A stretch of DNA of 64,000 bases from Cytophagales bacterium UBA2561 (GCA_002340355.1 DDLX01000042.1:7414-71413), one strand, 5' to 3'; shown: positions 1 through 64,000, counted from the first letter of the stretch. Numbers and translations: made by a program. The notes: generated from the letters alone by a model not told the origin.

Positions 1-930
1 TAACAAAATTGCCATAATCGCCACACGAGAACGAGTAGCAGGGGTGACATATTGAGTTACCAAAACAGTTAAAATAATAAAGATAAACATTCGATAGGCG
101 GGATGCCAACGCAAGATTTTATCCCAATTTGGCAATAGTTGGGGGGTATCTGTAAAACGGCGCATAAACAAAACAAAAAACATTGGTGAGGTGGTGGTGA
201 TGAGCCAAAAATAAATTCCAGCGTAAGGGTTTTCAGGAAAAAATAGTTCTTGTATCAGTCCCTCACTAAAGAAATAATAACCCGAAGCCGTTATCATATA
301 AAGAGCATAATAAAGATACGTAATATCTTTTGCGCCAATAAAAATGATGAGATTATAAAATATCAGTACCCAAATAGCACCCTGAAAAAAGGCTTGTACC
401 CAATTTCGATTTTTGATATATTGGTCATGAAAAGCAATAGTATAAACAGAAGGTTTGAATTGATAAACATTTGTCAATTCAAAAAAAACAGCCTGATTAG
501 AATAAGCAGGTAATTCGATGCGTACTTTACCTTTACTATATTCAGGCTCTTGGGTTTGTGAACGAGGACGAAGCTCCCCAAAAAGTCTTTCTACTTTTTT
601 ACCTTCTTTCGTAAAAAGAAAGGCTTTTCCCTTTTCGATACGTCCAAAATCTATGAAAAACGAAGCAGGATACGGATTTGAGTTTTTCACCCAAATCCGT
701 AAAATATAAGTTGTGTCTTGTATAAATTGACCTTCTGTTTTTTTACTAAAAAATTGATTATCCGAATTTTGTGATTTTATTTCAAGATAATTTTCTATTG
801 GTAAAATGTGATTATCTGACAATTGAGATATTTCAATAACATTAGATTGCCCCCAAATAGTACCATTTGAAAAATACCCAAAAGCACAAAGTAAGACATA
901 AAAATTCCAACGGAATATGATTAATTTCAT
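1..930 (-). CDS. 7TMR-DISM-type membrane sensor, N-terminal part (gene runs off the window start)
   Basis: Absent from the ORF track because it leaves the window. My minus-strand translation from the ATG at 930 stays open to base 1 (MKLIIFRWNFYVLLCAFGYFSNG...). It contains AFFQGAIWVLIFYNLIIFIGAKDITYLYYALYM, the YN..F....Y-rich first TM pattern of 7TMR-DISM sensors, which also occurs in the 31816-34134 kinase. Confidence 0.6.
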   Translation of the reverse strand, partial: MKLIIFRWNFYVLLCAFGYFSNGTIWGQSNVIEISQLSDNHILPIENYLEIKSQNSDNQFFSKKTEGQFIQDTTYILRIWVKNSNPYPASFFIDFGRIEKGKAFLFTKEGKKVERLFGELRPRSQTQEPEYSKGKVRIELPAYSNQAVFFELTNVYQFKPSVYTIAFHDQYIKNRNWVQAFFQGAIWVLIFYNLIIFIGAKDITYLYYALYMITASGYYFFSEGLIQELFFPENPYAGIYFWLITTTSPMFFVLFMRRFTDTPQLLPNWDKILRWHPAYRMFIFIILTVLVTQYVTPATRSRVAIMAILL

Positions 931-1036
931 GGAAATTGATGGACAGTACAACCTCTAAAACTACAAGAAATGTTCCTAGTTTCCTTGCCTGCGTAAGATT
1001 TTAGCTGATTTTTTTACAACGACAACTAAAGTATTC

Positions 1037-1429
1037 TTAAAAGTGCTTGGCTTCCTCAAATTCTAGTAAACCTGTTTCGCTATGTCGTCGAAAACTAATG
1101 ATTTTCATATTAATATTCGATAAAATCAGAAGTCGGTCTTCGGTTTGGTTGAGTGTCAGTGCGAAAGGCTGTGTTAAGTCATATCCTTCTTTGGCAGTCA
1201 AAACCTGAATAGGAAATGCCTTCTCAGATTTATCAATCTGATAAACATACAACTGTCTATCTTTCACCTCATACTTAAAGCGATCATCTGAGCTAATAGT
1301 TTCAAATTGTTTGGGATGTTTCAAGGCATATGCCAAAGCATCTAGCAAATCGGTTTGGGCATTTACATTATTTCCAAAATGAGAGAGCCCAAAAATAAAA
1401 ATGATGGTAAACATTCTTTTCATAATCAT
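1037..1429 (-). CDS. hypothetical secreted protein
   Basis: 130-aa ORF with an N-terminal signal-peptide-like segment (MKRMFTIIFIFGLSHFGNNVNAQ). No recognisable motif. Confidence 0.5.
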   Translation of the reverse strand: MIMKRMFTIIFIFGLSHFGNNVNAQTDLLDALAYALKHPKQFETISSDDRFKYEVKDRQLYVYQIDKSEKAFPIQVLTAKEGYDLTQPFALTLNQTEDRLLILSNINMKIISFRRHSETGLLEFEEAKHF

Positions 1430-1705
1430 TACATTAATTTATGTTGTGTTTTTGTTTAGTTATATCCCTTATCCTATTAATATTTTATGATTTTCGTTTG
1501 TAAAAATTTGAAATATTATAAATGCTGATTTTTCCTAAAAGTTCTATATAATTTCACGTAAATTTGATATTCAAGGGGTGCAAATTTCGCTGATTTATGA
1601 CAGAAATGGTATTTTGTCAAAAAATCGTTTTCTGGGGTTTAGTACCTTTTTTTTGTTTTTGTTCAATTTTATCGAAATAAATTCAACTCAAAACCTAAAA
1701 TAAAC

Positions 1706-3421
1706 ATGGAGCAACTCATCGAAGAAAAAGTAACTACTTGGTTAAAAGGAAATTATGATGATAAAACCAAAGCCGTCATCCGAAATATGACAGAAGCCGA
1801 GAAAGTTGAAGCTTTTTATAAGGATTTGGAATTTGGGACGGGTGGTTTAAGAGGAATTATGGGCGTAGGCTCAAATCGTATGAATAAATATACGGTTGGG
1901 GCTGCTACGCAAGGGCTAAGTAATTATCTGAATAAAAATTTTGCAGGACAAGCTATCAAGGTAGTTGTGGCGCACGATAGCCGAAATAATAGCCCTGAAT
2001 TTGCTTCGATTGTCGCTGATGTTTTTTCAGCTAATAATATTCATGTTTATTTCTTTGAAAGCCTTCGCCCCACTCCCGAATTATCCTTTGCCATTCGGCA
2101 TTTGGGCTGTCAAAGTGGTGTGGTTTTGACTGCCTCTCACAATCCTAAAGAATATAATGGGTATAAGGCTTATTGGAGTGATGGCGCACAATTAATTCCA
2201 CCACATGATAAAAATGTAATTACAGAAGTTCGAGCTATTGCTTCGGTCGATGATATTCAGTTTGAGCGAAAAACTGAAAATGTAGAAATTATCGGTAAAG
2301 AAATGGATGAGTTGTACTTGGAGCAAGTCAAAACACTTTCGATTAATCGGGATGTCATTACACGCCAAAGAGACTTAAAGATTGTTTTCTCTCCCATTCA
2401 CGGGACGGGGATTATGGTGCCGAAACTATTGAAAAAAATGGGCTTTGAGAATGTTCATATTGTCAAAGAACAAGCAAACCCTGATGGTAATTTTCCGACT
2501 GTTGTTTATCCTAATCCCGAAGAGGAGGAGGCGATGAGTATTGCCCTCAAAAAAGCACAAGAATTAAATGCGGATGTTGTCATGGCAACTGATCCTGATG
2601 CTGATCGTGTCGGAATTGGTGTCAAAAACCATAAAGGCAAATGGGTACTTTTGAATGGTAATCAAACAGGAAGTTTGCTAATTGGGTATATGCTTCGGGC
2701 TTGGAGAGATGCAGGTAAAATTATAGGTAATGAAATGATTATCAAAACGATAGTTACTTCAGAATTGATTGATGATATGGCAAAGAAGTTTGGTGTCAAA
2801 TGTTATAACACCCTGACTGGTTTCAAGTATATTGCTGATAAAATTCGAGAATTAGAAGGCAAAGAAAAATTTATTGCAGGTGGTGAAGAAAGTTACGGTT
2901 ATTTGATTGGAGATGCAGTACGGGATAAGGACGCAGTAGCTTCTTGTGGAATGATTGCTGAAATGGTGGCGTATGCCAAAGACCAAAAACAGAGTTTATT
3001 TGAAATGTTAATTTCCAATTATTGGGAGTATGGATTTTATTTGGAGCGATTGATTTCTATCCGAAAAGAAGGAAAATCAGGAGCAGAAGAAATTGCAAAA
3101 ATGATGCAAGATTTTCGAGCAAATCCTCCTCAAGTAATTAATAATCAAAAAGTTACTCGTATTTTAGATTATAATACGTCCATAGAAAAAGACTTACTGA
3201 CAGGCAAAGAAAAAGTGATTGATTTACCAAAATCGAATGTTTTACAATTTTATACTGAAGATGGTGCTAAAATTTCGGCTCGTCCGTCAGGTACTGAACC
3301 CAAAATAAAATTTTATTTTAGTGTTAAAACACGACTCGTAGGCAAAGATAAATTTGATGAAACAGAAGCCTTGTTGAATCAACAAATTGATGCCATTATT
3401 ACTGATTTGAAATTGAATTAA
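1706..3421 (+). CDS. phospho-sugar mutase (phosphoglucomutase/phosphomannomutase family)
   Basis: 571 aa. Active-site loop TASHNPKEYNGYK, metal loop DPDADR and sugar loop GEESYG are typical of alpha-D-phosphohexomutases. Confidence 0.9.
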   Translation: MEQLIEEKVTTWLKGNYDDKTKAVIRNMTEAEKVEAFYKDLEFGTGGLRGIMGVGSNRMNKYTVGAATQGLSNYLNKNFAGQAIKVVVAHDSRNNSPEFASIVADVFSANNIHVYFFESLRPTPELSFAIRHLGCQSGVVLTASHNPKEYNGYKAYWSDGAQLIPPHDKNVITEVRAIASVDDIQFERKTENVEIIGKEMDELYLEQVKTLSINRDVITRQRDLKIVFSPIHGTGIMVPKLLKKMGFENVHIVKEQANPDGNFPTVVYPNPEEEEAMSIALKKAQELNADVVMATDPDADRVGIGVKNHKGKWVLLNGNQTGSLLIGYMLRAWRDAGKIIGNEMIIKTIVTSELIDDMAKKFGVKCYNTLTGFKYIADKIRELEGKEKFIAGGEESYGYLIGDAVRDKDAVASCGMIAEMVAYAKDQKQSLFEMLISNYWEYGFYLERLISIRKEGKSGAEEIAKMMQDFRANPPQVINNQKVTRILDYNTSIEKDLLTGKEKVIDLPKSNVLQFYTEDGAKISARPSGTEPKIKFYFSVKTRLVGKDKFDETEALLNQQIDAIITDLKLN

Positions 3422-3441
3422 ATTTTTATTAAAATGGAGTT

Positions 3442-3586
3442 TTAGAGGTTATTTAAATAAAATATTGATTGTCAAATTTTTACATGAATTTCCATAAAGT
3501 AGGGTTTGCAAACCTTACTTTATGGAAATCAGCGGTTTTGAGCAATGAAAGCTATTTCCCTAAAGATATTTTTAAACAACCTCTAA
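3442..3586. mobile_element. MITE-like element, family 1 (terminal inverted repeats plus central hairpin)
   Basis: The left end TTAGAGGTTATTTAAA and right end TTTAAACAACCTCTAA are inverted repeats. The core hairpin ATTTCCATAAAGTAGGGTTTGCAAACCTTACTTTATGGAAAT lies at 3488-3529. The element sits between convergent genes and is homologous to 36353-36534. Confidence 0.6.
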
Positions 3587-3599
3587 ACCCGTTAGATTT

Positions 3600-5408
3600 T
3601 TAAAAACCTGACGGGTTTATGGCTCCATACAATAACTTTTTGAATGATGGATTATTTTTAATTAACCTCATCCATGTGCCCTTGTCTTTAATTTTTCCAT
3701 TTTCTAACCAAAAAATCCAGTCGGCTTGCCGAATGGTTTGAGGACGATGAGCAATCAAAATTACCGTCATTTTTTGGCGTAATTGTCGAATTGCTTGATT
3801 AATTTTTTGTTCTGTAGCCGAATCTAAGGCAGAAGTTGCCTCATCTAAAATCAAAATTTCGGGCTGTCGGTATAAAGCACGAGCAATGCCTAAACGTTGA
3901 CGTTGTCCGCCTGATAGTTGAATTCCTTTTTCACCAACTAATGTATTTAAACCTTGTGGTAAATTTTGCACAAAACTTGTAAGCTGTGCTATTTCTAATA
4001 CTTTCCAAACTTGTTTTTGATTTATTTTTTCTTTTAAAATTCCAAAAGTAATATTTTCTAAGATAGATTCATTTAGTAAAAAAATCTGTTGGGGAACATA
4101 GCCAATTTTGGATTGATAACTCATTTGATATTTCGAAGTAATTACTTGATTTCCAAAGTATAATTTCCCTTTTTGGGCTGAGAATAATCCCGTTAAAATT
4201 CCAATAAGAGTACTTTTTCCTGATCCAGATTCTCCAACAAATGCCGTAATTTGAAAGGGTTGAATTTCTAATGACAAATTTTGCAAAATTTGCTGTTTAG
4301 ATTGATAAGAAAAGTAAATATTTTCAAGTCGAATAGGAACGAATTGCTCTGTGATTTCTGAATGATCTAAGGCTAGAATTTTTTGTTTTTCAGTGTTTTG
4401 GATAATATTGGCTAATATTTTTACATTCTTAATATAAAAACGAATACTAGTCAAACTTTGTCCTACTTTTACTAATGAAGGAAAAATTTTCACTACAGCA
4501 ACGCCCAAAATAGTCATTGTACCAATTAGGTTCTCGAAAGGAATACCCAAAAATGAATATACTAAAATAACTCCAATAAAAGTACTAAACAAAACAGTCT
4601 CAATAAAATAACGAGGGAGAGCTTTGCCTACCATAAACTTAATTTTGGTTTCTACAGCTTTAGAAAAAGCAAAGTGATAACGTTCTAAAAAGAAATTTTG
4701 AGACTGAAAAATTTGTACTTCTTGCATTCCTTCTAAAGTTTCTAGCCCAATTCGAAAATAATCTTCAGCATATTGCGTGTGTTGAGTGCTTAATCTTCGA
4801 AGCTCAGGTTGCATCCATTGATAAGTCAGCCCCATCAAAAGCCCAATTGTCCCACAACCCATCAAAGTAATAATAGGATAAAGTATTAACAAAAAAATGA
4901 GGATACAAACAATAATAATTCCTTCAGAAAATAAGACTAAAAAGACATCCATGAAATGTTGTGAGACAGCAAGTACTTCGTATGTAATATTTTTGAATAA
5001 AATGGAAGAATCTGTTTTTGTATATAAAAGGTAGGGCTGATGTAAATAAGCTGAAAGTAATTGGGTACTTAAACGATTTTCAAAATACGTAACTGTTTTA
5101 TTTCTCCAATAAACTATTGTAAGTGAATAAGCCATCTTAAGAAGTAAGAAAAATAGTATTATGATTCCAAAAATGAGCAAAAAATATGAAGGGTTTGAAG
5201 GGATAGCCCACGCAGGGAGCATTTGTAAAAAAGTTTGAAAATAAGGATGATTCAGGAAGGATTCAGGTTCTAAAAAAAGGTAAGTAATTGGTACTAAAAA
5301 ACTGATTCCCAGAGATTCTGTAATTCCTAAGCCCAACATTCCAAGCAATAAAAAAAGGAGTCGTTTCCGCTCCTTTTTCATAAAAATAATTTGAAGATAT
5401 GTAAACAT
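3600..5408 (-). CDS. ABC exporter, fused permease/ATP-binding protein
   Basis: 602 aa with an N-terminal six-TM region. Walker A GESGSGKST, signature LSGGQRQRLGIARAL and Walker B ILILDEATSALD are present. Paralog of 54518-56305. Confidence 0.85.
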   Translation of the reverse strand: MFTYLQIIFMKKERKRLLFLLLGMLGLGITESLGISFLVPITYLFLEPESFLNHPYFQTFLQMLPAWAIPSNPSYFLLIFGIIILFFLLLKMAYSLTIVYWRNKTVTYFENRLSTQLLSAYLHQPYLLYTKTDSSILFKNITYEVLAVSQHFMDVFLVLFSEGIIIVCILIFLLILYPIITLMGCGTIGLLMGLTYQWMQPELRRLSTQHTQYAEDYFRIGLETLEGMQEVQIFQSQNFFLERYHFAFSKAVETKIKFMVGKALPRYFIETVLFSTFIGVILVYSFLGIPFENLIGTMTILGVAVVKIFPSLVKVGQSLTSIRFYIKNVKILANIIQNTEKQKILALDHSEITEQFVPIRLENIYFSYQSKQQILQNLSLEIQPFQITAFVGESGSGKSTLIGILTGLFSAQKGKLYFGNQVITSKYQMSYQSKIGYVPQQIFLLNESILENITFGILKEKINQKQVWKVLEIAQLTSFVQNLPQGLNTLVGEKGIQLSGGQRQRLGIARALYRQPEILILDEATSALDSATEQKINQAIRQLRQKMTVILIAHRPQTIRQADWIFWLENGKIKDKGTWMRLIKNNPSFKKLLYGAINPSGF

Positions 5409-5474
5409 ACAAAGCGTTTAATTTGGTTTTTTTTGATAAAAGGAAATTTCACCAAAGATAAACCCTAAATGCAT

Positions 5475-6719
5475 TTATTTTGCTCCTGCCTCTAAAAGTC
5501 TGTCTCGAATTCCGTCTAAAGCAATTTCCTTATTAGCAGTAACCATAACACCTACTTTAGTTTCAGGATTGAAATAAAAATCAGTTTGTACGCCTTGTTC
5601 TGCGCCATTATGTCCCAAAATAATATTTTCATCTTCATCCTTGTCATACGCCCAACTCAAGCCATATCCTGAACTATCATCAAATCCTGCTCGTGTCATG
5701 ATTAAGTCTACAGTAGAGGATTTGAGGATTGTTTTGCCATTTAATGAACCACCATTCATAAACATCAACATAAATTTACTCATATCCTCAGCACTACTTC
5801 GGAGTTGTCCATTCGGATAATCGACAAAAGTGTAATGTCCGATGAGTGTACCATCATCTTGATATGGCAGAGCAGCATCATCTAGATTGATTTCTCGAAG
5901 CCACCAACCCGTATTTTGCATTTCGAGGGGTCGGAAAAGAACTTCATTCGAATACTCATGAAAAGATTTTCCAGAAATTACCTCTGCTAAATATCCACAC
6001 AATGCTGAACCAATATTCGAATATTCAAATTTTGTTCCTGGCTTTTGGGTCAAATATGAACCATCTGCTTGATAATATTTTCCTTCACTCGTCAAATAAT
6101 CTTTCAAGAAATCACCTAAATCTAACTGGATATCCTGACCATAAGCATAAACGAGATTTGTCTCTAAATCTTCATAAGCTAAGTCTTGAATAGAACTAGC
6201 ATGTGCCAACAGCATTTTAAAAGTAATTGGTTCATTAGGATGAGCAGGATTTACAACTTTAAAAGGTAAATAATTATTGATGTCATCATCTAACTGAAAT
6301 TTATCTTGGTCATAGAGTGTCATCAAAACCACTCCTGTGACTACTTTGGAAACCGATCCCAACATAAAAGCCGTTGTTGGCTTTACTGTTCGTCCTGTGG
6401 CTATGTCTGCCTTTCCAAATCCTTTTGTCCAAATAAGTTTATCATCTTTGACAATAAAAGCAGAAAGTCCATTGATTTTTTCGGCTTTCATATCCTCTTC
6501 GATAAAGGCTTCTAAATCTCTGAAGTCTAATGGACTTTGCGTATTTGCTCCGTCATCCTTACCTATATCCGCACTGTCTTTGTCATTCCCTGCATTATTC
6601 TCTTCGAGTTGAGTGGGTGTACTAGGGGCGGGGTCTTTGTCATCTCCACCACCACAAGCTGTAAACATACCCGAAGAAAGTAGTATGGCGAGAATGAAAA
6701 TGTTAATTTTAGTTCGCAT
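5475..6719 (-). CDS. serine hydrolase (beta-lactamase-fold family), probable lipoprotein
   Basis: SVSK (S-x-x-K) motif in GSVSKVVTGV. I prefer the internal start MRTKINIFILAILLSSGMFTAC (lipobox-like) at 6719 over the track start at 6794. Confidence 0.75.
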   Translation of the reverse strand: MRTKINIFILAILLSSGMFTACGGGDDKDPAPSTPTQLEENNAGNDKDSADIGKDDGANTQSPLDFRDLEAFIEEDMKAEKINGLSAFIVKDDKLIWTKGFGKADIATGRTVKPTTAFMLGSVSKVVTGVVLMTLYDQDKFQLDDDINNYLPFKVVNPAHPNEPITFKMLLAHASSIQDLAYEDLETNLVYAYGQDIQLDLGDFLKDYLTSEGKYYQADGSYLTQKPGTKFEYSNIGSALCGYLAEVISGKSFHEYSNEVLFRPLEMQNTGWWLREINLDDAALPYQDDGTLIGHYTFVDYPNGQLRSSAEDMSKFMLMFMNGGSLNGKTILKSSTVDLIMTRAGFDDSSGYGLSWAYDKDEDENIILGHNGAEQGVQTDFYFNPETKVGVMVTANKEIALDGIRDRLLEAGAK

Positions 6720-6803
6720 AAATTTCAAAAAGTTTAGGAAAATGAATAAATAAAAAAAGTCTAACAATTTAGAAAAACTTTTCTTGAGAAGCAACTTTTT
6801 AAA

Positions 6804-9800
6804 TTATCGCCGAAGTTCTAAGAAACCACCTTTATAGCCAATATTTTCATACTCAATAACATAGAAATATGTTCCGACAGGCAATCGATCATTAATGTGA
6901 ATACCTTGATTACACTGTCCTTCCCAATTATTTTGATAATTATGATTTTCGTAAACTATATTTCCCCATCGATTATAAATCACTAAGCTAATTTTTCCAG
7001 CTTTTGGATGTGGTGGGATTTTCCACAAATCATTTACACTATCGCCATTTGGAGAAATTGCATTTGGAATTAATGGGGTTAAGTCTTCTATAGTTGGAAA
7101 GTCAAACCAAAATCGTAGTTTAGCTTCAGTACAAGGTGTACACTCAGCATAATCACCTGTGGGACAAACTTGGTAAAAAACGGAATCGGTCTCTATGTTA
7201 TTTTTCGATGTATTAGTAGGTATTTGTAAAATAAATATTCCATTATCATCTAATTGAAAAGGAATGGCTTCTGCTGTTGTCGTAATTTTTGGCTGAATAA
7301 CGATATCAGTTCGTGAAAGAATAGCAGGCGGTAGTTTACCTCTGAAAATTCCTGTAGTTGTGATTTGATAACTTGGGACTTCTGATACAACTGGGGCTGA
7401 ATATTGAATTTCAGGAATTTCGATATAAACCACCACAGGCAAACAATTCTGAGAATCACAAACCTGATAAGTTAAGCTGTCTGTTCCCGAAAAACAAGGT
7501 TCTCCTTCATAGATGAATGTTCCTAAGGAATCAATGGAAATATTCCCTCCTACTGTTTGCCCTGAAAATGGAATCACCCAAGTATCTTGAGGTAAAATAA
7601 TATCAACTTCGGCTCTATTTGTATCAGCTTGAATTACAGTGTCTTTTGGCGTGAAAACTGTATAAAGTTTACAAAATGAAATAGAACTTCGGAGACATAA
7701 GTTTTTAGCATCACAGACTTCGAAAATGGCAAAATCATCTCCTTTAAAATTCGCGGTTGGTGTGAAAGCAAAACTTCCGTCAGTATCTAATAAAAATACG
7801 CCATTCGTAGGATACTGTATAATTTTTCCGATATGTAAGGGATCTTCTTCAGGATCAAAGTCATTAGTCAATACATTTCCTGAAACTACTCCATTCATTT
7901 CCACACAAGCCGTATCCGAATTTACAATCAGATAGTTTTCATCTTCTTGAGTTTGAGGCTCATCAGTAGAAGTGTGAAGAATGTGTACTGTTTGGGTCGT
8001 ACAAAAATTTAATGAAGTACAAACTTGATATGTAAATTGGTCAGTACCTACAAAACCACTCTGAGGTATAAATATAAATGTGCCATTTGGATCTAAGATA
8101 ACAGAACCATATTTTGGCGGATGAAGCAAGGTGGCTTGAAGTACTCCATCATTCGGATGAGAATCATTTGCCAATACATTTCCTTCCAAAGTACTGTCTT
8201 GTTGAATGGTGTAATTATCTGCCTGAATAGTAGGTAAGTTCGTCCGTGCGGTAATAGTCAGAAAAACTATAGCCCTAGAACATAATGGAGGATTTGCACG
8301 GTCACAAACTTCATACGTAAAATAATCAACACCCAAGGCTCCTGTATTTGGTGTATAATCAAATGTTCCATCAGAATTAATTACGACAGTTCCTAAATCA
8401 GGTTCTTCAATAGGAGTTGTCTTAATGCGAAGCAGATCTCCATCCCTATCAAAATCATTAGTGAGAACATTTTTATTTTGAATAATTCCATTTCTAGGTA
8501 CAAGATAATGATTAGAAATGGCTGTAGGTGGGTCATTTTGAGGTAGAATGGTCAATTTAACCCAGCTCTGTGTACAAAATGGAATCGAATTACAGATCTC
8601 AACCATTAAAGAATCTGTTCCTGTAAAATCGGGATTAGGAATGTAGGTCATGATACCATTCTTACTTAATGTAACCGTTCCATTTTTAGGTGGAATTAAG
8701 GGATTCGTTGTTAGTTTAAGTACACTTCCTAAAATATCATAATCATTTCCTAATAAATTGACGATTAATTTTTTATCTTCAATGGCTTGGAGGCTGTCTT
8801 TTCCAACTCGAGGAGTATAATTTGGTTCATAATCTGCTTTCGTATCAGGAATAGTGATATTCACTTTAGCAGGATTTGAAAAAAGGTGTCTATCACTAGC
8901 TACCCAACAAAACGAGGTTGTTCCAGACCAATTTTTATTGGGCATAAAAACTACATATTTCAATTCATTTGCAGGAATAATTTGATGTTCTACGACTGGA
9001 ATCCCTCTAAAATAGAGAATTCCATCTTTAGGCAAACAATCTATTCGAATAGAAGATAAAGGAGTTTCTTCCACATCTCCATAATTATTTTGAAACTGAT
9101 TAGGAAAAGAAACATCCCAGTTAAGTCCCTTTGCAGTAATAAAAAAGGTCTCTATTCTAGGAGCATCATTGACAGCCGTTATCGTTAAGTTAACAGTAGC
9201 AGGATTACTTAGTTCTCCATCTGAATCCACAGCCTGCCACGTAAATTGATCAGTACCATTATAGTTAAAATTAGGAGAATAGGTTAATTGATCTAATGCA
9301 CTCCATGATAAATATTGTGGTGTCGTAATCAAATGACCACCATAATATAATTTGCCATTTGTTGGTAGCACCGAAATAAAAATGGCTTTGGAAGCCAACA
9401 TCGGGTCATTATCCTTATCCGAATAATGATTTTGAAAAACCTCTTGTCCAAAACGATGAGGTATATCTTCTAGTAATACGACACTAAATTCTGTGATTTC
9501 GGGAGCATTATTCAGTACTCGGACAGTTTGAAAGGTAGTCTCTACACATCCCGAAGAAGTCGTAACAGTCAAGAAAACCAGAAATTCGCCTTTAGTATGA
9601 TAGGTCAATTCTGGAGGATTTCGTTGAGCATAATTAGTCGAAGAGTGAAACGGAATTACCGTACTAAACATTGGATTTCCTGAAGGAAAGTGCCACTCCC
9701 AATCTACAATTTTGGTATCGGTAGTTGTTGAAATATCGTTTAAAGCGACTTTGAGAGGTCGATATCCGACAGGATTTTTGGGTGTAAAATCAGCAATAGT

Positions 9801-12800
9801 ATTATAAACATGAACTGCAGAAGTTTTGATATCCGAAGCTGCACATCCCGCATAGTCTTTTATGGTGAGTGATACACTATAAAACCCTCCTTTTTTATAG
9901 GCATATTGAGGATTTGTAATAGCAGGATTATTACCCATCCCTGTCAATTTTGTTCCATCCCCAAAATCCCATGTATATTCGAGTCGTGCAGGAGGAACAG
10001 CTTGTCCATTAATCGTAGCAAATGAAACATTATCTCGAAACTGAACATTTCCGTTTGGACAAACTTGAGGGTTATCTATCAAATAACTTGTTGATATACT
10101 GGGAGATACAACAGTAATAAACTTTGAAGTAGTAGCACGACATTGGATATTGTGATCAAGTTCATATTGTGAAGCTATTGTCAATCGAATTTCATAATTG
10201 CCTGCTTTATCAAAATTAAAAGTAGGATTTTGTTGGGTGGAGGTAGCGAAAATTATGTTGTTATGTACAAAATCCCACTGCCAATATGCTACATCAGGTT
10301 TTAATACAGCTCGATTGGGATGAATATCTGTAGCGGGATCGGGTTTACTTTGATCTTGAAGCTGGAGTTGAGTTTTAGCACAAAGAAATGTTGTATAATT
10401 AGCGGTAAATTGAGCAATAGGCTTACCACTTGACTTGATAGGAGCTAATTCCGTAGGATATGGTGTTCGACAATTCAAGTGATCAATGAGTGTCATAATT
10501 GGATAAAACACTCCTGGTTTTGCATAAGTATGACTAACCGTAGAAGAAGGAGGACCAGCATTTTCACCTAATGCCGAATAGTCCTGCACCTCTACCAATC
10601 CATCTCCAAAATCCCATTCGATTTTTTCATAGTGACTTAAAGCCGTCAAAAATGTGGCTGCTCCTGCCGTAAAGAATTCATTTTGAGGATAACATAAATA
10701 TTCGGGAGTGTGCGTAAAACTTCCCACAGGTCCTGCAATCGAAATAAAGCCTAATTTGGAAACTTCTACATTACAGCCTGCCTTATGATAAAGTGTGAGT
10801 TTTGGGGAATATCGTCCTGGTTTCGCATAAAAATGAGGGTCAGGTTTTGGTTTCGTTGATAAAAAACCATCTCCATATTCCCATAAATATCCCACAATAT
10901 TAGCGTCTGGGATTACTTTTTCTAAGATAACCCCCTCTGTTACACAAGATACTTCAGCATATCCACCAATCCCAATAGGATGGTTAACCACCGTAAAATC
11001 TGAGTCAGGGGTAGGGTAAACTCGAACATCTTTAGTGGCTGTATGCTGACACCCTGAAATATCTGTTACTGTGAGCGAAACCGTATAAAATCCTGCTGTA
11101 CTGTATTTATGCCAAGGCTCATAGGAATTTGAGGTAGTACCATCATCAAAATCCCATAAATAACTAACCAAGTTTGTCCGTTTACCATTTTCATCAAAAG
11201 AGGTATTTTTATCTCTAAAATTTAATACATCATTTGGGCAAAACTCTGTCCCAATTGTAAAACGAGCCGTAGGACGAGTTACCAATATGTCAAATTCCTT
11301 ACTACTCTTACAACCCTCAATATTTTTAACAGTTAATCTTATTTTATATCTTCCTGTCCTAGTGTAAGTATGACTTGCCACACGGTTATCAGTATAAGTT
11401 TGAACTGTACCATCCCCAAAATCCCATTTCCATTCTACAATCGAAGTAGTAGCTGGGCTGAATGTAGAAGCGTCGGTTATGGTCAAGGTACTATTCTCAC
11501 AAATTTTATTAGGAATGGTTAGAAAATCAGCTCTTAAGTCCATAACCTTGGTCGTTTGTGTAATGGAGATACCACAATCTGTTTGGTAAGTTACTCGATA
11601 ATCTCCAATATTTGGAAAGAGATAGCTATATTTACCTTGTCTACCTGATACGTTATGAAGTACTTGAAAACTTCCATTGGGTAATTTTCTCTCAATCTTC
11701 CAAGTATGCTCTAGTGGTGCTTTAGTAGCTGTTAACTGAGGATCAAGTGTAATTGAGCGTGTACACGAAACAGGTGGTAATGTAAAATTACTTCTAACAT
11801 CATTGACGAGAACATCAGTGGATGCATAGCTTACACATCCACTTTTTGTGTTTGTAATTGTTAAGAAGATATTATACCTTCCTGCAGAAGTATATGTATG
11901 GTTTAGTGTTTTAAAATATCCACTATGAGAGGTCTTATCTCCCCAATTGACAGTATAAATATCAAAATTAGGGTCATGACCTGCCAGACTTTGATTTGTA
12001 AACTCAAATGTTCCTGTAGTGCCACAAACTACACTCGGAGATGTAACTGTAATACCAGCTAACACCCCATCAAGATAAGCCACTGTCTCAAATGTAATGC
12101 TATTTAGACATGTCGTATTACTTGCTGTTACCTTAACTTTACTCGTACCTCGATATGTGGGTGATAAATATAAATCATTAGTAGCCGTAATAAAGGTCTC
12201 ATAAGGTATTGTTTCACCTACACTAATAAATTCCCAAACATATTTATCTGCCTTGATACTTCCCGCATCTATATTCAGAGGTATTCTTTTACTTTCACTT
12301 AGACAGTTAATACTAAAACCTGTAGTTGGTTTTACATTTAATAACGTGTCTTCTACACATCCCTTTAGACTTCGAGCTGTCAAATGTACCGAATAAGACT
12401 TTAATCCAGAAAGCTTTATAGGTTTATCATAATCAGCTGAAGTGGTAAATGATAGGTTTTGGTCTCCCTTAATTACCCAACTATACTCAACAATTTTATC
12501 TCCTGGAAGTAATTCATAAATATGCGTACTAGCCCTAAATTCGTATTCATAGGGAGGACACTCCGTTTTTGATTCGTGAATAACAGGTTTAAATTTAGGC
12601 TTGATTTGTACATATTTATAAGAGGGACAACTACTGTATGGAGAAATTAAATCTAATGCAACCTTATGTTTTTTATTGTCAGCTATCACAAAGGAGTAAG
12701 TAGGTTCAGTAGTCGTGGTGGTATATTGACTCCCTTCATCTACATAAATCGTCCATTGGTATTGTGTGACATCTGTAGTTTGAACAGCAGATAGAAAAAC

Positions 12801-13964
12801 TTCATTTTGGCAGGTGATTTCATGCGTAAAATGTGAATTCAATACTGTAATAGAACCCTTTTTACTTCTCACATCACCATCTGAAAAATAGCTTGTCATA
12901 TTCACTTCATACGTGCCTGCCCGATTATATTTACTATAAGGGGTTCCATTCCCATAATCCCAAGTTGTTTTTTGGATAGATATGCCAGGATGTGGAGTAG
13001 AAGTATTCAGAAATACAAAATTCATATTATCAGGAATGGTACTTTTATGTATATTGTTAAAACATATATGTGTAAAGTCAGGGATATTCTTATGAATAGG
13101 ATAAATTTTCGTAACACTCGCAAAAATATTATCTTCACTCCCCACACTTAATGTTACAGGATAATCACCATAAGCATTATAGGTATGTTTAGGGTGTTGC
13201 TCAGTTGATGTACCACCATCCCCAAATTTCCAAAACCATTGTGTAATTTTTTTGTCTGGTATCCCTGGTAACTTTGTCATATACGACTTATCCGTAAATT
13301 GAACTTCATGAGGAGTATCAAAACCTATCGGGGGGCTAGGCGTAAAATCAGCAATGGGTTTGGGAATATTGATAATAAAAAAAATGCTTGCCCGTACTCC
13401 ATGACAGCCTTCTTTGGTAAGTACACGTAACTGGACAACTTGCGGAATATCAGGAATTAAGGCTTTATAATCAATCGTGATATCTTTGCCATAATGTTTC
13501 ACTCCATTATTAAAAGACCACTCCCAAATATCAATTTCACCCAAATAAGGGTCGGGTGTAACACTTCCATGAAAACTAATTTTATAGGGTGCCGTCCCAT
13601 CCGAAACTCCATATTCTACTGAAATAAAAACATCGGGCAAGGAATAAACAGTAAGAAAGTCTGTAAAACGCAAGGGAGCTCCACCTACTTTAGCTTCTAA
13701 GGTCGCACTATAAAACCCAGGGACAACATAACTCAATTGTGGTTTATCAAAATTGGCTTCTCCCTGATTAATAATAATTTCACCTGTATTTTGTTGAAGT
13801 ATCCAGCGTCCATCTGTGATTGTTCCGCCTGATGCAGACGTAATAAACTCATAAGTAGCACTTTTACAACCACCACTCACTTTATTAGGAGAAAAAGACA
13901 GACTTTGAGCATAAGAAATATTTGCTGTCAAAAGTCCCAAAAATAACCACAAAAAAAATCGCAT
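6804..13964 (-). CDS. giant PKD/cadherin-like repeat surface protein with T9SS type-B C-terminal sorting domain
   Basis: 2386 aa with a signal peptide. There are many PKD-like repeats (W.FGDG, Y.V.LTV patterns) and several VNDAP / NDPP-bounded Ig-like repeats. The C-terminus (IPNAISPNGDSVNDLWKI...GTYFYVIEY) matches the gliding-motility-associated C-terminal domain. Confidence 0.85.
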   Translation of the reverse strand: MRFFLWLFLGLLTANISYAQSLSFSPNKVSGGCKSATYEFITSASGGTITDGRWILQQNTGEIIINQGEANFDKPQLSYVVPGFYSATLEAKVGGAPLRFTDFLTVYSLPDVFISVEYGVSDGTAPYKISFHGSVTPDPYLGEIDIWEWSFNNGVKHYGKDITIDYKALIPDIPQVVQLRVLTKEGCHGVRASIFFIINIPKPIADFTPSPPIGFDTPHEVQFTDKSYMTKLPGIPDKKITQWFWKFGDGGTSTEQHPKHTYNAYGDYPVTLSVGSEDNIFASVTKIYPIHKNIPDFTHICFNNIHKSTIPDNMNFVFLNTSTPHPGISIQKTTWDYGNGTPYSKYNRAGTYEVNMTSYFSDGDVRSKKGSITVLNSHFTHEITCQNEVFLSAVQTTDVTQYQWTIYVDEGSQYTTTTTEPTYSFVIADNKKHKVALDLISPYSSCPSYKYVQIKPKFKPVIHESKTECPPYEYEFRASTHIYELLPGDKIVEYSWVIKGDQNLSFTTSADYDKPIKLSGLKSYSVHLTARSLKGCVEDTLLNVKPTTGFSINCLSESKRIPLNIDAGSIKADKYVWEFISVGETIPYETFITATNDLYLSPTYRGTSKVKVTASNTTCLNSITFETVAYLDGVLAGITVTSPSVVCGTTGTFEFTNQSLAGHDPNFDIYTVNWGDKTSHSGYFKTLNHTYTSAGRYNIFLTITNTKSGCVSYASTDVLVNDVRSNFTLPPVSCTRSITLDPQLTATKAPLEHTWKIERKLPNGSFQVLHNVSGRQGKYSYLFPNIGDYRVTYQTDCGISITQTTKVMDLRADFLTIPNKICENSTLTITDASTFSPATTSIVEWKWDFGDGTVQTYTDNRVASHTYTRTGRYKIRLTVKNIEGCKSSKEFDILVTRPTARFTIGTEFCPNDVLNFRDKNTSFDENGKRTNLVSYLWDFDDGTTSNSYEPWHKYSTAGFYTVSLTVTDISGCQHTATKDVRVYPTPDSDFTVVNHPIGIGGYAEVSCVTEGVILEKVIPDANIVGYLWEYGDGFLSTKPKPDPHFYAKPGRYSPKLTLYHKAGCNVEVSKLGFISIAGPVGSFTHTPEYLCYPQNEFFTAGAATFLTALSHYEKIEWDFGDGLVEVQDYSALGENAGPPSSTVSHTYAKPGVFYPIMTLIDHLNCRTPYPTELAPIKSSGKPIAQFTANYTTFLCAKTQLQLQDQSKPDPATDIHPNRAVLKPDVAYWQWDFVHNNIIFATSTQQNPTFNFDKAGNYEIRLTIASQYELDHNIQCRATTSKFITVVSPSISTSYLIDNPQVCPNGNVQFRDNVSFATINGQAVPPARLEYTWDFGDGTKLTGMGNNPAITNPQYAYKKGGFYSVSLTIKDYAGCAASDIKTSAVHVYNTIADFTPKNPVGYRPLKVALNDISTTTDTKIVDWEWHFPSGNPMFSTVIPFHSSTNYAQRNPPELTYHTKGEFLVFLTVTTSSGCVETTFQTVRVLNNAPEITEFSVVLLEDIPHRFGQEVFQNHYSDKDNDPMLASKAIFISVLPTNGKLYYGGHLITTPQYLSWSALDQLTYSPNFNYNGTDQFTWQAVDSDGELSNPATVNLTITAVNDAPRIETFFITAKGLNWDVSFPNQFQNNYGDVEETPLSSIRIDCLPKDGILYFRGIPVVEHQIIPANELKYVVFMPNKNWSGTTSFCWVASDRHLFSNPAKVNITIPDTKADYEPNYTPRVGKDSLQAIEDKKLIVNLLGNDYDILGSVLKLTTNPLIPPKNGTVTLSKNGIMTYIPNPDFTGTDSLMVEICNSIPFCTQSWVKLTILPQNDPPTAISNHYLVPRNGIIQNKNVLTNDFDRDGDLLRIKTTPIEEPDLGTVVINSDGTFDYTPNTGALGVDYFTYEVCDRANPPLCSRAIVFLTITARTNLPTIQADNYTIQQDSTLEGNVLANDSHPNDGVLQATLLHPPKYGSVILDPNGTFIFIPQSGFVGTDQFTYQVCTSLNFCTTQTVHILHTSTDEPQTQEDENYLIVNSDTACVEMNGVVSGNVLTNDFDPEEDPLHIGKIIQYPTNGVFLLDTDGSFAFTPTANFKGDDFAIFEVCDAKNLCLRSSISFCKLYTVFTPKDTVIQADTNRAEVDIILPQDTWVIPFSGQTVGGNISIDSLGTFIYEGEPCFSGTDSLTYQVCDSQNCLPVVVYIEIPEIQYSAPVVSEVPSYQITTTGIFRGKLPPAILSRTDIVIQPKITTTAEAIPFQLDDNGIFILQIPTNTSKNNIETDSVFYQVCPTGDYAECTPCTEAKLRFWFDFPTIEDLTPLIPNAISPNGDSVNDLWKIPPHPKAGKISLVIYNRWGNIVYENHNYQNNWEGQCNQGIHINDRLPVGTYFYVIEYENIGYKGGFLELRR

Positions 13965-14145
13965 AACATATAAAGTAATTATGTTTATAGTATTAAATCA
14001 AAAATAAGGTATGAACTTTATTAATAGTTTGATTGATAATTGAATTCTTTTGATTTTAACTTTCACAAACATAAGCCTTTATACAGCTTTTTCCTAATTT
14101 CTGAATAGCCTTAGGAGTAAAAAGACAAGAAAATTTAGCGTTATT

Positions 14146-15465
14146 TTAGGTAACATAGTTTTCAATAAAAAAATTATCTACTTGTAATAGATTATTTCCT
14201 ACTATACAATTTAAGCATTGTTTTTTATTACAAAAATTATTGTATAATTCTAAGATGGCTTGACTCTCATAGGCATTCCGATTCAGTATTTTTGAGCCTT
14301 TCCATAAACGAGTAATTTTATTATTTTCAGGAGCAATTTCCTGCAAGATTTTTATTGCTTTCTGGATAAATTGAGGTTGATCTTTTTCTTGCCCATAACA
14401 AACCAAAGTTGGACATAAAACATTAATAATTAAATTATCAATACTATTTTTTCCAAACTTTGTAGGTTTGGAAGTTGGCTTCCCAAAGTCATAGTGCTTT
14501 TGCCAATAATTGGGGAGTTTAAAGGCAAATAATTTTCGGACTTCTTGGATTGATTCGGTATGTATCATCTTGGTAAATGTGATATTTTGCCCTTGAACTA
14601 ATGTCATCAATTGTACCACTCGAACCGTAGGAAAATTAGTAGGACGCATTCGTAGAAACTTCCATTCTGAACGCTGTAATTTTGTTGCTTTCAGTTCGTA
14701 TTTATGGGCTAAAAAGTCATATTCTTTTCGCAAATTTTGAGCATATTCATCATTTTGAACTTCTTCCAAATTATCCAGAAAACCAGCTTGTCCCAAAAAT
14801 AAACTCTCTACTTGTTTTGCATTATCAATATGTTTTAAAATGATTTTCAAAGAAATAGACTTTGCTAAGCGCAAAAAAGGCTCATTATTTTTCTTAAATC
14901 CAAAGTGTTCGGCAAGACGTTGATAAAACGTTTCCTCCCAGTCCCATTGAGTTTTATGTAATAACGTTCGAACATCCTCAGCTTTTCGAGATAAACGTAG
15001 GTTCAATGTTAAGTCTAAGGTATCAGATATAATTTGAGCAGAAATTTTTTCCAGTTGTAAAAAACAAGGTATCACTTTTTCATTATTTAAAAGTGCATAT
15101 TTTTCAATAATTAACGGATTGATTCGGGACTTCAATTCGAGGACAGGAATTGCAGAATTATCGGAACGCTGGATTTCAGATTTCGGAAGGTCATCCTCAT
15201 AAACCACGTGTAAAATGACATTGTCATAATTGGGATTCTTTTGATGGTTATGTTTGAACCAGTCCGAAGTTTTAAGATGAATCTCAACTGTGCCAAACCA
15301 TCGAATATCATCAATAATAATACTGGCATTTTGAAAATCAGCACCTGCTTCGTGGTTCAATTTGCCGAGGTCAAGGAGCTGAATAGGTTGCTGATTTTTT
15401 GTCTGTAAATTACTTGAATCAAAATAGTAATTTTTCCAGATGAAGGAGATAAATTGTTCGTTCAT
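14146..15465 (-). CDS. DUF2851 family protein
   Basis: 439 aa. The N-terminus (MNEQFISFIWKNYYF...GADFQNA...GTVEIHLKTSDWFKHNH) matches my recollection of the DUF2851 family common in Bacteroidota. Confidence 0.7.
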   Translation of the reverse strand: MNEQFISFIWKNYYFDSSNLQTKNQQPIQLLDLGKLNHEAGADFQNASIIIDDIRWFGTVEIHLKTSDWFKHNHQKNPNYDNVILHVVYEDDLPKSEIQRSDNSAIPVLELKSRINPLIIEKYALLNNEKVIPCFLQLEKISAQIISDTLDLTLNLRLSRKAEDVRTLLHKTQWDWEETFYQRLAEHFGFKKNNEPFLRLAKSISLKIILKHIDNAKQVESLFLGQAGFLDNLEEVQNDEYAQNLRKEYDFLAHKYELKATKLQRSEWKFLRMRPTNFPTVRVVQLMTLVQGQNITFTKMIHTESIQEVRKLFAFKLPNYWQKHYDFGKPTSKPTKFGKNSIDNLIINVLCPTLVCYGQEKDQPQFIQKAIKILQEIAPENNKITRLWKGSKILNRNAYESQAILELYNNFCNKKQCLNCIVGNNLLQVDNFFIENYVT

Positions 15466-15677
15466 ACTAGGCTTGTAGCTTTGATTGGTCTAAAAAGTTA
15501 GTTTACTAAAAATACGTTTAAAAAGCAAATTTTTATTCCGAAACAGCTCAAAACTTTAAACTTTTTTTGTGTATCTTTGATTTTTAGATAAGGCTAAACT
15601 TTTTTTTAAACATAGCGTAAAATAAATTAAGCTTTAGCTGATACAATTCTCTATTCTTATTAAATGACTAACAAATT

Positions 15678-16484
15678 ATGAATGAGCAAGTTTTGATTGC
15701 TTTTGGCTTGACGGTTTTTGCAGGACTATCTACAGGAATCGGGAGCATCATGGCTCTTTTTATTAAAGAGCGTAATTACAAATTTCTAACTGTGGCTATG
15801 GGGTTCTCGGCAGGTGTCATGGTTTATGTCTCTTTTGTAGAATTATTTTCAGAGGCTAATCATTCACTAGCCACAGCCTATGGCGAAACACTTGGGGCAT
15901 GGATTACGGTGGCTGCTTTCTTTGGAGGTATTGGATTAATTATGATTATTGATAAGCTTGTCCCCTCGATTGAGAATCCTCACGAATTTCCACATGAAGA
16001 TGAAGATACAGGAGAAGTAACTTTTAAAGATCAACGCCTTTTACGTGTCGGTATTTTTACGGCAGTGGCTTTAGCAATTCATAATTTTCCTGAAGGGATT
16101 GCCACTTTTGCCAGTGGGTTGCGTGATATGAGTTTGGCAATTCCGATTGCGGTTGCGGTTGCCATTCACAATATTCCTGAAGGAATTGCTGTTTCGATGC
16201 CCGTGTATTATGCGACAGGAAGTAAGAAAAAGGCATTTTGGTATTCTTTCTTGTCGGGTGTCGCTGAGCCTGTGGGTGCCTTTTTAGGTTTTTTACTTTT
16301 GCAGTCCTTCTTTAATGACCTTACCTTTGGAATTTTATTTGCAGCTGTGGCTGGAATTATGGTTTTTATTTCACTTGACCAATTATTGCCCGCTGCCGAA
16401 GAATATGGAGAACATCATCTTGCCATTTATGGACTCATTGCAGGAATGGGAGTTATGGCATTCAGTTTATTGCTTTTTCAATAA
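15678..16484 (+). CDS. zupT: ZIP-family zinc transporter ZupT
   Basis: 268 aa polytopic membrane protein with repeated HNFPEGIA / HNIPEGIAV metal-binding motifs. A TATCTTTG -7-like box lies upstream at about 15572. Confidence 0.85.
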
Positions 16485-16505
16485 ATTTTTGGTATCTCGT
16501 GCGGT

Positions 16506-16823
16506 ATGTACTGGATACTTTTAATTTTAGCTATTGCATGTGAAGTTATCGGAACGCTTTACATGAAATTATCTAACGGATTTACAAAGCCTGTTCCATC
16601 CGTTTTATTGTTTGTATTTTATGTTTTGAGTACCATTTTTTTAGTGTATGCCCTCAAAAAAATTGATATTGGTATTGCTTATGCCATTTGGTCAGGTATT
16701 GGCACAGCGGCAATAGCTATCATTAGCGTATGGTATTTCGGAGAACCTACAAGTTGGATTAAAATAGTTTCTGTGATATTGATTATTCTAGGAGTCATTG
16801 GACTAAATCTATCAGGACATTGA
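16506..16823 (+). CDS. SMR-family small multidrug efflux protein
   Basis: 105 aa with four TM segments and a conserved membrane Glu in IACEVIGTLYMK. Confidence 0.85.
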   Translation: MYWILLILAIACEVIGTLYMKLSNGFTKPVPSVLLFVFYVLSTIFLVYALKKIDIGIAYAIWSGIGTAAIAIISVWYFGEPTSWIKIVSVILIILGVIGLNLSGH

Positions 16824-17024
16824 CTCCTTATATTTTTTGGTATGAAAATTCAGAAGCACTGTTGGTTGTGCTTACACAAGCAACTTTTCCAAATCAATAA
16901 GCAATATAATCATCTCTTTTGATTAATTCTGAAAGTTTCATCAAAAAAAATTGTAGTGTTTTGCTTCAATTTTTCCCTAAATTTATCCCCTCAAAACTCA
17001 GATACGAAAATTTCTACGTCTTTT

Positions 17025-19118
17025 ATGATAAATTTATTTACCGAATATTCTTTAGTTTATTCAATAATTGGTGTTTTAGTCGGTTTGGTCTATGCGGGAA
17101 TTTTGTACCAAAAACCGAATCCACCTTGGAATAAAGTAACCAATTGGCTTTTAGCATTTGGACGATTTTTGTTAGTTTTTACGATTTGTTTTTTACTATT
17201 GAATCCATTTGTACGACAAATCAAAAATACGTTCGAAAAGCCTGTGATTGTGTTTGCCACAGATAATTCTCAATCCGTATGGGAAGGTGTTGATTCGGCA
17301 ACAATTCGGGATACTCAAAAAAAGTTAGACCAGATTGCCAATCAACTCACTGAGAAAGGTTTTGAAATTGATATTCAATCCTTCAACGAAATCAAAGAAT
17401 ATCCTCAAAATACAGCGATTAATTTTGATTTTCCAACCACAAATTTAAATGGGCTTTTACAACGCATTCGGAGCCGTTACGAAAATCGAAATTTATCGAA
17501 AGTAGTCTTGCTTTCAGATGGCATTTATAACCGTGATATTTCACCGCTTTATACACCCTATAACCTGAATATCTTTACTATTGGAGTTGGGGATACGACC
17601 CAAAAAAAGGATATAAATCTGAAACACGTTTACCATAACAAAATGGCATATTTGGGGAATAAATTCCCATTAGTTGCGGAAGTACATCATTTTGGGTTTT
17701 CAGAGCAAGAAGTTGCCATTACACTGGCTCGAAATGACGAAATATTGGAGGAAAAAATTATTCGACTGGGCGCTTCAAATTATCCTCAAGAAATTGAATT
17801 TTTTCCAGAAGCCACAAAAAAAGGAATGCAACATTTTACCATTTCAATACGCCCCTTAGAAGGTGAGTTTTCACGAATCAATAATACCAAACATATTTAC
17901 GTAGATGTCTTGGATGGAAAGGAAAAAATCTTGTTGGTGGCGGCTTCTCCACATCCTGATATTCGGGCAATTCGAACAGCCATTGAGAAAAATAAGAACT
18001 ATGAATTCACGGTATTTATCCCTAATTTATCTCCACCAGAAACATATAAGAAAACAGAAAAATATGACGTGGTTATTTTTCATCAAATCCCTCATTTTAG
18101 GGGAGTTGGAAATCAAATTTATGATGAAATCCGAGAGAAAAATATACCTATTTTTTACATCTTTGGAAAAGGCTCAAATTATTCTGCTTTCAATCGAAGT
18201 AATGACATTGGAACCATTTCACAATCAGGGCGACAAACCGATAATATAATTCCTGCTTTCAATGAAAACTTTCAGAAATTTACTTTTGATAAGGATAAAC
18301 AAACTACTATTTCTAGTTATCCGCCTGCTAGCGTTCCCTTTGGAAATTATACGCTTGCGCCAACTTCGGAAATTGTACTTTTCCAACAAGTTGGGAATAT
18401 CCAGACCAAAAAACCACTCTTAGTTATTAATGAACAAAATGGAAAAAAATCAGCTATGATGACAGGTGAAGGACTTTGGCAATGGCGACTTCAAGAATTT
18501 GCTAAAAATGAAAATCAGGAAGCTTTTGATGAACTGATTATCAAAATAATACAATATTTATCTGTGAAGGAAGATAAACGTAAATTTCGAGTTCAAACTA
18601 CAGCCAATGAATATTTCGATAGCGAAACAGTACTTTTCGAGACCGAAGTTTATAATACCATTTATGAGCATATTTATGGACAAAAAATTGACCTTACTTT
18701 AACCAATGAAAAAGGGGAAAAATTAGCTTATACTTATGCTAATTCTGGGGCAAATTTTCGATATGAAGTCAATGGCTTACCACAAGGAATTTATCGTTTT
18801 CGAGCCACTACCGAATTAAATGGGAAAATCGAAGTCAGTACAGGGGAATTTACCGTGAAATCTGTACAGGTCGAGGCAATGAATATGACAGCTGACTTTG
18901 CACTTTTACGTCAACTTTCTCAACAAACAGGTGGGGCTTTCTTCAAGGTCAATAATCTCAAAAAATTAGAAGAAACTTTACTTCAAATTCAACCAAAAAA
19001 TCTAATTCGTTCAAGTGAAGAGATAGAAAGTATTCTCCATTTGAAATGGATATTTTTCTTATTAATTAGCTTAATAAGCATAGAATGGGTTATTCGAAAA
19101 TTAAAAGGAAGTTATTAG
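17025..19118 (+). CDS. membrane-anchored vWA-like domain protein
   Basis: N-terminal TM pair, then VIVFATDNSQSV and VVLLSDGIYN (vWA-like MIDAS-region patterns), and a C-terminal TM anchor. I prefer the start at the ATG at 17025 (MINLFTEY...) over the track start at 16956. Confidence 0.55.
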   Translation: MINLFTEYSLVYSIIGVLVGLVYAGILYQKPNPPWNKVTNWLLAFGRFLLVFTICFLLLNPFVRQIKNTFEKPVIVFATDNSQSVWEGVDSATIRDTQKKLDQIANQLTEKGFEIDIQSFNEIKEYPQNTAINFDFPTTNLNGLLQRIRSRYENRNLSKVVLLSDGIYNRDISPLYTPYNLNIFTIGVGDTTQKKDINLKHVYHNKMAYLGNKFPLVAEVHHFGFSEQEVAITLARNDEILEEKIIRLGASNYPQEIEFFPEATKKGMQHFTISIRPLEGEFSRINNTKHIYVDVLDGKEKILLVAASPHPDIRAIRTAIEKNKNYEFTVFIPNLSPPETYKKTEKYDVVIFHQIPHFRGVGNQIYDEIREKNIPIFYIFGKGSNYSAFNRSNDIGTISQSGRQTDNIIPAFNENFQKFTFDKDKQTTISSYPPASVPFGNYTLAPTSEIVLFQQVGNIQTKKPLLVINEQNGKKSAMMTGEGLWQWRLQEFAKNENQEAFDELIIKIIQYLSVKEDKRKFRVQTTANEYFDSETVLFETEVYNTIYEHIYGQKIDLTLTNEKGEKLAYTYANSGANFRYEVNGLPQGIYRFRATTELNGKIEVSTGEFTVKSVQVEAMNMTADFALLRQLSQQTGGAFFKVNNLKKLEETLLQIQPKNLIRSSEEIESILHLKWIFFLLISLISIEWVIRKLKGSY

Positions 19119-19148
19119 TAAGACAATAGTTCGTAAGTTTTGCCTAAT

Positions 19149-19175
19149 TCTCAAAGATTTTTAAAATCTTTGAGA
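19149..19175 (+). terminator. near-perfect palindrome downstream of the vWA gene
   Basis: TCTCAAAGATTTT-T-AAAATCTTTGAGA lies 30 nt after the stop at 19118. No clear T-tract follows, so terminator function is uncertain. Confidence 0.35.
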
Positions 19176-19208
19176 GTTAATATATTGATTTTCAATGAAT
19201 TAATGTTT

Positions 19209-19250
19209 ATTTCCATAGCGTAAAGTTTGCAAACCCTACGCTATGGAAAT
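19209..19250. repeat. family-1 hairpin core, solo copy
   Basis: ATTTCCATAGCGTAAAGTTTGCAAACCCTACGCTATGGAAAT. It has the same arms and TTTGCAAA centre as 3488-3529, with paired AA/TT to GC/GC substitutions in the stem. Confidence 0.6.
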
Positions 19251-19510
19251 ACTTGAATATCAATAGATTATGTTTTTTTAGAAAATTATATTAACAAGAA
19301 ATTTACGGACTATTGAGTAAGAACAAGATTTAAATTTAATTTGTGGTGACGCCTTTGGGAAGGCTTGAGTGTAATACTCACATCAAAATTTTAAGCACAA
19401 TATTCTCTTATCTTTTAAAATAGTAAATTTTATACACAAGTACTATTTACAACCATATTGCTCGGAAATTGCTATCATTTTTGATACATTTGGCACACCT
19501 GAGTAAGTAA

Positions 19511-20893
19511 TCACACTTTGGAATCCACTTTTTCCATTTCCCCAATAATTCGCATGGTCTCAATGGATACCGTACAAACCCTTCGCAATAAGTCAATTAC
19601 GCTTTCTTTGTAGTCGGCAAAACGATAGGTATTGAACTTTTCAGCAATCGTTTTATCTCGTGGTTTCTTTTCCTTGTATTGGTCTAAAATCCATTCCAAC
19701 GCCGACCGATTGCCTAATTTGTAGTCCCATGCTTCGGTGGGAATATTGGATAAAGTCGTTAATTCATCTAAAAGAATTTCATCGGTTTTTTTGTCTCTTC
19801 GGAGCTTTGCTTTGGGAGTCGCTTCGGGATTTTTCAAGGGTTTATCCGTTTTTTTCAAAGGATATTTTTTGGCGGTTTCATAGTTCAAATGAAGGTGCAT
19901 CAATTCTTTTCCCCAGTCAGCCCATTGCCAAAAATCTTTATAAAAGGGAATACGAGGAAAATCCCGTTTCAAATTCTGCTCATATTTTTGGCGATATTCA
20001 GGATTATGAAGCACACCATACACATAATGGAAAATGTCAATTTTTTCGATTTCCCGTTCTAAACCTTCTTCTAAACCTTCTTCTAAACCTATAAGGTTTT
20101 CGAAAACCTTATAGGTTTCCCGAAATTCACCCAATGCCCAATCCGTGATATTTTCAAGCCTTTTGCCCTCTTCGTAGCGATAAAATGGGAGGCAATTAAA
20201 ACCGTCTGTACTTGCAGCGAAATGAAGCTCCGTAATTACTTTAGCAGAAATCGCTGTAAATGTTGAACGAAAAGCCGTATCACTTAGAATAATTGTTTGA
20301 TTACTTAAACTTGCTTTTTCTCCAAAAATATCCCTTTGCTTATATTGCATCTCATTCAAATCACGAGCGAAGTACAAATATTTTTTGACAAATGGTCTAT
20401 AACCCATTTTCACAATATTATCTTTCTCAAAAATATATTTTTTACCCTTAACCAAATCATTTTTAACAGCTCTTGTCCATTTGATAGAATAATCAATTTT
20501 ATCATTCACGTCCTTTTTTGAAATTCCTTTTAAGCGTTCTACCTCATTATTGTACTTTTCAATGAAATGCGTTACTTTTTTTTGAAGATTCTGCTTTTTA
20601 AAATCATAGACCCAAGCATCACGGGCTGTAACGACTCCCAAAGAAAATAATTTAAAAATGGCTTTTTCGTCTTTTGGCTCTTTACTCAGTTTGGTTTTCT
20701 TCGAACAAAGTGGGATTAAATCCTCAAAATCATTATCGGTTTGATTAATCCAATTTCCATTCTTATCAGGTCGGATAAGTTCGGCATTTTGGATAATTTC
20801 AGGCATGGAAGTTTGGCGTATTTGTTCTAACTTGGCAGTTTTATTGGGCATATTGGGCGCACGGAAGTAATAAATTTTAGCTTTTTTGGGCAT
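19511..20893 (-). CDS. C-terminal (target-recognition-like) part of a split type IIG/ISP-like N6-adenine DNA methyltransferase
   Basis: 460 aa. It begins MPKKAKIYYF... exactly where full-length homologs, as I recall them, continue after the catalytic domain. The C-terminal region (EAWDYKLGNRSALEWILDQYK) resembles the conserved tail of these enzymes. Confidence 0.6.
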   Translation of the reverse strand: MPKKAKIYYFRAPNMPNKTAKLEQIRQTSMPEIIQNAELIRPDKNGNWINQTDNDFEDLIPLCSKKTKLSKEPKDEKAIFKLFSLGVVTARDAWVYDFKKQNLQKKVTHFIEKYNNEVERLKGISKKDVNDKIDYSIKWTRAVKNDLVKGKKYIFEKDNIVKMGYRPFVKKYLYFARDLNEMQYKQRDIFGEKASLSNQTIILSDTAFRSTFTAISAKVITELHFAASTDGFNCLPFYRYEEGKRLENITDWALGEFRETYKVFENLIGLEEGLEEGLEREIEKIDIFHYVYGVLHNPEYRQKYEQNLKRDFPRIPFYKDFWQWADWGKELMHLHLNYETAKKYPLKKTDKPLKNPEATPKAKLRRDKKTDEILLDELTTLSNIPTEAWDYKLGNRSALEWILDQYKEKKPRDKTIAEKFNTYRFADYKESVIDLLRRVCTVSIETMRIIGEMEKVDSKV

Positions 20894-21069
20894 TTTTTTA
20901 GTTTGGTTATCAATCTTAAAAAGAATTTAAAAATATAAACAGGAATAAGAAAAACTTTTGTGTACTTTTACGTTCAATAAAGAAAGCCTTTGAGAGTTCC
21001 GAAGTCCTACGTGATACGTGGGGGGTAGTTGTAGGAGCTAACGGGGGCTTTTTTATTTTTTGAGCCTGA

Positions 21070-21897
21070 TTATTCAAGGCTACTTTCATCTACTTTTTCC
21101 CACTGATATGGCAAAAATCGCCAGTGCCTGTATGGGTGTTCCCAAAGGTTTGCTACGTTTCCTTCTGTGCCTGTAGTAATTCCAATATTAAAATTAGGAT
21201 ATACCTCCTTTATTTTTTGAAGTATGTGTTTATAGACTTTTTCTTTAGCAAGGGTTCTTTTGCCTCTGTTTTTGGCATTCGGTGGCTTTTGGAGGTGCAT
21301 TTTATTGAGCCGAAATGCCATTGCCCCCAAAACTACATCCAGACATTGGAGCAAAATATGTTGTTTGGAATCTACTTCTGATATCGCATCCAACTCAATA
21401 CGGATATTGGCTTTTTGGAAATCAGGGATACGTTGTAGGGAAAAAACATGATTCTTAAATAATTCGTTTTTTTGTTGAGTATCAGGGATTTCATCAAAGA
21501 AAAATTCAATGAAGTTTGGTGTTTTAGGGTTGAGATATTTGAGTCCAAAAGCGTGTTTTACAAACTGATAGTACAATAGATGATAGGCGTGTGCTTTTTG
21601 GTATTCACTTAGATTTACTTGTTTAAATGCATTTTGCGTAAACATAATTCGTACTTTAGCTTCATTTGCTTGAATATATTGAAAGAATAAGGTCATGATT
21701 TCGAGATAGCCTTCCAGTTGATAGGCATTTATTTTTGTCCATTTTAGTTCTGTTCCTAAATTCAAGGCTTGAGCCTGTTCGGTAAGTGCTTTCCTAATTC
21801 GTTCATATTGTGAGCTTTCTACCAATACCCCGCCATAAAAATCTGAGAAATAACTTCCTTTTTTTACGGATTCATCTAACCAGATGTAATATCTCAT
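21070..21897 (-). CDS. DUF3800 domain protein
   Basis: 275 aa. The N-terminal YIWLDES acidic motif and later LLQCLDVVLGAM match the DUF3800 pattern as I recall it. The ATG lies 6 nt after the stop of the upstream methyltransferase fragment. Confidence 0.55.
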   Translation of the reverse strand: MRYYIWLDESVKKGSYFSDFYGGVLVESSQYERIRKALTEQAQALNLGTELKWTKINAYQLEGYLEIMTLFFQYIQANEAKVRIMFTQNAFKQVNLSEYQKAHAYHLLYYQFVKHAFGLKYLNPKTPNFIEFFFDEIPDTQQKNELFKNHVFSLQRIPDFQKANIRIELDAISEVDSKQHILLQCLDVVLGAMAFRLNKMHLQKPPNAKNRGKRTLAKEKVYKHILQKIKEVYPNFNIGITTGTEGNVANLWEHPYRHWRFLPYQWEKVDESSLE

Positions 21898-21902
21898 TCT
21901 GC

Positions 21903-23633
21903 CTAATTTTTGACTTTTATTAAAAATAACACCGCCACACCTATCTGGATACCAAAAACATTATCAGAGGCATCAGTACCAGTACTTCGAAGGTCACCTC
22001 CCAAATCATAAATATAACAAAAATCAAATTCTTTTTCGACCATTTTACGAAATCCATCATCTTGACGCTTGTCAATAAAACTCCGATTACAAATAAAAGC
22101 AATAATACCATTTTGGTCAAGGCGGTCAGATGCCCAACGGATGAAACGCTTGTACATATCGTACTGCTTGGTTTTTTGGGCAGAACTGGCTTTGATATAA
22201 GTATCCTTGATTCGTTTGTCAATGTCGGGATAAGGACGGTTTTTATTGTTATCATTTTCATTCATCTGGTTGGCATTGTAGGGCGGATTTCCCATGATAA
22301 CCGAAATTTTCAGCTCATTTTGGCGTTTAATCCGTTCGACATTTTCCAAAGACATTGCACCAAACATATCACCTTGTTTACCAGCATATTGCAAGGCTTG
22401 GGTATTGTCTAAGGTATCCACAAAACACAGATTTTCAAACTCCTCATAGCTATTCATTTTTTGCTGGTAAACTGCCTCAATATTCAAATTTGCCACGTAA
22501 TACGGCAACAAAGCCATTTCGTTTGCGTGAATCTCATTTTTGTATTTGTATTCGAGTTGGTGCGGTGGAATGTGTTCGATTAATTCGGTAATATAAGTTC
22601 CCGTTCCCGTACAAGGGTCTAAAATCTGTACACCTTTGTCGCCTAATGTTTTTGAAAAATGTTTATCCAATAAGTAATCCGTGCCTTCCAACATAAACTT
22701 CACAATCTCGTTAGGCGTATAAACAATGCCTAAACGGTCTGCTCCTTTGGGATTGTAGGCTTGGTAGAAATTCTCATAAACTACTTTGAGGAATTTTTGC
22801 TTTTCGGCATGGCTCACCATCTCGTTCGCCCGTGCTTTGATGGTGTTGTAATACGGTCGTACTGAGGTTAATAGGTCTTGTTTGGTCTTGCCTTTGAAAA
22901 AGGTTCTTTCGAGTTCGTAAAGGGTTTCGGCAATGTTATTTTCACGATGAAAGTCAGCATTATCGAAGATGGAAATGAAGATTTCTTCGGTCAAAATATG
23001 CTGAATCAACATTTCCCGAACATCGGCTAACCCCAGATTGGGATTGATAGAATCCTTGACTAATTGCAGAAATTTTGAACGTTGTTTTTTGTACTTTGGA
23101 TTTTGTACAGCTTCTTTTTCAATTATTTGCCGAAGGGCATCCAAAATATTGGGTAAATCCGTTCCAAAATTCGCAATGGCTTTATTGAATTCTTGAACTT
23201 CGGGACGTTCGTAGGAGATGAATTGGTTTAAAATGTGAAGCAAGGCATCGGAGTCTTGCATTTTAATCTCCGTTTTTTTCTCATCTTGGACGAGAACGGC
23301 ATTAACGGTATCTTCGAACAGGATATTACTTTTGGGATATCCTTTCTTAAATTTCTTCTCAATTTCTTGGTACAGGTCGTCTTTGGAATCCTTGCTTTCC
23401 CAATAGCCATAATCCAACTGCAGGATATTTCGCAAAATGCCGTCTGGGGTAACGGTGGTCTGGAAAGGGGTTTTGAGGGAGACTTCAGTAACCAGCTCTA
23501 AATTTTTGGGTCGGGCTAAACCATTGACCAAATTGTAAAAGGCATTTCGAACAGTAGTTTCATTCTGAGACCCGCTAAATTGTTTGGCACGATGTAAGTC
23601 GCCATAATAGCGATTGATGAGAATTTTGGACAT
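21903..23633 (-). CDS. N6-adenine DNA methyltransferase, N-terminal and catalytic part
   Basis: 576 aa with AdoMet motif I ILDPCTGTGTY and catalytic motif IV GNPPY. It ends ...GIQIGVAVLFLIKVKN with no specificity domain. Confidence 0.8.
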   Translation of the reverse strand: MSKILINRYYGDLHRAKQFSGSQNETTVRNAFYNLVNGLARPKNLELVTEVSLKTPFQTTVTPDGILRNILQLDYGYWESKDSKDDLYQEIEKKFKKGYPKSNILFEDTVNAVLVQDEKKTEIKMQDSDALLHILNQFISYERPEVQEFNKAIANFGTDLPNILDALRQIIEKEAVQNPKYKKQRSKFLQLVKDSINPNLGLADVREMLIQHILTEEIFISIFDNADFHRENNIAETLYELERTFFKGKTKQDLLTSVRPYYNTIKARANEMVSHAEKQKFLKVVYENFYQAYNPKGADRLGIVYTPNEIVKFMLEGTDYLLDKHFSKTLGDKGVQILDPCTGTGTYITELIEHIPPHQLEYKYKNEIHANEMALLPYYVANLNIEAVYQQKMNSYEEFENLCFVDTLDNTQALQYAGKQGDMFGAMSLENVERIKRQNELKISVIMGNPPYNANQMNENDNNKNRPYPDIDKRIKDTYIKASSAQKTKQYDMYKRFIRWASDRLDQNGIIAFICNRSFIDKRQDDGFRKMVEKEFDFCYIYDLGGDLRSTGTDASDNVFGIQIGVAVLFLIKVKN

Positions 23634-23791
23634 CTTTCAGGAATTCTTTCAAGGATAGTTATATAGCTATATATTTCCAAAGCAAGATACAAAACATAAA
23701 GTAAAATAAAAGAAGTGAAATTATTGAGGTGTGTTTGGAGAGAATTGGAAATGAATTTTTGTAACTTGTTAGGACTTTGTCTTAGAATTAA

Positions 23792-23875
23792 TGCTCACGA
23801 GAAGATTCGAACTTCCACGGGCTTGCGCCCACCACCCCCTCAAGATGGCGTGTCTACCAGTTCCACCACGTGAGC
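23792..23875 (-). tRNA. tRNA-Leu (anticodon GAG), type II with long variable arm
   Basis: Hand-folded cloverleaf: acceptor GCTCACG/CGTGAGC, anticodon stem CCATC/GGTGG with loop TTGAGGG, variable arm GGGC-GCAA-GCCC, T-loop TTCGAAT. Confidence 0.9.
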
Positions 23876-23895
23876 AAAACTTATTACTTATAGAG

Positions 23896-23968
23896 TGATC
23901 CCGCTGGGGCTCGAACCCAGGACCCTCTCCTTAAAAGGGAGATGCTCTACCAACTGAGCTACGGAATC
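23896..23968 (-). tRNA. tRNA-Lys (anticodon UUU)
   Basis: Acceptor GATTCCG/CGGGATC, anticodon stem TCTCC/GGAGA with loop CTTTTAA, T-loop GGTTCGAGCC. Confidence 0.9.
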
Positions 23969-24024
23969 TTTACCACAAAAAAATTTGAAGTATAAAGGCT
24001 TTGTACAAAAATTACTTAGCTTTG

Positions 24025-24097
24025 TGATCCCGCTGGGGTTCGAACCCAGGACCCTCTCCTTAAAAGGGAGATGCTCTACCAGCTGAGCTACGGAATC
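24025..24097 (-). tRNA. tRNA-Lys (anticodon UUU), second copy
   Basis: Near-identical to 23896-23968, with two substitutions seen (in the T and D regions). Confidence 0.9.
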
Positions 24098-24198
24098 AAG
24101 AAACTGTTAAAAAAACAATCAAAAAAGCTTTATTTTGCTTGCTTTAATTAGGGCGTTTCCCGTAATTGCGATGCAAAGGTAAAAGGCTTATTTAGAAT

Positions 24199-24942
24199 AT
24201 GCAAAGAAAATCATTTTTTTTTCCGATATTTTTTTTTCTTTTTTTGAGTATTCAACAGAATATACTTGTTGCTCAAGAAGTTATAGCAAAACTTCAAAAA
24301 GCGGATTCATTGTATCTTCAACGAAAATATCCCAAGGCAGAAGAAATTTATCGTCAGGTGTTGTTTGATGAACAACAATATACCCCTGCCATGCTCTTGA
24401 AAATGGCTCAACTTAATGAGTTGAAACAAAAACCAAACTTCATTGAAACGCTGTATGCTTTGAACTTGTATTATTTTCAATTGCCTGATACTCGGATTTT
24501 GGAAAAGATTCAAGCAATTGCCGAAGAGAAACATTTCAAAGGGTACGAAATTTCAGACTTGGAATATGTCGCATCCTTCTATAATCAATACAAAATGATC
24601 TTAATTCTAATAAGTTTGTTGGTCTTGAGTGGAGGGGTGTTTTATCTGTACTATCGCAAAAAGCAAGGCAAACGTCCTTTATTTCGGGCTATGGTTTTGA
24701 CGTTAATCATGGCACTCTTTTTTTGGATTCATAATTACGGATTAACTTATCAAAAAGGAATTTTATATCAGAAAGCACTCCTGATGAATGCGCCCTCGGC
24801 GGGAGCGACTTGTTTAGGGGTCATTTCAAAAGGAGATTGTTTCCAAATTATTGATAAGCAAGATGTTTGGTATAAGGTGCGCTCTAAAGAAGAGAACTTA
24901 GAAGGCTATATTCGAGCAGGTAATTTTTTAGTTATTCAGTAA
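24199..24942 (+). CDS. membrane protein with TPR-like N-terminus and SH3b-like C-terminus
   Basis: 247 aa with a signal/anchor, two central TM segments and a C-terminal WYKVRS...GYIRAGNF pattern typical of bacterial SH3 domains. Confidence 0.45.
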   Translation: MQRKSFFFPIFFFLFLSIQQNILVAQEVIAKLQKADSLYLQRKYPKAEEIYRQVLFDEQQYTPAMLLKMAQLNELKQKPNFIETLYALNLYYFQLPDTRILEKIQAIAEEKHFKGYEISDLEYVASFYNQYKMILILISLLVLSGGVFYLYYRKKQGKRPLFRAMVLTLIMALFFWIHNYGLTYQKGILYQKALLMNAPSAGATCLGVISKGDCFQIIDKQDVWYKVRSKEENLEGYIRAGNFLVIQ

Positions 24943-25031
24943 GAGATTGTTTAAATTTCAATAAAATACGTTCGTGAGTACACAAAAAACAGCAGAAAAT
25001 GATATTTCAAAAATTTTTAAACAACCTCTAA
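24940..25031. mobile_element. short family-1 MITE (ends only)
   Basis: The left end TAAGAGATTGTTTAAAT and right end TTTTTAAACAACCTCTAA match the ends of 36353-36534. The first three bases (TAA) are the stop codon of the 24199-24942 CDS. Confidence 0.55.
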
Positions 25032-25116
25032 TATTGTATATTTATGATTGTTAAAATACGATAACATACCTTTTGAAAGACATACATCAGAACCTATCTT
25101 GTGGTTCTCAATACTC

Positions 25117-26082
25117 TTATTTATCTGTCATTTCAATTACCCAAATTCCACGTAATTCGTTTGACTTATATCCTACAGCTTTATCTTCAGGGTACAATTG
25201 TTTTATTTTAGAATACACCTTCGGAGTAATATCTTGTTTTGGGTTTCCATGACATTGCAAACACATTTTGTTTGAAATGATTGGATAATAAGCTATGTAT
25301 CCACGGTCTGTTTTGATAAGTTTGGGTTTTATTTGTTGGCTTTCCGCTAAAGTATTCTTTACCTTATTTATATACTCAATTTCCGAACTATTGGCTTGGT
25401 TTAGTGGATTTCTATTTTTGTCCGACACCCTTTTAATTTTTGCATTTAATATAGCTGCCATACTATCGGTTAATGAAATAGCTTTGGTAGAACAAAAAGA
25501 TAATGCTCCTTCTGTTCCTTTTGTATTTATGGCTTGTTTTAAGTTACTACCAAGCGTACTTTTGGTTCGCATCGCTATTTGTTTCCCTAATTCTATTGGA
25601 GTGATTTCTACATTGGCACTTTGAGTGTACCTTGCCTTTTCTTCTTGATAATGCTTTTCAAACCAATCTGGTTTTTCAAGTTCCGAATTATATATGTAAA
25701 GAGCCATTTTTTCAATATCAGCTTTGCTCAAATTCATTTTTGGCATAACCCCAAAACGTTTCAAAGCATTAGGCATCTTTGAATTTTCTTCTGAAGGGTT
25801 GTTTAAAAACGTAGTAAAATCTTTTTTAAACTGTTCAAATGCAGTATTTTCAGAAATGTAATGTTTTTTGATAGCTATCATAGGTGGTGCAATTCTGTTA
25901 TCAATAGATGCATTTGGACTATGACAAGAAAAGCAAGTATTTTGGAGTAAATTAAAACCCTCTGACATTTTGTGAGAGTCAAGTTCAGTACTTTCCGTTT
26001 TTGAAACACTCTGCTTTTTACCTGTTTCACTACAAGAAGTGATAATTGGTATCACCACTAAAATCCATAAAAATTTTCTCAT
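25117..26082 (-). CDS. c-type cytochrome fused to a DUF3365-like domain
   Basis: 321 aa, lipoprotein-like signal (ITSC), and two CxxCH haem motifs (CFSCHS, CLQCHG). Confidence 0.6.
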   Translation of the reverse strand: MRKFLWILVVIPIITSCSETGKKQSVSKTESTELDSHKMSEGFNLLQNTCFSCHSPNASIDNRIAPPMIAIKKHYISENTAFEQFKKDFTTFLNNPSEENSKMPNALKRFGVMPKMNLSKADIEKMALYIYNSELEKPDWFEKHYQEEKARYTQSANVEITPIELGKQIAMRTKSTLGSNLKQAINTKGTEGALSFCSTKAISLTDSMAAILNAKIKRVSDKNRNPLNQANSSEIEYINKVKNTLAESQQIKPKLIKTDRGYIAYYPIISNKMCLQCHGNPKQDITPKVYSKIKQLYPEDKAVGYKSNELRGIWVIEMTDK

Positions 26083-26272
26083 TATACTTTGTTGATTTAG
26101 GTTATAACTTCCATATTAATTTTTTTTCATTGAAAATCAAGGAGTTGATTTTGTTATTCTTTTTGCTAAAACACTAACAAAAGTGAATTCAAGATACAAG
26201 TTCCTTATTCAAGTCAGGAGTACCAAAAGTAATCAAAAGCCATAATCTAATATGTCAGCCTCCTGTCAAACC

Positions 26273-26297
26273 TAAGAGGTTGCTTAAAAATTTTTGG
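26273..26297. repeat. solo left end of a family-1 MITE
   Basis: TAAGAGGTTGCTTAAAAATTTTTGG matches the left end at 36353. It directly abuts the truncated methyltransferase remnant. Confidence 0.45.
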
Positions 26298-26562
26298 AGA
26301 ATGGTCTTATGCTTTGAGAGCTGGAGGAAGTTATAATTATTTGGTTGTGAATGGGATACGAAGATTAACAGGGCGTGAAATGTTGCGCTTACAGGGTTTT
26401 CCAGAGGATTTTGTGATTAATATTCCTTATTCCCAAATCCGAAAAGTAGCAGGTAATTCGGTAACTGTTCCAGTAATTGAATTTATCGCAGAACAAATGT
26501 TAAAAGCCATGAAGGAGAAGGGTAAAATTAAAACAGTAGGAGTACAATTATCATTAGTTTAA
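26275..26562 (+). pseudogene. C-terminal remnant of a C5-cytosine DNA methyltransferase
   Basis: Only motifs IX-X remain (LTGREMLRLQGFPEDF, GNSVTVPV). The frame opens just after a stop at 26272-26274, inside the MITE end. The catalytic PC and ENV motifs are absent. Confidence 0.7.
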
Positions 26563-26566
26563 ATGA

Positions 26567-26755
26567 TTGAAAATGAAGATAGAAGAAGCAAAAAAATCGC
26601 TGGATAAAGTTATCAGAAAAGCAAGGGTTCATTTATACAAACCTATCCAAATTGCTGAAATTGAGTTAGAATTTCCTGCAACTAAAGGTAAAGAGTTTAA
26701 AACTTTTTTTGAGGGAAGAAACTATCACAAAGTCAAAGATGAATTTTGGAAGTAA
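26567..26755 (+). pseudogene. possible truncated partner gene of the methyltransferase remnant (restriction-enzyme fragment?)
   Basis: 62-aa ORF starting 5 nt after the remnant. Its position suggests a former R-M pair. The sequence VHLYKPIQIAEI only vaguely recalls type II endonuclease N-termini. Confidence 0.2.
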
Positions 26756-26976
26756 GCACTTTGACGATTTCTTTTGTAAGATATTTTTTTGATATTGCTT
26801 ATTGCCATTATATATATTAACACAAAACAGCTTCTAAAATATTCCAGTCGCCATCTTTTTCAGTCATCTTGGTTTTTATATTTTACTCGGTTGTTCGGGT
26901 GACAAGCAAATTCGTATCGAACAGGGGATAAATCCCCTGCTACTCACAAACTTATAGTAATATAGTAATCAAGGAG

Positions 26977-28251
26977 TTATATTTTATTTAATGCCTGATT
27001 AAAGTCGGAAATAATATCATCAATCTTTTCGATACCTACGGTAACTCTAATTAAATCAGGGGTAACACCTGCATCTTTTTGCTCTTGTTCGGTTAATTGT
27101 CTATGGGTCATACTAGCAGGGTGAAGAACACCAGTCCGTACATCGGCAACATGAACCACGATAGCCGCCAACTTCAAAGAGTTCATTACTTTTTCACCCT
27201 CTATCGCTCCACCTTTAACCCCAAAAGTCAAAACCCCACTATTTCCTTTTAGATATTTCTTAGAAAGATTATAAAAAGGATGTCCTTCAAGTCCTGGATA
27301 ATTTACCCAACTTACATTTTCATGTTCTTGTAAGAACTCAGCTAATTTTTGTGTGTTTTCACAATGTCTATCCATTCTTACGTGTAGTGTTTCTATGCCT
27401 ACATTCGTTAAAAAAGCATTCATCGGCGTTTGGTAACTTCCTAAATCTCTAATCCACTGCACTCTTGCTTTTACGATATAAGCTAAGTTACCAAATTTTT
27501 CAGGATACACTAAGCCATGATAACTTGGGTCAGGATTCACAAATTCGGGAAACTTTTTATTATTCCAATCAAAATTTCCACCGTCAATAATCACTCCGCC
27601 AACACTTATAGCGTGTCCGTCTAAATATTTCGTAGAAGAGTGAATGACAACATTTGCACCATGTTCAAGGGGGCGACAAAGATACGGAGTGGCAAAAGTA
27701 TTATCAACGATAAAAGGGACATCCATCTCTTTGGCTAAAGTAGAAAACTTCTCAAAATCAAGCACATCTAATGCAGGATTTGCGATTGTTTCTCCAAAGA
27801 GAGCTTTTGTATTGGGTTTAAAATACTTTTTGAGTTCATCCAATGGGAGGGATGCATCAACTAAAGTGACTTCAATTCCCATCTTTTTAAGTGTATTTGT
27901 AAATAGCGAAACCGTACCGCCATAAAGCGCACCTATGGCAACAAAGTGGTCTCCTGCGGTACAAACATTGGTTATCGCAATCGTAGAAGCGGTCTGACCC
28001 GATGAAGTGGCTAAAGCTCCAACCCCTCCTTCTAGTTCTGCCATTTTATTTTCAAATGCTTCAACCGTAGGATTACTAATTCTTGAATACATATGCCCAG
28101 CAACATCCAGATTAAACAAATCTGCAACCTCTTGTGCAGTATCATATTTATAGGTTGTACTTTGAGCAATAGGAAGTACTCTAGGTTCTCCATTTTTTGG
28201 CTTATATCCGCCCTGAATAGCTACTGTTTCGATACTCCAGTTGTTTTCCAT
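26977..28251 (-). CDS. metY: O-acetylhomoserine sulfhydrylase (aminocarboxypropyltransferase)
   Basis: 424 aa Cys/Met-metabolism PLP enzyme with PLP-lysine context HSSTKYLDGH and an N-terminal ETVAIQGG...STTY pattern. Confidence 0.9.
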   Translation of the reverse strand: MENNWSIETVAIQGGYKPKNGEPRVLPIAQSTTYKYDTAQEVADLFNLDVAGHMYSRISNPTVEAFENKMAELEGGVGALATSSGQTASTIAITNVCTAGDHFVAIGALYGGTVSLFTNTLKKMGIEVTLVDASLPLDELKKYFKPNTKALFGETIANPALDVLDFEKFSTLAKEMDVPFIVDNTFATPYLCRPLEHGANVVIHSSTKYLDGHAISVGGVIIDGGNFDWNNKKFPEFVNPDPSYHGLVYPEKFGNLAYIVKARVQWIRDLGSYQTPMNAFLTNVGIETLHVRMDRHCENTQKLAEFLQEHENVSWVNYPGLEGHPFYNLSKKYLKGNSGVLTFGVKGGAIEGEKVMNSLKLAAIVVHVADVRTGVLHPASMTHRQLTEQEQKDAGVTPDLIRVTVGIEKIDDIISDFNQALNKI

Positions 28252-28531
28252 CTGTTTTCTTTATAATAAGATTGATTATAGTTATTTAATTAAAATTTTA
28301 TACGTTTTCTACTCCACTAAAATCGGCTAAAACTTAGAATTAAAAAGAAAAAAATCGACAGCAAAGTTAAGAAAATATTATTAATCAATATTTTTGGTGG
28401 AAATAACTTATTTAAATGTGATCTCAAAAAGAGATTTTTTTCAAATTATTGATAATCAAAATGTATGAAATTTGAAAATTTTTAAACCCCTCAGCTTCTT
28501 AAAAAGTAAGGAGTTTGTTATCTCTTAAATA

Positions 28532-29230
28532 TTACTTTCGTAATAAGTCGCTTACCGTCTGAATGCCTCGTGTTTGCGCTTTTTTTACTAAAATTTGAAA
28601 TAGTTCTGCCGTAGCTAAAGCATCGCCAGCCGCATTATGTCTAGCCGAATTTCCAATATGGTAGCGTTTACACAAGCTGTCTAATGTATATTCCTGTGGT
28701 TTGAATTCATACCAGTTTGCCGTATTTAATTCTAATCTTCGGGCAAGATAAAATGTATCTAATGAGGCATTGAATAGGGGGAATTTAAAGTAATGTTGGG
28801 TCAATTGTGAAACCATCGTTACGTCAAAAGCAGCATGATGAGCCACTAAAACATCTCCTTTGATAAAGTCTAGAAATTGAATAACGGCTTCTTCTTCTCC
28901 CAAACCATCCTGCAAATCACGGGGAATAATTTCGTGTATGGTGACGGCAGACTGCTTAGTTAATTTCCGATTTCGGACAAAAACTTCGAAGGATTCACGG
29001 GGCGAAACAATCCCATTTTTGATAGCTATTGCACCAATAGAAAGGATTTTATCTTTTTGTGGATCAAAACCTGTAGTTTCAGTATCAAAAACCACAAAAC
29101 GACAATCCTCGACACGTTTACGAGAAAGTTTATGTGATTTATTATGATTTACATAGGCACTAACAGAAGAAGAAAATGCACCAGAGCGGGACTTTTGTTG
29201 GGCTTGAAACTTATACCAAAAAGAAAACAT
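28532..29230 (-). CDS. DnaQ-like 3'-5' exonuclease
   Basis: ExoI FVVFDTETTG, ExoII LVAHHAAFDV and ExoIII HNAAGDALATAELF motifs are present. Confidence 0.8.
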   Translation of the reverse strand: MFSFWYKFQAQQKSRSGAFSSSVSAYVNHNKSHKLSRKRVEDCRFVVFDTETTGFDPQKDKILSIGAIAIKNGIVSPRESFEVFVRNRKLTKQSAVTIHEIIPRDLQDGLGEEEAVIQFLDFIKGDVLVAHHAAFDVTMVSQLTQHYFKFPLFNASLDTFYLARRLELNTANWYEFKPQEYTLDSLCKRYHIGNSARHNAAGDALATAELFQILVKKAQTRGIQTVSDLLRK

Positions 29231-29269
29231 ACTTGCTTTTTCATTAATTTTATTACTCGTGCTGGAAAG

Positions 29270-31723
29270 TTACGTAGAAAAAACAGAAACGCCATATTTT
29301 TGAGGAAGTATTTTCGTCTTACAAAATAAAAAAATACTACACATTGCTCCGCCTTGATTTCGATTTGCAACTTCGATTATTCCGCCATGATTTTCAATAA
29401 TTTGATGAGTAATAAATAATCCAAGTCCTGTGCCTTTGCCAACATCTTGAGTCGTAAAAAATGGCTCAAATACTTTTTTGTGGACTTCCTCAGGAATTCC
29501 TATTCCATTGTCAGCAATTAGAATCTGCACGCCATGTTGAGCCTTATCGTATTTGGTCGTAATTTCAATTTTTCCTTTTTGGTTATCTACTGCTTGAATA
29601 GCATTATTAAGTACATTCAAAAATACTTGATTAATTTCCCCAGGAATGCAATCAACCAAAGGAATATTTTCGGCATAATGTCGGCAAACTTTAATATTTT
29701 GGATTGAATAATGCAAAACTGTCAAAGTGGCTTCTAAATTTTCATGAATATCAATGGGTTTAGGCATATTTTGGTCAAGGCGTGAAAAAATTTTAAGTCC
29801 TCGAACAATGCCTTCAATTCGCTCTGAACCTTGTCGAATATCATCAATGGCTTCCAGAATATCATTTGGTAATTCCGAAAAATATAATTTATCCTTAAGA
29901 TCTTGGAGTTTTTTAGCTTGTTTTTGATGTTCTTCAATATCCTTAATATTTTCTAAATCAATTTGTTGCTCTAAAATTTTCAATAAATCTTTGAAGTCTT
30001 GTTCCAAGGTTTCGGAAGCAGATGCAATAAAATTAATTGGGTTATTAAATTCATGTGCCACTCCTGCGGTAAGTTGTCCAACCGAAGCCATTTTTTCAGA
30101 TTGTAACATCTGAGCCTGTGTTGCTTGCAATTTCTGAAGTGTTTTTTGCAATTCCTGATTCGCCTCTTCGGCTTTTTGTTTTTCCTTTGTAATTATTTGA
30201 TATTGTGAGTCGATTTGCGTGTTTTTTCGTTTTAGTTTCCGAACGGCTTGATTTCGCTGGCGTAACGTATAAAATAAGACGATTAAAAATATAATCATCA
30301 ATAACAAGCCTCCTCCAACCGTCATAAGTTGCATACGTTGAATATCAAGTTCTTGAGCTTGCTTTTGTTGTTGTGTTCGAAGTATTTCGTTTTCTTTTCG
30401 GGCTTTATCCATTTCAGCTTCAATTCGCATTCCAGCTAGTTTATTCGCATTCAGCTTTGAAAAAATACTATCCTTAACTGAAATGTGCTTCTGATAATAT
30501 TCAAGAGAAGTTTTATAGTTTCCTTGTTTTTCATAAATACAAGACATATTTCTATAATTACTTCGGATAATATCCGTATATCCCTCTTTCTTAGCAATAC
30601 TCATACTATGCCGAGTGGCACGCATGGCTTTAATTAATAGCTTCATTTTCAAATAACTACGACTCAACCCTTCGTCAGACTTAGCGATCAGATATCGGTC
30701 ATTTACTAAGTGAGCGGATAATCCTGCGTATCGAAAAAACAATTCTCCCTTCTCATCTTCTCCTTTTTTGAGATAAGTATTAGCACGATGAATATTACAT
30801 AATACTTTATCACGTATCTTATGATGTTTATCAAATTTATTGTATGCTAATTCATAATACTTTAGCGCATTATCATACTCTTTTTTGGTTTCAAAAACTT
30901 TCCCTATATTCCGAAGTGTGTAAGCTTCTCCAATTTCATAATGACTTTGTTTAGCTAATTTCAAAGCTTGCTCAAAATACTCATATGCAACTGCACTATT
31001 CTTCCAGTGTAGATATAACTCTCCAATCCGATTTTGTAGGATAATCGTTCCATTTTCATCATTTTGTTTATGTCGAAGATGTAGGGCATCTTCATAGTAC
31101 TCGGCAGCTTGATTATAATCACCCCACGCCTCATAAATTTCTCCAATTGCTTTTTGAGTATTCGCCACATCATCAATATGTTGCTGATCATGAGCAATTT
31201 GTAAGGCATCTTTGTAATAACGTAAAGCTTCAGATAACTTTCCTGTATTTTGAGCATATTCTCCCATCTCCAGATGACACTCCTTAATACGAATCGAATC
31301 TTGGAATTCGTAAGCCATCCAAACTGCTTGATTATACATAAGAGCTGCCGAATCATACATCTGTAACCTTCGATAAAATCTACCTACATTTCGGTAAGCT
31401 TCGTATTTTATTTCCCACTTTTTTGTCATCTGAGCAACTTGTTGAGAATGACTCAATGCGTTTCGAAGTTGTGACTTAGTTTCCTTAGATAGAATAGGTA
31501 ACATATTCGAAAGTTGATTCAGAATATGGTGTTGTTCTTCAAATGATGACGTATGAATAAGTTTTTTCTGTAGAGAATCAAACAAGGTATTGGCAGTACT
31601 TTGTTGTGCCTGCGTTTTTTGCCAATATCCCATTAAACCTATCATTATCAGCCCATAGCGGAGATAAGTATGCCAACAAAAACGTAAATAAAACGGCTTC
31701 ATGTTTTGCATTTTCGCACTCAA
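29270..31723 (-). CDS. TPR-repeat sensor histidine kinase (no receiver domain)
   Basis: 817 aa with multiple TPR-like repeats, one TM and a coiled coil. H-box AHEFNNPINF and ATPase boxes NNAIQA, DNGIGI, GTGLGL are present. Confidence 0.85.
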   Translation of the reverse strand: MSAKMQNMKPFYLRFCWHTYLRYGLIMIGLMGYWQKTQAQQSTANTLFDSLQKKLIHTSSFEEQHHILNQLSNMLPILSKETKSQLRNALSHSQQVAQMTKKWEIKYEAYRNVGRFYRRLQMYDSAALMYNQAVWMAYEFQDSIRIKECHLEMGEYAQNTGKLSEALRYYKDALQIAHDQQHIDDVANTQKAIGEIYEAWGDYNQAAEYYEDALHLRHKQNDENGTIILQNRIGELYLHWKNSAVAYEYFEQALKLAKQSHYEIGEAYTLRNIGKVFETKKEYDNALKYYELAYNKFDKHHKIRDKVLCNIHRANTYLKKGEDEKGELFFRYAGLSAHLVNDRYLIAKSDEGLSRSYLKMKLLIKAMRATRHSMSIAKKEGYTDIIRSNYRNMSCIYEKQGNYKTSLEYYQKHISVKDSIFSKLNANKLAGMRIEAEMDKARKENEILRTQQQKQAQELDIQRMQLMTVGGGLLLMIIFLIVLFYTLRQRNQAVRKLKRKNTQIDSQYQIITKEKQKAEEANQELQKTLQKLQATQAQMLQSEKMASVGQLTAGVAHEFNNPINFIASASETLEQDFKDLLKILEQQIDLENIKDIEEHQKQAKKLQDLKDKLYFSELPNDILEAIDDIRQGSERIEGIVRGLKIFSRLDQNMPKPIDIHENLEATLTVLHYSIQNIKVCRHYAENIPLVDCIPGEINQVFLNVLNNAIQAVDNQKGKIEITTKYDKAQHGVQILIADNGIGIPEEVHKKVFEPFFTTQDVGKGTGLGLFITHQIIENHGGIIEVANRNQGGAMCSIFLFCKTKILPQKYGVSVFST

Positions 31724-31815
31724 ATTGGAGTCTATTATTCACACTGAATAATTTTAACTTATGTTGAGAATGTCGTGTTTGTTGCCTTTCTTGAAAAGAA
31801 AATAATCAATTGATT

Positions 31816-34134
31816 TTAGTTATATTGAGTAATCGGTAATCGAATAATAAAAGAAGTTCCTTTATTCTCTTGACTTTCTACTTTGATTTCTCCCCGATGT
31901 TGTTCAATAATACTATGTGAGATGGCTAATCCCAATCCTGTCGACCCCGATTTTCCATATGTAAAGAAAGGGTCAAAGATTTTTGGTTGGTAAGATTCTG
32001 GAATTCCTTTCCCTGTATCTTTTACGATAATTTTTACAAAGTTATTGTTTTCATATTCTGTTGAAATCGAAATTGTTCCAATGTTTGGAATTGCTTGAAT
32101 CGCATTTAGTAATAAATTCATGAAAACCTGATTCAACTGTCCAGGATACCCTTCCATATTGGTAATTCGTGCATCGTAATCTTTGGTAATCCGAATTCGA
32201 GATTCATATTCTCCTCGTAACAAATTTAAGGTAACGTCTAAATTTTCATGTAAATCTATGATTTTCAAAACATCTTCGTCCAAGCGGGAAAATGTCCGTA
32301 ATCCTTTTACAATCTTCATTGTTCGATTTGCTCCTGTCTTAATGTCAATTAGTACTTGTGCAATATCATCTTTTAGCTCGCCATAATTTAATAAAATTTT
32401 GAGTTTTTTGACCTCTTTCCGCACTTTTTCGAGTTCTTCAGGAGTTTGTGCCTCGTCAATCGCCGCATATTTATCTGAAATTTCCACCAAATCATCCAAA
32501 AGCGTTTGTACAGTATCTACTCCAGCATAAACAAAATTAATTGGATTATTTATTTCGTGTGCCATACCTGCTGTCAATTGTCCAAGTGAAGCCATTTTTT
32601 CAGAATGAATCAGACGAGTTTGAGTAGTTTTGAGGTCTTCGAGAGCCACGCGTAATTTTTCTTTCTGATGTTCGAGTTTACTATTTTTGATAACAACTTC
32701 CTGCCCTACTCTTCGAATTTTCTCAGATTGTACGCTAATTTTTTCTTGCTGACGAATTAACTCCTCATTTTTTCTCTGAAGTTTTGCTTGATTATCAGAT
32801 AATTGCCGATTTATTTTCTCAAGGGATTTTGTTCGTTCTTGTACAATATGCTCTAAGTTCTGATTCGTATAATTTAGTTTATGACTTAACTCTTCCGAAT
32901 TTTGCAATGCTTTTGTAAATCGAAAAGCAAGAGTCAAAGCTTGCGCTCCCACAAAAGCAAATATTCCCATAGGAACATAAAACCCTGTATTAATTACCCG
33001 TTGAACATACAAAATATCATTAATCATAGCCATAAATAATATTATTGCTCCTGATAAACAGACTCGGCTTGCTCTTCGGTTATTTTTTATAGCTAACACA
33101 ATGACTATCAACAGATAAATTCCTGAAAGCATGGAGAAAATTTGATATATTCCAAGCGTATGAGTAAAAATAGAAGGAGGAAGAATAATGACTAAAACGC
33201 CAAAAAGCAAGCTAATTGCGGTTATTAATCGAATAATATTATTCGAAGACTCATTCGGAAATAATGAATATACGAAGTGGGCAATTAATGGAATACTTAG
33301 ATAAAAGGTAAGGTACTCTATTTTTATAAGAATATTCCAGTTTCCAATTAAGTAGTGTAACAAAAATTCACCTGTCGTAATCGTTCGCAAACCAATCATA
33401 AAACAAAGTCCTCCAAAATATAGGGCTTCCACCAATTGACGACGCAAATAATACAATCCAAAATGATAAATACCCATAATAAGTATTGCTCCAAGTATCA
33501 ATACATCAAAGAACCATGCTTGTTCCCGTTCTGTCCGAAGTTGTTCTTCTGTTCCAAACTTAATTGGAAACCAAGCTCCTCCTGAACGATGTTCAAAATT
33601 AGCGACCTGTACCACAATGTCTAATTGGTCGGAATCAGGAATAAAGTCGGCTACAGCAGGCGCATAATAGGCTTCTGTCTCATCCGCACTTCGTCCGACT
33701 TTTCCTGCTTGATAAATTTTCTTGCCATTGACATAAATTTTGCAGGCAGATCCAAAAGTTTTTAGCCGTAGAGCAGCTTTAGAAACCTTCTTTCTATTTA
33801 ATAAAACATTAAGCCGAAAAGAAGCATACCCCTCTGCACCTAATTTTTTACCTGCTACTTGTTGGCCATTCCAAATCGAAGGTAAAGTGATATAACTTGT
33901 TACATCCACAGGATTCGTATCAGGAAAGTCGTCTTCGTAGAGGAATTGTCGCCAATAAAACTTCCACTCTCCTCTTAATTCTACAGCTCCGTCTCCCTCA
34001 AAATCCCAATAACGTAAGTCAATTTGTCCTTTCTTGACTTCAGGAATAGGCATATCCGCCTGAGCATAAGGAAGTCCAATGAACAGCAGACTAATAACAC
34101 CAAGTAAACATTTAATCAAAAAAACTTGTTTCAT
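31816..34134 (-). CDS. 7TMR-DISM sensor histidine kinase (no receiver domain)
   Basis: 772 aa with an extracellular beta-rich domain, a seven-TM block (GIYHFGLYYLRR...) and a coiled coil. H-box AHEINNPINF and boxes NAIQA, DTGKGI, GLGLA are present. Confidence 0.85.
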   Translation of the reverse strand: MKQVFLIKCLLGVISLLFIGLPYAQADMPIPEVKKGQIDLRYWDFEGDGAVELRGEWKFYWRQFLYEDDFPDTNPVDVTSYITLPSIWNGQQVAGKKLGAEGYASFRLNVLLNRKKVSKAALRLKTFGSACKIYVNGKKIYQAGKVGRSADETEAYYAPAVADFIPDSDQLDIVVQVANFEHRSGGAWFPIKFGTEEQLRTEREQAWFFDVLILGAILIMGIYHFGLYYLRRQLVEALYFGGLCFMIGLRTITTGEFLLHYLIGNWNILIKIEYLTFYLSIPLIAHFVYSLFPNESSNNIIRLITAISLLFGVLVIILPPSIFTHTLGIYQIFSMLSGIYLLIVIVLAIKNNRRASRVCLSGAIILFMAMINDILYVQRVINTGFYVPMGIFAFVGAQALTLAFRFTKALQNSEELSHKLNYTNQNLEHIVQERTKSLEKINRQLSDNQAKLQRKNEELIRQQEKISVQSEKIRRVGQEVVIKNSKLEHQKEKLRVALEDLKTTQTRLIHSEKMASLGQLTAGMAHEINNPINFVYAGVDTVQTLLDDLVEISDKYAAIDEAQTPEELEKVRKEVKKLKILLNYGELKDDIAQVLIDIKTGANRTMKIVKGLRTFSRLDEDVLKIIDLHENLDVTLNLLRGEYESRIRITKDYDARITNMEGYPGQLNQVFMNLLLNAIQAIPNIGTISISTEYENNNFVKIIVKDTGKGIPESYQPKIFDPFFTYGKSGSTGLGLAISHSIIEQHRGEIKVESQENKGTSFIIRLPITQYN

Positions 34135-34685
34135 AGATTACAATAACAAATGACTTGATTCTAAAGAGTTATTAAAGCAATTGTCGTGCATTTTTTTAGC
34201 ACTTTTAAGTGGAGTCTTTTTTTCTCATTTATTTGTCTCTTGAAAAACCTCTGAGATTATTGAAAGTTCCATAAAAAATAGGCTAAAGCGATTTTACTTT
34301 AGAAAATGATTTGAAAATTTTTAGAAAATAACATAGAGTTGTGGATATTAACTTCTACAAATAACCGTAAGATATTATTTACAAAAGAAGCGTAACCAAT
34401 GTCTTATCTAGGTTACCTCTTAATCCCCTCTTTTTAACGATCTAATCAATAGTATAAAAAAAACTCATAATGCTCAAGACACCATGAGATTTAATAGATA
34501 ATTTGTATGGAGAAGATGTATTTTCGTCAAGCTTGGAAGTAATTGATTAATACCTTGCATCTATATCAAAGTTCTTTCCTATACTCTTAAATAGTTTCTT
34601 TCCCAGAAACTGTATATAATGAAGAATAACTGAAATGATATGTTAATAAATTTATGTAGTATAGCAAACTAAAGATGTTGACTTA

Positions 34686-36260
34686 TCACATTTCCAAAGT
34701 CATATCAAGGAGCTGTTTTTTTGTAACCAAACTCCGATAAGTTTCTAAAAAAGAGGTTTTAGATAGTTTGCCTTTTATCCAAGTTTGTAACAAATTGTAT
34801 TCTAATTTTTGCCAAGGTAAATCTTGTTCAGGAAGCCGATACAAATAATCTTCTATCTCAGAAATAATCTTTAGGGTATCCTCATTATCGACAGTATTGT
34901 ATAGTTTACGTAATTTTTTGAGTAATACAATTTCTAAAGTCGTATCATATTCCTGTTTTTTAAAGAAACGATTAGCTGAACGATACGTATAATCTAAAAC
35001 ATCTAAATTGCCTATTTCATAATCCAGTATGATATTCCAAATCCGCAAAAAACACTTATGAGTGCTGTATATATGTTGATACTTATCATTTTTCAAAATA
35101 TAATTATATCGTAGGGCATTCTGTAGATCATTCACCAAAAAATATCCCATACTCATCATTTGTTGGATACGAAACTCCCAAAAAATGCCACATGCCTGTC
35201 TATCTTTTTGGCTTATGTCTTCCAATTTTTCTGTTAATTCTGTAGGAGAGGCATAGGCTAAGCACTCTAAACATTCAATTACAGAAATGAGCAATTCTTG
35301 CGCTTCTTGAGGTATAAAGTCAATAAGTGTGGTTTCTATTTCAGTTAAATATATCTTATAATCTGCTGATAAGTTAGTTACTATTCCTATCCATAGATAT
35401 TCAAAAATATGTTTAATATACTCTTCTGAAAAGAATTTTTTCTTAGTATCATTTTCTTCCCAAAGCTTCATAAGTTTTTGATAATAACCATACGAATGCT
35501 GATAATTATTCAACGATATATGATATAAAGCATTAATTTCATAATAAGAAAGCCTTACTCGAAAGGAGAATTTGGTAAGTGATTGGTTCATGACCATATT
35601 ATCAATGAGACATAATAATTCGTGCTTATTTTCTAGGATATTAACCTTACCTTGTTGCTGATGTATCAATTTTACCTTTGTTAGTAATTCCAGCAATTCG
35701 ATATTCAATTTTGTTTCTTCTAATAAGGTTAAGTCTTCTTCTATGGATGAATTGTATGTTGAAGAATATAAAACGTATTGTGATAATCGATTTTCCCAAG
35801 TGGTTACTTGTGGCATATAGCTATAAACTTCCCGTTTCAGAATGACACGCCTTGCTTTTTGTAGTACTGTAAAGCTTTGTTGATATAGCGTTTTATGATA
35901 TAAAATCGCTGTCTGTTCTAATAATCCCTGAATTTCAAAATTAGGATTATGTTCACGATATAAGTACCTTATATTCATTAAGATTTTTTGATAAAGTACA
36001 TATTTTATATTTGCAAATTTATGCCTATTAAGACGCATATATTTTTGCAATGCAAAATACAACTTGTCTTCATTGTATTCTAACTGTTTATCTATCATTT
36101 CAAACATCTTTAAGTATGTCTTCAGCCTCGTTTCTCCTCCACTCTGTTTGAAGGTCATTTTTAAGTATCTTTTTTCTGATTTTGTTAATGATTTTATCAG
36201 AACGAATAAATCTTGATTACTGAGGTTGCTCATGGTAAATGAATAGTTATTTCTTTTCAT
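34686..36260 (-). CDS. hypothetical all-helical protein
   Basis: 524-aa uninterrupted ORF, codirectional with the two kinases. It is helical-repeat-like and I recognise no motif. Confidence 0.5.
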   Translation of the reverse strand: MKRNNYSFTMSNLSNQDLFVLIKSLTKSEKRYLKMTFKQSGGETRLKTYLKMFEMIDKQLEYNEDKLYFALQKYMRLNRHKFANIKYVLYQKILMNIRYLYREHNPNFEIQGLLEQTAILYHKTLYQQSFTVLQKARRVILKREVYSYMPQVTTWENRLSQYVLYSSTYNSSIEEDLTLLEETKLNIELLELLTKVKLIHQQQGKVNILENKHELLCLIDNMVMNQSLTKFSFRVRLSYYEINALYHISLNNYQHSYGYYQKLMKLWEENDTKKKFFSEEYIKHIFEYLWIGIVTNLSADYKIYLTEIETTLIDFIPQEAQELLISVIECLECLAYASPTELTEKLEDISQKDRQACGIFWEFRIQQMMSMGYFLVNDLQNALRYNYILKNDKYQHIYSTHKCFLRIWNIILDYEIGNLDVLDYTYRSANRFFKKQEYDTTLEIVLLKKLRKLYNTVDNEDTLKIISEIEDYLYRLPEQDLPWQKLEYNLLQTWIKGKLSKTSFLETYRSLVTKKQLLDMTLEM

Positions 36261-36352
36261 GAGCGATATTAATTATGTATTTGGTTACTATCTAACCTTT
36301 TTTAAGGGCAAATCACATATTCAAAAAAAATATATAGTTTTTCAAAAAACAA

Positions 36353-36534
36353 TAAGAGGTTGCTTAAATTTTTATATAAAAATTTGACTATCAAGTTTTT
36401 ATATAAATTTTCATAAAGTAAGGTTTGCAAACTCTACTTTATGGACATCAGCGATTTTGAGCAATGAAAGCTATTTCAGTAAATAAAGTTTATTCTCTAA
36501 ATATATTTTTCAAAAATTTTTAAACAACCTCTAA
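36353..36534. mobile_element. family-1 MITE, longest copy
   Basis: Ends are TAAGAGGTTGCTTAAAT ... TTTTTAAACAACCTCTAA. It has the hairpin core at about 36408-36446 and shares the GTTTTGAGCAATGAAAGCTATTTC segment with 3442-3586. Confidence 0.6.
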
Positions 36535-37031
36535 GCCTTGTTATGTTTTTATCATAACATTTTGTCATTTATGATTATATGACTAGAAGCAATTTTGAAC
36601 CTATAAACAAAGTCATGATAAAATATAGCTCAATAGGATAGGGCAAAATATTTATCATGTACGTATTTTACAAGATTTAAATAAAATAGATAATTGATAA
36701 GACGATTTCTTTCGGTGAGATAGCTTGGAGAAAAACATAATTACAAAAAAAAATCTGACATAAAGTCCTAGAAGGTTATGCCAGATTTTATAAATAGTGA
36801 ATTTAGGTTTGTAATTATTACGAATTATTTAGTACACCCTAAAAAGGGCTGGTATCGCTGCATTTAAATACTCACAATGGTATCTGATAATACCTTGATT
36901 GGTATTTTAACAAAGTGACACCAATAAAAACTTAGAATTATTTAATAATGAATGTGGATATAATATATTGAATATCATTTTATTACAAAAAAATTCAGGT
37001 GTAAATTTGATTTGAATCGGTATTCATGTGA

Positions 37032-37799
37032 TTATTTTTTGATGTAGTTTCTAATTTTCAAATAAGTAAAGAAACACATATTCTTAATGCTTTGTAAGCT
37101 TAATAGAACTCCTCGTGTCAAATTAATAAGTGTTTTGGCAGCAGTCGTTCCTATGCCTGTGATCGATGTCAGAATATTCATTAACTGTTTAAGTTGATCA
37201 TCATAGTCAATGATACGATTCATCTGCTTCTCAGCTTCTTTCAAGTCTTTATGTACCGTTTTCAAGGTATGTAAATAGCTTTTTTCCTTGAGTTGATAAA
37301 TAGGTTTTTTATCATGTATCTTCGACTTGTTTAGTTCAGCCTTGATATGATTTTTGACTATAATTAATTGAATACGAATGGCTTGTAGTGCTTGCAATTT
37401 TTCAATGGATTCAGAAGTGGGAATATACAATAAAGCATCCTCTTGGTACTGCCAAGCATATTCAGCAAGTTGATGTGCATCTACTTTATTTTTTTTACCT
37501 CTTTTTAATCCCATCGAATATCTAACTGTATTTACATTTTCAACCCAAATTGAATAGTCTTTCAGAATCAATGTATGTAATAAAACATTAATATAGTATC
37601 TCGTATTTTTCAAACAAATCAGGGTAGTTCTAATCGAAAAATCAGCATATTTCTCAGACCAAGTATTTACACAAGAAAGAATCCTTGTGGACTGATTTTC
37701 AATAATTTGATGATCTAAAATCTCCGAAGCAGTCCGCAAAGTCAGGTAAAGTGTCGTTTTTTGGACATCAATCCCAATAAAGTAGATATAATTTGGCAT
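37032..37799 (-). pseudogene. IS110-family transposase, C-terminally truncated
   Basis: The N-terminal DEDD-type region is present (FIGIDVQKTT). The ORF stops shortly after the helix-hairpin-helix start (ITGIGTTAAKTLI), before the conserved SG-containing C-terminal motif. No continuation was found in other frames downstream. Confidence 0.7.
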
Positions 37800-38090
37800 A
37801 AGTGTGATACTAAAATTATATTATTTAATGTTTTGATATTAACTAAAAACATAAAATTCAAAAAAATAGTAGGATTGATTCATATGATTATGCCTCTAAT
37901 CTAAAACAATAACCACATTTCCTCTCCCTACTATCTTTTTCATCCTAAAGATCTGAGCGTAAAGAGCTTGTAATAAATTCTGTAAGTAAATTAATCTAAA
38001 AAGACCAGAGTATTGAAACCAGAAAGTTGAAAAAAAAGATATAAATAAATTTGGCTCCCATTTATCTAGGGTACCATGATTTTCTAATAT

Positions 38091-38870
38091 TTAAATAGGA
38101 TGAGTTTGTATAAAGGATTCCATTCCGAAAGATCCTTGATATATACCTGTCAAACTCACCAATAACTCGTTTGATTTACTTTCGTCATGGACTTCTCCAT
38201 CAAATCCCCCATTCTTGAGGTTTACTAAAATATCTTTAGTAGTTAAGTTCACTGAGTCTTTTTTTCCAGTAACCTTTATTATCATTTTATAGGGAATTTC
38301 TAAATCCTCCACCCAATTGATATACCATACCGCTTCAATCTTCGAGTTTGCTGGAATATTCAAAACGGTATCTATTTCATAAGCTTGTGATTGTCTGCTT
38401 GTCCATATCTGACCTGACTCAAGTATCAATTCTTGACCAGTCTCACTATTTTTATTTACTTGACTACTAGTTAAAAATGGAATCTTTAGTTCAGCTTCAA
38501 CACCAATAGTTATTTTATGACCATACATTAATGTTTGCTGCATAAAGAAAGTAAATGAACTATTTTTGGTCTCAGATGACTTTACGATTTGAGAAATTGT
38601 AGTATCAGTTGGATTCATATAAGTAAGTCTCCAAATCTCATTCCGTGAAATAGCTTTAGGAGGGCATGACTCTATCAGTGATTTTTCATACTCAATATCC
38701 ACAAGCTCAATACTCCAATCAATCAAATCATCATTAGGTCTTAATACAAACTCATACGGTTTTCGTCTATAACCTAAACTGTGACTTGAACTCATGCTAA
38801 CCTTTTTGCTCTTATGCCAAGTAGAACAAATATTGCTACTTGACGAGCTTGTTTCGAAGCTGTTGTTCAT
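38091..38870 (-). CDS. orphan protein, candidate aerolysin/ETX-MTX2-like beta-pore-forming toxin
   Basis: The 259-aa ORF is probably a real gene; the low confidence refers to the functional call. There is no signal peptide and the N-terminus is Ser-rich and disordered-looking. A Ser/Thr-flanked amphipathic alternating stretch (KITIGVEAELKIPF) and a beta-rich C-terminus ending LTGIYQGSFGMESFIQ are present. Confidence 0.35.
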   Translation of the reverse strand: MNNSFETSSSSSNICSTWHKSKKVSMSSSHSLGYRRKPYEFVLRPNDDLIDWSIELVDIEYEKSLIESCPPKAISRNEIWRLTYMNPTDTTISQIVKSSETKNSSFTFFMQQTLMYGHKITIGVEAELKIPFLTSSQVNKNSETGQELILESGQIWTSRQSQAYEIDTVLNIPANSKIEAVWYINWVEDLEIPYKMIIKVTGKKDSVNLTTKDILVNLKNGGFDGEVHDESKSNELLVSLTGIYQGSFGMESFIQTHPI

Positions 38871-39033
38871 AATTAGACGTATTTACTTTGGCATTTTCCT
38901 ATTCTTTCCGAGGCTTCTCACAAAATCGCCTCTAGATTGAATATTCTTCGCACCATTCATTTTACAGGTGTAAAAGTAGAGTGAATAAAAAGAATAGAAA
39001 AACCATAAAAAGAGAGCTATCTGATTTCCAAAG
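38871..39033 (-). promoter_or_regulatory. conserved promoter-plus-leader module, copy B
   Basis: Homologous to copies A and C. It has the -7-like box TACTTTTA followed by CTGTAAAATGAA (minus-strand first base 38967, which is 97 nt before the ATG at 38870), then a GAGGC...GCCTC stem. Confidence 0.55.
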
Positions 39034-39885
39034 GAGAGAAATATGCACTTTCTGAAACTCAAACTCGATGATTCAGGTAGGTTCAGATAAGTTTTGATGG
39101 AAGATAATTATCAGGAGTCCAAAAGAAATTTTTATAAAAAAAGAAAAATACGCTGAACATAGACGAGAATATAGAAGATTATTATTTTAATAACTTTATA
39201 TAAAGTTTCAATTTCTAGAGTAGAAAGAATTCCTCGAACTTGCCGAACGACCATTATAAAATTATGAAGCAGTGAATTCGTCGTACATTGAAAAGGATTT
39301 CATATTATCGGTTAGATCATTTCTCAATTGTTGACGCTCTTCATTTGAAGGTTTATCGGTGTTTAAATAAACTCAGAAGTATATTTGCGATAAGTTACCT
39401 ATCAAAATAAATTTCATTTCTGGATATTTGTAAGTTATCTCAAGTTGGATTTCAAGATTTAAATAAAGCAGGTATTTTTTAAATTTTGTGAGTCATGATA
39501 TTGTTATACTCTAATTTCAGAAATAAAATTAACTATATTTAGATTAGTAATACCCAAAAATCATCCCAAGATGTTAAATCAATATCAAATCTGAAGATTT
39601 GTGATGTATCTATTGAGTTTCACAAACTAAGAATCAGACGAATGGAGAAAATAAGGCACTGGCTTGGCAAATATAGAATGTAGGTTTACAGACCTATATG
39701 TTTGGGCTTTACACTATTTTAAAAGTAATTTTTAGTAAGTTAGCAATTTAATATATAGAAGTTATAAGTTATTTTTGATACCTATAAAGAGCATTTAATC
39801 AGCTTAGAAAGCTGTTTATTAACCCATCAAGAACAACATATAACTTCCCATAAATCACCTCAAAAACGTAACCTAAAAAAGAACA

Positions 39886-40887
39886 ATGAAAGAATTAAGC
39901 CGAAAGTACAAAGCTTTCAGAGTAGAAGAAATTGAAGGTAAATTCACATCTTCGATCAAAGAAGTAGAAATTAACTCCATTGAGTCAGGTGAAATCTTAG
40001 TAAAAGTATGCTACAGTTCATTAAATTACAAAGATGCACTGTCTGCCTCTGGAAATAAAGGAGTTACAAGAAATTACCCACACACACCAGGTATAGATGC
40101 AGTAGGTGTTATTGAGCATTCAGAAAGCCAAGATTTTACAGTTGGTGAAGAAGTAATTGTGACCAGTTATGATTTGGGAATGAATACAGATGGTGGTTTT
40201 GGAGAATACATCAAAGTACCTTCAAACTGGGCAGTAAAATTACCCCAAAAAATGACGATGCAAGAAGCTATGTTGATTGGTACCGCAGGATTAACGGCGG
40301 GAATGTCTGTATTGAGACTTGTAGAATTAATTACACCTGATGATGGGAAAATAGTGGTTTCAGGAGCTACAGGTGGTGTAGGTTCTGTCGCAGTAGCTAT
40401 TCTAAGTAAGCTGGGTTACTCGGTAGTAGCTATAACTGGAAAAGAATCGGAAACTGAATATCTGAAAGGGCTTGGAGCTAGCGAAATTTTATTGCGTAGC
40501 GAAATCGAAAACTTTAAAAATAGACCACTCTTAAAACCCTTATTTGCAGGCGGAATAGATACAGTGGGAGGTGTGATTCTTCAAAATATTATCAAATCAA
40601 CCTCAGCTTTAGGCGTTGTGACTTGTTGTGGAAATGTAGCTTCTCCAAAATTAGAACTGACCGTTTTCCCATTTATTCTAAAAGGGGTGTCTTTAATTGG
40701 TATCGACTCACAAAACTACCCCATGAAATACAGAAAAAAGGTTTGGGAATTGTTAGCCGAAGAGTGGAAAGTAAGTCAAGATACCTTAGCCTACAGCGAA
40801 GTAACACTTGAGGGACTCGAAGAAAAAATTGCTTTAATCTTAGATGGAAAGATAAAAGGGCGGACTATTGTAAATTTGAAAGCATAA
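39886..40887 (+). CDS. YhdH/YhfP-family (AcuI-like) NADPH-dependent quinone/acrylyl-CoA oxidoreductase
   Basis: 333-aa MDR-family protein. SSLNYKDALSASGNKGVTRNYPHTPGIDAVG closely matches E. coli YhdH as I recall it. Nucleotide-binding motif GATGGVGS is present. Confidence 0.85.
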   Translation: MKELSRKYKAFRVEEIEGKFTSSIKEVEINSIESGEILVKVCYSSLNYKDALSASGNKGVTRNYPHTPGIDAVGVIEHSESQDFTVGEEVIVTSYDLGMNTDGGFGEYIKVPSNWAVKLPQKMTMQEAMLIGTAGLTAGMSVLRLVELITPDDGKIVVSGATGGVGSVAVAILSKLGYSVVAITGKESETEYLKGLGASEILLRSEIENFKNRPLLKPLFAGGIDTVGGVILQNIIKSTSALGVVTCCGNVASPKLELTVFPFILKGVSLIGIDSQNYPMKYRKKVWELLAEEWKVSQDTLAYSEVTLEGLEEKIALILDGKIKGRTIVNLKA

Positions 40888-41352
40888 AAATACATCCCGA
40901 AAAAAATTGAACTGACCGTCTAATTGATTTTGAAGAACAAAATCAGACACAAAACACTAAAATTTTGTGTCTGGTTGTATTCAAAAAATAGAGGGTAGAG
41001 AGTCTGCAAACTACGCCAATAGTTCTATGTACAGGCTCTCTTCTTTTGTTGATTTAAAGAACTTGATGTGGATATACGAGCAAATAACATACTATGCAAG
41101 TATTTTAAATAAAATAATAAAAATATATATAAAAGAAATATTAAATCATTGATAATCAATATAAAAAAATATTAAGTTTACATGTATCTCTTAAAACTAT
41201 TTGCTAACTTTTTGAAAATTTTCTCTTAGATATTAGTTTGCTTTAACAGTATCATTCATTAAACTTAACATGAGTTTCATTTTTGTATCCTAGATAAGTA
41301 TATTTTTCAAAATGTTAGAACTACTGAAATAATATTTAAAACCAGTCGCCTC

Positions 41353-41910
41353 ATGAAAAATTTTGTTTCAAAATATATGATATATGAAGATAGTTCAATG
41401 ACTATTTTTATTTTGTCATCTCCTCTGATTTTGACATTCTTATCCTTTGCTTTACCCTTTCCACTAATTTTATTTCCCTGTCCACAAGTACTTTTGATAC
41501 TATTTTGGATGAATGTTTTAGTTGATGAATTAACGCAAAAAATTGATTTTGAGACAGGATTAAATATCACAAAACTCAAAAGATCTTTAAAAGTGGCGAT
41601 GTGGATAATGATTATTTTATCTATTCAAATTTATGCTTACCCGCTTATGTACAAAAGTAACCCTTCGTATTGGGTAATAATTTTGATTCAAATTATCACA
41701 GTCATAGAGTTTATATTGATGATATTCGCTTACTACATGATTAGTCATACTTCTCGTTTTATTGGCAAACTGATGTTTGTAGTTGAAATACAAAAACCTT
41801 TTCATAAACAAGAATATCGTTCAAAAAATTATAAATTAATGGGGCGTTTTTTTCCTTTCAATTATGGTAAAACACACCAAAAAATTCAGGAGTTATTAGC
41901 TTCTCCATAA
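41353..41910 (+). CDS. hypothetical membrane protein (start uncertain)
   Basis: The ORF has three or four hydrophobic segments. It overlaps an antisense ORF at 41307-41579, and neither has recognisable motifs. Confidence 0.3.
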   Translation: MKNFVSKYMIYEDSSMTIFILSSPLILTFLSFALPFPLILFPCPQVLLILFWMNVLVDELTQKIDFETGLNITKLKRSLKVAMWIMIILSIQIYAYPLMYKSNPSYWVIILIQIITVIEFILMIFAYYMISHTSRFIGKLMFVVEIQKPFHKQEYRSKNYKLMGRFFPFNYGKTHQKIQELLASP

Positions 41911-42101
41911 TCTGGCACAAGGCTACGCTTCAAAGCGGTCTTATGCCGATAATTTCTAAAGTTTCTGACTTTACCCAAGAATGGCAAATTAGATTATTTT
42001 TTATTTTTGAACTTGCAAAATAGTGATATTCAGCTTTGACAACCAACTGTCAAGCCACAGGCTTGGGAAAAAAGTAGGTACAAAACAAAGCCTTGCACCA
42101 G
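41911..42101. repeat. REPIN-like repeat unit, copy 1
   Basis: Shares CGATAATTTCTAAAGT.TCTGACTTTACCCAAGAATG...TTGAACTTGCAAAATAGTGATATTCAGCTTTGACAACCAA with 42693-42863 and 43646-43850. It is bounded by hairpins of the GG(T/C)RCAAG...CTTGYRCC type. Confidence 0.7.
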
Positions 42102-42108
42102 TAAGAGA

Positions 42109-42429
42109 TTAAGGAAATTTTCGATAAATATCCTTTCGGTGTAAAAAGCGTTTGAGAGAGAAAAAGCGATTATCTTCTGTTTCATTTTCGGTTTCTTCCT
42201 CTTCTTCGATTAATGCTCCGATTCGATAACTTTGTCCGACTTTAATCCGATAAGCATTTTCTGAACCTTCCATTTTTAGCATTTCTTTAATATCGGGAAC
42301 TTCTTCAGATTCAGTATTTTGAACAGCCTCTTGAATTTCGTCCAATTTTGCTTTCAAACGTTTGTTTAGGTTTTTGTCTTTCACCTTTTTGATGTCTTTT
42401 ATAAAACTTCGGCAAATGTCCAATTTCAT
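42109..42429 (-). CDS. RelE/ParE-family type II toxin
   Basis: 106 aa. YRIKVGQSYRIGALI ... LHRKDIYRKF matches the RelE/ParE core. The start lies 2 nt after the stop of the upstream small ORF. Confidence 0.6.
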   Translation of the reverse strand: MKLDICRSFIKDIKKVKDKNLNKRLKAKLDEIQEAVQNTESEEVPDIKEMLKMEGSENAYRIKVGQSYRIGALIEEEEETENETEDNRFFSLKRFLHRKDIYRKFP

Positions 42430-42431
42430 AA

Positions 42432-42647
42432 TTATTCTTGATCTAAAATGGCGTAAACTTCTTCTATATCAACAGATTCATTGTCTTCTCCTTCAACTTC
42501 TGCCATTGCGTTTTTCATGCCTTCGTTTTCAAAAACATCAATGATGATTTCTTTGACGGCTTCATAAAATACTTCCCGATTTTCAGCCATTAACTCCAAT
42601 AAAACTGATTTGATGACGCTTTTTAAATTATCTTCTGAGATTTCCAT
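42432..42647 (-). CDS. putative cognate antitoxin
   Basis: 71-aa acidic protein immediately upstream of, and codirectional with, the toxin. Confidence 0.5.
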   Translation of the reverse strand: MEISEDNLKSVIKSVLLELMAENREVFYEAVKEIIIDVFENEGMKNAMAEVEGEDNESVDIEEVYAILDQE

Positions 42648-42692
42648 GCGTTTCGATTTTTTGAAATTTAGAATACAAATTTAATCCTTTCC

Positions 42693-42863
42693 TCCTTGAT
42701 TATCAAATCAATATTATCGAAAAACAAACACTGACGCAAGGTTTTTATCTTGTGTCGATAATTTCTAAAGTCTCTGACTTTACCCAAGAATGACCAATGA
42801 GATTATTTTTTATTTTTGAACTTGCAAAATAGTGATATTCAGCTTTGACAACCAATTGTTACT
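42693..42863. repeat. REPIN-like repeat unit, copy 2
   Basis: Starts TCCTTGATTATCAAA as copy 3 does. It has long identical runs with copies 1 and 3, and its distal hairpin is replaced by the left arm flanking the transposase. Confidence 0.7.
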
Positions 42864-42930
42864 TACTGGTGCAAGTCTGAACGCAGTGGAGACTTGTACC
42901 TCACATGAAAGCAAGTTTGTAACTTGCGAA
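42864..42930. repeat. left inverted REP arm flanking the RAYT gene
   Basis: TACTGGTGCAAGTCTGAACGCAGTGGAGACTTGTACCTCACATGAAAGCAAGTTTGTAACTTGCGAA. Apart from a few bases it is the reverse complement of 43551-43617. It contains two hairpins (GGTGCAAGTCT/AGACTTGTACC and GCAAGTT/AACTTGC). Confidence 0.8.
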
Positions 42931-42981
42931 GTGAGTGAAGAAGTTTAACATTGGTAATCAGGCTATCATTTTTTACTATTT

Positions 42982-43546
42982 TTGAACAAAAGTAAAGGAA
43001 TGAGTAGAAAATATAAATTTTACAATTCAGAGGGGATTTATTTTGTATCTTTTGCCACGGTAAATTGGATTGATGTTTTTACAAGGCGTTGTTATAAAGA
43101 TATTTTGGTCGATAGCTTGAGATATTGCCAAGCTCATAAGGGCTTAGAATTATATGCTTGGATGATAATGACCAATCATGTGCATCTCATTATGGGTTCA
43201 ACCAAACAAGATTTGGCAGGTCTTGTACGAGATTTGAAAAAACATACTTCTAAACAAATCATTAAAAATATGGCTGAAAACCCACAAGAAAGCAGAAAAG
43301 AATGGATGCTGTGGATGTTTGAAAGAGCAGGCAAACGCAATAAGTAATAATCAAAACTATCAATTTTGGCAACAACATAATCACCCCATCGAACTGACAA
43401 ATCCTACGATAGTAGCACAAAAATTAGCTTATCTACATCAAAATCCTGTGGAAGCTGGACTTGTTACCGAGCCAGAAGATTATTGGTATAGTAGTGCCAA
43501 AGACTATGCGGAACAAAAAGGTTTTTTAGAATTGATTTTCATCTAA
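42982..43546 (+). pseudogene. REP-associated tyrosine transposase (RAYT, IS200-like Y1 HUH), frameshifted
   Basis: The HUH motif (TNHVHLIM) is in ORF 42982-43347. The catalytic-Tyr region (AYLHQNPVEAGLV) is in ORF 43319-43546. The two frames overlap by 29 nt, which is consistent with a single-base indel near 43340. Confidence 0.75.
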
Positions 43547-43550
43547 TATA

Positions 43551-43617
43551 TTCGCAAGTTGCAAACTTGCTTTCATTTTAGGTACAAGTCTCCACTGCGT
43601 TCAGACTTGCACCAGTA
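43551..43617. repeat. right inverted REP arm flanking the RAYT gene
   Basis: TTCGCAAGTTGCAAACTTGCTTTCATTTTAGGTACAAGTCTCCACTGCGTTCAGACTTGCACCAGTA, the inverted partner of 42864-42930. Confidence 0.8.
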
Positions 43618-43645
43618 GGGGATTAGCACAAAAATACGATTTTAC

Positions 43646-43850
43646 TCCTTGATTATCAAAAAACAAACACTGGCGCAAGGCTTTTGTCTTGTGTCAATCA
43701 TTTCTAAAGTCTCTGACTTTACCCAAGAATGACCAATGAGATTGTTTTTTAATTTTTGAACTTACAAAATATTGATATTCTGCTTTGAGAACCAACTGGC
43801 AAGCCAGAGACTTGGGAAAAAGGGAGGTACAAGACAAAGCCTTGTACCAG
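43646..43850. repeat. REPIN-like repeat unit, copy 3
   Basis: Same architecture as copy 1, ending GGTACAAGACAAAGCCTTGTACCAG. Confidence 0.7.
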
Positions 43851-44010
43851 TTTTTAAGTTGCTTAGACCAGATGGGGTGAGATAAAAATCCTGCTTAACG
43901 AAGAGTACTTGAAAAAAATGGATTTCGTTGGGTCAAGACTTTACACCAAACCCCTAGTTATCCCGAAAAATTCAAGCAAGGCAGTAGAGTGGCAACTGAC
44001 TCACTGACTG

Positions 44011-44172
44011 CTTTGAACCTGTGATAATCGCCTTTTTTTGTCTTTTTTCTACCTAAAGTTGCCTCTACCTTTACCCCTGTAAAATGAAACAAAAACAAAC
44101 AATTCATTTTATAGGCGGATTCCGAAAAGCCTCATTTTAAAGAGAGTAGGGAAGATTTAAAATTTTAAAATT
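44011..44172 (+). promoter_or_regulatory. conserved promoter-plus-leader module, copy A
   Basis: It has the -7-like box TACCTTTA at 44066-44073 and CTGTAAAATGAA at 44077-44088, 96 nt before the ATG at 44173. The stem TAAAATGAA/TTCATTTTA is present. The 28-nt block CATTTTATAGGCGGATTCCGAAAAGCCT (44105-44132) is identical to copy C. Confidence 0.55.
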
Positions 44173-44889
44173 ATGCAAAGTAATGCGGATGAGCAAAAGA
44201 TTACGAAACTTCTAGCATCAGAACCACTTAGTATGACCGTTGAGGTGGCAGGAATGGGGGGCGCAGGAGGAGATATTACAGCCACTAAGGGAGATAATCT
44301 CTGGATAATCGAAGTCAAGGGTAATAATAATAAGTGGATGTCCACAAACAATCAGAAAGGTACTGGAAATGTTCCTGCGAAGCAACTATATAATAAGTTA
44401 TCTCCTACTTTGTCGAAGACGGATTTAGGTTTTATATCATCATCGCCTAGCGATGCACAAAAATTTTTTCTCAATTTACTACTGGCAACAACTGGAATAG
44501 GAGATTATAATTTCCTTTATGTGAAATATAATTCTTCGGATGAGAGCAGTAAAATAACTGGACATGGTCCGATTAACTCAACAATTATGAAAGCTGTATT
44601 TAATTCAAAAGAGCCTTCTTATGAGAAGTTAGAAGCTATGGAGAATAATGAAGTTTATAACTTCAGAAACTGGGTGATACAAAATGCAGAGGATTTTATA
44701 GATGTTGTAGGTGAGTTTACCGATAAACTGAAAAATATGTCTGCAACAGAACGAGGAAAGATTACTGCCCTTCAAAACGCTCCTCAATTAAATAAGGATG
44801 AAGAACTTGTACTTATTCCTGTATTGGACTTCAATGATTACAAGAATCAAAATGCTAAGACACTGTCAAAGCAACTCTACATGGAGTAA
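44173..44889 (+). CDS. orphan protein with an N-terminal Hjc-like PD-(D/E)xK nuclease-fold core
   Basis: DEQKITKLLASEP...VAGMGGAGGDITATKGDNLWIIEVKG parallels the archaeal resolvase Hjc core (ERELIKLLEK...[24 protein letters not shown], from memory). The D-x12-E-x-K spacing is the same. The remaining ~170 aa are unrecognised. Confidence 0.45.
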   Translation: MQSNADEQKITKLLASEPLSMTVEVAGMGGAGGDITATKGDNLWIIEVKGNNNKWMSTNNQKGTGNVPAKQLYNKLSPTLSKTDLGFISSSPSDAQKFFLNLLLATTGIGDYNFLYVKYNSSDESSKITGHGPINSTIMKAVFNSKEPSYEKLEAMENNEVYNFRNWVIQNAEDFIDVVGEFTDKLKNMSATERGKITALQNAPQLNKDEELVLIPVLDFNDYKNQNAKTLSKQLYME

Positions 44890-44989
44890 TACTAACCCGT
44901 AGTAAATTATTTTAACGATTCAATAGTCCATAAGATAAATTATTTCAATAAAACTTACGAGCTATTGAACATTTAACATATTCAATAAA

Positions 44990-45811
44990 ATGGAAAAACA
45001 GTTAAGTTTAACAGAATCAGAGGAGCAAAAAATAAATACAGCTCTTGAACATACCTATGGTCGTCAGTCAGATGTACAGGCAAAAATGGGCAAAATAACT
45101 GCCTTAGTCAAAGGAGTTGAGTTAGATACTGTGACCACAAAATATATCTCCGAGGTCCTCATAAATGGATTGTGTGGAGGTTGGGTAGAGGTATTTATGC
45201 GATATCCAGATTGGGTAGAGCCAATTTATAATGCCGTACGTTCATGGAAAAGCTCATCAACTCTCCCTACGAAAGAGATGCTTGAAGCCTTTAAAAATCA
45301 TCTGGAAAAGACGACTAAATTTAATGGTACGGAGCATCCTGTTAGGCTATTGCATGATGTGTATGATGCAATGGGGCGTTTAGAGCCAGAGGCAGGTTAT
45401 GACAGTTTACCAAAATGGACAAATCTTAAAATAGGGGGACTTCCTATTTGTCCTACATTTAACCCCAAAATTCAGCTTGTAGAAACAAAATATAATTTGA
45501 GAAATAAAAATGCTGCTCAACTTGTTTGTCAAACAATTCAACAATTAACCAAGCCCGAGGTAAAAGGGGAATGTATGGCTCATATTGAGTCCGATAGTCA
45601 TCATATGGCACTACGGGTACAAAAAATACCTAAACCCAAAAGTACAAAGCTACGCTTATTAATTACAGTAGTAGAAACTGAGAAGAAAGGCATCGTGAAA
45701 ATCAATGATTGGAAACAGGTTGAATCGATTCTGAATTCATGGCTTGCTGAAGCAGAACCTAATCTAAAGTCTATTATTGTGCGGACCAAGTCAGTTGGTT
45801 TTAAACAATAA
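44990..45811 (+). CDS. orphan protein, possible papain-fold Cys/His enzyme
   Basis: 273 aa with no signal peptide. NGLCGGWVEVF recalls the G.C......W catalytic-Cys context of YopT/C58-like peptidases, and a later SHHMALRV strand could carry the His. This is a weak, pattern-only call; the low confidence refers to function, and the ORF is probably a real gene. Confidence 0.25.
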   Translation: MEKQLSLTESEEQKINTALEHTYGRQSDVQAKMGKITALVKGVELDTVTTKYISEVLINGLCGGWVEVFMRYPDWVEPIYNAVRSWKSSSTLPTKEMLEAFKNHLEKTTKFNGTEHPVRLLHDVYDAMGRLEPEAGYDSLPKWTNLKIGGLPICPTFNPKIQLVETKYNLRNKNAAQLVCQTIQQLTKPEVKGECMAHIESDSHHMALRVQKIPKPKSTKLRLLITVVETEKKGIVKINDWKQVESILNSWLAEAEPNLKSIIVRTKSVGFKQ

Positions 45812-45832
45812 AACCGCTCTTTAAACCTGTTC

Positions 45833-45862
45833 TTTGTAGGGATAAGTGCTTGTCCCTACAAA
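45833..45862. terminator. hairpin between convergent genes
   Basis: TTTGTAGGGA-10 nt-TCCCTACAAA starts 22 nt after the stop at 45811. It is A/T-flanked on both sides. Confidence 0.4.
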
Positions 45863-46124
45863 TAATTTCAGAATTATCATAATCTTTGAAACCTCTTTTT
45901 CTACTTTTTATCCTTTTGTTGTCCTAAGTCTTTAGCTTGCGATGACTTCAAATACACAAATCTGAAGATTTGACCCATGTATGACACTTTATATTTGTCA
46001 TTCTAACGTCGAGTCTGAAGATTCGTAGCATTTTTACGACGTAGAGACGCTTCGCTAAACTCTACGCCGAACGAGGGTCTCGCAAGCTAAGACTCAGACG
46101 AACGAGGGCAACCTTAATTTACAC

Positions 46125-46583
46125 TTAGTTTGCTTGTTCTAATGGCAGAATTTCTAATATTGTATGTCCATAATGCATACCAACGGTAAGATTAATCCTA
46201 CCTTCATAAATTAAGAGTTCACATGGTCTTGCATTTAATTCTGGTGTGAGACTAACCTCTCCATTTGCAGAAATGACACCTAATATACTGTCAGTGGTAT
46301 GTTGTTCTCTCATAGTTCTAATAACGCCCATGATGGTATCATAGACCCTATGAGAGTTATTATCTTCTTTGAAGTAGAAAATAACTGTATTGGTGTCCTC
46401 ATTATATACTTGCCCTCCTTGTCTTTGTCTTTCTTGGTTTCGAGGAGCATGACGAGTTACTGAGTTAGTAGTTACTGTATAAGTAGACTGTAATTCAACA
46501 TCTTCATTCTCTTGACCCGTTCGAAATCTTGCTGGTATATTCCTCCAATTTGTACCTTCAATAGTAGGATTATTCTGTTGCAT
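46125..46583 (-). CDS. orphan hypothetical protein
   Basis: 152-aa ORF placed immediately after leader copy C. The N-terminal third is polar and disordered-looking, the C-terminal part is beta-rich, and I recognise no motif. Confidence 0.5.
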   Translation of the reverse strand: MQQNNPTIEGTNWRNIPARFRTGQENEDVELQSTYTVTTNSVTRHAPRNQERQRQGGQVYNEDTNTVIFYFKEDNNSHRVYDTIMGVIRTMREQHTTDSILGVISANGEVSLTPELNARPCELLIYEGRINLTVGMHYGHTILEILPLEQAN

Positions 46584-46746
46584 TTTAAATATTGATATAA
46601 AATTTCCCTACTCTATTTATTATCAGGCTTTTCGGAATCCGCCTATAAAATGGAGCTTGTGCGCATAATTCATTTTACAGAAGCAAAAGTAGGTGGGATA
46701 AAAAGGGGAAGAAAACCAAAAAAAGCGGGTTATCACAATTCCAAAG
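46584..46746 (-). promoter_or_regulatory. conserved promoter-plus-leader module, copy C
   Basis: On the minus strand it has the -7 box TACTTTTG, then CTGTAAAATGAA (first base 46680, 97 nt before the ATG at 46583). The 28-nt block at 46625-46652 is identical to copy A. Confidence 0.55.
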
Positions 46747-46766
46747 GAAGTTTGACAGGAAAAATA

Positions 46767-46804
46767 AAAGGCATTCGTACAGCAAAATACGAATGCCTTT
46801 TTTA
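46767..46804. terminator. bidirectional rho-independent terminator (serves purL)
   Basis: The 13-bp stem AAAGGCATTCGTA/TACGAATGCCTTT is flanked by an A-run and a T-run. It lies about 10 nt beyond the purL stop. Confidence 0.6.
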
Positions 46805-46813
46805 TAAAAATAA

Positions 46814-49042
46814 TTAATTCAAGAACTCACCCAAGGTATTATCATACAAACTTTTAGCTTCTTCCGAAGAAATGACGGTTTGTTCGTTGATGACATAATC
46901 CGAATCGGTTACTTTGCCGACCAACGTAAAATCTGCACCTTTTTCGGTCAAGAATTTTTCAAAATCAGCTTGTTTTTCAGGGGCAATCGAAACCACCGCA
47001 CGGCTTTGCGATTCGCCAAACAAAAAGGCATCTTTTCGGACTCCGCTTTTAGAAGCGTCAATGGTCTTTGCCTCAAATCCTAAACCACTTGCCAATGCCG
47101 ATTCTGCCAATGCCACAAATAAACCTCCATCCGAAATATCATGCGCCGAAGCAATCAATTTATTAGCAATTAATTCGGAGATAGTTTGCTGAAAATCAAA
47201 TTCATAATCCAAATCAAAGGCAGGCGTTGGAGAGGCTTTTACACCATGATACGAGTACAAATATTCAGACGAAGCAATGCAATTTTCAGACTTCCCGATT
47301 TGATAAATTAAATCCCCCGAATTCTTGAAGTTCAAGGTCATTTTGTTCTCCAAACCTTCCAAAAGTCCCAACATTCCAATCGTTGGCGTAGGGAAAACAG
47401 GACCTTCATCTGAACTTTGATTATAAAAACTCACATTTCCACCCGTAACTGGTGTTTTGAATTTTTCACAGCCTTTTTTCATGCCTTTGATAGCTCCGAC
47501 AAAATGCCAATAAACCTCTGGAACATAAGGATTTCCAAAGTTCAAGCAGTTGGTAATGGCGACAGGTTCACCACCCGAACAAACAATATTTCGAGCGGCT
47601 TCAGCTACGGCAATCGCTGTACCTTCTTCGGGGTCAGCATTGACATAACGAGAATTACAATCCACCGTAATGACGATGTTTTTATCTGTTCCTTTGACAT
47701 TTACAATTGCTGCATCCGAAGGCTGATTTGTTGAAGTATTTGCCGTTCCCACCATCGAATCGTATTGTTCATAAATCCAAGACCGTGAACAAATATTCGG
47801 ATTTTTCAATAAATGATTCACAATTTTTGGATAATCTGCTTCCGAAGGTTCGGTAATTTGGTCAATATTGAATTTTTTAAATTCCTGAAAATAAGCAGGC
47901 TCTTTATATTCTCGGTTATAAACTGGCGCACCACCACCCAAAACCAAATCATCAGCAGGAACATCGGCGACCAATTCATCACCTTCGTAAAAATGAAGTC
48001 GTTCGGTATCAGTAACTTCTCCAATTTGGACGCAATTTAAATCCCATTTATCAAAAATCGCTTTGGCTTCGTCCTCTTTTCCTTTCTCAACCACAATCAA
48101 CATCCGTTCTTGAGATTCAGATAATAAAATCTCAAAAGGTTTCATGTTACTTTGTCGAGTTGGTACTTTGTTAAGGTCGATTTTCATGCCGTGTGCGCCT
48201 TTAGCACTCATTTCGGAAGTGGAACAAATAATTCCTGCCGCTCCCATGTCCTGAATTCCAACTACAATTCCACTGGCAATAATTTCGAGAGATGCTTCAA
48301 GCAATAATTTTTCTTGAAAAGGGTCACCAACTTGAACTGAAGGAAGGTCATTAACTGAGTCTTCGGTAATATCTTTGGAGGCAAATGCTGCTCCATGAAT
48401 TCCGTCTTTTCCAGTCGAAGAACCGACAATAAAAACAGGATTTCCGACACCGTAAGAAGTTGCCGAAGCAGTTTTATCCGTTTCTACAATCCCAGCCGAA
48501 AACGCATTGACCAAAGGATTGATATTGTAACAATCATCAAAATAAACCTCTCCGCCCACCGTAGGAACTCCAAAGGCATTGCCATAATCACCAATTCCTT
48601 TGACCACACCACGAACTAACCATTTGGTTTTGTCAGATTCAATATTTCCAAATCGAAGGGAATTTAGTTGAGCGATTGGACGTGCGCCCATCGTGAAAAT
48701 ATCCCGATTAATTCCACCAACTCCAGTCGCCGCACCTTGATAGGGTTCAAGAGCCGAAGGGTGGTTATGTGATTCAATTTTGAAGCAACAAGCCAAGCCA
48801 TCCCCAATATCTACCAAACCCGCATTTTCTTCACCTGCCTCGGCAAGCATTCTATCGGATTCACGAGGCAAGGTTTTGAGCCAAACAATTGAGTTTTTGT
48901 AAGAACAATGTTCTGACCACATGACCGAAAAAATACTTAATTCTGTAAAATTCGGTGTTCGTCCTAAAATTTCCTTGATTTTCTCAAACTCTTCTTCGAG
49001 AAGCCCCAACTTTTGGGCGGTTTCTACGGTAGGAAGTTTCAT
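46814..49042 (-). CDS. purL: phosphoribosylformylglycinamidine synthase subunit PurL
   Basis: 742 aa with the characteristic [34 protein letters not shown] and ESQERM motifs. Confidence 0.95.
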
Positions 49043-49225
49043 ATTTTATATGATTAAGCGATTTCGTTACAAGTCCATTAAAAGAACGAAGGTCGGAAAT
49101 TAGAAGGAATTTTTTGGCGATTTCTCTAAGGATAGATATTATCACAATCTAATTAACTTATTAGGTCTCTCAAAAATATCCTAATTTTTACTTTTTAGAA
49201 AATAGAAGTATTTAGGGTTAATTGA

Positions 49226-49513
49226 TTAAATCCTTAGGCTAACTCCTTCAATTTTAGCAGCTTCCTTATAAATCCGAATGATATCCAAGGAGGAAATCAT
49301 TACTGTTTGAATTTTTAATATTTTAGTTTCATTCCTATCCTGAGTAGAAATCAAAACCGTTGGGTCAAATAATGACTTAATTTGAGTTATTTTTTCTTCT
49401 TGCTCACCTAGCGCAACCATTAATTCAAATACATAAATCGAAGGAAATACGTAATCTTTTTCGAGTTGCTCTCTCAATTTTCGATAAAAAAGAGCTTTTT
49501 CTTTTTCTGTCAT
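49226..49513 (-). CDS. small conserved protein, DUF493/YbeD-like
   Basis: 95 aa. The N-terminal helix plus FPSIYVFELMV resembles the FP..Y.FKFIV pattern of Bacteroidota DUF493 proteins as I recall them. Confidence 0.4.
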   Translation of the reverse strand: MTEKEKALFYRKLREQLEKDYVFPSIYVFELMVALGEQEEKITQIKSLFDPTVLISTQDRNETKILKIQTVMISSLDIIRIYKEAAKIEGVSLRI

Positions 49514-49555
49514 TTTAAATCTAAAAATAGTATTTTTCGAATAAATTAGTTTGCC

Positions 49556-51052
49556 TTAAAATTTAAATTTGGCTAGATAAAAAACTTCTCGTTTCCCTTT
49601 ATCATCTGTGTTTTCGGTATTACGAACAACTCGATAGCCACTTGCCAAAAAATAGTTATCATACCAATTAAAAACAGATTCTCGTGTGGCTCTTCGGATT
49701 TTATCTTTAGAATAAAAAACGGGTACTCTTCGAATAGGAAATGTTTTGGGAGTTTCAGTTTTGGTAAAAGAAGCAGCATAAAACTTTGATTCTCTTCCGT
49801 GATAAAACAGCCATTCATTACCTCGTTTTTTGAGTGCAGAAATAACTCGTAAATTTCTTAATTTGAAGTAGTTATGTTTTATAGAATTATCCCAAAGCAG
49901 TTCTCCTTCCTTGTCCATTGTTATCATAAATCCGTGTGTATAAATGAAGCCTTCTAAAATATGTCCTCCTCGAACAGGAGTACGCCATGTATTGAAAGGG
50001 TCAAGAGGATTGTCTTGTTGATAAACAGGATAATAGGCTTCTCCGACCAAAATTAATTGATCATCTATCCACATCGGATGGCGCAACAATACACGAGAAG
50101 TACGGGTATAATTAGGATCTTTTTTCGAGTCTTTTATACGATTTTGTTGTTTTTTAGGCAAATAATTGAAGAAGTTTTCTAAATCTGTAAATTTGTAAAA
50201 TTTGAAGAAATCAGGTTTTTGATTGTCTGCTTTGGCATCAAACTGAGCAACAAAAAAACCTTCGGGCAAAGTTCGAAAAGTAGAAGCATATACCCCTGAA
50301 AAAAGATGTTTATTTCCTACAGTTTTGAGTTTAGCATCAAAAATAATGGGTTCTTTACCATCATAAACCGTGTATTCATGTTTTAATGTTGCTGTTTGGA
50401 GGGCAAACGTTTTAACTTTTACTACAAAATGACGATACTTTTGATGCATGACAGTGATATAAATCTCCTGATTTTGACGGCTTATACTAATAGCAGAAAT
50501 TTTCGTTTTTCGAGTGAGGGAAGCCGATAATGCCTTGACTCTAGGATTTTTCTGATTCAAATCAAAATGAAAAATTATAGGTATTCTTCGAAGCATTCCT
50601 GTTACAAAACAATGTCCATCTACTACTACAAAACTCGAAATCAATAGTTTTTTGAGGGTAAATAAATGATGAATTTTAGATTGTAATGTTTTGGTATTCA
50701 AGGCTAAAACTTGAAGCTCATCTTTTTTGTAATTGTAAAATAATGAATATGAAACACCTTTATCTTGTGAGCGTCCAACCAAATATAATTTAGGAGAAAT
50801 GGAAATAGTGGTACTATCCAATAGCTGGAAATTAGTATCTAGTCTAATAAAAGTCCAATTATTATTACTAGATAATATAGGTGATTTTTCCGACTTAGTA
50901 AGCAATAACCCTTCTTTTCCAAGCGATTGTATTAAGTAATTATTTTCAGGATAAATAGCTGGAATTTCTAATACCTTTGTGGAATCAGATTGTCCGTATG
51001 TATTAAAAAATGCTCCGATAAATAATCCCAAAAAAAGTAGAAGTTGTTTCAT
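49556..51052 (-). CDS. hypothetical secreted protein
   Basis: 498-aa ORF with a signal peptide (MKQLLLFLGLFIGAFFNTYGQ). It is beta-rich with no recognised motif. Confidence 0.55.
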   Translation of the reverse strand: MKQLLLFLGLFIGAFFNTYGQSDSTKVLEIPAIYPENNYLIQSLGKEGLLLTKSEKSPILSSNNNWTFIRLDTNFQLLDSTTISISPKLYLVGRSQDKGVSYSLFYNYKKDELQVLALNTKTLQSKIHHLFTLKKLLISSFVVVDGHCFVTGMLRRIPIIFHFDLNQKNPRVKALSASLTRKTKISAISISRQNQEIYITVMHQKYRHFVVKVKTFALQTATLKHEYTVYDGKEPIIFDAKLKTVGNKHLFSGVYASTFRTLPEGFFVAQFDAKADNQKPDFFKFYKFTDLENFFNYLPKKQQNRIKDSKKDPNYTRTSRVLLRHPMWIDDQLILVGEAYYPVYQQDNPLDPFNTWRTPVRGGHILEGFIYTHGFMITMDKEGELLWDNSIKHNYFKLRNLRVISALKKRGNEWLFYHGRESKFYAASFTKTETPKTFPIRRVPVFYSKDKIRRATRESVFNWYDNYFLASGYRVVRNTENTDDKGKREVFYLAKFKF

Positions 51053-51129
51053 AACTTAGCATTAATCTGACGGATGTTTTTAATATAAAAATCTGATTAT
51101 CAATATTTAAAATCTTTCTGTAATACCCT

Positions 51130-51612
51130 CTATAATATTGAGAAAGATTCAAAATAATTCGTTACTCTTTTATCGTTGATATACGATTTATCTGAAATTA
51201 CTAATAATTGGAAAATCTTATTTTGATGCACTAAAATACGGCATTGAATATAAACATTGTCTGCATTTCTGAACTTCAGATTAATACCTGTTCCTCCTGA
51301 AAAAGACTCCGAAGATGTAACTATTCCATTATGAGTTAGTGTTTTAACGATACCATTAACTAACTGAATTTGATGTTGCTTTTTTAATGATTTATCCAGT
51401 TCAGTAATCACAATACCGTAGGCAGTTTCTCGACTCTTGGAACGATACTGCCATGTCGTATATTTCCCTTCTTTTTTTTCAAGGGAAGGCTCATTAGGAA
51501 AAGCAATTTTGAATCCCGCCTCTCGATATAAATAAATTTGATACGACTCGGATTGACCGTAAACTGTCCCCGAAATAACCATAAAAACCAACCAAAATCC
51601 AATATTTTTCAT
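51130..51612 (-). CDS. hypothetical secreted protein
   Basis: 160-aa ORF with a signal peptide (MKNIGFWLVFMVISGTVYGQ). Confidence 0.5.
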   Translation of the reverse strand: MKNIGFWLVFMVISGTVYGQSESYQIYLYREAGFKIAFPNEPSLEKKEGKYTTWQYRSKSRETAYGIVITELDKSLKKQHQIQLVNGIVKTLTHNGIVTSSESFSGGTGINLKFRNADNVYIQCRILVHQNKIFQLLVISDKSYINDKRVTNYFESFSIL

Positions 51613-51785
51613 TACTATTATAAATGATAAATTATTAATATTTTTAAAACAATATTAATTTTGTTTATGACCAATAAAATACGGACTAAGATGTGAACTT
51701 TTTTCTTAAAAATACTATCTTTAGCTTTCTTTACTACAATAAAGTAATGAATTTCATTCAAGCAACTTCATCCCACTTTTGACTT

Positions 51786-53888
51786 ATGTTCTGGACACCT
51801 TATGTTTTTGTACGATTAGTCGGCTGGCTTATTTTAGGTATTGCATTTTACTTCATCTTTGAACCTAATTTTTCTTATTGGGTCGAATTATTTGGTATCC
51901 TAACCTTATGTTATGGCTTTTTATTTCAGTATATTCGCCGTCAAAAATCATATCAATTTGCTTCTATTTTTGGCAATTTAGCCTTTTTGTTGGTCTTTAT
52001 TTTTGGCATTGCTCTCACGGATTTAAAAACTCCTCATCAACATCCCAACCACTTCATAAATTTTAAAGATTCTGTAACTCATTTTGAGGCTGTTTTAGTT
52101 TCTGACCTCAGTGAAAAACTAAAATCCTATAAAGCGGAGGTTCAAATTTCACGAGTGTATTCAGCCCAAAGATGGCATTTTGTCAAAAGCAAAGCGATTA
52201 TCTATTTTCAGAAATCAACCCTATTTACGGATTTTCATTATGGTACAAAAATTATTGCTAAAGGTTTTCCTCACTTAATTCGTCCACCTGAAAACCCTGA
52301 AACCTTTGATTATCAAAGTTATTTAAAAAATAAAGGGATTTATCATCAGTTATATTTACCGCAGAGTGCTGTTGTGAAGATGGGAGAAGAACCATTGAAT
52401 TGGGGATTAAATTTTGCTTACCAAATACGCCGATTTTGTGCTGATAAATTACGAAAATATGTTCCTAATCCTGAATCTGCTAGCATTGTGGTAGCTTTAG
52501 TATTGGGTTTAAAAGATGGCATTAGCCATGAACTTCGAGAGGTTTATACTTCAGCAGGGGTTATACATGTTTTGGCAGTTTCAGGGCTTCATGTTGGTAT
52601 CATTTTCATGCTGATTTCCAAAGTTTTTCATCGCTTGAATGACACTAAGAAAGGAAAGTTACTTTTTACTTTTTTAGTGATTGGTATTCTTTTTTTGTAC
52701 GCCTTAATTACTGGATTTTCGCCGTCTGTGGTGCGCTCGGTGGTGATGTTTTCTTCTTTTACATGGGCAACTGCCAGCCAACGTGGGTCAAATATTTATA
52801 ATACTATTGCTTTTTCAGCTTTTGTAATGTTGTGTTACAACCCTTATTTTTTGATAGAGGTCGGTTTTCAATTATCATATTTAGCTGTTATTGGTATTGT
52901 TTACTTTTATCCCAAATTATATCCTTTATGGACTCCACCTTGGAAAGGTCTCCGCTTTTTTTGGCAATTGATAATTGTTTCAGTATCTGCACAAATTGCC
53001 GTGACTCCAATTAGTTTATACTATTTTCATCAATTTTCAGTGTATTTCTTATTGGCAAATGCCCTTATAGTACCATTAATTCCGTGTTTAATTGGTTTGA
53101 GTTTAGGCACGTTAGGACTTTCATTTTTAGATATTTTCTCAGAAAATGGGGATAATATTTTAGCCGAGTTTTTAGGTGAAGTTTTGAGTAAATTCATGAT
53201 GATTCTTAACACTGGCTTAACCTATGTCAATCGTTTACCGTTCTATTTAGTAGAAAATGTTTCTATTTCTGCCTTCGAAACGATCCTACTTTATGGGGTC
53301 ATAGTTGGAATATCGTGTTTATTCTATTTTCGTAAATTTTGGATTTTATGGTTTGTCCTAAGTTGTTCCGTAATTTTTTGTGGACAAGCAATTTATAAAT
53401 ATTGGAATACCAGCCAACAACGCCAATTGGTAATTTATAGCTTAAAAAGTGCAAATGTGGCTTTTATAGATGGTCATGAGGTTACTTTGCTTTCTGATTC
53501 CATAACGGTTCATAATCAAAAGCAACTACAAACACAACTAGGAGGACATTGGCGAAAACAAAATATTAGAATAGCTAATTTCTTCTCATTCCCTAAAAGT
53601 ACACGTAAGAAATATATATCCTTAGCAAAATTTAACAAAATAAGTATTTTAATAAACCCTAAAAAACGAAAAATAAACTTAAATAAAATACCTAATGCAG
53701 ATATTTTAATTTTAGATTACCATCATTATAATGAATTATTAAAATTAAACAAAAATAAATTTATTGAGATTATTATTACTCATATTCCTAAAAATATTCC
53801 GCTAACAGATTTGAAACAAATACTTGCCAAAAAGTGCCAAAAATTCACTTTAATTCATCAAAATCATAGTTTTATACAATCTTTTTAA
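51786..53888 (+). CDS. comEC: ComEC/Rec2-family DNA internalisation channel protein
   Basis: 700-aa polytopic protein. SAGVIHVLAVSGLHVGI is the hallmark competence-domain motif. No C-terminal metallo-beta-lactamase domain was seen. Confidence 0.85.
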   Translation: MFWTPYVFVRLVGWLILGIAFYFIFEPNFSYWVELFGILTLCYGFLFQYIRRQKSYQFASIFGNLAFLLVFIFGIALTDLKTPHQHPNHFINFKDSVTHFEAVLVSDLSEKLKSYKAEVQISRVYSAQRWHFVKSKAIIYFQKSTLFTDFHYGTKIIAKGFPHLIRPPENPETFDYQSYLKNKGIYHQLYLPQSAVVKMGEEPLNWGLNFAYQIRRFCADKLRKYVPNPESASIVVALVLGLKDGISHELREVYTSAGVIHVLAVSGLHVGIIFMLISKVFHRLNDTKKGKLLFTFLVIGILFLYALITGFSPSVVRSVVMFSSFTWATASQRGSNIYNTIAFSAFVMLCYNPYFLIEVGFQLSYLAVIGIVYFYPKLYPLWTPPWKGLRFFWQLIIVSVSAQIAVTPISLYYFHQFSVYFLLANALIVPLIPCLIGLSLGTLGLSFLDIFSENGDNILAEFLGEVLSKFMMILNTGLTYVNRLPFYLVENVSISAFETILLYGVIVGISCLFYFRKFWILWFVLSCSVIFCGQAIYKYWNTSQQRQLVIYSLKSANVAFIDGHEVTLLSDSITVHNQKQLQTQLGGHWRKQNIRIANFFSFPKSTRKKYISLAKFNKISILINPKKRKINLNKIPNADILILDYHHYNELLKLNKNKFIEIIITHIPKNIPLTDLKQILAKKCQKFTLIHQNHSFIQSF

Positions 53889-54120
53889 GTTTAGAATCAA
53901 TGAATTCAATTGGTTATTATAGATTATATTCCTTGTAGAAAAACCTTGTTTTGTTGAACAGATAAAAGTTTATAAAAAAATTTGGATAAAATCTTGGACA
54001 TCCAAAAAACCATGCTTATCTTTGAACCTGACATTTGTGCTATTTATACTAACCCTAAACAATTTTATCGCACCCACATTGACTTTCATTGTTTATTCTG
54101 TTACCAAAAACTAATCTGCC

Positions 54121-54285
54121 ATGTATTTTTCAAGTTCAATTTATGCTCATCCCATTGCTGATGCGGCACGATTTTTTAGTCAAAAGAAAGCGAAAAAAAA
54201 ACAGACTACCTCAAACGTAGTGTCTGCTGAAACCAAGTCTTCTTATGCTAAATCTTCTTCTACAAAATCACTTTCTGAAAAATAA
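54121..54285 (+). CDS. small ORF (54 aa), Lys/Ser-rich
   Basis: Below the ORF-track size cutoff. MYFSSSIYAHPIADAARFFSQKKAKKKQTTSNVV...SLSEK. It is preceded by a TATCTTTG -7-like box at about 54017 and followed by a strong terminator at 54369. Coding status is unproven; the transcript could instead be an sRNA. Confidence 0.3.
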   Translation: MYFSSSIYAHPIADAARFFSQKKAKKKQTTSNVVSAETKSSYAKSSSTKSLSEK

Positions 54286-54368
54286 TTCTTTTTTATTTCT
54301 AAATTATTTTTAGATTGTGATACGCCAATAGTTGTATTGAGTAAATGTAAAAACTGACTAACCTGAAG

Positions 54369-54395
54369 TCTCCCTATCATAAGGGAGATTTTTTT
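54369..54395 (+). terminator. rho-independent terminator
   Basis: TCTCCCT-ATCATA-AGGGAGA followed by TTTTTTT. Confidence 0.65.
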
Positions 54396-54517
54396 GTGTT
54401 TGAATCAATATAAAATTAAAGCTGTACTTCAAGTTTTTTAGTAATTTTGCGTATATCACTAGCAAAATCAGGCTAATCAATGATTGAAATATAAATATTT
54501 TTATACTATAATTATTT

Positions 54518-56305
54518 ATGTACCAACATATTAAAGTTATATTTACAAAGAATGAGCGTATGCAGCTCATTTTTTTGCTTTTTGGGATTTTAGGATTAGG
54601 AATTTCAGAATCTTTGGGAATTGGTTTATTGATTCCGTTAATTGATATTTTTATGAATCCTGATAAAATCCATGAAATAGAACTATTAGAAAAATTATAT
54701 CATTTCTCAGGAGCCGAAGCAGATACTGATTTTATATTTAGATTATCTACTTTTATCATATCTTTTTTTGTATTTAAATTAATATATTCGTTATCAATCA
54801 CTTATATTAGTTCAAGGTTGACGTCTAATTTTGAAATTAGATTAAGCAATCAGATTTTATCTACTTATCTAAAAAAAGGATATCAGTTTCATCTTGAAAA
54901 TAATTCTGCCGTATTATTCAAGAATGTAACTACTGAAGTTAGCACTGTTTGTCAAAGTTTTATTAATGTATTGTTGAAACTACTCTCTGAGACAGTTATT
55001 ATTTTGTGCATTTTAGTCTTTTTATTGGTGATGTATCCTGAAGTAACCCTAACCTCTTTATTGGTTTTAGGTATCTTAGGCGGCATTATTTATAAAACAA
55101 TACAATCAGGAATGAAAGAACTAAGTGCCTTACGTTCAATATATTATGCAGAGTATTTTAAAACAGGAATGGAAGCATTAGATGGGATCAAGGATGTCAA
55201 GGTATTTAACTCTCGTGATTTTTTTAGAACCCGTTATAAAGACTCTTTTACAAAAGCCTCTCGTATTGCTATTCAATTTACAATGGCACAGGGCGCACCT
55301 CGTTTTTTGATTGAGGCTATTTTATTTATTGCTTTTATCAGTGTCATGGTTGGAAGTATGTATTTTGGTTATGCTTCTGAAGACTTAATCAGTACGATGG
55401 CGGTAATGGCAGCAGCTTCAGTTAAGATATTTCCTTCAATTGTTAATATTTCACAAGGAGTTACGAATGTTCGTTTCCATTCTAAAAATGTGGAAATTGT
55501 AGCCAATATTATTTTGGAAGCTCAAAGTATTGAAGATGAATCTGATGAAAAACATCCCATTAAAATAATTCATTCTCCTATCCGAATTCATGACCTATCA
55601 TTCAGATATAATCAAGAACACCCTAATGTCTTGAAAAACCTCTCTCTTGAGATTACTCCAAATTGTGCTACGGCGTTTGTAGGCGAATCAGGTTCAGGAA
55701 AAAGTACTTTGATTGATATATTAACAGGTTTATTAAATCCGCAAGTAGGTGAAATTTATTATGGTGAGGAGAAAATAACACCTGAAACACTTTATCATTA
55801 TCGTTCTAAGATTGGATACGTACCTCAGCAAATTTTTCTATATGATGACACCTTACTAGCAAATGTCGCATTTGGAATACGAGAAGATGAAATTGATATT
55901 CAACGAGTAAAAGAAGTTCTGCATACCGCTCAACTAACAGAATTAGTTACTGGGCTTCCTGAGGGACTTCATACTACAATCGGCGAAAAAGGAGTTAAAC
56001 TTTCGGGTGGGCAACGTCAACGCATTGGGATTGCGAGAGCATTGTACCGAAATCCTGAGATTCTTATTTTTGATGAGGCAACGGCAGCTTTAGATAATCG
56101 GACAGAAATAGAAGTAAATCAAGCAATTAAAAACTTACAGCGAAAAGTAACTGTGATTTTAGTCGCACATCGTTTACAAACTATTCAACAAGCTGATTTT
56201 ATTTATTTACTAGATAAGGGAAGTGTTGGGGCATATGGTACTTATGAGGAATTAGCTGAAAAATCGACTCAATTCCAAAAAATTATTCTACAACAATCTA
56301 GTTAA
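54518..56305 (+). CDS. ABC exporter, fused permease/ATP-binding protein (paralog of 3600-5408)
   Basis: 595 aa with GESGSGKST, LSGGQRQRIGIARAL and ILIFDEATAALD. The N-terminal homology to the paralog extends to residue ~5. Confidence 0.85.
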   Translation: MYQHIKVIFTKNERMQLIFLLFGILGLGISESLGIGLLIPLIDIFMNPDKIHEIELLEKLYHFSGAEADTDFIFRLSTFIISFFVFKLIYSLSITYISSRLTSNFEIRLSNQILSTYLKKGYQFHLENNSAVLFKNVTTEVSTVCQSFINVLLKLLSETVIILCILVFLLVMYPEVTLTSLLVLGILGGIIYKTIQSGMKELSALRSIYYAEYFKTGMEALDGIKDVKVFNSRDFFRTRYKDSFTKASRIAIQFTMAQGAPRFLIEAILFIAFISVMVGSMYFGYASEDLISTMAVMAAASVKIFPSIVNISQGVTNVRFHSKNVEIVANIILEAQSIEDESDEKHPIKIIHSPIRIHDLSFRYNQEHPNVLKNLSLEITPNCATAFVGESGSGKSTLIDILTGLLNPQVGEIYYGEEKITPETLYHYRSKIGYVPQQIFLYDDTLLANVAFGIREDEIDIQRVKEVLHTAQLTELVTGLPEGLHTTIGEKGVKLSGGQRQRIGIARALYRNPEILIFDEATAALDNRTEIEVNQAIKNLQRKVTVILVAHRLQTIQQADFIYLLDKGSVGAYGTYEELAEKSTQFQKIILQQSS

Positions 56306-56346
56306 TATTAGTTCTTTTAAAAGTTAAATTTTTAGAAAAATAAAAA

Positions 56347-57132
56347 ATGGATATCTTAGAAAAAATTATACTACACAAAAAGTCTGAAATTACTCAAAAA
56401 AAAGGACTATTTCCTACCATAAAACTTGAAAAAAGTCAATTCTTTGACCGTCAGCCGTTCTCATTTAGAGACTTCTTAACCTCTTCAGATAAAAGTGGAA
56501 TTATTGCTGAGTTTAAGCGAAAGTCGCCTTCCAAAGGTATTATTAATGCTCAAGTCTTACCTGAAGAAGTCGGGATAGGTTACGAAGAAGCAGGCGTTTC
56601 CGCTATTTCTGTTTTGACAGATACGACCTTTTTTGGAGGGGAGAATCGAGATTTAACTGCCATTCGAAATTTTGTTAATGTTCCTATTCTCCGAAAAGAT
56701 TTTATCATTGATGAATATCAGATTTTAGAAGCTAAAGCTATTGGTGCTGATGTTATTTTATTGATTGCTGCCTGCCTTGAAAAGACTCAATTATTTCAAT
56801 TGACTAAATTTGCTAAAAATCTGGATATGAGTATCTTAACAGAAGTTCATAGTATTGAAGAATTAGATAAAGTATCACCTGAAACTGATGCGATTGGCGT
56901 AAATAATCGCAATTTAAAAACCTTCGAAGTAAGTATTGAAACCTCTATTGAGTTAAGTTCTCAAATTTCAAATGAATTTATAAAGATTTCGGAAAGTGGT
57001 ATTAGTCAAGTTACAACAGTAAGAAAACTACAAGAGTTTGGTTTTCAAGGTTTTTTAATGGGAGAGAACTTCATGAAAACACCAAATCCTGCCGAAACTT
57101 GTCAAAATTTTATTCAGGAACTCCAAAACTAA
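56347..57132 (+). CDS. trpC: indole-3-glycerol phosphate synthase
   Basis: 261 aa with IAEFKRKSPSKG, PILRKDFIIDEYQI and GVNNRNL motifs. Confidence 0.9.
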   Translation: MDILEKIILHKKSEITQKKGLFPTIKLEKSQFFDRQPFSFRDFLTSSDKSGIIAEFKRKSPSKGIINAQVLPEEVGIGYEEAGVSAISVLTDTTFFGGENRDLTAIRNFVNVPILRKDFIIDEYQILEAKAIGADVILLIAACLEKTQLFQLTKFAKNLDMSILTEVHSIEELDKVSPETDAIGVNNRNLKTFEVSIETSIELSSQISNEFIKISESGISQVTTVRKLQEFGFQGFLMGENFMKTPNPAETCQNFIQELQN

Positions 57133-57151
57133 ATTTCAACTCCAAAAAATT

Positions 57152-57778
57152 ATGAAAGTCAAGGTTTGTGGAATGCGCCAATTCGAAAATATCCAAGAAA
57201 TAACACAATTACCAATTGATTTGATGGGATTCATCTTTTATCCTAAATCCAAACGTTTTGTAGGTGAGGATTTTGACCCTAAGATTCTCTATTCAATTCC
57301 TGAAACCATTCAAAAAGTGGGTGTTTTTGTTAATGAAGACTTAGAAACTGTCTTTGAAAAGTACCAAAAATATAATTTAGATTTTGTGCAATTACATGGC
57401 AAAGAATCTCCCGAGTTTTGTCAAAAGCTAAAACAACAAAATCTTGAAATAATCAAAGTTTTTAGTATAGGAACAGTATTTGATTTTTCGATTTTAGAAG
57501 CCTATAAACCACATTGTGATTATTTTTTGTTTGATACCCAAACACCCGATTATGGAGGAAGTGGACAAAAATTTTCATGGGAAATCTTGAAAAAATATGA
57601 TAATGAAATTCCTTTATTTTTATCTGGAGGAATTGGGCAAGATGATGCTTCAGCAATCCAAGAATTAGATTTTTTAAATATTGAAGTCATTGATATTAAT
57701 AGCCGATTCGAATTAGAACCCGCCCTGAAAAATCCAAAATGGATAGAAAAATTTATCAATGACCTCAAATTATCATGA
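57152..57778 (+). CDS. trpF: phosphoribosylanthranilate isomerase
   Basis: 208 aa. MKVKVCGM, DFVQLHG and LSGGI patterns are present, and the gene is adjacent to trpC. Confidence 0.85.
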   Translation: MKVKVCGMRQFENIQEITQLPIDLMGFIFYPKSKRFVGEDFDPKILYSIPETIQKVGVFVNEDLETVFEKYQKYNLDFVQLHGKESPEFCQKLKQQNLEIIKVFSIGTVFDFSILEAYKPHCDYFLFDTQTPDYGGSGQKFSWEILKKYDNEIPLFLSGGIGQDDASAIQELDFLNIEVIDINSRFELEPALKNPKWIEKFINDLKLS

Positions 57779-58141
57779 CTAAAATGTTCCTAATTTAATC
57801 TCAATAATTTTATCCGTAATTTGTTCATTAATCTTCTCCGAATAAATTTCTACTTTTTCTAAGTTTTGCTGTATAACTTCCGAAGTATCTCCATTTTCGG
57901 CACTCACTTCGATTGCCTTGAGGGTATTAGTTAATTCTGGAATCCCAATAGAGGCAGTAGAAGACTTGAGTTTATGCGCCGTTTTTCGAAGAGTATCAAA
58001 TTCCTGAGCCTCGAATTGGGAGCGCATCTGAGGCGGAATATTTTGTAAATTTTTCTGAAGAACTCCTAAAAGTTTAAGAATCACTTCTTTGTTTCCATCA
58101 GCAACATCATCAATATAACTCAAGTCAATTTGTTCAGTCAT
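57779..58141 (-). CDS. Hpt-domain phosphotransfer protein
   Basis: 120 aa. AHKLKSSTASIG matches the H.LKGS....G phospho-His motif. Confidence 0.75.
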   Translation of the reverse strand: MTEQIDLSYIDDVADGNKEVILKLLGVLQKNLQNIPPQMRSQFEAQEFDTLRKTAHKLKSSTASIGIPELTNTLKAIEVSAENGDTSEVIQQNLEKVEIYSEKINEQITDKIIEIKLGTF

Positions 58142-58237
58142 AAAATTAGTGTATTTTAGTTTTATATTTAAATTTTATCAAGCTACAAAATTATATTAAA
58201 TAAAAAATAATTCTCAAAATAGTATTAAAATTATTTA

Positions 58238-59221
58238 TTAAATATACTTTTGTACTACTTCTTTTAGAATATCATCATCAATATTACAACCACTCATTTG
58301 TAAAACGACCTTTTTTCCACGTAATTTAGTTTTGGTTTTTAGGGCTGCGATAATGGTTGATGCACCTGCTCCTTCAGCAATATTTTTAGTATATTTGATA
58401 GCCATCCCAATTCCTTGTTTTATCTCATCTTCTGTAAGCAAGATAAAATCGGTTAAATGATTTCGATATAATTGAAACGGAGTATCATACCCCATTCCAG
58501 TAGCAAATCCACCCGCAAAAGTAGTGTTACTAGCTTGGACAATTTTACCACTCTTCCATGATAAATACGCCGCTTTGGAATTTTCTGCCTGAACTGCAAT
58601 AAGTTCAATTTTGGGGTTAAATTGTTTTAAGGTTATTGCGGCGGCAGCCAACTCACTGCCACCACCTATAGGCAAAATCATTACGTCAATATCGGGTAAA
58701 TCTCTGATAATTTCCAGAAATTCCGTTCCAACTCCATTAATTAGGTGAGGCTCGTTAGCAGCATGAACAAAATATAAATTTTCTTCTTGGCTAATTTTCG
58801 CAACAATTTGGGAAGCCTCCTCAAAGTTTTTGCCTTTTTCAATCAGCCTAGCCCCTGTATCTCTGATCATTTTTACTTTTGCTCGATTACTTTTTTCAGG
58901 TACAACAATCGTAGCATTTAGTCCATACAATTTTGCAGCCATTGCCACAGAAATTCCATGATTCCCTGTCGTAAAGGTTATTACGCCATTTATGTTATTT
59001 TTTTTGATGTGGTGCATCAAATTTAAGCCACCTCTAATCTTAAAACTTCCTCCAATATTATGGTTCTCATGTTTAATAAAGATATCTGTTCCAATTAAAT
59101 TAGATAAATTTTTATAATGTTTCAATGCACTTTCTTTGATGTGCTTCTTAACTATTTTTTCAGAACGAATAACTTCACTGAAATTGGTAGGAAATTCTTT
59201 TAAGAGGTTTGTTTCGAGCAT
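58238..59221 (-). CDS. threonine/serine dehydratase-family PLP enzyme
   Basis: 327 aa with PLP-lysine context GGSFKIRGG and glycine loop PIGGGS. Confidence 0.75.
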   Translation of the reverse strand: MLETNLLKEFPTNFSEVIRSEKIVKKHIKESALKHYKNLSNLIGTDIFIKHENHNIGGSFKIRGGLNLMHHIKKNNINGVITFTTGNHGISVAMAAKLYGLNATIVVPEKSNRAKVKMIRDTGARLIEKGKNFEEASQIVAKISQEENLYFVHAANEPHLINGVGTEFLEIIRDLPDIDVMILPIGGGSELAAAAITLKQFNPKIELIAVQAENSKAAYLSWKSGKIVQASNTTFAGGFATGMGYDTPFQLYRNHLTDFILLTEDEIKQGIGMAIKYTKNIAEGAGASTIIAALKTKTKLRGKKVVLQMSGCNIDDDILKEVVQKYI

Positions 59222-59586
59222 GATTTAAATTTTTTAGTATAAAAAATACATTTCCTTGGGCTTATTAATACAGTTTAGCTTCTTGAGATCATACAGTATG
59301 ATTATAAACTCTTGTTACATTGTTGTTTGAAATTAGATAAAGATACATTAAAAAAAAAGAAATTATCCTGTTTCTTGCTTGATTCAAAACAGAGAAAACA
59401 GTACAAGAATCTTTTGATTTATATGATTGAATATACTTTGAATATCACGATTTTAAACGCCATATCAAGTGCCATCTCAAAGGACTTTCTTAGAGATCAA
59501 CATTACTAATTTTTGAGCCTTTTTAGCGTTTTTATGAAAAAATTAACCGATTATTGTAGATTGAATTTATTAGTACTAAAAAATTT

Positions 59587-61776
59587 ATGACACAAGGATT
59601 TAAGAAAGTTATCGAACAACCGCACGGACTTCCTATCACATTGGAAACGGGACGGTTAGCACGTCAAGCACATGGTGCGGTCGTCCTACAAGTCGGGAAA
59701 ATGATGATTCTCGCAACGGCTGTTTCCGCAGAAGATGCTCGGGAAAACATTGATTTCTTCCCACTTTCGGTAGATTATCAAGAGAAATACGCAGGAGCAG
59801 GACGGATTCCCGGGGGGTTTCCTAAGCGTGAAAATCGACTATCAGAATACGAAATTTTGATTTCTCGTTTGGTTGATAGAGTAGTGCGTCCACTTTTCCC
59901 TGATGATTATTTTGCAGAAACACAGCTGAATATTCAACTAATTTCGGCAGACCCTGAAGTTTTGCCTGATGCTTATGTTGCTTTAGCGGCTTCAGCGGCA
60001 TTAACCGCTTCGGATATTCCTTTTACTACTCCCATTTCAGAAGTCAGAGTGATTAAGGTTGAAGAGGATTATATCGTAAATCCAACACCAGCCCAACTCG
60101 AAAAAGCAGAATTGGATTTGATGGTAGGTGCATCTTATGATAATATCATGATGGTCGAAGGAGAAGCTAAAGAAGTTTCTGAAGCCGAATTGATGCAAGC
60201 CATGCAAACCGCTCATGATGCTATCCGAACACACTGTACAGCACAAAAAGAATTGGAAGCCGAAGCAGGTAAAACTGAAAAACGAGAATATTCCCACATT
60301 ACACATGACGATGAATTAAAAACGTATTTGATGGATACTTACTATCAACGTTTTTATGATGTTGCCAAAAGTAATCAAGATAAAAAAGCACGAGGGAAAG
60401 GTTTCAAAGAAATCAAAAATGATTACTTCGATAATTTACCCGAAGATACTGATATAAATCTCTTCTTAGCAGGGCTTTATCTCAAAAGTGTCATGAAAAA
60501 AGCTTGTCGGGATTTAGTTTTAAACGAAGGAACTCGATTGGATGGACGAGAAACAACCGAAGTACGTCCCATTTGGAGTGAAGTGAATTATTTACCAGGG
60601 GCGCATGGATCTGCTATTTTTACACGAGGTGAAACGCAATCCTTAGCCACCACAACACTCGGTACAAAATTAGACGAAAAAATGATTGATGGTGTGATGC
60701 ATGTTGGGTATGATACCTTCTTATTGCATTACAATTTTCCTGCTTTTTCGACAGGTGAAGTAAAGCCTAATCGTGCGCCTAGCCGCCGAGAGATTGGACA
60801 TGGAAACTTAGCACATCGTGCTTTGAAATCAGTAATTCCTAATCATGATGATTTGCCTTATACGATTCGAATTACATCTGATATTTTAGAGTCAAATGGT
60901 TCGTCTTCAATGGCTACAGTTTGCGCTGGAACATTGGCTTTGATGGATGCAGGTATTCCAATTTCAAAACCTGTTTCGGGAATTGCAATGGGCTTGATTT
61001 CTGATCCCGAAAGTGGTAAAAGTGTCGTATTATCTGACATCTTAGGAGACGAAGATCATCTTGGTGACATGGACTTCAAAGTTACAGGAACGGAAGACGG
61101 AATTACGGCTTGCCAGATGGATATTAAAATTGATGGTTTACCTTACGAATTGTTAGATAAAGCACTCAATCAAGCTAAAGAAGGACGTTTACATATTCTT
61201 TCGAAAATGAAAGAAACACTTGCTGAGCCTCGTCCTGATTTCAAAGAAAGTGCGCCACGTATTGAGTCACTGAAAATTGATAAAGAGATGATTGGAGCAG
61301 TTATCGGACCTGGCGGGAAAGTCGTACAAGAAATCCAGAAAGTTTCTGAGGCAACTATCGTTATTGAAGAAAGTGATACGCATGGTTTGGTCAATATCTT
61401 TGCGAATAGTAAGGTAAAATTGGATAAAGCCTTAACTATGGTCAAGAATATTATTGCTGTTCCTGAAATCAATAAAATTTATACGGGTCGAGTAGTTTCA
61501 ATTATGGATTTTGGGGCATTTATTGAGTTCATGCCTGGCAAAGAAGGCTTATTACACATTTCAGAAGTGAAGTGGGAACGAGTCGAAACTTTGAGAGGAT
61601 TAATTGAAGAAGGTGAAGAAATCCAAGTTAAACTACTGGATGTAGATAAGAAAACAGGGAAATATCGTTTGTCTCGAAAAGTGTTGCTTCCAAAGCCTGA
61701 AGGTTATGTAGAAAGACCGCCACGGCAGCACCATCGCAGAGATAATCGAGGAGGAAGGCGAGACCGAAGACGCTAA
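59587..61776 (+). CDS. pnp: polyribonucleotide nucleotidyltransferase (PNPase)
   Basis: 729 aa with two RNase PH domains, KH (IGPGGK) and S1 domains, and an Arg-rich tail. Confidence 0.95.
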
Positions 61777-61833
61777 AATTTCTATCCATTTATTTTTGGG
61801 TTTGTCCCTTATGAGGAGAATTTCATAAATGAG

Positions 61834-61860
61834 ATTCCTACGGTCATCGTAGGAATTTGA
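61834..61860 (+). terminator. hairpin terminator downstream of pnp
   Basis: ATTCCTACG-GTCAT-CGTAGGAAT followed by TTGATTTATC. Confidence 0.5.
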
Positions 61861-62020
61861 TTTATCAAATTCTTTTTTATGTCTATTTGATTAAAAATGC
61901 AACAATCTAAACATTAAGAATTAATAAACTTAAAATCAATATCTTATTATGAAAAAATGTATAATATGGTTATAATAGATTATTATCTTATTGCAAACAA
62001 AACACAGTTATATATGATAT

Positions 62021-62803
62021 CTAACCTATAGCAGTCGTTTTTTTCAATACTCGATACCCATTATCCAATTTGATTCTTCGGCGTACAGCTTCTCGCATAA
62101 ACTTCTCCATATCAGGAAAGTATTTTTCATCAATTGAATAAAATACAATCTGATAGATATATCCTGTTTCAGTACGTTTCTTAACTGTAACGGCAGGCTC
62201 CTTGGTAATTACTGACCAAGGGATATATAAGGTTAATTCTTGTAACATTCTGAGCGTTTCGGTAGTAGGCTGATAATCAAATAATTCGATTTCAATGGTA
62301 TAGCTTTTAACTTCATCTGAAGGATTAGGCTTAATAATTTTTTGTCCAATAAACAAACCATAGGGTAGAATGACAATTTCGCCTGTACTTAGCTCTAATT
62401 CAATAGCTAAATAACCTAATTTAGCAATTTTACCTGTATATTCATCTACCTGAATCAGTTGTTTTGCTTTAAGTTTTCCTGTTAATTTGAATACTAATCC
62501 TGCTAATAAGTCCTTGAAAAATAACCAGCTTGCGCCCAAAAAAACAATCACAAAGGCAATATGAGTAATCGGATTAGTATCCAACAAAGTCATTAGGACA
62601 TAAATAATATAGACTGCCCAAACAACTCCTTCCATTAGAGGAGCTTTCTTTGAGACTTGCCGAAAATTATGCTGATTTTGCCAAAGTGGGATAAGATAAC
62701 GCTTCAAAAATGTTAATACCACATAAAGAGCTATGCCAAGAACTACGGCATAAAAATAAGCGGAAGTCGGAATAGAAAAATCACCTTGTAGAAATTCATT
62801 CAT
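62021..62803 (-). CDS. small MscS-like mechanosensitive channel family protein
   Basis: 260 aa with three N-terminal TM segments, then VDEYTGKIAKLGYLAIELELSTGEIVILPYGLF, which resembles the MscS beta-domain pattern (G.V..I....T.L.T.DG..V.IPN). Confidence 0.45.
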   Translation of the reverse strand: MNEFLQGDFSIPTSAYFYAVVLGIALYVVLTFLKRYLIPLWQNQHNFRQVSKKAPLMEGVVWAVYIIYVLMTLLDTNPITHIAFVIVFLGASWLFFKDLLAGLVFKLTGKLKAKQLIQVDEYTGKIAKLGYLAIELELSTGEIVILPYGLFIGQKIIKPNPSDEVKSYTIEIELFDYQPTTETLRMLQELTLYIPWSVITKEPAVTVKKRTETGYIYQIVFYSIDEKYFPDMEKFMREAVRRRIKLDNGYRVLKKTTAIG

Positions 62804-62820
62804 AATTAATTATAAATCAG

Positions 62821-64000
62821 TTAGATAAGTTGTGCTTTGCGAAGTTGCTTGAGTAAATACGGCATGATATACGGATTCAATACAAAAACCTCTTTGCCGA
62901 CTTCTTGTAAAATTCCACTTCGTACTAATCCAAGAATCGTTTCTTTCAGGCGGTCTGTTTTTCCATAAGGATAAATTCGTGCTAATTTAGCAAAGCTAAT
63001 GTGTTTATGAAAAACAAACTGACTGATTAACAGTAATTTATCTGCATCTGTCAAGGTAGGCATTTTTTTAGTTATGGGTTCCGTAAGTACTAATTGTTCT
63101 CCCTGAATATCGGAAATATTCGAAATCCATAGCTGTAATGCCATTCCTATATTTCCTTCTGAGATATCCAAAATACGCCGAAATAATTTATCAGAACGAT
63201 TTTGTGGTAATTCATTTTCTGAATAATTATCATAACTAAAGTGTAAGCCTCCCGAATAGTGCCGTGCTAATATTGTTTGACGTAATTTATCAAAAGAAAA
63301 TGGAGATAGGTGAATAGTCGTAATCAGTTTTTCATACCACTCGGGGACACGAGTGAGAAAGTTTAAGGTATGAATATTGCAGTTCAAAATAAAAAAATAA
63401 TCTTTTCCATACTTATCAATCATTCGTCCGATGCGATTCAGAACGGCTGTTCCATTGACTAAGTTACGCTCCCACCAAAGCTCTAAATCATTGAAAATTA
63501 ATACAGAACCTTGTGGTAAAGTATCCATTATAGTTCCTTTATAACGTGTTTTAGTTTGTTCCCGAAATAGTCGAATAAATTCAGCCACTTTAGTTGAGCC
63601 TCCAATAGGGGGATTAATTCGAAAAACCTTGCCCTGAAAAAAATCGTGTGCCGATTTTTCGCAAAATAAACTTTTACCTGAAAGTATTTCACCTGTAACT
63701 AAAATGGCTCCTCCTGACCTCTTTTTAAGTTGTTCGGTGGCTTCTGCCATCATCTTCAACTCACGTTCTCGGTTGCGAATAATGGTCGTATTGGTCAACT
63801 GTTTGCCTGTAAAGAGCTGTCGATAATAAAAAGGAACATTTTCTATAATTTCCTCATTTGGAGTAACTTGATGTACAAAATTGCGGAGCGATCCGTATAC
63901 GTTTTCATATTGTTTATGTTTTTGTTGGAACTCGGCAATTAAAATATCTTCTTGGGTTTTTCCCAAAATTTTCCGTCCTTCTTCCTTAATTTTTTCAAAA
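62821..64000 (-). CDS. AAA/P-loop ATPase-like protein (5' end outside the window)
   Basis: The frame remains open upstream of the track's TTG at 63966 to the window end (FEKIKEEGRKI-LGKTQ...). Walker-A-like VTGEILSGKS and Walker-B-like VLIFNDLE are present. Confidence 0.45.
   Translation of the reverse strand, partial: FEKIKEEGRKILGKTQEDILIAEFQQKHKQYENVYGSLRNFVHQVTPNEEIIENVPFYYRQLFTGKQLTNTTIIRNRERELKMMAEATEQLKKRSGGAILVTGEILSGKSLFCEKSAHDFFQGKVFRINPPIGGSTKVAEFIRLFREQTKTRYKGTIMDTLPQGSVLIFNDLELWWERNLVNGTAVLNRIGRMIDKYGKDYFFILNCNIHTLNFLTRVPEWYEKLITTIHLSPFSFDKLRQTILARHYSGGLHFSYDNYSENELPQNRSDKLFRRILDISEGNIGMALQLWISNISDIQGEQLVLTEPITKKMPTLTDADKLLLISQFVFHKHISFAKLARIYPYGKTDRLKETILGLVRSGILQEVGKEVFVLNPYIMPYLLKQLRKAQLI

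Follow-up and report, generated by a model that had tools for sequence, protein, structure and literature searches.

DUF805b RNA in homologous promoter-plus-leader cassettes of a probable Bacteroidota genome

Introduction

Three segments of about 165 nt, here called A, B and C, resemble one another within a 64-kb stretch of DNA (the window), while the genes that they precede are unrelated. What kind of element would be shared by such genes, and at what step of expression might it act? A preliminary description proposed a dedicated cis-regulatory RNA or promoter defining a regulon of toxic effector cassettes, and held that no described motif matches it. The source genome probably belongs to the Bacteroidota and was assembled from a coral black-band-disease metagenome.

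Results

Three cassettes that end at start codons

We confirmed that the three segments are real copies of one promoter-plus-leader cassette (Table 1). In nhmmer searches of the 64-kb window with single-sequence queries, each module retrieved only the other two, the pairwise E-values spanning 2e-6 to 3e-18. A three-copy profile, run over the window and some 18 kb of additional contig sequence (about 82 kb in total), retrieved nothing beyond these three. One border of the homology is the ATG and the other lies at about CCTTTGGAA. Module A runs up to the start codon of the 238-aa gene, and module C starts just past the purL terminator. The homology stops at each ATG, and the coding sequences beyond are unrelated. 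As had been proposed, the copies are not random insertions but promoter-proximal 5' leaders linked to the start codon. All three lie inside a variable island, together with an IS200-like transposase and a RelB-like antitoxin.

Table 1. Features of the window, in order of position
Feature	Position	Strand	Evidence
259-aa cargo gene, probable distant relative of the aerolysin/ETX-MTX2-family pore-forming module	38091..38870	-	Transitive homology
Module B, diverged copy before the 259-aa gene	38871..39033	-	nhmmer, B-C E=3.5e-13, A-B E=1.8e-6
Copy B, degenerate DUF805b-like hairpin: P1 GAGGC 38932-38928 with GCCTC 38914-38910 (5-bp stem), 13-nt loop GATTTTGTGAGAA; AGAATAGG at 38905-38898	38896..38932	-	Rfam 14 bits, E=5.8; flank homology
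B: -7-like box TACTTTTA 38978-38971 and 12-mer 38967-38956	38956..38978	-	
Module A, promoter-like region, 5' leader and DUF805b pseudoknot	44011..44172	+	nhmmer, A-C E=2.7e-18
A: -7-like box TACCTTTA 44066-44073, 3 nt, 12-mer CTGTAAAATGAA 44077-44088; putative promoter and transcription start region	44066..44088	+	Bacteroidota TAnnTTTG consensus
Leader hairpin 1 of A: 12-mer arm pairs with TTCATTTTATAGG, adjoins P1	44076..44115	+	13 nt, 92% complementary
DUF805b RNA copy A: P1 44113-44116 with 44129-44132, loop 44117-44128; AGAGTAGG at 44143-44150; pseudoknot 44121-44123 with 44149-44151	44112..44152	+	Rfam 39.8 bits (GA 35.6); structure from family covariation
238-aa orphan gene behind module A	44173..44889	+	One distant homologue only
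273-aa orphan gene, second behind module A	44990..45811	+	
152-aa orphan gene behind module C	46125..46583	-	
Module C, cassette as in A, before the 152-aa gene	46584..46746	-	nhmmer
DUF805b RNA copy C: P1 46644-46641 with 46628-46625, loop 46640-46629; AGAGTAGG at 46614-46607	46605..46645	-	Rfam 42.1 bits (GA 35.6)
Leader hairpin 1 of C	46643..46680	-	10 nt, 90% complementary
C: -7 box TACTTTTG 46691-46684 and 12-mer 46680-46669	46669..46691	-	
purL intrinsic terminator, immediately upstream of module C	46766..46801	-	15-bp stem, then T-run

The upstream half of the cassette carries the -7-like box and, 3 nt further on, the exact 12-mer, both present in all three copies on the window sequence as first described. 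The 12-mer starts 97 nt before the ATG in B (ATG at 38870) and C (ATG at 46583) and 96 nt before it in A (ATG at 44173). This offset of 96-97 nt holds for the window copies, but it is no property of the wider family described below, in which only the last 22 nt or so are constrained. In A, the box and the 12-mer are presumed to mark the promoter and the transcription start region, judging from the consensus. The 28-mer CATTTTATAGGCGGATTCCGAAAAGCCT was likewise found to be identical between A and C. The element CTTTGGAA, named as the first of those common to all copies, is confined to B and C, its counterpart in A being CTTTGAAC. Leader hairpin 1 is kept in A and C only, three copies being too few for covariation. 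Among the three copies, conservation is roughly equal in the upstream half and in the RNA half. The promoter and 12-mer half is lineage-specific, and the 12-mer with the -7 box followed by DUF805b was never found in the other collections searched.

The conserved core is DUF805b RNA in two copies

The second stem and the purine block of A and C are DUF805b RNA (Rfam RF02914, clan CL00115; Weinberg et al. 2017, PMC5737381). Both copies cover the full model (positions 1-35) and exceed its gathering threshold (GA) of 35.6 bits, which served as the cut-off for membership. The statement that no described motif matches is thereby overturned; the conserved core is already catalogued and thus is no new toxin-specific regulator. 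Copy B falls far under the threshold and is not a member by the GA criterion. It is a degenerate relative, whose homology is shown by the nhmmer match of the flanking sequence.

In A and C the stem-loop reads AGGC, GGATTCCGAAAA, GCCT, with the DUF805b stem and the 12-nt loop GGA-NN-CCGAAAA. Their pseudoknot can form as UCC with GGG, including one U-G wobble, or, with the register moved by one position, as UUCC with GGAA. In copy B, U-G and U-A are the only pseudoknot pairs that could form. The purine blocks are those first described, A and C sharing AGAGTAGGGAA and B having AGAATAGGAAAA. Copy B has kept the cassette but lost most of the signature bases of the loop, so that either the pseudoknot is dispensable there or the copy is decaying. 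From the end of the motif to the ATG there are 22 nt in A, 23 in C and 27 in B.

Compared with the family at large, A and C are alike in the hairpin, the loop GGANNCCGAAAA, the tail AGAGUAGG, the phylum and the 5'-UTR position. They differ in a linker of 10 nt, where 2-6 nt is usual, and in that the pseudoknot position which covaries in the family is a U-G wobble or lies in the shifted register. In addition, the window copies have an extra 5' hairpin and a conserved promoter region of about 75 nt, which does not belong to the family.

Covariation and spacing across the family

We surveyed the family with a pattern in which the stems and the pseudoknot partners were left free, and obtained 132 instances from 120 genome loci; 78 of the 80 record titles shown were of Bacteroidota lineages. 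The fold is an H-type pseudoknot of 35-45 nt, made up of a stem of 3-5 bp, the loop GGA-NN-CC-GAAAA, a short linker and the tail AGAGUAGG-N, in which GG-N of the tail pairs with N-CC of the loop (3 bp). The covariation analysis of these 132 instances established, as had been suspected, that the second stem is a genuine and conserved RNA structure. The three core P1 pairs showed 78, 27 and 77 double substitutions with at most five unpaired cells, and the pseudoknot pair N2:N', Watson-Crick in 126 instances, showed 44 compensatory changes on the alignment with 3 of 127 cells unpaired. Overall, 83.9% of cells were paired against 59.7% in shuffles (a level reached by none of 500), and sliding the partners left at most 46% of cells paired. 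The unpaired GGA, GAAAA and AGAGUA are invariant across the whole phylum. The original alignment of 3582 sequences carries seven annotated pairs (PMC5737381), which fit the four hairpin pairs and three pseudoknot pairs recovered independently here.

The distance from the end of AGAGTAGG to the ATG has a mode of 22 and a median of 23 nt, and lies within 15-40 nt in 105 of the 132 instances. In phage copies it is 12-37 nt, with nine of eleven within 21-28 nt. Gut phage contigs of about 100 kb have the motif about 110 nt from the next ATG, followed by two hairpins, and the spacing of 22 nt is therefore not kept by every copy. In 89 viral contigs the hairpin pattern matched exactly one or more times, some of these matches being chance occurrences in G+C-rich coding sequence; the RF02914 model also matches phage and MAG copies.

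The spacer between motif and ATG is rich in A (48%) and U (31%) and poor in G (6%), with A at 70-77% from -13 to -11, 63% at -3 and 56% at -6; the window spacers are A-rich too. This is exactly the signature of the Bacteroidota initiation region, where A at -3, -6, -12 and -13 are positive determinants of translation in Flavobacterium johnsoniae (Baez et al. 2019, PMC6847099). The region as defined in that study consists of unstructured sequence determinants only and, unlike DUF805b leaders, has no upstream structured element. Upstream of the hairpin, -7-like boxes are about two-fold enriched at 0-40 nt in the family survey, and many copies have no recognisable promoter nearby. Tandem copies occur in L107 and L200, and in L114 and the phage contig L015 several copies stand before consecutive unrelated genes.

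The genes downstream are of many kinds

The 117 downstream proteins fall into 47 Pfam families, none with more than five members, and 90 of 118 are shorter than 200 aa. They include outer-membrane proteins, peptidases, DUF805 proteins, small orphans and phage genes, the phage copies standing before small orphan genes and a ParB-like gene. About half have signal-peptide-like or membrane-like N-termini. At the level of the family, the proposed regulon of toxic effector cassettes gives way to one motif before heterogeneous and phage genes, with no toxin specificity among the downstream genes surveyed. The association with genes of one pathway that marks a metabolite riboswitch is not seen in this set either.

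Discussion

A proposed cis-acting element at translation initiation

The explanation that we favour, and hold tentatively, is that DUF805b is a cis-acting 5'-UTR pseudoknot at translation initiation. The three segments would be paralogous promoter-plus-5'-UTR cassettes, duplicated within an accessory island of about 8 kb, with the DUF805b H-type pseudoknot as their probable functional core and with transcription presumably starting after the -7 box. The pseudoknot ends some 22 nt upstream of the AUG, where the A-rich initiation region of the Bacteroidota, which lacks a Shine-Dalgarno sequence, has its 5' edge, and from this position we infer an action in cis on the initiation of translation. 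Most likely it would be a compact structured element on the mRNA exit side of the 30S subunit, promoting or tuning ribosome loading and keeping the initiation region unpaired, and its invariant unpaired bases may be recognised by a conserved partner, whether the ribosome or a factor found throughout the phylum. We think that DUF805b is a generic expression element of many accessory, envelope and phage genes and no toxin-specific switch. Our search found no functional paper on it, and Rfam gives its type as Cis-reg only.

The strong conservation of the unpaired bases throughout the phylum is also compatible with a sensor. DUF805b would then be a small riboswitch of the pseudoknot type, or an operator for a conserved RNA-binding protein, and its folding, once stabilised by the ligand or protein, would switch downstream translation on or off. 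We consider this unlikely. The preQ1-I, SAM-II and guanidine-III riboswitches are small H-type pseudoknots in the 5' UTR, in which a hairpin loop pairs with a 3' tail, and they bury the Shine-Dalgarno sequence a few nucleotides from the AUG in genes of one pathway. DUF805b is comparable to them in size and in topology, the latter known from covariation. Its tandem copies recall those of some riboswitches, and the many signal-peptide-like or membrane-like products could point to an envelope-related signal. However, it shares no sequence or model similarity with these classes, and no similarity to a known riboswitch class was found in Rfam even at E-values up to 10. It ends 22 nt upstream of the AUG, overlapping neither the start codon nor any Shine-Dalgarno sequence, in a phylum without Shine-Dalgarno pairing. 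The genes behind it are unrelated and have no common pathway, and the motif is common in phages, where it precedes orphan genes. Neither upstream nor downstream of it did we find an alternative pairing partner or an expression platform that recurs.

It is improbable that the pseudoknot is mainly a 5'-terminal stabiliser, guarding short accessory and phage mRNAs against decay that depends on the 5' end, with no direct role in initiation. The promoter-like boxes 0-40 nt upstream would place the structure near the 5' end of the transcript, and in the window another hairpin occupies the extreme 5' end, but many copies have no recognisable promoter nearby, and a stabiliser would need neither the invariant loop bases nor a fixed distance from the AUG. 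A mere insulator would have no need of those bases either.

We also give little credence to the earlier model restricted to this one genome, in which the whole 165-nt cassette is the target of a dedicated regulator of toxin-like or defence-like orphans in the island. The target would include the conserved region upstream of the -7 box (CTTTGGAA, GATAAC and a T-tract). The upstream half roughly matches the RNA half in conservation and could carry an operator common to these three genes, all copies share the one variable island with its transposase and antitoxin, and one cargo protein is a probable aerolysin/ETX-MTX2 relative. Recent duplication explains the conservation equally well, though; there are only three copies along the 82 kb of contig, the upstream half is joined to DUF805b nowhere else, and no function can be recognised for three of the four cargo proteins.

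That the modules are a MITE or another selfish repeat is very improbable, as their two orientations inside an island with transposase genes are outweighed by the absence of terminal inverted repeats and target duplications at the module ends, by the fact that every copy faces a gene and ends at its ATG, and by a core of structured RNA that covaries throughout the phylum; this alternative, named at the outset, thus fails. Hardly more credible is a regulatory leader peptide of 16 to 25 codons opened by the ATG inside the 12-mer and running through the hairpin (MKQKQTIHFIGGFRKASF in A, MNYAHKLHFIGGFRKA in C and MNGAKNIQSRGDFVRSLGKNRKMPK in B, each closed by a stop), since the reading frame is displaced relative to the aligned nucleotides by an indel that separates B from A/C, and since 75 of the 132 instances lack any ORF with an ATG start across the loop, those of the other instances being spread over all three frames. 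No reading frame is conserved across the leader, and there is no consistent upstream ORF among the 132 instances.

Cargo genes

None of the four proteins downstream of the cassettes matches a Pfam, NCBIfam, PHROG or PADLOC family, and the nearest homologues of two of them elsewhere lack the motif. The 259-aa protein has no signal peptide and, unlike most of its relatives, no lectin or other targeting domain. Its single-sequence structure model (pLDDT 32) was too low in confidence to use. It reaches no Pfam threshold itself, and its link to the aerolysin/ETX-MTX2 family is transitive, through relatives. An exhaustive phmmer search found 77 distant relatives, and among the 37 that were aligned 24 match ETX_MTX2 and 11 match Aerolysin, in keeping with the suggestion that one cargo gene is related to beta-pore formers. 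The profile of this alignment matches the natterin-like protein 4zno (1.4e-18), LSL 1w3a and Cry23Aa1.

Three modules in the window contain DUF805b RNAs

We read and aligned three segments of the window, modules A, B and C, each consisting of a promoter-like region and a 5' leader. They are about 165 nt long with 74% mean column identity, and their homology stops at the ATG of three unrelated ORFs, so that the preliminary description was right both in recognizing the modules and in drawing their limits. In nhmmer searches of the 64-kb window, each single module retrieved the other two only (A-C 2.7e-18, B-C 3.5e-13, A-B 1.8e-6). A profile of all three found no further copy in the window or in about 18 kb more of the same 125-kb contig, whose source is a set of metagenomes of black-band-diseased coral in Belize (SRR1822516, JGI 3300003317). 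The 12-mer CTGTAAAATGAA is identical in all copies, and A and C also have a 28-mer in common.

The fixed offset to which the preliminary description drew attention was measured in all three copies, with the 12-mer starting 96 (A), 97 (B) and 97 (C) nt before the ATG, but only its last part is constrained across the family. The offset is made up of a lineage-specific 5' part of about 35 nt, from the 12-mer through an extra stem-loop (hairpin 1) that A and C retain among the three sequences, a pseudoknot of about 40 nt, and a spacer of about 22 nt that is found family-wide.

A scan against Rfam 15 identified what had been described as a second stem plus purine block as the DUF805b RNA (RF02914; type Cis-reg, clan CL00115). 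C scored 42.1 bits and A 39.8 bits, both over model positions 1-35 and above the gathering score of 35.6. The earlier view that no described motif matches the module is therefore not tenable for its core, which is a published and very common motif, one of the 224 reported by Weinberg et al. 2017 (PMC5737381). Our literature search found no functional study of DUF805b after that discovery paper. B reached 14 bits with an E-value of about 6 and alone is not a member; its flanks prove its common descent with A and C. A, B and C thus join DUF805b as new members, two canonical and one decayed, each carried by a promoter-leader cassette that has been duplicated locally. As additions to a motif already in the catalogue, they are no discovery in themselves.

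Family survey and structure

We surveyed a genome collection with the pattern CCTACTCT-N(6-16)-TTTTCGGNNTCC, which fixes the loop and tail signatures (the tail being the purine block 3' of the hairpin) but places no constraint on the stem or on the presumed partners in the pseudoknot. This yielded at least 120 loci and 132 instances. Among the matches listed, 78 of 80 record titles name Bacteroidota, from many orders of the phylum, and one match from outside it lacks a stem and is a chance match. Cultured carriers occur in Chryseobacterium, Pedobacter, Chitinophaga and Tenacibaculum. In IMG/VR, 89 contigs have an exact match to the hairpin pattern, some of them chance matches in G+C-rich coding sequence. 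Among these matches are several smaller phages and a large set of human-gut phage contigs of about 100 kb, in which the motif keeps one conserved location; Rfam confirmed the phage-contig copies as DUF805b.

The stem closing the loop has 3-5 bp of unconstrained sequence in the 132 instances. Compensatory changes, which the preliminary description had proposed as a test of its two stems, are present for the second stem in a MAFFT alignment of the instances: double substitutions number 78, 27 and 77 at the three core stem pairs, where 1-5 of 127 cells are unpaired. In addition, the loop position N2 of GGA-N1-N2-CC covaries with the base after AGAGTAGG (G-C 78, U-A 19, A-U 18, C-G 5, unpaired 3). 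The adjoining CC:GG pairs are invariant and N1 is non-pairing (95 of 127 unpaired). Pairing extends to 83.9% of all cells; column shuffles give 59.7% (0 of 500 as high), and sliding the partners by 1-3 columns gives at most 46%. On this comparative evidence, DUF805b is an H-type pseudoknot, consisting in order of the hairpin stem P1, GGA-N, N-CC (P2 5' strand), GAAAA, the P1 3' strand, a linker with AGAGUA, and GG-N (P2 3' strand). For the discoverers' alignment, a supplementary file of the CaCoFold paper gives 3582 sequences over 35 columns, with 7 base pairs; since seven pairs correspond to 4 + 3, the pseudoknot is very probably already in the published model, and we do not claim it as new.

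In the window, A and C can pair as UCC:GGG, which includes one U-G wobble, or, one register over, as UUCC:GGAA. B has Us in place of both Cs and AGAAUAGGAAAA as its tail, so that only weak U-G and U-A pairs are possible. Elsewhere, two loci, L107 (around 1280-1400, minus strand) and L200 (760-840 and 1400-1480, plus strand), carry tandem pseudoknots back to back with one gene downstream. The first unit of L200 has the variant loop GCACACCGAAAA and retains an ACC:GGU pseudoknot pairing.

Spacing to the start codon and the promoter side

Between the end of AGAGTAGG and the first ATG of an ORF of at least 40 codons, the spacing has a mode of 22 and a median of 23 nt, with 77 of 132 instances at 19-26 nt and 105 at 15-40 nt. 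The values in the window are 22 (A), 23 (C) and 27 nt (B), and the phage copies lie at 12-37 nt (9 of 11 within 21-28). The spacer is composed of 48% A, 31% U and 6% G, and its A content reaches 70-77% at -13 to -11, 63% at -3 and 56% at -6. mRNAs of Flavobacterium johnsoniae lack a Shine-Dalgarno sequence, and adenines at these positions raise their translation (PMC6847099).

Upstream of the hairpin, a strict TAnnTTTG box occurs within 25 nt in 13 and within 60 nt in 15 of the 132 instances. Relaxed boxes are about twice as frequent at 0-40 nt as at 60-150 nt, which suggests that the pseudoknot usually lies near the transcript 5' end. In the window, 39 nt separate the end of the -7-like box from P1. 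Module C begins directly after the purL terminator, a position that supports an independent promoter for it.

The upstream half of the module does not belong to DUF805b generally, and other family members show no enrichment of words from the window modules in their upstream sequence. As a wider signature, the -7 box plus the 12-mer was rejected: its 6 metagenome and 37 viral matches lie mostly within coding sequence and none is followed by DUF805b. A phage contig, L036, has a hairpin identical to that of the window and TTTAC-NN-CTGTAA at the same spacing, a match that fits the first half of the 12-mer serving as promoter and initiation site.

Downstream genes and phage copies

The genes following DUF805b are heterogeneous. 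Ninety of 118 downstream proteins are shorter than 200 aa, and by a crude rule the N-terminus resembles a signal peptide or a membrane segment in about half of the 118. Pfam assigns 47 families among the 117 scanned, each with at most 5 members, including DUF6520, OMP beta-barrels, subtilases, DUF805, T9SS sorting domains, crystallins, lanthipeptide dehydratase and rhodopsin. Phage genes downstream are small orphans and a ParB-like gene.

The four cargo proteins of the window gave no convincing match in Pfam, NCBIfam, PHROGs or PADLOC. For the 259-aa protein behind B, a word-indexed search returned only the protein itself, and exhaustive phmmer found 77 relatives. Among 37 aligned relatives, 24 match ETX_MTX2 and 11 Aerolysin, often with fused ricin-type lectin domains, and a profile of the alignment matches the natterin-like protein 4zno (1.4e-18), LSL 1w3a and Cry23Aa1. 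The earlier characterization of this protein as beta-pore-former-like is therefore borne out, transitively through its relatives. Its single-sequence AlphaFold model was unusable (pLDDT 32). The 238-aa protein behind A has one homologue, 44% identical, and the 273-aa protein next to it is not similar to the C39-like peptidase encoded 3' of that homologue in a metagenome locus (L265); neither A protein, putatively an Hjc-like nuclease-fold protein and a possible Cys/His enzyme in the preliminary description, matched PDB sequences. DUF805b is absent upstream of the closest 259-aa and 238-aa homologues in other metagenomes, which argues that the leader was attached in this lineage and not inherited with the genes.

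Similar clusters occur elsewhere, and the window trio is typical of the family, not special. L114, from a Flavobacteriales MAG, has four DUF805b copies with shared flanks before consecutive unrelated genes, and the phage contig L015 has three before consecutive unrelated genes, two of which share about 75 nt upstream. The gut phage contigs keep DUF805b at a single conserved locus (L018, 5560-5850, minus strand, and about 60 similar contigs of about 100 kb). DUF805b is preceded there, at a distance of about 60 nt, by AAAGGAGGTGA-N5-ATGAAATAA, in which a perfect Shine-Dalgarno sequence leads into a start-stop mini-ORF. Two hairpins stand 3' of DUF805b, the next ATG is about 110 nt away, and this copy may belong to a longer leader or be a small RNA.

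A possible role in translation initiation

Our leading, though tentative, reading is that DUF805b acts in cis at translation initiation, on the grounds of its conserved pseudoknot near the transcript 5' end, the fixed distance to the AUG, the strong Bacteroidota initiation region adjoining it, the lack of a pathway link and its use by phages. With the AUG in the P site, the pseudoknot, which ends at -22, would lie on the platform side of the 30S subunit, immediately beyond the mRNA exit channel. Its invariant unpaired bases suggest a conserved partner that would bind them, and given the heterogeneous genes and the phage use, a metabolite is a less plausible partner than the ribosome or a phylum-wide factor. 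A more specific form is possible but doubtful, namely that DUF805b is a phylum-wide, Shine-Dalgarno-independent docking pseudoknot that would bind the 30S platform/mRNA-exit region or ribosomal protein S1 at a fixed distance of about 22 nt from the AUG and so stand in for the missing Shine-Dalgarno interaction on some of the accessory, envelope and phage mRNAs of Bacteroidota. If so, the duplicated promoter-plus-leader cassettes of the window, L114 and L015 would serve newly acquired genes as portable 'expression plugs'.

A ligand- or protein-responsive switch appears rather unlikely, and the search for an upstream anti-tail, as in a riboswitch-like expression platform, was negative. In B, TTTTTCTATTCTTT (38989-39002) is complementary at 13 of 14 positions to the purine block (38894-38907), B's own G-to-A change included, and in C, CCTACTTT in the -7 box (46684-46692) is complementary to AGAGTAGG (46607-46614). 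Family-wide, such sequences show no real enrichment (12 observed, 7 expected); as the pyrimidine tract is also of low complexity and 5' of the presumed transcription start, the complementarity is probably due to chance. The tracts of B and C would be relevant if transcription began further upstream.

That DUF805b is a 5' stabiliser seems improbable. The toxin-cassette regulon of the preliminary description finds no support at the family level; in this genome it is still weakly possible for the module's upstream half, and we see only a slim chance that this half defines a genome-local regulon. A MITE is very improbable, and a leader peptide is scarcely credible: although each of the three window copies has an ORF that starts at the ATG in the 12-mer and runs through the hairpin, the frame shifts between B and A/C and the reading was rejected family-wide.

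The value of the analysis lies in a testable hypothesis of Shine-Dalgarno-independent initiation in Bacteroidota and not in the locus. The survey sharpens the picture of a common orphan RNA with thousands of copies, marked by strict spacing, an adjoining initiation region without Shine-Dalgarno sequence, phage use and no pathway link, and bears on how Bacteroidota ribosomes choose and rank mRNAs without Shine-Dalgarno pairing. It may also offer a portable expression part for engineering Bacteroides and Flavobacterium.

Neighbourhood in the window

Features of the window around the DUF805b modules
Feature	Position	Strand	Remarks
42-nt near-perfect palindrome ATTTCCATAAAGTAGGGTTTGCAAACCTTACTTTATGGAAAT, three copies	3488-3529, 19209-19250, 36407-36448
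Type ISP restriction-modification enzyme, C-terminal specificity domain	19511-20893
DUF3800-VIII RNA	20984-21050	+	40.5 bits, GA 40.2
DUF3800 gene	21070-21897	-	20 nt from DUF3800-VIII RNA
Type ISP restriction-modification enzyme, N-terminal part	21903-23633		coupler + N6 methylase
255-aa ORF	37032-37799	-	transposase PHROG match (phrog_2199, E=1.7e-16); adjoins module B gene
Module B	38871-39033	-	before 259-aa gene
112-nt direct repeats, three copies	41939, 42748, 43687		bracket Y1 transposase gene (region 41939-43850); terminator-like hairpin in each
106-aa partner gene	42109-42429	-	after RelB-like antitoxin
RelB-like antitoxin, 71 aa	42432-42647	-
67-nt inverted repeats	42864-42930, 43551-43617		bracket Y1 transposase gene; 96% complementary
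IS200-like Y1 transposase gene	42982-43347	+
Module A	44011-44172	+	before 238-aa, then 273-aa gene
Module C	46584-46746	-	before 152-aa gene

The DUF3800-VIII RNA and the DUF3800 gene lie between the two parts of the Type ISP enzyme (19511-23633) and look as if they had been inserted into that gene. Two of the palindromes are within 121-nt repeats that are 84% identical (3452-3572 and 36371-36491). The RelB-like antitoxin and its 106-aa partner are probably a toxin-antitoxin pair on the same island as the modules, and the transposase-like ORF beside the module B gene is further evidence for an accessory island. The island is polymorphic between samples: compared with about 40900-41350 of the window, L004 (6294-7640), from another sample (JGI 3300031541), has two additional genes, one HTH_3/Peptidase_M78 and one of 73 aa, separating the 185-aa ORF from the alcohol-dehydrogenase gene.
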